NCBI RefSeq assembly: GCF_001945605.1
Contig: NZ_MPKA01000067.1
Coordinates: forward strand, 60,001 to 92,000
Origin: Dubosiella newyorkensis
Lineage (GTDB): Bacteria > Bacillota_I > Bacilli_A > Erysipelotrichales > Erysipelotrichaceae
Reading direction: 5' to 3'
DNA length: 32,000 nt
Part shown: positions 1-32,000 of the stretch, in pieces
Layout of the letters: each line of letters opens with the position of its first letter
How positions within the stretch are numbered: position 1 is the stretch's first letter
Made by a program: the position numbers and the translations under genes
The notes under the pieces: generated by a model
The model's input: the letters and a program-made list of their open reading frames with translations, nothing else
Told to the model about the DNA's origin: nothing
Database searches by the model: none

Positions 1-561
1 CAGTGCCTCGATGCCTGTCGCCTTCGAATGCGGCCAAGCGACCACATCCACGAACGTACCATTTCGAAACGTGCTGCAGTTCACGTTTTTCGCATGGATC
101 TTTTCTAAGATCGACTTCGCCTCTTCTTCGCTCTCTCTTTCGATCGACACTTGCAAGATCGGCTCATTGATCTGCTCGACAGAAGAGAGGATCACCGTCT
201 TTTTGGCCACGTTTTTGGCCGCCCACGAATTCGGATCCGCAAAAAAGTGTTCCATGCCGACAACTACCATCCCTTGGATGTCCGCAATCTCGATCAATTG
301 CTCCAAAACCATTTTCGAAAGCGTATCTTCAAACAACACTTCCTCTTTCGAGAGCGCCACGCTCGCTCCCGAAGAAGCGATCACAAAATCAAAATGCAGA
401 TCGTTGGTCTGCAGATCCCATAAATTCCTCAAAGGTCTCCCCGAACACAATCCAAACTTATTTCCTTCCTTCTGAAACCTTTTGATCGCTTCTAGATCCT
501 TTGGATGATAACCATCCTCAAAATGAAGCGTTCCATCGTAATCACTTGCCAAAATCTTCAT
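1..561 (-). CDS. HAD-superfamily hydrolase, Cof/HAD-IIB type (partial; C-terminus runs off the left edge)
   Basis: Absent from the ORF track because it is open at the window edge. Reverse-strand reading from ATG at 561 (AAGGAGG 6 nt upstream) gives MKILASDYDGTLHFEDGYHPKDLEAIKRFQKEGNKFGLCSGRP..., with HAD motif I DxDGT and no stop codon down to base 1. Confidence 0.75.
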   Translation of the reverse strand, partial: MKILASDYDGTLHFEDGYHPKDLEAIKRFQKEGNKFGLCSGRPLRNLWDLQTNDLHFDFVIASSGASVALSKEEVLFEDTLSKMVLEQLIEIADIQGMVVVGMEHFFADPNSWAAKNVAKKTVILSSVEQINEPILQVSIERESEEEAKSILEKIHAKNVNCSTFRNGTFVDVVAWPHSKATGIEAL

Positions 562-613
562 AACGTCCTCCTTGGTCCCCTTCCATTGTCCCACGCCTAC
601 TCAAAAAGACAAG

Positions 614-639
614 AAAAAAAGCTAGTCGATCGACTAGCT
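614..639 (-). terminator. Rho-independent terminator of the mtl-like operon
   Basis: Perfect 20-bp palindrome AGCTAGTCGATCGACTAGCT (620-639) containing the dehydrogenase stop codon. It is followed on the minus strand by a T7 run. Confidence 0.8.
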
Positions 640-1884
640 AAAATGCTCCAACAACATTTTTTCGGCCTCGCTGGACCACAATCCTTTATTCGCTTTGCAT
701 ACCGCATCCAATTCCTTAAAGAACGGATCGCTTTCTCCAAGCTTTCCAAAATCCTCGATCGCAGTCATCGGCATATTGATATGCGTGTAGACCAGCTTTT
801 TTCCACCCGGGACATTTGGAAGATCCTTCGTCGTTTCAACGACCGAATCGAGTCCTCCAACATGCGTGATCATGACCGCCGAATTGATCAGACCCGCGTT
901 GTTTTTGTCGATCGCCTCTTTCATATCATCGATCGTTCCACCGGTGCTGCCAATGATCTTGCTGCGCGAATAATGACAATCGTACAAATTGACGTTGGCA
1001 GAGAATTTAGGATCCGTCGGCCCCGCGAACAAATTCATGCATCCATCATAGGCCATGATCTGGTTACCGATCTCGCAAACCCCTTGATTCGGAATATACA
1101 CGAACACATCGTCGTAGCCTTTCCCTTCGCTCAGTTCCATAAGCCCTTTGACTTGGTCGTCCATTTTCGAAGTATTGACATAAATCAGCTCGACTCCATG
1201 TTCTTTCGCCTCTTCTTCCGAAATGACTTCCCGCGCCCGCTCGATCCTTTCATCGTTGATCTCCGTAACAACGATTCGCTTCGGCTTGTTTTCATACGTC
1301 AATCCATACGAGATCGCGCCTAGTCCCATCGGGCCGCATCCACCAAGAATGATTAGATTTCCATCTTTTTTCGTTCCCATGATGTGCTGATATCCTCCAG
1401 GCTTTGTATGATAATTCGTATGATAACCACCAATACAGCACGATACTGGCTCAGCCACCGAACTTGCGAAATAAGAATCGCCATCAAACGTCCAGACACA
1501 ACCAGCCTCTAAAATATCGTTTGGAAAAATACAATATTCTGTATCGCCCCCGCACCATTCATATGAATACCCTGGCGACTCCATTTGGCCAGGAATGGCG
1601 GGCTGCTGCGCGAACTTTTGGCCCGGCTTGAACGTGTCCTGCCACTTTTTCCCTACTTTCACGATATCTCCCGCAAATTCGTGACCGATGATGATCGGAT
1701 GCTCTTTGACATCGTTAGGCACACGCTTATGCTTTTCCCCTTGCTTGACCGTTTTCCAAGTCGACATGCAAATCGAATCGGAAACGACCTTGACTAAAAT
1801 TTCATCGTCCTTGATTTCAGGAAGCTCAAATGTATCGAGGCGAATATCATCCACCCCATATAAACGGACTGCTCTAGTTTTCAT
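634..1884 (-). CDS. Zinc-dependent medium-chain dehydrogenase, L-sorbose-1-phosphate reductase (SorE)-like
   Basis: 416-aa ORF. It has the MDR zinc-ADH signatures (SDSICMSTWK Cys, GHEFAGDIVKVG) and a Rossmann GGCGPMGLG motif. Length and layout resemble ~410-aa SorE-type ketose-1-phosphate reductases. SD GAGAGGG; start lies 5 bp after the fruK-like stop. Confidence 0.7.
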   Translation of the reverse strand: MKTRAVRLYGVDDIRLDTFELPEIKDDEILVKVVSDSICMSTWKTVKQGEKHKRVPNDVKEHPIIIGHEFAGDIVKVGKKWQDTFKPGQKFAQQPAIPGQMESPGYSYEWCGGDTEYCIFPNDILEAGCVWTFDGDSYFASSVAEPVSCCIGGYHTNYHTKPGGYQHIMGTKKDGNLIILGGCGPMGLGAISYGLTYENKPKRIVVTEINDERIERAREVISEEEAKEHGVELIYVNTSKMDDQVKGLMELSEGKGYDDVFVYIPNQGVCEIGNQIMAYDGCMNLFAGPTDPKFSANVNLYDCHYSRSKIIGSTGGTIDDMKEAIDKNNAGLINSAVMITHVGGLDSVVETTKDLPNVPGGKKLVYTHINMPMTAIEDFGKLGESDPFFKELDAVCKANKGLWSSEAEKMLLEHFS

Positions 1885-1889
1885 TTCGA

Positions 1890-2825
1890 TTACCCTCTCA
1901 TTCTTTCTATTTGTACAAGATCCTTCAGATCTTCGATCACTTCAAGCCTCGCGGGCTGCGTGCCCTCAGTCGTGCAAGCGCCCGCGCTTGTTGCCATGCA
2001 TAGGATCGCCAGCTCTTCTAAAGAAAGCTTATTTTCCAATCCAAGCGCCATCGCCGCCACCATCGCATCGCCCGCGCCCACGCTCGATTTCAAATCGATC
2101 GGCAACACAGGACAATACAAGAAAGCTTCTTCGCTTAAAAACAGCGCGCCTTCGCCCCCCATGCTGATGACGACAAGACGTGTTTGATCATTCAACAACT
2201 TTTCGCCAAGCATAACTGTATCTTCTAAACTTTCCGGCTCTCTCACCCCAAAATATTGAGCCAGCTCAAAGCGGTTTGGCTTGATCGCGTATGGCTTAGC
2301 CTGGATCCCTTCCTTGAAAAGCTCTCCATCCGCATCGAGAAGCACCCGGATCCCGCTTTCCCTGAGTGAAGCGATCATCTCTTTATAGATCTTATTTTCT
2401 ACGCCTGGCGATACGTTGCCCGACAAGACCACATACGAAGAAGGATCAGCTTTCTTCTTGATCAGCTCGACTAGCGCTTGCACATCCTCCATCTCTACAT
2501 AAGGTCCCGGCTCATTGAGTTCGGTCAATTCCATCTTGGCATTGAGCACCTTCAAATTCGTCCGGGTGTTTCCCTCGACCCACACAAATTCATTCTCGAT
2601 GCCAAGATGATCCAAACTATCTTCGATGACGCGTCCGCTCGAACCTGCTAAAAATCCAGTCGCAAAGCTATTCGAGCCAAGCGCTAACAGCGTTTTCGAA
2701 ACATTCACTCCCTTGCCGCCCGCGTCTTGTCGCACATCGCGCAGCCGATTCAGACCTCCGACCACAAGTGTATCCACAAGAGCGGTCTTATCGATCGCTG
2801 GATTGAACGTGACCGTGACGATCAT
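1890..2825 (-). CDS. fruK: 1-phosphofructokinase / PfkB-family ketohexose-phosphate kinase
   Basis: 311 aa. N-terminus MIVTVTFNPAIDKT...GGKGVNVS and C-terminal GAGDAMVAA are typical of FruK/LacC-type PfkB kinases. The start overlaps the mtlF stop (ATGA). Confidence 0.8.
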   Translation of the reverse strand: MIVTVTFNPAIDKTALVDTLVVGGLNRLRDVRQDAGGKGVNVSKTLLALGSNSFATGFLAGSSGRVIEDSLDHLGIENEFVWVEGNTRTNLKVLNAKMELTELNEPGPYVEMEDVQALVELIKKKADPSSYVVLSGNVSPGVENKIYKEMIASLRESGIRVLLDADGELFKEGIQAKPYAIKPNRFELAQYFGVREPESLEDTVMLGEKLLNDQTRLVVISMGGEGALFLSEEAFLYCPVLPIDLKSSVGAGDAMVAAMALGLENKLSLEELAILCMATSAGACTTEGTQPARLEVIEDLKDLVQIERMRG

Positions 2826-3286
2826 GCTGCTTCTCCTGTAAGAACACGATAGATCAAGTCTGGATCGCCTTGGACCACTTGCTCTACGACATCCATATCG
2901 CCTAGCTTTTCCGCGATATTTTGAAGGATCGCTACATGCTCGTCAGTCGTTGCGGCGATTCCGATCACGATGCGTACAGTTCCGCCACCCCACGCGATCC
3001 CTTCCGGATAAATATCGACCGCAAGCCCCGTCTTTTTGACATAATCTTTGACTTCATATTCGCCATGGGGAATGGCGATATCGTTTCCAATATAGGTCGT
3101 CAAAGAATGATCGCGGTTGAGCATTCCTTGAATATAAGGCTCTTCAATATAGCCAGCGTTGCGCAAGACCGTTCCGATCGAGACGATCGCCGAGTCACTG
3201 CTGTCGGCTTTTTGATTCACGCGGATATTTTCGATTTTTAAGATTTGCGGTTTCTCTTCTTTTTTCTTTCTTTTAAATAGTGCCAT
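2822..3286 (-). CDS. mtlF: PTS EIIA component, mannitol/fructose type (PTS_EIIA_2)
   Basis: 154 aa. Contains the phosphorylatable His motif GNDIAIPHG. Sits inside the mtlA-mtlR operon. Confidence 0.85.
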   Translation of the reverse strand: MALFKRKKKEEKPQILKIENIRVNQKADSSDSAIVSIGTVLRNAGYIEEPYIQGMLNRDHSLTTYIGNDIAIPHGEYEVKDYVKKTGLAVDIYPEGIAWGGGTVRIVIGIAATTDEHVAILQNIAEKLGDMDVVEQVVQGDPDLIYRVLTGEAA

Positions 3287-3306
3287 GTTTTTTTCCTTTT
3301 CTCTTT

Positions 3307-5349
3307 CTATGCGAAGGATTCTGTCTGAAGCATTTCCAAATACAAATTGGACAGCACGGAGACGATCCTTCTTTCCTCTTGAGCCAAGACCGCTTGTTTC
3401 AGTTCGGTTGACTCCATCATATTGATCGTGATCAAAGACAGAAGCTTTTGTTCATACATTGCATGCGCCTTAGGCAACAATAAGACAACGACAGCCTCGA
3501 TCTTAGGATACTTTGTGAATTTTCCTTCTTTTGGCCAAATAAATTGCGCTTGCGCGCTCTTGACGCCTTCGCTTGTGGCGTGAAGCAAGCCAAAATGGAG
3601 CTCATCTATGAACAAAGAGCCGATCTCTTCTCTTTTTTTGAGGGCCTCCTCGATCATGGACTGGTTTCCGAGCGCTAACACACTGGCTTCTCCGATCATA
3701 TCTTCCACCGAAGCGTCTGGATCGATGTGAGCGAACACTAAATTGTTCAAGATCCCCAACATTTGCTGGCTGCATTGCTGGATCGAAGCGATCTTTTGTT
3801 GGTGATCGACGCTTTGATCCGCTGATCGCGCGATCGGCAGATCCGCTATGATTTCACGAATCGTGTCGATATCTTGCGCGGAGAGGAGCGGATTGACCTT
3901 GATTACCGGCAAACGAGTCGATTGAAGCTCGAAAGTCGTGATGATCAAATCGAGCCCTTCAAAATCTTGTTGATAATATTGTTCTAAAGAGAGTGTCTTA
4001 AATTTGATGCGATTTTGAAATACCGACTGTAGGCGAGCGACCAGCAAGGCCGAAACGCCGACCCCAGAAGCGCACACGACTCCGGCTTGGACCTTTGTTC
4101 GACGGGCTTCGATCCGCCTTCTCTCTAGGCTGGCGCCAATGTGCATCGTCATAAAACCAATTTCTGCCTCAGAGATCGACAAATCGATCTTCGCTTCTAA
4201 TTTTTTAGCGGCTTTTTTTGTGTCCGCATACAAGCTCGGGTATTGTTCTTGGATCTTCTCAAGAAGCGGATTATAGATCGGAAGCGCATATTGAAGGCGG
4301 ATAAGCGTTGGCTGCAAATGCGTGATGAAGCCTTGCATGAATTGAGGATCCATTTTGAGCGAAGAGCGGATCGGCAAAGGCAGCTGCTCGATCAAAAAGA
4401 AAGCGAGCTCATCGATTTGTTTATTATCATTCGTATTTTGTGGATTGGCGCTTTTGGAGCCCAGCAAATGCATGGCGATAAAAGTCGTCTCGGCTTGCGG
4501 GATCTGGATCAAAAACGTCTCCTCGAGCTTTTGGCTGATCTTTTGGGCTTGTTCCATCGCTGAAGTCTTGGCGATCGAAGCATAGAGCGCAGGATCGGAA
4601 ACGATCTCTTCTCCTTTTTGGATACGCTCGATGGCTACGACAAGATGAATGATCAAGCCAATGTAGGCGCTTTGGGCGTATTGATCGAGATGCAGCGTTT
4701 TATATTCGTTCGTAAACAGATCCAAGACTTCATCAAGGATCGTTTGGTTCAAAAGCTTCAAGATCCCTTCGTTGCTGGAGGCGAAAATTTCTTTTTGCAG
4801 CGCTTGCGGATCTAAGGAGTCGACATCGTTTTGAAAGTTTTCAAGTGTATTATGAACGATGGCGCTCATCGCCCTCCGCCTATTTTCTTCGCTCCCAAGA
4901 ACTTGAATCTTATTTTTATGGGTGCGATCGAGCTTTAGATCGTATCGAGCCAAAAGCGGCTCGATCGCTTCTAGATCTTTCGAAACCGTCGTTTCCGAGA
5001 CTTCAAATAGATTTCCATAATAGACGAGCTTCTTCACTTCAGGAAAGCGGAGCAGCTCGAAGGCGAGATACTTCTGCCGTTCCTCTTTATGAAAGTAAGG
5101 GATCGATTCAGCCTCTAGATCATCAAGAAGAGCTCGCTTATCTTCCTCTTTTCCTTCTAGGCGGATCCCTTTCCCCGCTTTGCTTGCAAGAGAAAGACGA
5201 TAGCGCTTGAGATCGACATTCTGCAATTCACGAAAGATCGTCCTCCTCGAAGTTTTGAGACGTTTCGCCAAAGCATCGATCGAAACATAGTCTGGATCCT
5301 GTTCTAAGCAGATCTTCAAGATTTGCTTGAACCGATTGGAATACAGCAT
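3307..5349 (-). CDS. mtlR: MtlR-type PRD-containing transcriptional activator (HTH-Mga-PRD-PRD-EIIB(Gat)-like-EIIA(Mtl)-like)
   Basis: 680 aa. N-terminal HTH (DALAKRLKTSRRTIFRELQ), an EIIB-like Cys motif (GVVCASGVGVSALLVARL) and a C-terminal EIIA-like segment (HFGLLHATSEG). Position between mtlA and mtlF matches Firmicute mtl operons. Confidence 0.85.
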   Translation of the reverse strand: MLYSNRFKQILKICLEQDPDYVSIDALAKRLKTSRRTIFRELQNVDLKRYRLSLASKAGKGIRLEGKEEDKRALLDDLEAESIPYFHKEERQKYLAFELLRFPEVKKLVYYGNLFEVSETTVSKDLEAIEPLLARYDLKLDRTHKNKIQVLGSEENRRRAMSAIVHNTLENFQNDVDSLDPQALQKEIFASSNEGILKLLNQTILDEVLDLFTNEYKTLHLDQYAQSAYIGLIIHLVVAIERIQKGEEIVSDPALYASIAKTSAMEQAQKISQKLEETFLIQIPQAETTFIAMHLLGSKSANPQNTNDNKQIDELAFFLIEQLPLPIRSSLKMDPQFMQGFITHLQPTLIRLQYALPIYNPLLEKIQEQYPSLYADTKKAAKKLEAKIDLSISEAEIGFMTMHIGASLERRRIEARRTKVQAGVVCASGVGVSALLVARLQSVFQNRIKFKTLSLEQYYQQDFEGLDLIITTFELQSTRLPVIKVNPLLSAQDIDTIREIIADLPIARSADQSVDHQQKIASIQQCSQQMLGILNNLVFAHIDPDASVEDMIGEASVLALGNQSMIEEALKKREEIGSLFIDELHFGLLHATSEGVKSAQAQFIWPKEGKFTKYPKIEAVVVLLLPKAHAMYEQKLLSLITINMMESTELKQAVLAQEERRIVSVLSNLYLEMLQTESFA

Positions 5350-5355
5350 TTTCCC

Positions 5356-6729
5356 TTAAGCTCCACAAAGATCATGCACGATCTGATCGTATTCGCTGCT
5401 GGCCATAAAGTTTTGGATCGGATAGATCTTCGCTTGCGGGCAGCGCGCTTTCGCTCGTTCGACAAGCGAGTTCTGGGTCACGATGATTTGCGTGTCGAGA
5501 GGCACTTCATTTAACGCGGAATGTGGCACTGTGATATCGATGCCCGCCGCTTTGAGTTTTTTCGTCAAGTTGGCGGCTCCCATCGCGCTCGAGCCCATGC
5601 CTGCATCGCATGCGAAGACGATCTTGAGATCGGCTGGCACGAAAGAGGAAGCTGCAGGAGCGAGTCCTTTGGAGGCTTGCTTGCTGGCGTTCACTTTCGC
5701 TTGAGCTTCTTGTAAGTTGCCTTCTTTCGCAAACACTTTCAACAAGATGGCGTTGACTGCAAACGAGACAGCAGCAGCCACAAGGATCGAAAGCAAGATG
5801 CCTAGATAACTGTCTTTCGCGCACATGCCAAGAATAGCGATGATCGAGCCTGGCGAAGCGGCCGAGACCAATCCAGAGTGGAAGAGCGTGTTGATGAAGA
5901 CACCGCTCATGCCTCCGAGAATGACTCCGACCAAAGTGATCGGATTCATGAGCACGAATGGAAAATAGATTTCATGAATACCACCGAAAAATTCGATGAT
6001 CATCGCCGAAAGCGACGATTCTTTGACTTCTCCTTTTCCAAAAAAGAAATACGCGAGCAACAAACCTAAGCCCGGTCCCGGGTTGGCTTCGATCATAAAG
6101 AAGATCGATTTTCCTGTTTCTTGGACTTGTTCCATGCCAAGAGGAGTAAAGATGCCGTGATTGAGGGCATTGTTCAAAAACAAGATCTTGGCTGGCTCGA
6201 CTAAGATCGAAGTCAAAGGAAGCAATGAATGCTCTACAAGCCAATTGACACCGTACGAAAGAGCCGAAGTGATCGCCACACAAGCGGGCTCGATCAATAG
6301 ACAGCCAACGCAGGCGAGTATCGCGCCAAGGATGCCGGCTGAAAAGTTGTTGACGAGCATTTCGAATCCACTTGGGATGTGTCCATCCAAGAGGGTGTCG
6401 ACTTTTTTCATCAAATAGCCGCCGAGAGGTCCGGCGATCATGGCGCCGATAAACATCGGTGTTTCCGTTCCGGCGATGATCCCGATCGCAAAACACGCGC
6501 CAATAATACCGCCTCGATGTTCATAGATCATCTTTCCGCCAGAGTAGGCGATCAAGAGCGGAAGCAAAAAGCGTTGCATCGGAGCGACGATTTCGTTGAG
6601 GGTCGGATTTGGAAGCCATCCTTTTGGAATAAAAAGAGCGGTGATCAAACCCCAAGCGATAAAAATAGAAATGTTGGGCATGACCATGCTCGATAGAGCG
6701 CGGCCAAATTTTTGAACTTTTTCTTTCAT
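5356..6729 (-). CDS. mtlA: PTS mannitol-family EIICB permease
   Basis: 457 aa. Polytopic N-terminal EIIC (MKEKVQKFGRALSSMVMPNISIFIAWG...) and C-terminal EIIB with the active Cys motif IVFACDAGMGSSAMGA. Confidence 0.9.
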   Translation of the reverse strand: MKEKVQKFGRALSSMVMPNISIFIAWGLITALFIPKGWLPNPTLNEIVAPMQRFLLPLLIAYSGGKMIYEHRGGIIGACFAIGIIAGTETPMFIGAMIAGPLGGYLMKKVDTLLDGHIPSGFEMLVNNFSAGILGAILACVGCLLIEPACVAITSALSYGVNWLVEHSLLPLTSILVEPAKILFLNNALNHGIFTPLGMEQVQETGKSIFFMIEANPGPGLGLLLAYFFFGKGEVKESSLSAMIIEFFGGIHEIYFPFVLMNPITLVGVILGGMSGVFINTLFHSGLVSAASPGSIIAILGMCAKDSYLGILLSILVAAAVSFAVNAILLKVFAKEGNLQEAQAKVNASKQASKGLAPAASSFVPADLKIVFACDAGMGSSAMGAANLTKKLKAAGIDITVPHSALNEVPLDTQIIVTQNSLVERAKARCPQAKIYPIQNFMASSEYDQIVHDLCGA

Positions 6730-6809
6730 GATTCTTTCCTTTCTTGTTTGTTTTGTTGATTTAAGTATAAAAAAGTCTTCGTTTTTTTTCTATGTGGTCC
6801 GATTTTTAT

Positions 6810-6831
6810 TTGGCACACCGAGTTGTGTCAA
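6810..6831 (-). promoter_or_regulatory. Inverted repeat TTGACACA-N6-TGTGCCAA upstream of mtlA: candidate MtlR operator, overlapping a TTGACA -35-like hexamer
   Basis: Minus strand reads TTGACACAACTCGGTGTGCCAA, then ATAAAAAT. It resembles the TTGNCACA...TGTGNCAA dyad I recall for Bacillus MtlR sites. A TTGACA-17-TAAAAA promoter reading is also possible. Confidence 0.5.
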
Positions 6832-6863
6832 AGAATCAAAGAGAATGTCTTTTGGATCATGAC

Positions 6864-6902
6864 AAAAAAAATAAAGAGACAACGACGTTGTCTCTTTATT
6901 TT
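6864..6902. terminator. Hairpin terminator after the blaI-like gene (A-run and T-run on both sides)
   Basis: AAAGAGACAAC-GAC-GTTGTCTCTTT stem (6873-6897), flanked by an A-run on one side and a T-rich run on the other. Confidence 0.75.
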
Positions 6903-7267
6903 GATTCAAGTTCTGCTTTTCTTTCCTTGATCAAATCTTCCATTTGATTGAGCACTTCAAGGCTTGTGGCATGCTGGATGAAATTCGCTGCCAGCTCAAA
7001 GGAAGTGTCGCGTACTAAGAAGTTATCAAAGTACTCTGCTTGGCTAATGCATGGACTGAATTCACGAGTCAAAGCATTTTTGTTGTAGCCAAGACCAGCG
7101 ATTTCTATGAAATTCATAGATAAGAGTTTTCGAATAACGGCCTGTACTGTGTTTTTGCTGATGTGTGGGGCTTCCAAGCAAATATCATTGGATGACAATG
7201 GCTTATTCGATCTCCAAAAAATCTCCATGATTTCATTTTCACGTTTGGTTAAATGGGAAACTTTCAT
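6896..7267 (-). CDS. BlaI/MecI/CopY-family (penicillinase repressor) transcriptional regulator, orphan
   Basis: 123 aa. The winged-helix N-terminus (LTKRENEIMEIFW...NTVQAVIRKL) is typical of the family. SD AGAGAGG. No BlaR1/MecR1-type sensor gene is adjacent. GC is visibly lower than in flanking genes. Confidence 0.75.
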   Translation of the reverse strand: MKVSHLTKRENEIMEIFWRSNKPLSSNDICLEAPHISKNTVQAVIRKLLSMNFIEIAGLGYNKNALTREFSPCISQAEYFDNFLVRDTSFELAANFIQHATSLEVLNQMEDLIKERKAELESK

Positions 7268-7270
7268 TAC

Positions 7271-7330
7271 ATTGACCTCTCTTTATTTTTACAATTCTAT
7301 TATAAATTTTTCTGCAAAAAATTACAAGGA
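7271..7330 (-). promoter_or_regulatory. Promoter of the blaI-like gene with an imperfect dyad over the -10
   Basis: Minus strand TTGTAA-17 nt-TATAAT. The imperfect dyad TTTATAAT-AGA-ATTGTAAA spans the -10 and is a possible autoregulatory operator. Confidence 0.5.
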
Positions 7331-7572
7331 AATGATATATCGTTTCTTCATTTTTTTCGTTAAAATGAGCAATCTATGATTATAAGAACGAAAATCACTC
7401 TCGATTGTATGCATTCCTTGACTTATCTAAATACTTTAGGACTTGGATATATAAAAATTTAACAGAAACAAAAGTTCGTACGTACAAGAATCATGAAATT
7501 AAATTACGTTATTGCCCGTACCAACTTAATCAGTATAACACAAATATACTTAGGATACGATACTTTTTTGAC

Positions 7573-7586
7573 TGGAAACGTTTTCA
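7573..7586 (+). promoter_or_regulatory. cre-like / LacI-family-type operator upstream of kdgK
   Basis: TGGAAACGTTTTCA matches 13 of the 14 positions of the cre consensus TGWAANCGNTNWCA. It abuts a TTGACT hexamer (7568-7573), 38 nt upstream of the kdgK ATG. Confidence 0.55.
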
Positions 7587-7623
7587 AATGTCTATTTTTT
7601 ACAAAGTATGATAAGTTATTCTT

Positions 7624-8688
7624 ATGGAACAAAATACGCAAACAAAATTTATTACAATTGGAGAGATCTTATTAAGATTGAGTCCTCCTAATTATGGAAA
7701 GATCATCGTAAGCAATATGTTCGAGGCCAATTATGGAGGGAGCGAAGCCAATATCGCGCTTGCTTTATCGAACCTTGGTGTGGACAGCACCTTCTTTTCG
7801 ATCGTTCCCGACAACCCGCTAGGCAAGGCGGCCATCCGCATGCTTCGAAGCAACGATGTCCATTGCACTCCGGTCATCCTTTCTACAGAAGAAGAGACCC
7901 CTAGCCATCGACTAGGCACCTACTATTTAGAAACAGGATATGGGATCCGTCCAAGCAAGGTCACGTACGATCGCAAACATAGCGCGATCAGCGAATTCGA
8001 CTTTTCTAAGATCGATCTCGACGCGCTTCTCGATGGTTTTGACTGGCTCCATTTGAGCGGCATCACGCCTGCCCTCTCGAACAACTGCGCTCAATTTATT
8101 TTGGATTGCCTAAAAAAAGCGAAAGAGAAAGGCATTATCGTCAGCTTTGATGGCAACTTCCGCGCCACGTTGTGGACCTGGGAAGAAGCGCGCGATTTTT
8201 GTACGCGATGCCTTCCGTATGTCGATGTTCTCTTAGGCATCGAACCGTATCATTTATGGAAAGAAGAAGGAGATCCTTCCAAAGGCGATTGGAAAGACGA
8301 TATTCCTTATCAGCCTTCGTTAGAAGAACAAGAAGCGATCTTCCAACGTTTCATAGAACGCTATCCAAATCTGAAATGCATCGCCCGCCATGTTCGGACC
8401 GCCCATACGGTCAGCGAAAACAGCTTGAAGGCGTATATGTGGCAAGAAGGAAAAACGTTCGAAAGCAAATCGTTCCGTTTCCATATTTTAGATCGAGTCG
8501 GAGGTGGGGACGCGTTCGCGAGCGGATTAATCTACGCGATGATCCACCAGTTCCCGCTTCAAGAACAAATCGATTTTGCGGTAGCAAGCAGCGTGCTCAA
8601 ACATACGATCCATGGCGATGGAAATTTGATCGACGACGAGCAGCTCATCAAAAACCTCATCGAAATGAATTACGATATCAAACGTTAG
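7624..8688 (+). CDS. kdgK: PfkB-family sugar kinase, 2-dehydro-3-deoxygluconokinase-like
   Basis: 354 aa. N-terminus ITIGEILLRLSPPNYGKI...NYGGSEANIALALSNLG and C-terminal GGGDAFASGLIYA match the KdgK pattern. There is no obvious SD before the ATG. Confidence 0.7.
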   Translation: MEQNTQTKFITIGEILLRLSPPNYGKIIVSNMFEANYGGSEANIALALSNLGVDSTFFSIVPDNPLGKAAIRMLRSNDVHCTPVILSTEEETPSHRLGTYYLETGYGIRPSKVTYDRKHSAISEFDFSKIDLDALLDGFDWLHLSGITPALSNNCAQFILDCLKKAKEKGIIVSFDGNFRATLWTWEEARDFCTRCLPYVDVLLGIEPYHLWKEEGDPSKGDWKDDIPYQPSLEEQEAIFQRFIERYPNLKCIARHVRTAHTVSENSLKAYMWQEGKTFESKSFRFHILDRVGGGDAFASGLIYAMIHQFPLQEQIDFAVASSVLKHTIHGDGNLIDDEQLIKNLIEMNYDIKR

Positions 8689-8720
8689 AAGACAGGCTTG
8701 TTCAACCTGTCTTCTTTTCA
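8687..8720 (+). terminator. Terminator between convergent kdgK and ogt
   Basis: AGAAGACAGG / CCTGTCTTCT 10-bp stem with a 9-nt loop, followed by TTTT on the plus strand. The ogt stop codon lies in the loop. Confidence 0.7.
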
Positions 8721-9178
8721 TGTTCTAAAAGACGCTTTTTATTTTGGATCCCGCCAGCATATCCGGAAAGCGAGCCATCCGACTTAACAACACGATGGCA
8801 CGGGATGACGATCATAAAAGGATTTTTAGAGATCGCTTGCCCTACCGCTTGCGATGAAGAAGGCGCTCGATTCATTTTGAGCGCGATCTTTTTATAGCTT
8901 GTCACCGTATTATAAGGAATCATTAACAGCTCTTTCCACACTTCCTGCTGAAAAGGCGTTCCATATTTCCAAGAAAGACGAGGCGTGAAATTAGGCTTAT
9001 GTCCGGCAAAATAGAGATCGAGCCATCGAATGATCCCGCCAAAACAAGTCCGATCTTCCTCTTCAATAAAATCAGACGTCTCGATAAAACGGATACGGAT
9101 CAAGGCGCCATTTTCGCTTTCCAGCAAGAGATCGGAAAATGGATCTGGAGTCTTGTAGATGTGTATTTTTTTCACCAT
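8702..9178 (-). CDS. ogt: Methylated-DNA--protein-cysteine methyltransferase
   Basis: Active-site motif IPCHRVV. I chose the internal start MVKKIHIYK (ATG 9178) rather than the ORF-track start at 9244, which lies inside the upstream glycyl radical enzyme gene. Confidence 0.85.
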   Translation of the reverse strand: MVKKIHIYKTPDPFSDLLLESENGALIRIRFIETSDFIEEEDRTCFGGIIRWLDLYFAGHKPNFTPRLSWKYGTPFQQEVWKELLMIPYNTVTSYKKIALKMNRAPSSSQAVGQAISKNPFMIVIPCHRVVKSDGSLSGYAGGIQNKKRLLEHEKKTG

Positions 9179-11577
9179 TGATTTTCCGTACGAGCAATGA
9201 TCGCATCTTGGGCTTCGGGCATGAGCGATACGAACTGAGCGCAATATCCAGCGACCCGAACGATCAGATCTTGATGCTGTTGAGGATATTTTTGCGCTTC
9301 TTTGAGCAGCTGTGAAGAATGGATATTGAATTGGTTATGATAGATCCCCTTCTGTTGGCTGACACGCAAAAACGCAAGAAAGCGTTCAAGATTCTCTTCG
9401 CCCTCTAGCGATTCAAAGGCAAAGCGCATATTCAAGAGCTGGCCAGCCGCCACTTTCGAATTTGGAAGCCTAGAAACCGAATTGATCACAGCACCCGGTC
9501 CATTTCGATCCGTTCCTTGCACAGGAGAACAGCCTTCATTGAGCGGGGCTCTTGCTTCTCGTCCATCGGGTGTGGCGCCCACATCAAGTCCATTCGGGAC
9601 ATACGAGGTGATGTTGCTTGTAGACATCGTATACGCGCTGATCTTCGGCCCTTTTCCTGTTCTTAGGCTCGTATAGTGCGGCAAAAGCTTTAAATACGAT
9701 TCGAATACATCGCTAACGATCTGATCGACATACACTTCGTCGTTGCCAAATTTTGGAGCCGCCAACAAAAGTTTCTGGATCCGTTTCGAGGAAGCGGATT
9801 TCCAATTGTCCTCCATCGCCTGGATCATCTCGTTCCAAGAAACGACCTTTTCTTCAAAGACTTTTTGTTTGATGGCGGCCAACGAGTTGCCCACCACGCA
9901 CGGTCCAATGTTGGATTGGGAAATGATATCGTACTTGCATCCTCCTTCTTTGAGCGTTTTTTGCAGTTCGAAGGAGTTGGCGATCAAACAAGAGGCGAGC
10001 AGATCGGCATCGTAGATTTCCAAAGAGGCGTCGCAGATCTTATCGCACTCTACCGCAAGATCTGAATAAAACCGGAGCGCCATTTCCCACGCTTCCCACA
10101 CTTGTTCATACGTTTCATAGTTTTCTTTCAAAGACAAAAGCTGAATGCCTGTTTGTGGATCTTTGCCATGGTAGAGCACGATTTCGAGCACCTTTCCCCA
10201 GTTCACATACGTCATTCCGGTAGCCCGGTGTCCATATTTTCCAGGCACCCCTGTTTCTACACAACCGATCGGACAATAATCATAGGCGTCTTCTCGATCT
10301 ACGCCAAGATCAAGCAAGCCTTTGATCGCGACTTCGTCATTGAACAAGGATGGCATTCCACAGCCTGTGCGGATCAAAAGAGCGGCGCGCTCTAAAAGAG
10401 GCTTGGGAGTACGGGCGTGATAGCGCATCGAAAAGTTAGGCTCGGCCAAACGAGTCTGATGCATCGCTTCCATGCATAAGTACGAAAGGAGATTGGTGCC
10501 GTCGCTTCCATCTTTTTTAAGACCGCCGACCACGAGGTTGGAATAGAGCGGATAGCCTTGTGAAAAGCGCGTATGGCCATACGGGCGTACTTTGTTATTG
10601 ATGGAGCACAACAAGAAAAAGTGAGTGATGAGTTCGAGCGCCTTATCTTGATTAAGTGTTCCTCGTTTTAGATCCTCCGTATAATACGGTTCCATATATT
10701 GGTCGAATCTTCCAAAACAAAACGAATGTCCATTAGATTCGATCATTTGCAAGACATGAAGCATATACACGCTTTCGATCGCTTCGTAAAACGATCTCGC
10801 CTTGCCTCGAAGCATCGTACGAGCGATATGAGCCATGTGTTCCAGTTCTTTTTTACGGATTGGATCCGCTTCTAGGTTTGCCATATCTTCAAGAAGGCAT
10901 GCGTACCGTTCACAAAAGGCGAGGCTGGCTGTTAAGACGATCTCGACGGCTTGATCATACGGATCCTTCTGGATTTTTTGACGTTTTTTCGCTCTCTCGA
11001 TCAGTCCCAAAAGCCCTTTTTCTAACAACATTTCATGATCGATCACGATATGTCCATCGCCGGACATAGAAATCCCCCCTAAATGAAGGGTGCCTTGTTT
11101 AGCGGCCTGCCGGATCGTGTCGCTTAGATGGGCTTGAACTTGATCTTGATGGGTCTTTCCTTTCCAATAAGGTTCGATGGCGTAGAGCGCTTTTTTTGTC
11201 GCTTCATCGCATTCAAATCGGTCGCCAGTCCTTTGTTCGAATGGAGTGGCTCCGTTTCTTCCATCGAGCTCGTCAATGACCCATTCGATCGAGTATTCTG
11301 GAAAGATCGGCGCCGCAAAGCTCTTAGAGGCTTGGTTGCCAAAAAACAAGCTGTCTGGCTCGATGTAAAGATCCATATGTTCTAGGGTGTAGGCGAATGC
11401 TTTGGCTTTCCTTACGATGTACGGTTCGCCCTCGCTTTCTTGAAAGCTTTGCGTATAGAAGACGGCTCGCTGAGAACAAAGACTCGCCTGTCGTTTGGTG
11501 AGTCTTTGTCGGATCGTATCGATCCTTTCCCAGTTGATCGTAGAATCTACGGCCGTGTAGTTTAAAAAGCGAGTCAT
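9172..11577 (-). CDS. Glycyl radical enzyme, PFL2/eliminase (dehydratase-like) clade, substrate unknown
   Basis: C-terminal glycyl radical loop DLIVRVAGYCAQF. Thiyl loop IGCVETG has a single Cys with Glu at +2, not the CC motif of pyruvate formate-lyase. I chose start MTRFLNYT (ATG 11577), one base after the aldolase stop; the ORF-track start at 11616 would overlap that gene. Confidence 0.85.
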   Translation of the reverse strand: MTRFLNYTAVDSTINWERIDTIRQRLTKRQASLCSQRAVFYTQSFQESEGEPYIVRKAKAFAYTLEHMDLYIEPDSLFFGNQASKSFAAPIFPEYSIEWVIDELDGRNGATPFEQRTGDRFECDEATKKALYAIEPYWKGKTHQDQVQAHLSDTIRQAAKQGTLHLGGISMSGDGHIVIDHEMLLEKGLLGLIERAKKRQKIQKDPYDQAVEIVLTASLAFCERYACLLEDMANLEADPIRKKELEHMAHIARTMLRGKARSFYEAIESVYMLHVLQMIESNGHSFCFGRFDQYMEPYYTEDLKRGTLNQDKALELITHFFLLCSINNKVRPYGHTRFSQGYPLYSNLVVGGLKKDGSDGTNLLSYLCMEAMHQTRLAEPNFSMRYHARTPKPLLERAALLIRTGCGMPSLFNDEVAIKGLLDLGVDREDAYDYCPIGCVETGVPGKYGHRATGMTYVNWGKVLEIVLYHGKDPQTGIQLLSLKENYETYEQVWEAWEMALRFYSDLAVECDKICDASLEIYDADLLASCLIANSFELQKTLKEGGCKYDIISQSNIGPCVVGNSLAAIKQKVFEEKVVSWNEMIQAMEDNWKSASSKRIQKLLLAAPKFGNDEVYVDQIVSDVFESYLKLLPHYTSLRTGKGPKISAYTMSTSNITSYVPNGLDVGATPDGREARAPLNEGCSPVQGTDRNGPGAVINSVSRLPNSKVAAGQLLNMRFAFESLEGEENLERFLAFLRVSQQKGIYHNQFNIHSSQLLKEAQKYPQQHQDLIVRVAGYCAQFVSLMPEAQDAIIARTENQW

Positions 11578-11578
11578 T

Positions 11579-12286
11579 TTAAAGTCCAAGAACGACTGGC
11601 ACTGAGCGATATCCAACGCCCATGCGATCGATGCCCATATCGATCAATTTGAAGAAGTGTTCTTGGGTGCGGATACATCCGGAACCTTTGATCTTGATCT
11701 CATCGCCTGCTTCATCCATCATGATCTGGATGACTTCTGGAGTTGCCCCATGTGCTTCATGGCCAGTTAAAAAGCCTGTGCTCGTTTTGACGAAATCGAC
11801 GCCGGCTTCTTTGCATATAGAAACCATCTTGCGGATCTGTTCTTCGTTGAGCGCGTCGGTTTCAAAGATCACTTTGATTTCACGTCCATATTTATGAGCG
11901 GCTTGAGCGCATTCTTTCAGATCCGCTAGCACTTCATCATAAAGGCCAGAGCGGATCTTGCCAAAGTTGGCAACGATATCGACTTCTTTGACCGTATCGT
12001 ATTTAGCGACTTCTTCGATTTGTTCGACGCGGCTTTTGGTCGAGCTTGCGCCAAATGGAAAATCGGTGACAGGACAAAGCATCGTCTTGCTTCCTTTTAC
12101 ATAAGGTTCTAAGAGTTCCATATAGGCTGGGTTGATGCAGATCGTCGCGCAGCCAAGCTTGACGCCATCTTTTGTCAAGTCGATGATCTCTTCTTCGGTA
12201 AATTCAGGTTTCAAGACAGAATAGTCAATATAAGAGGCGAGTTCCTCTGTGCTCATTTCACATGCTTTTTTGTTTGGGTGTTTCAT
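11579..12286 (-). CDS. deoC: Deoxyribose-phosphate aldolase (DERA/DeoC) family class I aldolase
   Basis: Start MKHPNKK at 12286 follows the strong SD TAGGAGGAAAG. Recognisable DERA blocks: IDYSVLKP, ICINP, EVDIV, KVIFET, the Schiff-base Lys block DFVKTSTGF, and IKGSGCIRT. Confidence 0.8.
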   Translation of the reverse strand: MKHPNKKACEMSTEELASYIDYSVLKPEFTEEEIIDLTKDGVKLGCATICINPAYMELLEPYVKGSKTMLCPVTDFPFGASSTKSRVEQIEEVAKYDTVKEVDIVANFGKIRSGLYDEVLADLKECAQAAHKYGREIKVIFETDALNEEQIRKMVSICKEAGVDFVKTSTGFLTGHEAHGATPEVIQIMMDEAGDEIKIKGSGCIRTQEHFFKLIDMGIDRMGVGYRSVPVVLGL

Positions 12287-12305
12287 AATCTTTCCTCCTA
12301 TTCTC

Positions 12306-12335
12306 ATCATACGCTCATGATCGAGGAGAAAACAA
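12306..12335 (-). promoter_or_regulatory. Candidate promoter of the deoC-GRE-ogt unit
   Basis: Minus strand TTGTTT-18 nt-TATGAT, between the upstream terminator and the AGGAGG SD of the deoC-like gene. Confidence 0.45.
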
Positions 12336-12361
12336 TAAAAAAAGAGCAATATATGCTCTTT
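12335..12361 (-). terminator. Terminator after the flavodiiron gene
   Basis: AAAGAGCA-TATAT-TGCTCTTT hairpin followed by a T-run on the minus strand. It separates the flavodiiron gene from the deoC-GRE unit. Confidence 0.8.
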
Positions 12362-12366
12362 TCTGC

Positions 12367-13554
12367 TCATTTCAGCAAAGATCCTACAAACGCAGGGACC
12401 TGTGCTAGATCGTCTTCTTGCATCGTCCAATTAACTTTGACTTCTTCATCGATCACATGAAAGCCAGCCTCGGTCAAGTATTTTTTTAAATGGGGCACGC
12501 TCTCTCCGCTCCATCCCCACGTTCCAAATGCGCCTGCTTTCTTGCCTTTGAACTTGAGCTGTTTTAAGAAAGCAAGCCATCCAGCTACGCTGGATAGAAT
12601 ATCGTTGCCTACGGTCGGCGATCCTAGCGCGATCGCTTTCGATTTTAAGATTTCTGTCATGATATCGTTTTTATCGGTCTTCGCGATATTGAATACTTTT
12701 ACGATTGTATTTGGCGATTGATGGGCAATTTCTTCTGCAATTTTATGCGCGATCTTTTCGGTGCCGTTCCACATCGTGTCGTAGACGATCGTCACTTGAT
12801 CTTCTTGATAGGCATTAGCCCATTCTGCGTATTTTTCAATGATTTGGGATGGCTCTTTACGCCAGATCGCGCCATGGCTTGGACAAATCATATCGATCGG
12901 CAAATGGAACGATTCAATTTCTTTCAGTTTGCGGATAAGCATTGGCGCGTATGGGTTTAAAATATTCGCATAATATTTCATCGCTTCTTTCATCATCACG
13001 CATCGATCGGCTTTGTCGTTAAAGAGTTCTTCGATCGCATAATGTTGTCCAAACGCGTCGTTTGAAAACAAGATATTGTCTTCTGTTAAGTAGGTCGCCA
13101 TAGAATCTGGCCAATGAAGCATCGGCATTTCAATAAAGATCAATTTTTTCCCATTGCCGATCTCCAGCGTATCTCCTGTTTTCACTACATGAAAATTCCA
13201 TCCTTTTTTGCCGTATTGTCCTTCAAGACTCTTGACAGCGTTCTTCGTACAATAAATCGGCGTGTCAGGGATTTTTTCCATCAGATCGCTCAGCGCGCCT
13301 GAATGATCGCATTCTCCATGGTTGGCGATGATATAATCGATAGAATGCAGATCGATTTCTTGTTCTAAGTTTTCAATAAAATCAAAGCGATGCGGGATCC
13401 ATACCGTATCGATCAATACTGTTTTTTCTTCTTGGATCAAATAGGCGTTTTGACTGGATCCATGCTCCACAGAATAATCGTCGCCATGAAAATGCTTTAG
13501 CTCCCAGTCAATATAGCCGATCCAGTAAACATTGTTTTTTACTTGTCGCTTCAT
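12367..13554 (-). CDS. Flavodiiron protein (FprA-type O2/NO reductase; metallo-beta-lactamase fold plus flavodoxin domain)
   Basis: 395 aa. Di-iron ligand motif ANHGECDHSG, and a C-terminal flavodoxin-like segment (IALGSPTVGND...). SD GAAAGGA. Confidence 0.85.
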   Translation of the reverse strand: MKRQVKNNVYWIGYIDWELKHFHGDDYSVEHGSSQNAYLIQEEKTVLIDTVWIPHRFDFIENLEQEIDLHSIDYIIANHGECDHSGALSDLMEKIPDTPIYCTKNAVKSLEGQYGKKGWNFHVVKTGDTLEIGNGKKLIFIEMPMLHWPDSMATYLTEDNILFSNDAFGQHYAIEELFNDKADRCVMMKEAMKYYANILNPYAPMLIRKLKEIESFHLPIDMICPSHGAIWRKEPSQIIEKYAEWANAYQEDQVTIVYDTMWNGTEKIAHKIAEEIAHQSPNTIVKVFNIAKTDKNDIMTEILKSKAIALGSPTVGNDILSSVAGWLAFLKQLKFKGKKAGAFGTWGWSGESVPHLKKYLTEAGFHVIDEEVKVNWTMQEDDLAQVPAFVGSLLK

Positions 13555-13624
13555 AGGTCTATCCTTTCTATTGTCATTCTTGGTATTAACATGGATCTCG
13601 CTTTTATTCTATTGGAATGATCTA

Positions 13625-13653
13625 CAAAAAAAGCTCCGCCTTAGGAAGAGCTT
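13625..13653 (-). terminator. Terminator after the marR-MATE operon
   Basis: AAGCTC...GAGCTT hairpin followed by T7 on the minus strand. Confidence 0.6.
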
Positions 13654-13659
13654 CTATTA

Positions 13660-14985
13660 TTAATATCCATATTTCTTTTTTTCTTCTTTCAAGAAGAAAG
13701 CCGAAACAAACAAGGCGCCCACTTCAGCCACTGAGATTGCCGCCCAAATGCCATCCAATCCAAAAAGAAGCGGCATGACGATGATCGAAACGACCTGGAA
13801 GACAAACGTTCTCACAAACGAAAGAAGGCCCGAAATAAAGCCATTATTGAGTGCTGTGAAAAAAGAGCTCGCGAAAATATTGAAGCCCGCCACTAAGAAT
13901 GATAACGAATAGATCCTGATCGCGTGACTTGTCAAAGTCATCAGCTCAATCGAATACGAAACGAAGATCGAAGCGAGCAAATTCGCCATCATCTCGGCCA
14001 AGATCGTCAGCACGACAGCTGCGATCGCGATCAAGATCAGCGACTTTTTCAATAAATTTTTCAATTCTTTATGGTTGTTGGCGCCATATTGATAGCCTAG
14101 TACAGGCGTGATCCCGAAGGCGTAGCCAAGATAGGCTCCGACAAACACGAAGGCGATATATTGAATGATCCCATAGGCGACCACGCCATCCGAGCCGATC
14201 ATCTTCATCAGCTCTAAGTTATAGAGCACATTGATCACGCTCATGCTCAAATTCGAAATCATTTCCGAAGAACCATTGAAACAAGCTTGGCCAAGCGCTC
14301 TAAGATCTAAGCGCGTCTTTCCTAAGGCGAGTGGCGTTGGATTTGGAAACAAAAAATAGAAGAACGGGATGATCCCACCAACGAGCCAGCTCAATCCGGT
14401 CGCAAGCGCCGCTCCGAGTATTCCCCATCGAAATACCGAAATGAACAAATAATCTAAAACGATGTTCGTAAAACCGGCCGCCAGTGTCAGCGCCAAAGAA
14501 AGTTTTGGCCTCTCTGCGGTCACTAGAAACGACTGTGATGCATTTTGAAGAAAATAGCCGACCATAAAGATCGAAAGTGTCCGTCCATAGATCACGCAGT
14601 ATGGGACGAGTTCTTCGCTCGCTCCTAAAAGGCGCGCAAAATCTTCCATAAAAAAGATGCCGATCACGGACAAGAGCGCTCCGATTCCCATCAGCACGTA
14701 GATCAGCATTGAAAAGATTTCGTTCGCTTTGGTGTGTTCCCCTTCGCCAAGCGTCTTGGCGATCAGCGCGCTTCCGCCCATTCCGATCATAAAGCCGACC
14801 GCCCCCATGATCGCGATGATCGGCCAAATCAAATTCAAGGCTGCGAACGCGTCATTTCCCGCGACATTGGAAACAAAGATCCCGTCCACGATCGTGTATA
14901 AAGAGGTGAAGATTACCATCACGATCGAAGGGATCGTAAACGAAAGTAATTTTTTATAAGTAAAATGATCACTCAATTGTATCAA
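13660..14985 (-). CDS. MATE-family efflux transporter
   Basis: 441 aa with about 12 predicted TM segments. The N-terminus (LLSFTIPSIVMVIFTSLYTIVDGIFVSNVAGNDAFAA) is typical of the MATE/NorM family. The start overlaps the marR stop. Confidence 0.8.
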   Translation of the reverse strand: MIQLSDHFTYKKLLSFTIPSIVMVIFTSLYTIVDGIFVSNVAGNDAFAALNLIWPIIAIMGAVGFMIGMGGSALIAKTLGEGEHTKANEIFSMLIYVLMGIGALLSVIGIFFMEDFARLLGASEELVPYCVIYGRTLSIFMVGYFLQNASQSFLVTAERPKLSLALTLAAGFTNIVLDYLFISVFRWGILGAALATGLSWLVGGIIPFFYFLFPNPTPLALGKTRLDLRALGQACFNGSSEMISNLSMSVINVLYNLELMKMIGSDGVVAYGIIQYIAFVFVGAYLGYAFGITPVLGYQYGANNHKELKNLLKKSLILIAIAAVVLTILAEMMANLLASIFVSYSIELMTLTSHAIRIYSLSFLVAGFNIFASSFFTALNNGFISGLLSFVRTFVFQVVSIIVMPLLFGLDGIWAAISVAEVGALFVSAFFLKEEKKKYGY

Positions 14986-15413
14986 ATGAGCACCTCCTCT
15001 AAATGTTCTTTATACAAATCTGTATATCGTTTTGACAACGACAAAAACAAGGCTGCTTCTTCTCCCATTTTTTCGAGCACCTTCTTTTCGAGCTCGACAA
15101 AAGGCAAAATATGCTCATGATAGTATTGGCTTCCTTTCTCGTTCATCGAAATACCGCCTTTTCCTTTTTTGAGTTCGATCAATCCTCTTTTTTCTAGCGA
15201 TTTAATGGCTGAATTGATCGTCTGCTTGCTCAAAAAACAAGCGTCCGCCAGCTCCTTTTGGGCAAGGCTCCCTTCTGCTTTGCCGATCGCCGCCAAGATC
15301 CCATAAGCGCTGTCTGAAAGACCGAGCGACTTCGCTTCTTTATGGACAAAATAATCCATCTCTTTAAAAAAGGCCGTCTGCGTTTGGAGACGGACCGTTG
15401 TATCCTTTTTCAT
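14982..15413 (-). CDS. MarR-family transcriptional regulator
   Basis: 143 aa. The winged-HTH core (LAQKELADACFLSKQTINSAIKSLEKRGLIE) and the 4-nt overlap with the downstream MATE gene are typical of regulator-pump pairs. Confidence 0.8.
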   Translation of the reverse strand: MKKDTTVRLQTQTAFFKEMDYFVHKEAKSLGLSDSAYGILAAIGKAEGSLAQKELADACFLSKQTINSAIKSLEKRGLIELKKGKGGISMNEKGSQYYHEHILPFVELEKKVLEKMGEEAALFLSLSKRYTDLYKEHLEEVLI

Positions 15414-15430
15414 AAAAAATCTCCCCTTAA

Positions 15431-15477
15431 TCCGAAATCGGACTTGTCTATCTTAGCATAGGAAAAGGAGAAGTCAA
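15431..15477 (-). promoter_or_regulatory. marR-MATE promoter with candidate MarR operator
   Basis: Minus strand TTGACT-16 nt-TAAGAT (15450-15477). This is followed by the inverted repeat TCCGA-TT-TCGGA (15431-15442), between the -10 and the SD. Confidence 0.6.
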
Positions 15478-15484
15478 GAAAGTT

Positions 15485-15985
15485 CTAATACGTATTGTAG
15501 TGGACTTTTTTAGGATCCCATTTATCTTTTGGCTTTAGTTCATGAAGCGGATGACCAAAAGAGAGCACCCAATAAGGAACGATGTTTTCTGGCAGCTTGA
15601 AGAATGTTTTCAAGAACTCGACCCGCTCTTGTTCTGGATAGCCACCAAGCCAAACGTCGCCTAATCCTAAAGAGCGCGCCTCTACAAGCATGTTCTCGCT
15701 CATCGCAGAAAGGTCCATCACATCATAGGCGTCCCCGAATTGATGGTCGCGGTTCGCCAACAAGACAACGCCAAGCTTCGCTTCTTTTAAACACATGGCG
15801 TATGGCGAAAAATGCGAAAGTTCTTCCAGCTCTTTTGGATCCGTGACAACGATCACTTCCCAAGGTTGCGCGTTGACGGCGCTAGGCGCGCAAAAGCCCG
15901 CCTTTACGATCTGTTCGATCTGCTCTTTGGATAGAGTCTCGTCTGTATATTGGCGAACGCTTGTCCTTTCAAAAATCGCATTCAT
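15485..15985 (-). CDS. Nitroreductase-family oxidoreductase
   Basis: 166 aa. N-terminal RTSVRQY...APSAVNAQPW signature of the nitroreductase fold. SD AAAGGAGGAAA, 13 bp after the ALDH stop. Confidence 0.8.
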   Translation of the reverse strand: MNAIFERTSVRQYTDETLSKEQIEQIVKAGFCAPSAVNAQPWEVIVVTDPKELEELSHFSPYAMCLKEAKLGVVLLANRDHQFGDAYDVMDLSAMSENMLVEARSLGLGDVWLGGYPEQERVEFLKTFFKLPENIVPYWVLSFGHPLHELKPKDKWDPKKVHYNTY

Positions 15986-15998
15986 TGTATTTCCTCCT

Positions 15999-17366
15999 TT
16001 ATTTTAAAAACAATTGGATGATAGCTTCTTTTCCTTTTGTATATGGCCGATACGGGATCGGAAGATCGAGAAGCGAAGAAGAGCGGAGCACGCTCTTTTG
16101 ATGACTGAACCGCTCAAAGCCATATTTTCCATGGTAATGGCCCAAGCCCGAACTTTGTAAACCGCCAAAAGGCAAATGGATATTCGCCAGATGAAGGATC
16201 GTGTTGTTCACACAGCTTCCTCCGCATGGAAACGTATTCTCGAATTGTTGAATATGCGCTTTGTTTTTGGAGAACAAATAGGCGGCTAATGGGTGCGGCT
16301 TGTTGGCCAACGTATTGAGCAAATCATCGAAATCTTCATATTCATAAATTGGCAAGAGCGGTCCAAAGATCTCCTCTAGATCGAGGGCGCTATCTTTTTT
16401 GACATTTTCTATTAGAGTAGGCGCGATCTGCAGGCTGTCTTCATCGTATTCGCCTCCATAGACGATTTCTCCATCGGCAAGCAGGCTGCGTACTCTTTCA
16501 AAGTGTTTTTGGTCGATGATCTTCCCCATCGCTTTCAAGTTTGGATATTGAAGGCGGATCTGGTGTTCGATCTGCTGAAGAAGCGCTCTTTTTTGGGAGC
16601 GATGCACATAGACATGATCAACCGCCACACATGTCTGCCCCGCGTTCAAAAACTTGCCAAAGACGATCTTTTTGGCCGCCAAGACTAAATTGACTTCTTG
16701 GTCGACGATGCATGGCGACTTGCCTCCGAGCTCTAAAGTGATGGGCACTAAATGTTCGCTGGCTGCCTTCATGACCTCCTGTCCTACTTTGGGCGATCCT
16801 GTAAAAAAGATCGAATCTACATTTTGGTGAAAGAGCGCTTGGTTTTCTTGACGTCCGCCTTGCACGACTTCGACATAGGAAGCGGGAAAAACTTGATGCA
16901 CGATTTCTTCGATCACGCGGCTTGTATGGGCTGAATAGTTGCTTGGCTTCAAGATCACGGTATTGCCGGCTACTAAGGCTTCGATCATAGGCTGCATCGA
17001 CAAAAGAAACGGATAATTCCATGGAGAAACAATCAAGACGCAGCCATAAGGGATCGAGATGATCTTCGAACAGGACGGAAAAAGGAACAAAGGCGTAGGC
17101 ACTCTTTTGGGCTTGGCTAAACGATCCAAGTGCTTGAGCATAAAATCGATCGACTCATAGACGAGGCCGATCTCGCACATATAGGCTTCCATCTTCTCTT
17201 TTCCTAAATCGAGCCATAGCGCTTCTTCTACTTGTTTTTGTTGACGCTGGATTTCTTTTTTCAGTTGTTTGAGTTTTTCTTTGCGAAAAGCAAGCGACAA
17301 TGTTCGATGGGTATTGAACATCGCTTTTTGTTTTTCGACAAGCGATTTTATTTTTTGAGGTTCCAT
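15999..17366 (-). CDS. NAD(P)-dependent aldehyde dehydrogenase (class-3-like)
   Basis: Catalytic motifs LELGGKSP and NAGQTCVAVD. Start uncertain. The ORF track begins at 17402, but I prefer MEPQKIK at 17366, which gives 455 aa (typical length) and leaves room for the divergent promoter at 17404-17431. Confidence 0.8.
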   Translation of the reverse strand: MEPQKIKSLVEKQKAMFNTHRTLSLAFRKEKLKQLKKEIQRQQKQVEEALWLDLGKEKMEAYMCEIGLVYESIDFMLKHLDRLAKPKRVPTPLFLFPSCSKIISIPYGCVLIVSPWNYPFLLSMQPMIEALVAGNTVILKPSNYSAHTSRVIEEIVHQVFPASYVEVVQGGRQENQALFHQNVDSIFFTGSPKVGQEVMKAASEHLVPITLELGGKSPCIVDQEVNLVLAAKKIVFGKFLNAGQTCVAVDHVYVHRSQKRALLQQIEHQIRLQYPNLKAMGKIIDQKHFERVRSLLADGEIVYGGEYDEDSLQIAPTLIENVKKDSALDLEEIFGPLLPIYEYEDFDDLLNTLANKPHPLAAYLFSKNKAHIQQFENTFPCGGSCVNNTILHLANIHLPFGGLQSSGLGHYHGKYGFERFSHQKSVLRSSSLLDLPIPYRPYTKGKEAIIQLFLK

Positions 17367-17403
17367 AAAACGATTATAGGCCGAAATCGAAAGAATTGCC
17401 ATT

Positions 17404-17431
17404 TTGATTGCCTATCCGAATACGGTAAAAT
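17404..17431 (+). promoter_or_regulatory. Promoter of the M32 carboxypeptidase gene
   Basis: TTGATT-16 nt-TAAAAT, 20 nt upstream of the ATG at 17452. Confidence 0.55.
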
Positions 17432-17451
17432 AGTTGTAATGGAGGAAAGTT

Positions 17452-18960
17452 ATGAAGCTACAATTTGAACCTTTTTATCAAGAGTATTTAGATGTGCTCG
17501 CCGCCTATGATCTTGCGAGCGCCACCATGTATACTGACCAGTGGACTGTAGCGCCTAAAGGGGGCATTCCGAATTCGAGCGCTAAAATGGCCACTTTGAG
17601 CAAACTCGCTTTTAAAGTCGAGAACGATCCCGAAACAGTGGAAAAGATCAAAGCGTATTATCAAACGCTGCCAGAAGGATCTCTCGAACAAAAAGAAGTC
17701 AAGATGCGTCTCGACGAGCTCGCTTTATCGCAAAACGCTTCGATCGAAGAATTCGAGGCGCTCACGAAAGCTCGCAACGAAGCTGAATACCAATGGCATC
17801 AAGCCAAAGAAAACAGCGACTATGCGGCGTTCAAGCCTTATTTGAAAGATTTGATGGAAAAATCGATCGCTTATCAAAAGCATTCTCCTAAGTTCACGGG
17901 CAACAATATTTATGATGTGTTCCTCGACGCTTACGAGCCAGAAATGAATGAAGAAAAATACGATGCTTTCTTTCAAGTCATCAAAGAAGAGCTTCCGCCT
18001 TTGATTCAAAAGATCCAAAAAAGCGGAAAAAAGATCGATGATCAGGCGTTGCGTGAAGAATTCGCGATCGAACGGCAAGAAAAATTCATGAATACGATCA
18101 TGGACTACTTACAAGTCGATCCAGACCGGGTCAGCTTAGGAACGACGGAGCATCCTTTCACGAACTTCCTTTCTCATAACGATATGCGGATCACGACGCA
18201 TTATTATCCAAATCGTTTTTTGAGTGCCATCCTCTCGACTGTGCATGAATATGGTCATGCCTTATATGGTCTTCAGATGAATGAAGCTTTTGAAGGAACG
18301 ATGCTCAATCATGGTGTCGGCTCGGCTGCCCACGAGTCGCAGTCACGCTTTTTAGAGAACCATATTGGGCGTTCCAAGGCGTTTTGGGAAGCGAATTATC
18401 CTGCGCTTGTCGAGCAGTTCCCGGAATTTGAAAACGTCTCGGTCGATGAATTGGTCGATATGATCAATCTCAGCAAGCCTGATCTCATTAGGACTGAAGC
18501 GGACGAGCTCACGTATCCGCTCCATATCTTGATTCGTTATGAACTTGAAAAAAAGATCGCGAATGGCGAAATGGATTATGATACGCTTCCTGAACAATGG
18601 GCTGATCTTTATGAAAAATATTTGGGCGTTCGTCCTAAAACGGATGCGGAAGGCGTCTTACAAGATGTGCATTGGTCCAATGGGTATTTAGGCTATTTTC
18701 CGACGTATGCTTTAGGCAGCGCTTACGCGGCCCAGATCTTTGCGGCGATGCAAAAACAAATCGATGTCGAACAAGTGCTCAAAGAAGGAAAGATGGAAGT
18801 GATCACGAATTGGCTCAAAGACAACGTGCACCATTATGCGGGTTCAAAAACGATGGCGGAGATCGTTGAACTCGTTTCAGGCGAGCCATTTGATCCGCAC
18901 TATTATGTGAACTATTTAAAAGATAAATATTCAAAACTTTATCAAATTCAAGAAGATTAA
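17452..18960 (+). CDS. Carboxypeptidase Taq-type (M32 metallopeptidase)
   Basis: 502 aa. Zinc motif VHEYGHALY (HExxH), plus the HESQS and IRTEADELTY blocks characteristic of M32. SD GGAGGAAAG. Confidence 0.85.
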   Translation: MKLQFEPFYQEYLDVLAAYDLASATMYTDQWTVAPKGGIPNSSAKMATLSKLAFKVENDPETVEKIKAYYQTLPEGSLEQKEVKMRLDELALSQNASIEEFEALTKARNEAEYQWHQAKENSDYAAFKPYLKDLMEKSIAYQKHSPKFTGNNIYDVFLDAYEPEMNEEKYDAFFQVIKEELPPLIQKIQKSGKKIDDQALREEFAIERQEKFMNTIMDYLQVDPDRVSLGTTEHPFTNFLSHNDMRITTHYYPNRFLSAILSTVHEYGHALYGLQMNEAFEGTMLNHGVGSAAHESQSRFLENHIGRSKAFWEANYPALVEQFPEFENVSVDELVDMINLSKPDLIRTEADELTYPLHILIRYELEKKIANGEMDYDTLPEQWADLYEKYLGVRPKTDAEGVLQDVHWSNGYLGYFPTYALGSAYAAQIFAAMQKQIDVEQVLKEGKMEVITNWLKDNVHHYAGSKTMAEIVELVSGEPFDPHYYVNYLKDKYSKLYQIQED

Positions 18961-18980
18961 ACGAAGCGTTTTTAGACTCG

Positions 18981-19019
18981 AGAAGATTCTCTTTGGAGCA
19001 TAGAGAATCTTCTTTTTTG
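18981..19019 (+). terminator. Terminator of the M32 carboxypeptidase gene
   Basis: 12-bp stem AGAAGATTCTCT / AGAGAATCTTCT with a 9-nt loop, followed by TTTTTGT. Confidence 0.85.
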
Positions 19020-19046
19020 TTTCTTTGGTTTAGTCGGATCCTGATA

Positions 19047-19099
19047 ATCGTGAGAAATTTTAACCTAATCGTGAGATTTATCGTGAGAATTCTCACGAT
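19047..19099. repeat. Four ATCGTGAGA half-sites (three direct, one inverted), including the perfect 20-bp palindrome ATCGTGAGAATTCTCACGAT
   Basis: Copies begin at 19047, 19068 and 19080. The inverted copy completes the palindrome at 19080-19099, which is followed by TTCTTTTTTT. Confidence 0.8.
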
Positions 19100-19135
19100 T
19101 CTTTTTTTGACTCTGACTTCCTTTAGCCAGATAAC

Positions 19136-19158
19136 TAAAAAAGAGCCCAACGGGCTCT
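19136..19158 (-). terminator. Orphan rho-independent terminator with no annotated gene upstream
   Basis: AGAGCCC-GTT-GGGCTCT hairpin followed by a T6 run on the minus strand. It lies about 150 nt downstream of the thioredoxin terminator. Confidence 0.65.
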
Positions 19159-19309
19159 GCATCCGGCTCCCTCATCGATCTGGACATACAATGGGAATTC
19201 TTGGTGTACCAAAAAAGAGAAAGTCTGAATGCAACTGATATGATACCGAATTTTCTTCGATTTCTACGAAAAGTGGAAAAGATAGTCGTTGAATGTGCCT
19301 TTTTGGTCA

Positions 19310-19336
19310 AAAAAAAGGAGTTTTTTCAAACTCCTC
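19310..19336 (-). terminator. Terminator of the thioredoxin gene
   Basis: AGGAGTT-TGAAAA-AACTCCT hairpin followed by T8 on the minus strand, 13 nt after the stop codon. Confidence 0.8.
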
Positions 19337-19348
19337 ATCTCTTTAAAT

Positions 19349-19675
19349 TTAGGCTGCCTTTTTTTCAGCTTCGTCGAGCCAAGCCATCAATTGTGGTTCT
19401 GGCAAGTAACCGGACATTGCGGTAACACCTTTTCCATCTTTGAAGTAAATCAAAGTAGGAACGCTCATGACTTTGAAGGCGCTGGCGATATCTGGGAATT
19501 TATCAATATCGCATTTAACGATCTCTACTTTTCCTTCTACTTTTTTAGATACCGATTCAAGAACGGGTGTCAACATTTTACAAGGTCCGCACCATTCTGC
19601 GAAGAAATCGACAAGCACATTGCCTTTTCCAACATATTCTTTAAACTGATCTATACTTTCAACATATTTTACCAT
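19349..19675 (-). CDS. trxA: Thioredoxin
   Basis: WCGPC active site. I chose start MVKYVESID (ATG 19675), 7 nt after the GGAGGA SD. This gives 108 aa. Confidence 0.9.
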   Translation of the reverse strand: MVKYVESIDQFKEYVGKGNVLVDFFAEWCGPCKMLTPVLESVSKKVEGKVEIVKCDIDKFPDIASAFKVMSVPTLIYFKDGKGVTAMSGYLPEPQLMAWLDEAEKKAA

Positions 19676-19736
19676 ATACATATCCTCCATCTATGTCCAT
19701 CTTAATCATTTCTAAAACAAAGCGCTATTCATACGC

Positions 19737-21113
19737 TCAATTCTCTAACTTCTCTTGATATGAAAAGAGAGGCGTGCAATACGCTCCATCAAAACAAGCG
19801 GTACATAAGCCAACGTGGCCAGCTGCTTCCTTGAGCTCCTCGACAGACATGAACTTCAAAGAGTCCGCCTCAATATAGTCTTTGATCTGCTCCTCGCTCA
19901 TGCGCGCTCCGATCAGCTCCTCTTTCGTGCTCGTATCCACCCCATAAAAACAAGGGGAAGTGATGATCGGCGAAGCGATTCGCACATGCACTTCTTTGGC
20001 GCCCGCTTCTTTGAGCAGTCGAACGATCCTGCGTGAAGTCGTGCCCCGAACGATCGAATCATCGATCATGACGACGCGTTTGCCCTCGATCACATCTTTG
20101 ATCGGAGAAAGTTTCATACGCACGCCCCGATCACGCAACGCTTGGGTCGGTTGAATAAAAGTTCGGGTCACGAACCGATTTTTAACAAGCCCTTGCTCCA
20201 ATTCGATCCCCGCACATTCAGCATATCCGATCGCTGCCGAAAGCGAAGAATCTGGGACCCCGACGACAAGGTCGGCCTCGATCCAATCGTTCTTGGCCAA
20301 CAACCGTCCTGTCTCTTTTCGAAAGGCGTGGACGTTGATCGATTCGATGTCGCTGTCTGGACGCGCAAAATAAATATATTCCATCGCGCACATATATTGG
20401 AACGAAGGAAGGGCGTATCGTTCTCTCGAAACGATTCCCTTATAAAAGCGGACGATCTCGCCAGGCAAGATCTCTGTATGCTCGTACAAGCCAAGAATAT
20501 CGAGAGCGCACGTTTCCGAAGCGATCACATAGCCATCTTCCATTTTTGAAAAGGAAAGCGGACGAAGTCCTTTTTGGTCCCGGACCGCGATCAATTCATC
20601 TTCGCCCATCACGATCAAAGAAAACGCGCCCACAAGCTTGGCCGCTGTCTTCTTTACCCGCTCATAGAGGCTGCCTTTTTCTTTTTGAATATTGTGAAGG
20701 ATGATCTCGCTATCGCTCGTGCCTTGAAAGATGCATCCTTCTTTTTCTAATTCGACGCGAAGCTCTTTCTCGTTGACGATCTGTCCATTGTGCACGACAG
20801 CGACTTGCTCTTTCAATCCGCGCGCGACGATCGGCTGGATATTCGCGTTTTCTTGCCCTCCGGCTGTCGAATACCGAACATGTCCGACCGCTGTTTCGCC
20901 CTTCAGCTTTTTAAGACTCTCCTTTGTAAAGAGATCGATCGTTAATCCTTTTCCTTTTTGGATCGAGATCTTTCCTTGATCCATCACGGCGATCCCGCTC
21001 GCTTCTTGACCACGATGCTGCAAAGTATGCAGTCCATAATACGTTATAAGGGAAGCTTGTGGCAGACGATAGGCGCCAAAGACGCCGCACTCTTCATGGA
21101 TTTCATCAAACAC
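19737..21113 (-). CDS. purF: Amidophosphoribosyltransferase
   Basis: 458 aa. N-terminal propeptide followed by CGVFG catalytic Cys, a PRPP-binding VVMIDDSIVRGTT loop and C-terminal Fe-S cysteines. GTG start, 8 nt after the GAAGGAGGA SD. Confidence 0.9.
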   Translation of the reverse strand: MFDEIHEECGVFGAYRLPQASLITYYGLHTLQHRGQEASGIAVMDQGKISIQKGKGLTIDLFTKESLKKLKGETAVGHVRYSTAGGQENANIQPIVARGLKEQVAVVHNGQIVNEKELRVELEKEGCIFQGTSDSEIILHNIQKEKGSLYERVKKTAAKLVGAFSLIVMGEDELIAVRDQKGLRPLSFSKMEDGYVIASETCALDILGLYEHTEILPGEIVRFYKGIVSRERYALPSFQYMCAMEYIYFARPDSDIESINVHAFRKETGRLLAKNDWIEADLVVGVPDSSLSAAIGYAECAGIELEQGLVKNRFVTRTFIQPTQALRDRGVRMKLSPIKDVIEGKRVVMIDDSIVRGTTSRRIVRLLKEAGAKEVHVRIASPIITSPCFYGVDTSTKEELIGARMSEEQIKDYIEADSLKFMSVEELKEAAGHVGLCTACFDGAYCTPLFSYQEKLEN

Positions 21114-21151
21114 GACTCACGTCCTCCTTCAATCAATGGCTTTATTATACC

Positions 21152-21613
21152 TCAAAGGACCTTTTTTGTGACCACATCTCGAAGGTCGATTTTATAAAAC
21201 CCTAAAGAAGGATCGCTCAATATGTGATCGAACTCGATTTCTTCTTTTTGAAAGCCGCAATGCTCTAAGAGCGCGAAAAGCGCTTGTTCTTTTTCTTTGC
21301 CAGAAACTTCTTGGACGCGGCCGATCGCTCGCAACGACTCGAAACATGGAGTATAGTGCCGATCATCGATCCGATAGCCGCAAAGACGATCGATAAGGAT
21401 GCTGACTTCCAGCTCGTACTTGAACACTTCCATTTTACGACCTTCTTTTTTGCTGCAGAAAAAGAGCGTGATCTCTTCATTGCGATCGATGAATCCATAA
21501 GAAACGGGCTGGATAAAATATCCCGATTCATCTTGAAGTCCCATATGCAAGATCTGGCAACGTTCTAAGATCTTATGGATCTCGTCGCGCTTATTCGTAA
21601 ACCTCTTTTTCAT
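21152..21613 (-). CDS. Pyridoxamine 5'-phosphate oxidase-like (Pyridox_ox_2/NimA-like) flavin-binding protein
   Basis: About 153 aa from start MKKRFTNKRDEIHKILE. Size and N-terminal pattern resemble the PNPOx split-barrel family. Overlaps the upstream gene end by 23 nt. The assignment is based on general pattern only. Confidence 0.55.
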   Translation of the reverse strand: MKKRFTNKRDEIHKILERCQILHMGLQDESGYFIQPVSYGFIDRNEEITLFFCSKKEGRKMEVFKYELEVSILIDRLCGYRIDDRHYTPCFESLRAIGRVQEVSGKEKEQALFALLEHCGFQKEEIEFDHILSDPSLGFYKIDLRDVVTKKVL

Positions 21614-22736
21614 GATCCTTCTCTTCCTTTTTCTTTTCTTCGTTTTCAAAGTGGATCCGCGCGAGCTTGTAGATGCTTGCCATGATCGGAATGCCTAAAA
21701 ACATACCAGGCACGCCCGCTAAGGAACCACCCACGACCACGGTGATCATGACATAAATGCCAGGAAGCCCAACTTGGCTGCCTACGACCCGTGGATAAAT
21801 GATATTGCTTTCGAATTGCTGCAAAATGCACAAATAGATCAAGAACACGACCGAAAGCCAAGGCGACACAGTGAAAACCATGAACATTCCGATCGCCCCA
21901 CCAATATAGGCACCAATCATCGGAATGATATTGATCACTCCGACCAGCGTGCCGATCATGAGCGGATACGGAAGCTTGAGAATAAACATGCCTAACGCGC
22001 ACGTCGAACCTAAAATCAGCGCTTCTAAACATTGTCCGCAAATAAAGGACGAAAAAGAATCATAAATGATATAGAGGGCGCGAGTGATCTTTTGTTCTGT
22101 TTCCGGCTTGAGCCACAAATTACATGCGCGATGATATAAACGGACAAATCGTTGTTTATCGAGCAGCACATAGATCGCGAAAATGATGACGATGATCAAA
22201 TTGACAATGCTTGTCACAACGGTTCCAACCATGCCTACAGCACTTCCGAGCATGTTCGATACCCCTGTTGTCGTGAAATGAACGAAATTCTTGACGACTT
22301 GTTCCCAGTCGATATCCATCGTTTCGATATAAGCGACGATTTGCGGATTGTCGGCAAACAGCTTTTTAAAGAACGTCTCTGTTTCTGAAAAATAGCCAGG
22401 AAGCACTTTGACCATGACTTCGCCTGCTTCGATCAAGGAAGGGACGACAAGCCAAACAAGAGCCGCCAACAACAAGATCACGATGACCAGCGACAAAAGC
22501 AAGGCGAGAGCCCGTTTGCTTTTGAGGATGAATTTCGAGTGCGACTTGGAAAGAAAATCCTCGATCGGGCGCATGATCAAATTGATCACGAACGCGAGCA
22601 TCGCGCCAAAGACTAAACTTGAGATCGCTCCCCAAAATGTTTTTAAAAGAGCAAGAACTTGATCAAGCCGCAAAACGAGAATCACAAGAGCTGTAATGCT
22701 TAAAAGCAGCTTCCAATTTATTTTTTCAGAACGCAT
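21591..22736 (-). CDS. AI-2E family transporter (PerM/YhhT, UPF0118)
   Basis: Polytopic membrane protein with family-typical architecture and a charged C-terminal tail. I chose start MRSEKINW (ATG 22736), which follows an AAAGGAAG SD. The ORF-track ATG at 22754 lies only about 12 nt from a TATAAT box. Confidence 0.7.
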   Translation of the reverse strand: MRSEKINWKLLLSITALVILVLRLDQVLALLKTFWGAISSLVFGAMLAFVINLIMRPIEDFLSKSHSKFILKSKRALALLLSLVIVILLLAALVWLVVPSLIEAGEVMVKVLPGYFSETETFFKKLFADNPQIVAYIETMDIDWEQVVKNFVHFTTTGVSNMLGSAVGMVGTVVTSIVNLIIVIIFAIYVLLDKQRFVRLYHRACNLWLKPETEQKITRALYIIYDSFSSFICGQCLEALILGSTCALGMFILKLPYPLMIGTLVGVINIIPMIGAYIGGAIGMFMVFTVSPWLSVVFLIYLCILQQFESNIIYPRVVGSQVGLPGIYVMITVVVGGSLAGVPGMFLGIPIMASIYKLARIHFENEEKKKEEKDHEKEVYE

Positions 22737-22818
22737 AGACGCACTTCCTTTCATTGAGTATTTTCATTATAACGAAGGCATTCCTAAATTGAGCTTGTAA
22801 TGCTTTTAGAGAATCTAT

Positions 22819-22853
22819 ACAAAACAGAAGAGAACTGATTCAGATCTCCTCTG
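22819..22853 (-). terminator. Terminator after the AlbA_2 gene
   Basis: 9-bp stem with one G-U pair (CAGAGGAGA / TCTCTTCTG), followed by TTTTG on the minus strand immediately after the stop codon. Confidence 0.6.
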
Positions 22854-24113
22854 TTAAATGCTTTTTGATAATAAGTAACCTGTGCTTCTTCCAACACCTG
22901 TTTTCTCGACGATATTCTTTTCAATCAAGTGATTTAAGATTGTTCTAGTTTTGGTCCGGCTGAACGGTGAAATCTTCATGATTTGGGACATTGTGTGAAT
23001 GCGCGTTGGACTCAGTTGTTCACAAATTATGCTTTCATCTTCACTTAATTCGATATGATCTTTGAATAAAGGAAGAGCAATCAAGATCGAGTGTTCACTG
23101 ATTAGAAATGTCGGTTGAGTGATGCTATTTTCATACGCTTGTCGGATTCGATAAATACCGGTCCCGAAAATTTCTACTAACTTTAAACGGAAAAATATAT
23201 TTCCAAGAATTCGATTTCTCAATACTGATCCATGTTTTCCTAAAAACTCCTCTTTCGTGATTTCGGAAGGAAGTCCTCCTGGTGAAAGTATTTCGATTCG
23301 ATCTTCAAACATTGAAACTTGAATGTTTCTTTTTGAATCCCATACACGATGGATCAGGGCATTCGCAATGGCTTCGCGAAAAGCGACTTCAGGAACTAAT
23401 TCTATTTTTTCCCGTTCGAATCCAGTAATGGTTTCATATTGATATTGTTCTTTATATATTTGTGCGACTTGATCATATTGAAGCAAAATCGATTGATTCA
23501 CAAAAGAAACTCTTTTCCAAATGATATTTTCATCCTTTCCAAATACAGCCACATCGATTCCTGGAAAAGTATTGCGATCTGCTAATATTTCTGCCGCAAG
23601 ATTGTACTTTTGATGTTTGTCATATAATTCCAGAGATTTTAATACATTTTCATTCATTTCTTGAATTCCTAACGTTTGTCGCAAATATTCCGCCAACGTT
23701 GAAAAAGTAAGATCTTCTTTTTGCGAGGGTAGTTCTTCAAACTCTAAATTCTTTCCTTCCAAGATCAATCTAGATAGCTCTAGATCATCTACTTCTATTG
23801 TGGCAGTGTCATTTCGTTTATACGCTTTTCCTTTATATCGATAAGGCGTATGTTCTCCCTTTTGAACATGTAGTTCAATTGTTGCATTTTCCAAGACTTC
23901 AAGCGAATATTCAGGTTGTGGATGAATATTATCATTGATTTGATTCTCAATATTCAAGCATAATTCTTCTGGATTCGAAATCGGAACGACCTTTCCTTGA
24001 TCATTCATCCCAAAAACAATAATCCCTCCTTCATAATTCGAAAAGGCACTCACAGTTTTCAAGTATTGGGGTGTCATTTTTTCTTTCCATTCAAGATTCT
24101 TATTTTCTTTCAT
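22854..24113 (-). CDS. AlbA_2 (Schlafen-like) domain protein with HATPase_c_4-like and C-terminal winged-HTH regions; often annotated as a RecG-like putative regulator
   Basis: 419 aa. N-terminal LEWKEKM...VSAFSNYEGGIIVFGMNDQG (AlbA_2 pattern), central REAIANALIHRVW...RIEILSPGGLP, and a C-terminal HTH-like tail. GC is visibly low and GATC is rarer than in neighbouring genes. Confidence 0.7.
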   Translation of the reverse strand: MKENKNLEWKEKMTPQYLKTVSAFSNYEGGIIVFGMNDQGKVVPISNPEELCLNIENQINDNIHPQPEYSLEVLENATIELHVQKGEHTPYRYKGKAYKRNDTATIEVDDLELSRLILEGKNLEFEELPSQKEDLTFSTLAEYLRQTLGIQEMNENVLKSLELYDKHQKYNLAAEILADRNTFPGIDVAVFGKDENIIWKRVSFVNQSILLQYDQVAQIYKEQYQYETITGFEREKIELVPEVAFREAIANALIHRVWDSKRNIQVSMFEDRIEILSPGGLPSEITKEEFLGKHGSVLRNRILGNIFFRLKLVEIFGTGIYRIRQAYENSITQPTFLISEHSILIALPLFKDHIELSEDESIICEQLSPTRIHTMSQIMKISPFSRTKTRTILNHLIEKNIVEKTGVGRSTGYLLSKSI

Positions 24114-24150
24114 AATATTCTCCTAGGCCTATTATAAACTTTTTGAGCAT

Positions 24151-24197
24151 GCGCGAAAAAATTTTCGCGCAAATTTATGCGCAAATCGCGCGCAAAA
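24151..24197. repeat. GCGC-A/T-tract repeat array upstream of the AlbA_2 gene
   Basis: Near-palindrome GCGCGAAAA-AA-TTTTCGCGC (24151-24170). It is followed by YGCGCAAA(T/A) direct repeats starting at 24166, 24178 and 24189, spaced 12 and 11 bp apart. Confidence 0.75.
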
Positions 24198-24223
24198 AAA
24201 AAGCCTTGACCTAAGCCAAGACT
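24194..24223 (-). terminator. Terminator after the TM-helix-repeat gene
   Basis: Modest 7-bp stem (AGTCTTG / CAAGGCT, one G-U pair) followed by a T9 run on the minus strand. Confidence 0.55.
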
Positions 24224-24230
24224 TCTTTCT

Positions 24231-25472
24231 CTATTTTTTTGATTTGCCTTCTACTGTTGTTGAATCCATTGTTTCTGGTTTTGGCGCTTTTAGCTCTTCT
24301 TTTTTGATCTTGACTTGAAGCTCGGCTAATACCGATTTCGCAAAATCTCTTCCGCCAACTCCAAAAGCGATCGCGAAAGCGACAGCCAAAGCGGCGACGA
24401 TCAAGATGAACGTGCTATCCACTAATGTGCGAGCGATACCTAATTGGTTGAGGATCATGAATCCACCAATGACATAGATCAAATACTTGAACATCGAACC
24501 AACCGCTGGATGGCCATTCTTTTTGAATACATTCGAGACGATGCTGCCAATCAAAACGCAGATCGCAAAAATGATAAAAGCCGCCAACGCATAAGGCATG
24601 TAAGCGATGATCGAAGTTCCGATGCTTGTCAACACGCCAAGATGCAACGTCGCGAAACTTTCAACAATGAAGAAGATCACCAAAATAACTTCGACCGTTT
24701 TTCCTGTCACATTCGATAAAGAGAATGTTGGATTTTTCGTTCCTGTCAATTCAGCCAGTTTCGCGTCAAGTCCAGAGGACTCGATCAAACGCGTGATGAT
24801 ATTGCCAATAAATTTCGCTAAGATCCATCCGATCACGATAATGATCAAGGCTGCCAAAATACTTGGAATATAGTTGAATACAGTCGAAAGCATAGCGATC
24901 GCTGGATCCGAAATGGCGCGGATGTTCAATACCGATAAAGCGGAAATGATCACTGGGATCAAGATCAAAACGTAAACGATATACGCAAGCGTATTGGAAA
25001 GTTCTCCTTGCTCGTTGACTTGGATACCCGCGATCTTTTGAAGCCGATTGACTTCGAGCTTGTTCAAGATCGGCACGAGCAGTTCACGAACGAGCTTGGC
25101 AATATAGAATCCGATCCAAAGGATGATGATCGCAAACAAGATGTTTGGAACATAACCCCATACGGTATTCAGCAACGCTAAGATCGGCGCTGTCACTTGT
25201 GTCATGCCTAAGATCTCGAAGATGCCTGGCACGAACAATAAAAAGACGATCAATTGTACGAGTTTGCCGATGAGCTCAATTGTTTTCATGCCTGTATTTT
25301 CTTGGCCATTTTTATCTGTACGTTTTAAGTCAGCAAGCTTCGTATGTTTCAATAGCTTTTCGATGAGCGATTTCGCGATGGCTGCCACCACAAAAGCTAA
25401 GATCAGGACAAGAATCGCTTTGAGCGCCGTCCCGAATCCAGAATTAAAAAATTCATAAAATTTTTCTGTCAT
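24231..25472 (-). CDS. Integral membrane protein built from conserved TM-helix repeats (MscS N-terminal-like), function unknown
   Basis: 413 aa with at least four related helix units: YVPNILFAIIILWIGFYIAKLV, YIPSILAALIIIVIGWILAKFI, YMPYALAAFIIFAICVLIGSIV and ALKAILVLILAFVVAAIAKSLI. No recognisable MscS beta-domain. Confidence 0.5.
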   Translation of the reverse strand: MTEKFYEFFNSGFGTALKAILVLILAFVVAAIAKSLIEKLLKHTKLADLKRTDKNGQENTGMKTIELIGKLVQLIVFLLFVPGIFEILGMTQVTAPILALLNTVWGYVPNILFAIIILWIGFYIAKLVRELLVPILNKLEVNRLQKIAGIQVNEQGELSNTLAYIVYVLILIPVIISALSVLNIRAISDPAIAMLSTVFNYIPSILAALIIIVIGWILAKFIGNIITRLIESSGLDAKLAELTGTKNPTFSLSNVTGKTVEVILVIFFIVESFATLHLGVLTSIGTSIIAYMPYALAAFIIFAICVLIGSIVSNVFKKNGHPAVGSMFKYLIYVIGGFMILNQLGIARTLVDSTFILIVAALAVAFAIAFGVGGRDFAKSVLAELQVKIKKEELKAPKPETMDSTTVEGKSKK

Positions 25473-25506
25473 ACTATAACCTCTGCTTCTTTGATTAGAA
25501 GCTTCT

Positions 25507-25520
25507 CTACCTTAAGGTAG
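25507..25520. repeat. Perfect 14-bp palindrome CTACCTTAAGGTAG in the 5' region of the TM-helix-repeat gene
   Basis: Read directly from the sequence. It lies 35 nt upstream of the ATG at 25472. Confidence 0.7.
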
Positions 25521-25569
25521 TTTTACAGTATCATAGCTCTATTAAAAAATCTCATTGTATGCCTCACGC

Positions 25570-25608
25570 AAAAAAGAGCGATTCCCTTATGAAAAGGAGA
25601 TCGCTCTT
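25570..25608 (-). terminator. Terminator of the darA-purD-fhs unit
   Basis: AAGAGCGAT / ATCGCTCTT 9-bp stem followed by T6 on the minus strand, just after the fhs stop codon. Confidence 0.8.
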
Positions 25609-25614
25609 TACGCA

Positions 25615-27285
25615 TCAGAATAATCCCGTGATCTTTCCGTTCGCGTCAATATCCATATCTAAAGCGCTTGGATGTTTAGGAAGACCTGGCATCGTCAGCA
25701 CTTTTCCTGTCAGCGCCACGATAAATCCAGCCCCTAAAGAAGGACGAAGCTCTCGGACCGTAATCGTAAAATCCGTCGGCCGACCCATCACTTTGCCATC
25801 ATCGCTCAACGACATTTGCGTCTTGGCCATACAGATCGGCAAATCGTTCCAGCCTAGCTCATTGAAGCGTTCGATCTGCTCTTTCGCTTCTGGCGTGAAT
25901 TCCACGCCTTTAGCGCCATACACTTTTCGAGCGATCGACTCGATCTTCGATTCGATCGAATCGTTCACATCATACAATGGCGCAAAATCGTTTTCCTGCT
26001 CGCAAAGCTGCACGACTTGATTCGCTAGATCGATCGCGCCTTCTCCACCTTTCGCCCACACTTGCGAAAGAGCCATCGGATGTCCATTGGCTTGGCACCA
26101 TTCCTGCAGCGCTTTGACTTCTTCTGGCGTGTCGCTGACAAACTCGTTGATCGCCACGATATATGGAAGGCCAAATTGCTGGATCGTATCGATATGCTTC
26201 GCTAAGTTTTCGCAGCCTTTGAGCATCGCTTCCACATTTTCCTCTTTCAGATCTTCATAAGCGACACCGCCATGTTGTTTGAGGGCACGGATCGTCGCCA
26301 CGATCACGACCGCGTTAGGATGCAGATCGGCCAGCCGGCATTTGATATCCAAAAATTTTTCAGCCCCTAGATCCGCTCCAAATCCCGCTTCGGTCACTAC
26401 ATAATCGGCTAAGCGAAGCGCCGTCTTGGTCGCGATCACCGAATTGCATCCGTGCGCGATATTGGCAAACGGTCCGCCATGGATCAAGACCGGATTGTGT
26501 TCGAGCGTCTGAACGAGATTTGGCAAGATCGCATCTTTCATCACCATCGCCATCGCTCCTTCGATGCCTAGATCTCTGACAAAGACAGGTTTTTGATCGT
26601 ACGTGTAGGCGACAAGGATCTTTCCAAAACGTTCTTTCAGATCCATCAAGTCGCTAGCCAAGCATAAAGAAGCCATGATCTCGCTAGCCACCGTGATATT
26701 GAAACCATCTTCTCGTTTGACGCCATTGACTTTCGCGCCAAGCCCGATGTCGATTTGACGGAGCTCGCGCTCGTTCATATCCAAGCAGCGCTTGAAGGTG
26801 ATCGAGGCAGGATCGATATTCAAAGCGTTCCCTTGATAAATATGGTTGTCGAGGATCGCGCTCACTAAGTTGTTGCACGTCGTAATGGCATGCATATCCC
26901 CTGTAAAATGCAAGTTGATGTCTTCCATTGGCACGACTTGAGCATAGCCGCCTCCTGCAGCGCCTCCCTTTAAGCCAAAGACAGGTCCTAAAGAAGGTTC
27001 GCGCAAAGCCATCATCGTCTTTTTGCCAATGCGGTTCAAGGCGTCTCCAAGCCCTACTGTGGTCGTCGATTTTCCTTCGCCCGCTTTTGTCGGATTGATC
27101 GCTGTGACCAGGATCAATTTCCCTTCTTTATTTTTTTCCAGCTCCTTGATCAAATCAAAGGCGAGCTTCGCCTTGTACTTTCCATAATGCTCGAGGGCAT
27201 CATTAGGAATATCGACTTTTGCGGCGACAGTCTCGATCGGTTCAAGCACGCATTCTTGCGCGATCTCTAAATCAGTTTTAGCCAT
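25615..27285 (-). CDS. fhs: Formate--tetrahydrofolate ligase
   Basis: N-terminus [10 protein letters not shown] and P-loop-like [16 protein letters not shown] chose the ATG at 27285, 2 nt after the purD stop with a GGAG SD. The ORF-track start at 27291 is a GTG two codons upstream. Confidence 0.9.
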
Positions 27286-27287
27286 AC

Positions 27288-28523
27288 TCACTCCATATCC
27301 TTTCTTCCAATATCGTTTCGATAAAACAAATGATCGCAGTGGATCTTCTCGATCTCGCTGTATGTTTTTTGATATGCTTCTTCCAAAGTGTCTGCCAAAG
27401 AAACGAGCATGAGGACGCGTCCTCCATCTGTAAGCAGATCGCCGCTCTCTTCTTTCGTGCCCATATGATAAAGCAAGCCATCCACTTGATCATATCCTGT
27501 GATCTTGGCTCCTTTCGTGGAGGAGGCTGGATAGTTGGTGCTTGCGAGCACGACCCCATGCGCCACTTGATCGTTCCACTTCAGCTCGATCTCTTTTTGT
27601 TCCATCACATCCAATATGGCTTGGATAAAATCCGATTCTAAGCGGGAAAGGATAACTTCCGCTTCTGGGTCGCCAAATCGAGCGTTGAATTCGATGACTT
27701 TGATCCCATCGTCGGTCAGCATGAGCCCGCCATACAAAAAGCCAGTGAATGGGACCCCTTCTTGCACCATCGCTTTTGCCATTGGCCGCATGACTTTCTC
27801 CATTGTCTCTTCAATGATTTCTGGAGTGATCTTCTTGACAGGTGAATAGGAACCCATGCCCCCAGTATTTGGCCCTGTATCGTTATCGCCCACTCGTTTA
27901 TGGTCTTGGGCGACTTCAAGAGGAATGACCAGATCGCCGCACACAAGAGCGATCAAAGAATATTCAAAGCCTTCCAAATAGTCTTCGATTACCACTTTGT
28001 TTTCAGGGATCGAAAAGGCGATCTGGAGCGCTTGGTCGGCTTCTTCGATCGTATTGGCGATCGTGACCCCTTTTCCGGCCTTCAGACCATTTTCCTTGAT
28101 CACGATCGGCACGCCTTTTTGATGAACATAAGCGAGCGCTTGCTCATACGTATCGAACGTTTGATAGTCGGCTGTCGGGATCCCGTACTTTTTCATGATT
28201 GTCTTCGCGAAATCTTTGCTGGATTCCACTTGGGCGGCCGCCTGACTTGGCGCGAAGATCTTCAATCCTTCTTTAAAGAAGGCATCTTGGATGCCTAAAG
28301 CTAAAGCGGATTCTGGTCCGACAATCGTAAGATCGATATCGTTTTCTTTCGCGAAAGCGACAAGCTCATCGATCTTGTCGTCTTGGATCGGCACACACTC
28401 GCCCAATTCACGCATTCCAGGATTTCCTGGAGCCATATATAATGTATCGCACAAAGAAGAGCGGCTAGCCGCCAACGCAAGAGCGTGCTCTCTTCCTCCC
28501 TTTCCTACAACGAGAATCTTCAT
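27288..28523 (-). CDS. purD: Phosphoribosylamine--glycine ligase
   Basis: 411 aa. [17 protein letters not shown]-terminus and ATP-grasp core. Confidence 0.9.
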
Positions 28524-28539
28524 CTTTCTATATCCTTTC

Positions 28540-28863
28540 TCAAATTTTTAAAAATTGTTCCACATCGAGCACGAAGATCGTCGCGCCTCCTACTTGCACT
28601 TCGATCGGAAAAGACATATAGCGTCCCATATCATAACCTGCCGAGCTTGGAATGAGTTCCGAACGTTTACGCGAGCTTTCCTTGATCAATTCGATCGCTT
28701 CCTGCACGTCCTCGTCTTCGCAGCCGATCATCAGTGTTGTGTTGCCTGCCCGTAAAAAGCCGCCTGTCGTGTTCAGCTTTGTGACTTGAAATTTCTTTTC
28801 GGTTAGGGCTCTAGATGCGGTGGAGCTGTCTTCATTGGATAAAATTGCTAAGATCAGTTTCAT
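28540..28863 (-). CDS. darA: Cyclic-di-AMP receptor, PII-like (DarA/PstA, YaaQ family)
   Basis: 107 aa. MKLILAILSNEDS...ATKLNTTGGFLRAGNTTLMIG...GGATIFV matches the YaaQ/DarA pattern. Confidence 0.8.
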   Translation of the reverse strand: MKLILAILSNEDSSTASRALTEKKFQVTKLNTTGGFLRAGNTTLMIGCEDEDVQEAIELIKESSRKRSELIPSSAGYDMGRYMSFPIEVQVGGATIFVLDVEQFLKI

Positions 28864-28933
28864 ATCGAGCCTCCTTTCTATGTTTTCTTGATGATTTTTT
28901 ACTTTTTTAAGTTTGGAATCTTCTCCCTTTCCA

Positions 28934-28942
28934 ATTATAACA
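28934..28942 (-). promoter_or_regulatory. Extended -10 promoter element for darA-purD-fhs
   Basis: Minus strand TGTTATAAT (TGnTATAAT), about 70 nt upstream of the darA ATG. Confidence 0.5.
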
Positions 28943-29041
28943 AAACCTTTTGTTTTTTTTCTTATTTTTTTATAGGAGCCAGTTCATTCTTTTTGTCGAT
29001 TCGTTATATAATAAAAAGGAAGCGATAGAGAGGAAGCAAAA

Positions 29042-30448
29042 ATGGCAAAAAGAAAAAGAAGAAGGTTTCATTTAGGTCGTTTGCTCGCTGTTTTGCTCGT
29101 TCCGCTCGTCCTAATCGCAGCGATTTATTTTGTCTATTTGAAGCTCAATCCACTGCAGCTCAAAGCTCGAGATATCGTAGTGGAATACAAAGAAAAGTTT
29201 GATCCAAAAGACAACATCAAACGGGTATTTGGCGGATCGAAAGATGATGTAAAAATCGAGGGGACGATCGATACGAACGCAAAAGGCGAATACCCGATCA
29301 CCTATACTTACGGCAACGAAAAGATCAACGCGATCGTGAATGTCAAAGACCAAAAACCGCCTGTACTGACTTTGCAGGAAGCCAAAGTTGATATGAAGGA
29401 TAAAGGGGATCCTAAATTGATCATCAAAGAGGTCAAAGACGCCAGCGAAGTCACATTTGATTTTAAATACGATAAAAAAACATTTGATGAGCGTGGCAAA
29501 CACAAGATCGAAGTCACGGCAACCGATGAAGATGGAAACACGACCACAGAAACAGGAACTTTGATCCGGGAAGAGGATTCGAAAGCGCCAACTTTAGTCG
29601 ATCCGGATCAAAAGATCACGATCAAGCAAGGTGAAGAGCTCGATCTTTCCGCGATCAAAGTCAAAGACGATTTCGATCCAGAACCGACTGTGACGATGGA
29701 TGAAGAATTCGATTCAGAAGAAGCGGGAAAACAGACGATCACGATCAAAGTCTCCGATCGTTCCGGCAATGAAAAAGAATACGAACAGATCGTCAATGTG
29801 AAGGAAGATCCAGCCTATGGCAAAAAAGTCGTCTATTTGACTTTTGATGATGGTCCAAGCGAAAACACCGCCAAGATCTTAGATATTTTAGACAAATACA
29901 ACGCGAAAGCGACGTTCTTCGTGACCGGAAACCACCCAGAATACAATAAATATATGAAACGGGCCGCTAAAGAAGGCCATACGATCGGCCTCCACACGTA
30001 TACACATAACTATTCCCAACTGTACAGCAGCGAGGAAGCGTATTTCGATGACTTGCAGCAGATCTCGGATATGGTCGAAGATGTGACGGGCAAAAAATCA
30101 AAAGTGATCCGTTTTCCGGGAGGTTCGAGCAATATGATCTCGGCCAATTATGTCGATGGTCTCATGACTACGCTTACCCAGAAAGTCCAAGAACAAGGCT
30201 ATCAATATTTCGATTGGAACGTCGATTCGACCGACGCGAGCGGCAACCGGGTCCCTGTTTCGCAGCTTGTCGAAAACGCCACCGCGAGCGATGATCAATA
30301 CATCAACATTTTGATGCACGATACAGATGCCAAAGACACGACCGTCGAAGCGCTGCCGGAAATCATTAAATATTATAAAGACAAAGGCTATGTGTTCTTG
30401 GGGCTGGATACGGATTCGTACGCGCCTCATCACAATGTCGTCAACTAA
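29042..30448 (+). CDS. Membrane-anchored polysaccharide/peptidoglycan deacetylase (NodB domain) with Ig-like repeats
   Basis: 468 aa. Basic N-terminus plus one TM helix, then repeated beta-rich modules (KGEYPITYTY..., GKHKIEVTATDEDGN, GKQTITIKVSDRSGN). The C-terminal NodB motifs are LTFDDGP and HTIGLHTYTH. Confidence 0.8.
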   Translation: MAKRKRRRFHLGRLLAVLLVPLVLIAAIYFVYLKLNPLQLKARDIVVEYKEKFDPKDNIKRVFGGSKDDVKIEGTIDTNAKGEYPITYTYGNEKINAIVNVKDQKPPVLTLQEAKVDMKDKGDPKLIIKEVKDASEVTFDFKYDKKTFDERGKHKIEVTATDEDGNTTTETGTLIREEDSKAPTLVDPDQKITIKQGEELDLSAIKVKDDFDPEPTVTMDEEFDSEEAGKQTITIKVSDRSGNEKEYEQIVNVKEDPAYGKKVVYLTFDDGPSENTAKILDILDKYNAKATFFVTGNHPEYNKYMKRAAKEGHTIGLHTYTHNYSQLYSSEEAYFDDLQQISDMVEDVTGKKSKVIRFPGGSSNMISANYVDGLMTTLTQKVQEQGYQYFDWNVDSTDASGNRVPVSQLVENATASDDQYINILMHDTDAKDTTVEALPEIIKYYKDKGYVFLGLDTDSYAPHHNVVN

Positions 30449-30470
30449 AGAGCGGAAACGCTCTTTTCTA
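30447..30470 (+). terminator. Intercistronic hairpin (weak or partial terminator) between the deacetylase and GNAT genes
   Basis: AAAGAGCG-GAAA-CGCTCTTT: 8-bp stem with a GNRA-type tetraloop. The U-tract beyond the stem is short. Confidence 0.45.
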
Positions 30471-30484
30471 GAAAGAGGAGAAAG

Positions 30485-31003
30485 ATGGAAATCGAACTTA
30501 AAAAATGGAGTTTCGAGGATGAAGAAGCTCTTACCAAACTATGCAACGCGATCGATCGAAGCTACTTATCCGATCGTCTTCCAAATCCCTATACGAAAAG
30601 CGCAGCCCAGTGGTGGCTCAATATGATCCAGGAAAACGAGAATAAAAACGGCGTGTTTCGAAAGATCGTCGCTCAAGGCAAGATCGTTGGCACGATCTCG
30701 GTCGAAAAAAAAGATGATGTTAACCGGAAAGACGCGGAAATTGGATACTATGTGCTACCCGAAGAATACGGGAAAGGCATTATGAGCGAAGCCGTTAAGA
30801 AAATTTGCGAACTCGCTTTTCAAGAGCTCGACATCATTCGAATCACTGGATCGGTTTTCGAACCGAATATCGCCTCGAGAAGAGTGCTTGAAAAAAATGG
30901 TTTCTTGCTTGAAGGCGTTTTAAAAAGCGCGGTATTCAAAAACGATACGATCTATGATCTTTGCCTTTATGGAAAAGTTAAAGAAGATAAAAAAACTGGC
31001 TGA
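30485..31003 (+). CDS. GNAT-family N-acetyltransferase (RimJ/RimL-like)
   Basis: 172 aa. Acetyl-CoA binding-type segment YGKGIMSEAVKKICELAF and C-terminal NIASRRVLEKNGF. SD AAGAGGAGAAAG. Confidence 0.75.
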   Translation: MEIELKKWSFEDEEALTKLCNAIDRSYLSDRLPNPYTKSAAQWWLNMIQENENKNGVFRKIVAQGKIVGTISVEKKDDVNRKDAEIGYYVLPEEYGKGIMSEAVKKICELAFQELDIIRITGSVFEPNIASRRVLEKNGFLLEGVLKSAVFKNDTIYDLCLYGKVKEDKKTG

Positions 31004-31025
31004 AATTTTTTTCAGCCAGTTTTTC
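30991..31025. terminator. Bidirectional terminator between the convergent GNAT and HAD genes
   Basis: AAAACTGGCTGAA / TTCAGCCAGTTTT 13-bp stem with A and T runs on both sides. The GNAT stop codon is inside the stem. Confidence 0.85.
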
Positions 31026-31027
31026 AT

Positions 31028-31870
31028 TCAATCGATCAGCTTCAAATATTTGAACGCGTTGTAGAGGCCATCCTCGTTCACATCGTCTGTGATATAATCA
31101 GCCGCTGCCTTGATGCCTTCTCCTCCATTGCCCATCGCCACATTGTAGTGACAAAGCTCGAACATCGAAAGATCGATATTCGCGTCCCCAAAAGAAATTG
31201 TATCGGCTTGATCGGCCTTCAAATGATCGAGAAGCACTTCGATCGCATGCTTTTTCGTGATCCCTGTCGGCCCTAGATCGCCAAAGAGCGCCTGCTCGCC
31301 TTTGCCGCCCCAAGTATTGGCGACCAACTCAGGAAACGCCTCCTTGGAGTCAAGATGATCTTGATACGAAGAAAGAATAAAGCTGATCTTGTTCACATCT
31401 TCGCGGTAAAGATCTTCGTTTTCCAAGAAGATGAATCCATTCACGAAAGAGTTGGCGCTCGCCTTGGCGCTTGCTTCATCCGCTCCTTTCCCGGTCGCAT
31501 ATTTCTGCATCACGATCGGGCCTTGCTCTTTCATATATTCGTTGGCGTACATGCCTGAATTGGCTTCCAAATAAAAGCCGAGTTTTCTTTCGTTGCACCA
31601 GTCAACGATCTTTTGAACCTCTTCTTTGCTCAATCCTTGATGCATCACGACCTGACCCGCATCTTCCACATAGGCGCCATTCCCGCCGATCATTCCATCT
31701 AGTTCTGGCAAATCGCGCTGTTCGATCTCCGCCTTCGAGCATCCCGTGCAAATATAGACTTTATGCCCGTTTTTGCGCGCTTGATCCACCGCTTTTTTCG
31801 CGGAGGCGGGCGTTTTCGCTTCATAATCGATCAATGTGCCATCGACATCCAAAAATACGATCTTACTCAT
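31028..31870 (-). CDS. HAD-superfamily hydrolase, Cof/HAD-IIB type
   Basis: I chose start MSKIVFLDVDGTLIDY (ATG 31870) after the GAAGGAGGAACAGGA SD. HAD motif I is DVDGT and the C-terminal motif is GDANIDLSMF. Confidence 0.8.
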   Translation of the reverse strand: MSKIVFLDVDGTLIDYEAKTPASAKKAVDQARKNGHKVYICTGCSKAEIEQRDLPELDGMIGGNGAYVEDAGQVVMHQGLSKEEVQKIVDWCNERKLGFYLEANSGMYANEYMKEQGPIVMQKYATGKGADEASAKASANSFVNGFIFLENEDLYREDVNKISFILSSYQDHLDSKEAFPELVANTWGGKGEQALFGDLGPTGITKKHAIEVLLDHLKADQADTISFGDANIDLSMFELCHYNVAMGNGGEGIKAAADYITDDVNEDGLYNAFKYLKLID

Positions 31871-31940
31871 TCCTGTTCCTCCTTCTTTCTTTTTTTCATT
31901 ATACCAAATCAAAAAAAGCGAATATATGGAACGCTGTTAC

Positions 31941-31965
31941 AAAAAAAAGACCCGTTCTCCGGGTC
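31941..31965 (-). terminator. Terminator of a minus-strand gene lying beyond the right edge
   Basis: GACCCG-GAGAA-CGGGTC hairpin followed by T8 on the minus strand. Confidence 0.65.
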
Positions 31966-32000
31966 ATTCGCAAAGCGTTTTGTAGTAAGAAAGAAGCGCC

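Follow-up and report, generated by a model that had tools for sequence, protein, structure and literature searches.

What reaction could join a DERA-type aldolase to a glycyl radical enzyme (GRE) encoded one base downstream? The question is raised by a locus of the mouse-gut anaerobe Dubosiella newyorkensis; the GRE is an oxygen-sensitive enzyme. Hereafter, "the window" is the whole 32,000-nucleotide (32-kb) stretch of DNA that was analyzed. The original prediction read the two genes as a candidate undescribed sugar-phosphate cleavage module and knew of no characterized DERA-coupled GRE; in agreement with this, we found no description of such a system in the published literature.

Organization of the locus

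The gene order on the minus strand is deoC (12286-11579), the GRE gene (11577-9172) and ogt. As predicted, a single base separates the TAA of deoC (11581-11579) from the ATG (11577) of an 801-residue GRE (CTTTAAAATGACT). Upstream lies a flavodiiron gene with its stop codon at 12369-12367, and a hairpin with a T-run (12364-12338, minus strand; 11 pairs, 3 of them G-C, a loop of 5 and a T-rich tail) is terminator-like and would close that gene. It is followed by TTGTTT-18-TATGAT (12306..12335, minus strand), with TTGTTT at 12335-12330, an 18-nt spacer and TATGAT at 12311-12306. This sequence agrees with the consensus at 5/6 positions of the -10 and 3/6 of the -35, and because of the latter it falls below the threshold of the promoter scan. 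A Shine-Dalgarno sequence, AGGAGG (12294..12299, minus strand), lies 7 nt 5' of the deoC ATG. The three signals claimed upstream of the pair are thus all present, but the hairpin has few G-C pairs and the hexamers look promoter-like rather than like a strong promoter.

At the other end, the ATG of the ogt/MGMT gene (8702..9178, minus strand; PCHRV active site; Pfam DNA_binding_1, 1.6e-31) overlaps the GRE stop by 7 nt (AATCAATGGTGA), and the same GRE-ogt order is found in metagenome contig L042. The unit would therefore be deoC-GRE-ogt, with ogt probably co-transcribed with the GRE gene. Neither this overlap nor the absence of an activase gene from the window had been mentioned in the original prediction. 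In the 32-kb window, no GRE-activating radical-SAM gene, no transporter dedicated to the pair and no PTS or dedicated regulator adjoining it were found. The genes deoA, deoB and deoD, which had been reported as missing nearby, are absent from the entire window.

The aldolase DeoC*

The first gene (11579..12286, minus strand) encodes a DERA-family class I aldolase of 235 residues, as judged from TIGR00126, DERA structures and alignment; it is called here deoC*, and its product DeoC*. The protein scores 174.5 bits against the NCBIfam equivalog TIGR00126 (deoC), for which the cut-off is 117.3, and the solved structures closest to it are those of bona fide DERAs (E 3.5e-38). The DERA hallmarks on which the original prediction relied are in place: EVDIV (residues 101-105), the DFVKTSTGF block (residues 164-172; 11771..11797, minus strand) with the Schiff-base Lys equivalent to E. 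coli K167, and IKGSG, within IKGSGCIR (residues 199-206). In the alignment, equivalents of the full catalytic set of E. coli (D16, C47, D102, K137, K167, K201, and R207) are kept. DERA chemistry needs a 2-deoxy-aldehyde.

DeoC* thus resembles the DERA (DeoC) that serves in the breakdown of deoxynucleosides and deoxyribose (deoCABD, deoK-deoC) in its catalytic residues and its TIGR00126 score, with identities of 35% to the L. brevis enzyme and 28% to that of E. coli, but it has no linkage to deoA/B/D in the window. In addition, it carries a subfamily-specific four-residue insertion after the Schiff-base block, within LTGHEAHG (11747..11770, minus strand), called against the E. coli and L. brevis enzymes and one canonical Erysipelotrichaceae DERA. 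The canonical phosphate-site motif G-(A/T/V)-S-(S/A) (E. coli G236-S239) is replaced by MGVGYRS (11603..11623, minus strand). The corresponding pattern, G-x-G-Y-(R/K)-S, occurs in 14/15 aligned DeoC* sequences (the exception, from locus L031, has Cys for Arg/Lys) and in 0/3 canonical DERAs. Relatives from other phyla are 77-85% identical, and two loci (L002 and L103) encode DeoC* together with a canonical DERA. By sequence, DeoC* is a distinct, highly conserved DERA subfamily.

The glycyl radical enzyme

The product of the second gene (9172..11577, minus strand; 801 residues; Pfam PFL-like 2e-175 and Gly_radical 1e-24) was assigned by Pfam, NCBIfam TIGR01774, a PDB search and trees to the D clade of YbiW-related sugar-phosphate GREs. 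The two predicted radical motifs are present: the single-Cys thiyl loop GCVE (residues 438-441; 10255..10266, minus strand), whose Cys439 and Glu441 align with YbiW Cys441 and Glu443, and the glycyl radical loop RVAGY (residues 774-778, with Gly777; 9244..9258, minus strand). RVAGY is found in 40/43 D-clade sequences, the other three being truncated or misassembled extractions. The placement in an "eliminase clade" was imprecise: the CXE motif is common to the isomerase class, and the closest characterized relative, E. coli YbiW, is an isomerase-type lyase.

The D clade is well separated (neighbor-joining bootstrap 100), and its members are 56-67% identical to the Dubosiella GRE. With clades F and A and YbiW it forms a superclade (bootstrap 100) that leaves glycerol dehydratase and PflD outside. 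In the tree, the Dubosiella GRE does not group with HypD, CutC or glycerol dehydratase, a result that goes in favor of the original prediction, which had named phylogeny as a check. Its identity is 37% with YbiW and 35% with both PflD and glycerol dehydratase. Given its place in the superclade of YbiW, a sugar-phosphate GRE, a sugar-phosphate substrate is the natural expectation.

The enzyme keeps the equivalents of glycerol dehydratase H164, H281, S282, Y339, C433, and E435, and the site matching D447 is Gly or Ala, the same as in YbiW. Twenty positions are specific to the D clade, and several of them (Q277, C287, Q340, G443, Y448, W460, S647, and Q687) lie next to active-site motifs in the linear sequence. 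Comparison with contig L042 revealed 41 synonymous and 11 non-synonymous codon differences; purifying selection acts on the Dubosiella gene. YbiW-type GREs with FSA-type aldolases are found in the same taxa as the D clade and even at the same locus (L018, L088), which makes the D clade a paralogue that has a role of its own. Its sister, the F clade, is FSA-linked in 3/10 loci, so that the ancestral product may have been a 1-deoxy-ketose phosphate.

Conservation of the DeoC*-GRE coupling

Conservation in relatives had been named as a further check on the pairing. DeoC* is encoded within 10 kb of 29/43 non-redundant D-clade GREs and of 0/27 GREs outside the clade (Fisher p = 2e-9, a value that overstates independence because the sampled loci are phylogenetically related), and in 15 of these 29 cases the two genes are immediate neighbors on one strand. 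Of the 14 D-clade GREs without DeoC*, ten have a flank shorter than 3 kb on one side, and four loci with full flanks lack it (C. innocuum-type DeoR-GH1-GRE-AE, L032, L045). The pairing occurs in Erysipelotrichaceae, Lachnospiraceae and Negativicutes, among others, and in at least five gene orders: (i) DeoC*-GRE(-AE), (ii) DeoC* divergent from DeoR-GRE, (iii) GntR followed by GRE-AE and a convergent DeoC*, (iv) GntR followed by DeoC*-TAL-DUF218-PTS IIABCD-GRE-AE, and (v) DeoC*-ABC transporter-PfkB-DUF1349-GRE-AE.

Besides an activase, complete loci encode either a mannose-class PTS or an ABC transporter with a PfkB kinase, and also GntR/DeoR regulators; in complete operons, DeoC*, transporter, GRE and activase stand under one regulator. 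The presence of two independent routes of uptake and phosphorylation in these operons suggests that the substrate is small, sugar-like and phosphorylated. Genes for HAD Cof-type phosphatases are repeatedly found in the neighborhood of D-clade GREs; a true transaldolase and a transketolase are also encoded at some loci, and an FSA-type aldolase at two D-clade loci (L103 and L090). An activase gene was not found nearby in 8/32 D-clade loci with enough flank; GRE activases are generally held to be specific to their own GRE (PMC13450708). Set against the complete loci, the pair is not the self-contained unit that had been claimed: the Dubosiella copy is a stripped-down version of the DeoC*-GRE locus, and activation of its GRE must come from an activase encoded outside the window.

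Proposed pathway

The pairing, which recurs in dozens of other anaerobes, probably marks an uncharacterized route by which a sugar alcohol or an anhydro-sugar is fermented. From the observed gene identities, motifs, phylogenetic position and conserved genomic coupling, we would give roughly even chances to a reading in which the deoC*-GRE pair is the catalytic core of an uncharacterized anaerobic pathway, like the "radical glycolysis" of YbiW/PflD and FsaA/B but with a DERA-type aldolase; here we infer the substrate, the regiochemistry and the handover of the GRE product to DeoC*. A neutral alditol or anhydro-alditol would enter the cell and be phosphorylated at its terminal carbon, in complete loci by the mannose-class PTS or by a ribose-type ABC transporter and the PfkB kinase. 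In the activated GRE, the Cys439 thiyl radical would take a hydrogen from C1 of the substrate, Glu441 would deprotonate the C1 hydroxyl, and the resulting ketyl radical would expel the oxygen substituent of C2, in the form of water or of a ring ether oxygen; return of the hydrogen atom would give a 2-deoxy-aldose phosphate. The KTSTGF Lys of DeoC* would then form a Schiff base with the new aldehyde, and C2-C3 cleavage would release acetaldehyde and an aldose phosphate.

The simplest candidate, already put forward in the original prediction as a pentitol 5-phosphate, is D-ribitol-5-phosphate or D-arabinitol-5-phosphate, which would be converted to 2-deoxyribose-5-phosphate and then to acetaldehyde and glyceraldehyde-3-phosphate; this is chemically sound and plausible. 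Alternatively, hexitol-6-phosphate or 2,5-anhydrohexitol-6-phosphate would yield 2-deoxyhexose-6-phosphate, and from it acetaldehyde and erythrose-4-phosphate. The transaldolase and transketolase of some loci and the altered phosphate-site motif of DeoC* would be compatible with such a hexose-level substrate.

Alternative explanations

A different and unlikely, though not negligible, explanation keeps the chemistry of YbiW and PflD: the GRE would open a 1,5- or 1,4-anhydro-hexitol-6-phosphate, perhaps of another epimer, to a 1-deoxy-ketose phosphate, and DeoC* would replace FsaA/B. YbiW is the closest characterized relative, and FSA-type aldolases with Gln59/Tyr131 accompany both the YbiW-like clade and the F clade, the sister of the D clade; however, bona fide YbiW-like GREs and FSA share lineages with D-clade GREs. 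FSA-type genes also occur at two D-clade loci, but one of these, L103, holds FSA, canonical DeoC and DeoC* together, which speaks against simple substitution. The recurrent HAD Cof-type phosphatases recall ybiV/ybiW, and the remodeled phosphate-site motif means that the substrate need not be canonical. Nevertheless, DeoC* has the full DERA catalytic set and scores above the deoC cut-off, and general DERA enzymology goes against the required cleavage: the donors of DERA-type enzymes are acetaldehyde, acetone and propanal, not hydroxyacetone.

It is more doubtful still that the two genes are functionally uncoupled in Dubosiella, DeoC* being a housekeeping DERA for deoxynucleosides or deoxyribose and the GRE having an unrelated substrate or being inactive without an activase. 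The clade-specific association, re-created in several gene orders and phyla, argues against this, as do the single nucleotide between the two genes, the intact radical motifs and purifying selection of the GRE, and the common regulator of complete operons. On the other hand, the pair is unflanked by activase, PTS or dedicated regulator in the window, and the related Firmicutes bacterium M10-2 has its GRE and DeoC* at different loci. Moreover, homologues of DeoC* with 77-85% identity are encoded at three loci (L038, L039, and L040) that have no GRE within 9 kb: alone, by transketolase genes, or by short-chain dehydrogenase and aldose-epimerase genes. In a fourth (L037), DeoC* lies behind an ABC transporter and a PfkB kinase, and the edge of the locus holds just an activase gene. 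DeoC* may be the ordinary DERA of these anaerobes.

Finally, an ordinary dehydratase of glycerol or 1,2-propanediol with an unrelated aldolase is highly improbable, for although the CXE motif and the H164, H281, S282 and Y339 equivalents are kept and glycerol dehydratase is the next-best non-YbiW PDB match (462 bits), that enzyme falls outside the D+F+A+YbiW superclade (bootstrap 100), the D447-aligned residue is Gly or Ala as in YbiW, genes for a microcompartment and for 1,3-propanediol or propanol dehydrogenases are lacking, and the neighboring genes encode sugar transporters and kinases.

Comparison with known systems

The step proposed for the Dubosiella GRE, in which a hydrogen is abstracted from C1, the oxygen of C2 is lost and an aldehyde is formed, is nevertheless the chemistry of the B12-independent glycerol and 1,2-propanediol dehydratases, 1,2-eliminases with which it shares the CXE motif and the residues listed above. 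It differs from them in its clade, in the lost D447 equivalent and in a D-clade context of sugar-phosphate handling rather than of microcompartments or diol fermentation.

The nearest known systems are those of E. coli. YbiW and PflD were characterized in 2024 as C-O lyases of 1,5-anhydroglucitol-6-phosphate and 1,5-anhydromannitol-6-phosphate, respectively (Ma et al., JACS 2024, as summarized in PMC13450708 and PMC12441222); they act on sugar 6-phosphates and pass their product to an aldolase, the sets YbiW/YbiY with FsaA and PflD/PflC with FsaB forming a "radical-mediated glycolysis" pathway (PMC13450708; PMC12441222). A June 2026 review of GREs gives YbiW and PflD as the only sugar-phosphate GREs. 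On these accounts, the adjacency of ybiW and fsaA, cited originally as a partial precedent, is an established one; the concept is therefore known, and the DERA-coupled pair is a variant of it.

The Dubosiella enzyme has in common with YbiW and PflD that it is PFL-like and has a CXE thiyl loop with a single Cys, and it shares the bootstrap-100 superclade with YbiW. Complete D-clade loci likewise combine the GRE with an activase, a PTS and a class I aldolase, whose cleavage of the product would yield central metabolites, and their HAD Cof-type phosphatases parallel ybiV, which adjoins ybiW. However, the Dubosiella GRE is about as distant from YbiW (37%) and PflD (35%) as these are from each other (38.6%), and it scores 524 bits against PRK09983, the only specific NCBIfam model, far below the cut-off of 1109. 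The Dubosiella copy also has no adjacent activase gene, and the PTS of the D clade belongs to the mannose class or gives way to an ABC transporter with a PfkB kinase. The partner aldolase is DERA-type (DeoC family) and not transaldolase/FSA-type, from which a 2-deoxy-aldose product would be expected instead of a 1-deoxy-ketose.

Conservation of the DeoC*-GRE pairing

The adjacency at the centre of the original prediction, between deoC (12286-11579, minus strand) and the gene for an 801-aa glycyl radical enzyme (GRE; 11577-9172, minus strand), is conserved among relatives. In this analysis, 115 related GREs were gathered from one genome-collection scan, one metagenome scan and contig look-ups, and removal of near-identical sequences left 70. 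All loci (named L001, L002 and so on) were searched with tblastn, and the pairing was scored on this non-redundant set. DeoC*, the distinct DERA subfamily that includes the window deoC product, was encoded within 10 kb of 29 of the 43 GREs that group with the window enzyme (the D clade) versus none of the 27 other GREs (Fisher p 2e-9, a value that treats the loci as more independent than their relatedness allows). Fifteen of these pairs are directly adjacent on one strand. Among the 14 D-clade negatives, ten have less than 3 kb of flank on one side, and the other four (DeoR-GH1-GRE-AE loci of the C. innocuum type, L032 and L045) have full flanks yet no DeoC*; AE denotes the radical-SAM enzyme that activates the GRE (activase).

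The order of the genes differs from locus to locus. The arrangement is DeoC*-GRE in the window, in Floccifex (L001) and in Absicoccus (L033), DeoC*-GRE-AE in L002, L008, L023, L097 and L101, and DeoC* divergent from DeoR-GRE in L065, L078 and relatives. In L046 and L066, GntR and GRE-AE are accompanied by a convergent DeoC*. Longer clusters read GntR / DeoC*-TAL-DUF218-PTS IIABCD-GRE-AE-DeoR in Lacrimispora (L029), GntR-DeoC*-PTS IIABCD-GRE-AE-GntR-DUF218 in L034, GRE-PTS IIABCD-AE-DeoC*-TAL-TktN-TktC in L088, and DeoC*-ABC permease-binding protein-ATPase-PfkB-DUF1349-GRE-AE in L048. These differences argue for selection and not for the inheritance of a single arrangement. Genes for uptake and phosphorylation in the operons are of two kinds: some loci have a mannose-class PTS, others a ribose-type ABC transporter together with a PfkB kinase that resembles fructokinase/IolC. 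Their presence points to a small, neutral, sugar-like substrate that would be phosphorylated ahead of the GRE step.

The GRE and its clade

In profile searches, the window GRE carries PFL-like and Gly_radical domains (PF02901, 2e-175; PF01228, 1e-24) and scores 704.5 bits on TIGR01774, whose cut-off is 678.2. It shares 99% identity with a protein annotated by NCBI as a Dubosiella newyorkensis glycyl radical protein, which places the window in this Erysipelotrichaceae species of the mouse gut or in a very close relative. Both motifs from which an eliminase-type GRE had been predicted are present: the RVAGY glycyl loop at residues 774-778, and a thiyl loop with a single Cys and a Glu at +2 (GCVE, residues 438-441). 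GCVE was found in 43/43 D-clade sequences and RVAGY in 40/43, the other three being truncated or misassembled extractions. The window GCVE aligns with C441/E443 of YbiW, an anhydro-hexitol-6-phosphate C-O lyase of E. coli, and with C433/E435 of glycerol dehydratase.

Among solved structures, the enzyme matched YbiW and a close homologue (PDB 8ID7, 8YJN, 6XS4; 570 bits), the C. butyricum glycerol dehydratase (1R8W; 462 bits) and PflD, a second E. coli lyase of the YbiW kind (8ID0, 8YJO; about 435 bits). Global identity is 37% to YbiW, 35% to PflD and 35% to glycerol dehydratase; between YbiW and PflD it is 38.6%. The score on PRK09983 is 524 bits against a cut-off of 1109. The window GRE differs from the YbiW and PflD families in that it lies below the level of orthology and in a separate clade with a bootstrap of 100, within a superclade shared with YbiW.

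This placement comes from a neighbour-joining tree and from a second tree that was bootstrapped and included glycerol dehydratase. The 43 members of the D clade (bootstrap 100) are 56-67% identical to the window GRE. Clade F (53-56% identity) is the sister of D in 88 of 100 bootstraps, and clade A (Anaerolineae and allies, 51-53%) falls just outside. Together with the YbiW clade, D, F and A form a bootstrap-100 group without glycerol dehydratase and PflD. Glycerol dehydratase groups with L020, outside the superclade; the window GRE is not in the clade of the B12-independent glycerol/propanediol dehydratases and lacks the Asp447-type distal hydroxyl ligand. The original prediction had asked whether the GRE clusters tightly with a characterised enzyme of unrelated substrate; it does not, and its nearest characterised relative, at some distance, is the sugar-phosphate GRE YbiW. 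In a protein search, more than 4,500 GRE relatives were found at E <= 1e-50, the best 120 all being at least 61% identical, and many contigs from the metagenome scan bear the label human-gut metagenome.

Members of the D, F, A and YbiW clades keep residues equivalent to glycerol dehydratase H164, H281, S282, Y339, C433 and E435. The position of D447 corresponds to Gly454 in the HMMER alignment or to Ala452 in the MAFFT alignment, and Gly/Ala is also the state in YbiW. As D447 and Y640 were mapped differently by the two programs, only residues that agreed in both alignments were used. Twenty positions are fixed in the D clade and fixed otherwise in F and YbiW-like enzymes. Several of these flank active-site motifs in primary sequence: ESNGHS has Q277 and C287 around it, SQGYPLY contains Q340, and the Cys loop is followed by G443, Y448 and W460; S647 and Q687 also belong here. 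Such positions, read from alignments, do not prove a different substrate pocket. Sought as candidate phosphate ligands, the basic residues H335, K543 and R732 are kept in the YbiW superclade and not in glycerol dehydratase.

A point not raised in the original prediction is that no Radical_SAM/Fer4_12 gene, the type expected of a GRE activase, was found in the 32-kb window. Such a gene adjoins the GRE in 24 of the 43 D-clade relatives; none is nearby in Dubosiella, Floccifex, Absicoccus and five more D-clade loci with adequate flanks. The window GRE gene and that of contig L042 are separated by 41 synonymous and 11 non-synonymous differences, and the Dubosiella GRE is under purifying selection despite the lack of a nearby activase.

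The DeoC* subfamily and other aldolases

The DERA motifs of the window DeoC read as had been claimed (EVDIV, DFVKTSTGF and IKGSGCIR). The protein scores 174.5 bits on the TIGR00126 deoC equivalog model (cut-off 117.3), and its best matches among solved structures are DERAs. DeoC* keeps the equivalents of E. coli D16, C47, D102, K137, K167, K201 and R207 and carries SVLKPEFT, DFPFG and a four-residue insertion after KTSTGF. The phosphate-site motif of canonical DERA, G-x-S-S/A (E. coli G236-S239), is replaced in DeoC* by G-x-G-Y-(R/K)-S, which is G-V-G-Y-R-S in the window; this replacement and the insertion extend across the subfamily. Identity to the window protein is 28% for E. coli DeoC, 35% for L. 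brevis DERA and 29% for a canonical DERA (L002 18396-19079) that is encoded 9 kb from another DeoC*; L103 also carries a canonical DERA (8186-8848). With DeoC* proteins of Lachnospiraceae, Oscillospiraceae, Veillonellaceae and Sphaerochaetaceae, the window protein shares 77-85% identity, against no more than 56-67% between the window GRE and the co-located GREs; this unusual conservation of DeoC* suggests strong constraint or frequent transfer.

DeoC* may also be simply the ordinary DERA of these anaerobes. Three loci (L038, L039 and L040) have no GRE within 9 kb of DeoC*, and L037 is a fourth case, with just an activase gene at the edge of the locus. Such a role would fit a 2-deoxyribose-5-phosphate product, but it weakens what can be concluded from adjacency alone.

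In E. coli K-12 (L041 1-2103; 4615515-4618102), a canonical deoC is divergent from yjjI, annotated as a DUF3029 protein. We take YjjI to be a putative GRE-like protein with its own activase, YjjW. This would be a second, unrelated case of a DERA beside a glycyl-radical-type gene.

Aldolases of another family accompany GREs of other clades. Beside F-clade and YbiW-like GREs, the TAL_FSA genes bear Gln59/Tyr131, the FSA signature, which fits the cleavage of 1-deoxy-ketose phosphates. No TAL_FSA gene was found in the window, where the aldolase partner is DeoC*, and FSA-type genes occur in the D clade only in L103 and L090. The TAL of two other D-clade loci (L029 and L088) has the transaldolase signature Glu/Phe and is found with split transketolase genes; in L040, which has no GRE, DeoC* is followed by tktN/tktC. 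YbiW-like GREs with FSA are present in the same bacterial groups as D-clade GREs and even in the same locus (L018, L088), which indicates that the D clade is a paralogue with its own job.

Accessory genes in related loci

In one sub-branch of the Erysipelotrichaceae (L002 1722-9225, L008, L023 and L105), extra genes on the same strand lie 5' of DeoC*-GRE-AE. Encoded there are a DeoR regulator, a SIS-domain protein and a hexulose-phosphate-synthase-like protein of the OMPdecase family, along with a complete set for corrinoid methyl transfer: two URO-D-like methyltransferase genes, CobW-like and DUF1638-like genes (both assigned by eye), and genes for a B12-binding protein and a RACo activator. 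The substrate of these loci could conceivably be a methylated sugar-like compound.

DUF1349 is encoded immediately beside a D-clade GRE or DeoC* in three differing loci (L048 7151-7849, L037 3586-4197 and L032 12534-13133), in the last of which it weakly matches a concanavalin-A-like Pfam domain (GH43_C2). DUF218 is also recurrent (L029, L034, L060). Cof-type HAD sugar phosphatases are found in seven D-clade loci (L060 3137-3970, L001, L002, L029, L078, L103 and L120), similarly to E. coli, in which ybiV (L035 4214-5029) adjoins ybiW; they may be a common safeguard against the build-up of phosphorylated substrate. In addition, a GH1 glycosidase is paired with some D-clade GREs (L026, L051 and relatives, of the C. 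innocuum type, and L060 4292-5653). Its best family matches are beta-glucosidase and 6-phospho-beta-galactosidase models, and it is found in place of DeoC* (DeoR-GH1-GRE-AE) or together with it. These organisms may take up the substrate as a phosphorylated glycoside.

A further GRE of distant relationship (24-40% identity to the window GRE) is encoded within a few kb of a D- or F-clade GRE in L088 (5577-7943), L048 (12228-14531), L002 (13852-15651) and L118; two of these four loci also have a separate activase for it nearby. These loci look like islands of radical sugar metabolism.

The Dubosiella transcription unit

Every point of sequence in the original prediction was borne out. A single base (A) separates the deoC TAA from the GRE ATG, and a strong Shine-Dalgarno sequence, AGGAGG, lies 7 nt 5' of the deoC ATG. 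The absence of deoA, deoB and deoD likewise holds for the whole 32-kb window. The signals proposed upstream are present: the terminator before deoC is a real hairpin with a T-run, although its stem is A+T-rich (3 G-C of 11 pairs), and the promoter-like TTGTTT-18-TATGAT exists, with a -35 element too weak for the promoter scan to report. The prediction had also missed that the GRE stop overlaps the start of an ogt/MGMT gene with a PCHRV site (9178-8702, minus strand) in the sequence ATGGTGA, so that the transcription unit is deoC-GRE-ogt. With its start inside the GRE stop codon, ogt is probably translationally coupled to a metabolic GRE; the only other instance of this overlap is in the near-identical contig L042.

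Directly 5' of deoC-GRE is a flavodiiron (FprA/NorV-like) gene (13554-12367, minus strand), whose score on NF008887, a model of NorV-like NO reductases, is 598 bits and falls just below the cut-off of 635. Nitric oxide is reported to inactivate GREs and their activases (preprint, bioRxiv 10.1101/2025.02.23.639758). This neighbour could protect the GRE from NO, yet it ends in its own terminator.

On the other side, a KDG-kinase-like PfkB gene (7624-8688, plus strand) is convergent with ogt. It was considered as a pathway kinase and set aside, being only 25% identical to the PfkB beside a YbiW-like GRE (L017), without a match to the L037 and L048 kinases at the tblastn threshold used, and of a different PfkB subgroup. 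Farther down the minus strand are a BlaI-like regulator and a PTS operon (634-6729, minus strand) that encodes EIICB (mtlA-like), an MtlR-like PRD regulator, EIIA, a 1-phosphofructokinase and a 416-aa Zn-dependent alcohol dehydrogenase. The operon is of the mannitol class without mannitol-1-P dehydrogenase, and its gene set suggests a route from polyol-phosphate to ketose-1-P and ketose-1,6-bisP. It lies 2.4 kb from the GRE operon and is a weak lead as a feeder of the GRE, as it is a separate transcription unit past an oppositely oriented kinase gene and the relatives use a mannose-class PTS.

Proposed pathway and substrate

DERA chemistry requires an aldehyde with an unsubstituted C2 methylene, and the GRE product would therefore most simply be a 2-deoxy-aldose phosphate. 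The GRE would abstract a hydrogen at C1, and the C2 oxygen would then be lost, with water as the leaving group from an alditol phosphate or the ring oxygen from a 2,5-anhydro-alditol phosphate. This would amount to regiochemistry of the glycerol dehydratase type on a YbiW-like scaffold. We regard this general scheme, a radical GRE step followed by DeoC* aldol cleavage, as evenly balanced between right and wrong.

The substrate may be of either of two sizes. In the pentitol version, as originally proposed, DeoC* would release acetaldehyde and G3P. DeoC* would then act on the canonical DERA substrate, and the RbsB-like character of the ABC binding proteins is a further argument for it; in addition, Lactobacillus casei reportedly takes up ribitol via a mannose-class PTS. 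With a hexose-level substrate, E4P would be released in place of G3P. The remodelled phosphate-site motif of DeoC* speaks for this version, as do the transaldolase and transketolase genes found with DeoC* in three loci. Pentitol-5-phosphate as the specific substrate seems to us unlikely.

More broadly, there is a tentative proposal, whose likelihood we place a little short of even: the D-clade GREs would carry out a reaction new for any GRE, in which C1-H abstraction from a phosphorylated alditol or 2,5-anhydro-alditol leads to radical cleavage of the C2-O bond and to a 2-deoxy-aldose phosphate. Together with DeoC*, they would make up a redox-neutral "deoxy-sugar" branch of radical glycolysis that is widespread among anaerobes of gut and sediment. 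If true, 2-deoxyribose-5-phosphate or a 2-deoxyhexose-6-phosphate would thereby gain its first enzymatic route independent of nucleotides. Experimenters could make use of a cognate activase (e.g., that of L034 or of Lacrimispora L029, at 12459-13370 beside the GRE at 10001-12415), of a DeoC*-coupled acetaldehyde read-out and of the two uptake systems, which guide the choice of substrates. If the substrate were a common polyol or an anhydro-sugar used as a food additive, the view of its gut fermentation would change.

Comparison with known GRE-aldolase systems

No description of a DERA-coupled GRE was found in the literature searched, an absence that is not proof since most subscription journals lay outside that search. 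A June 2026 review of GREs lists six C-O eliminases and three isomerases, none acting on a polyol phosphate and none paired with a DERA (PMC13450708). The pairing is real and conserved, and uncharacterised as far as the searched literature goes.

The ring C-O bond is cleaved by YbiW in 1,5-anhydroglucitol-6-P and by PflD in 1,5-anhydromannitol-6-P, which gives 1-deoxyfructose-6-P for aldolases to split into G3P and hydroxyacetone (PMC13450708; PMC12441222). Because the cleavage of sugar phosphates by a GRE and an aldolase has been known since 2024, the D-clade loci are not a new kind of system. This chemistry was discovered only then and has two members so far, both with FSA-type aldolases; the D clade is a third, well-delimited and abundant clade. 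With another aldolase as partner, it is predicted to yield another class of product, which would imply a regiochemistry new among GREs and a new substrate of dietary or host origin. The DeoC*-GRE pair is a clearly delimited variant of the known systems, for which the aldolase partner predicts a product and a regiochemistry different from those of YbiW and PflD.
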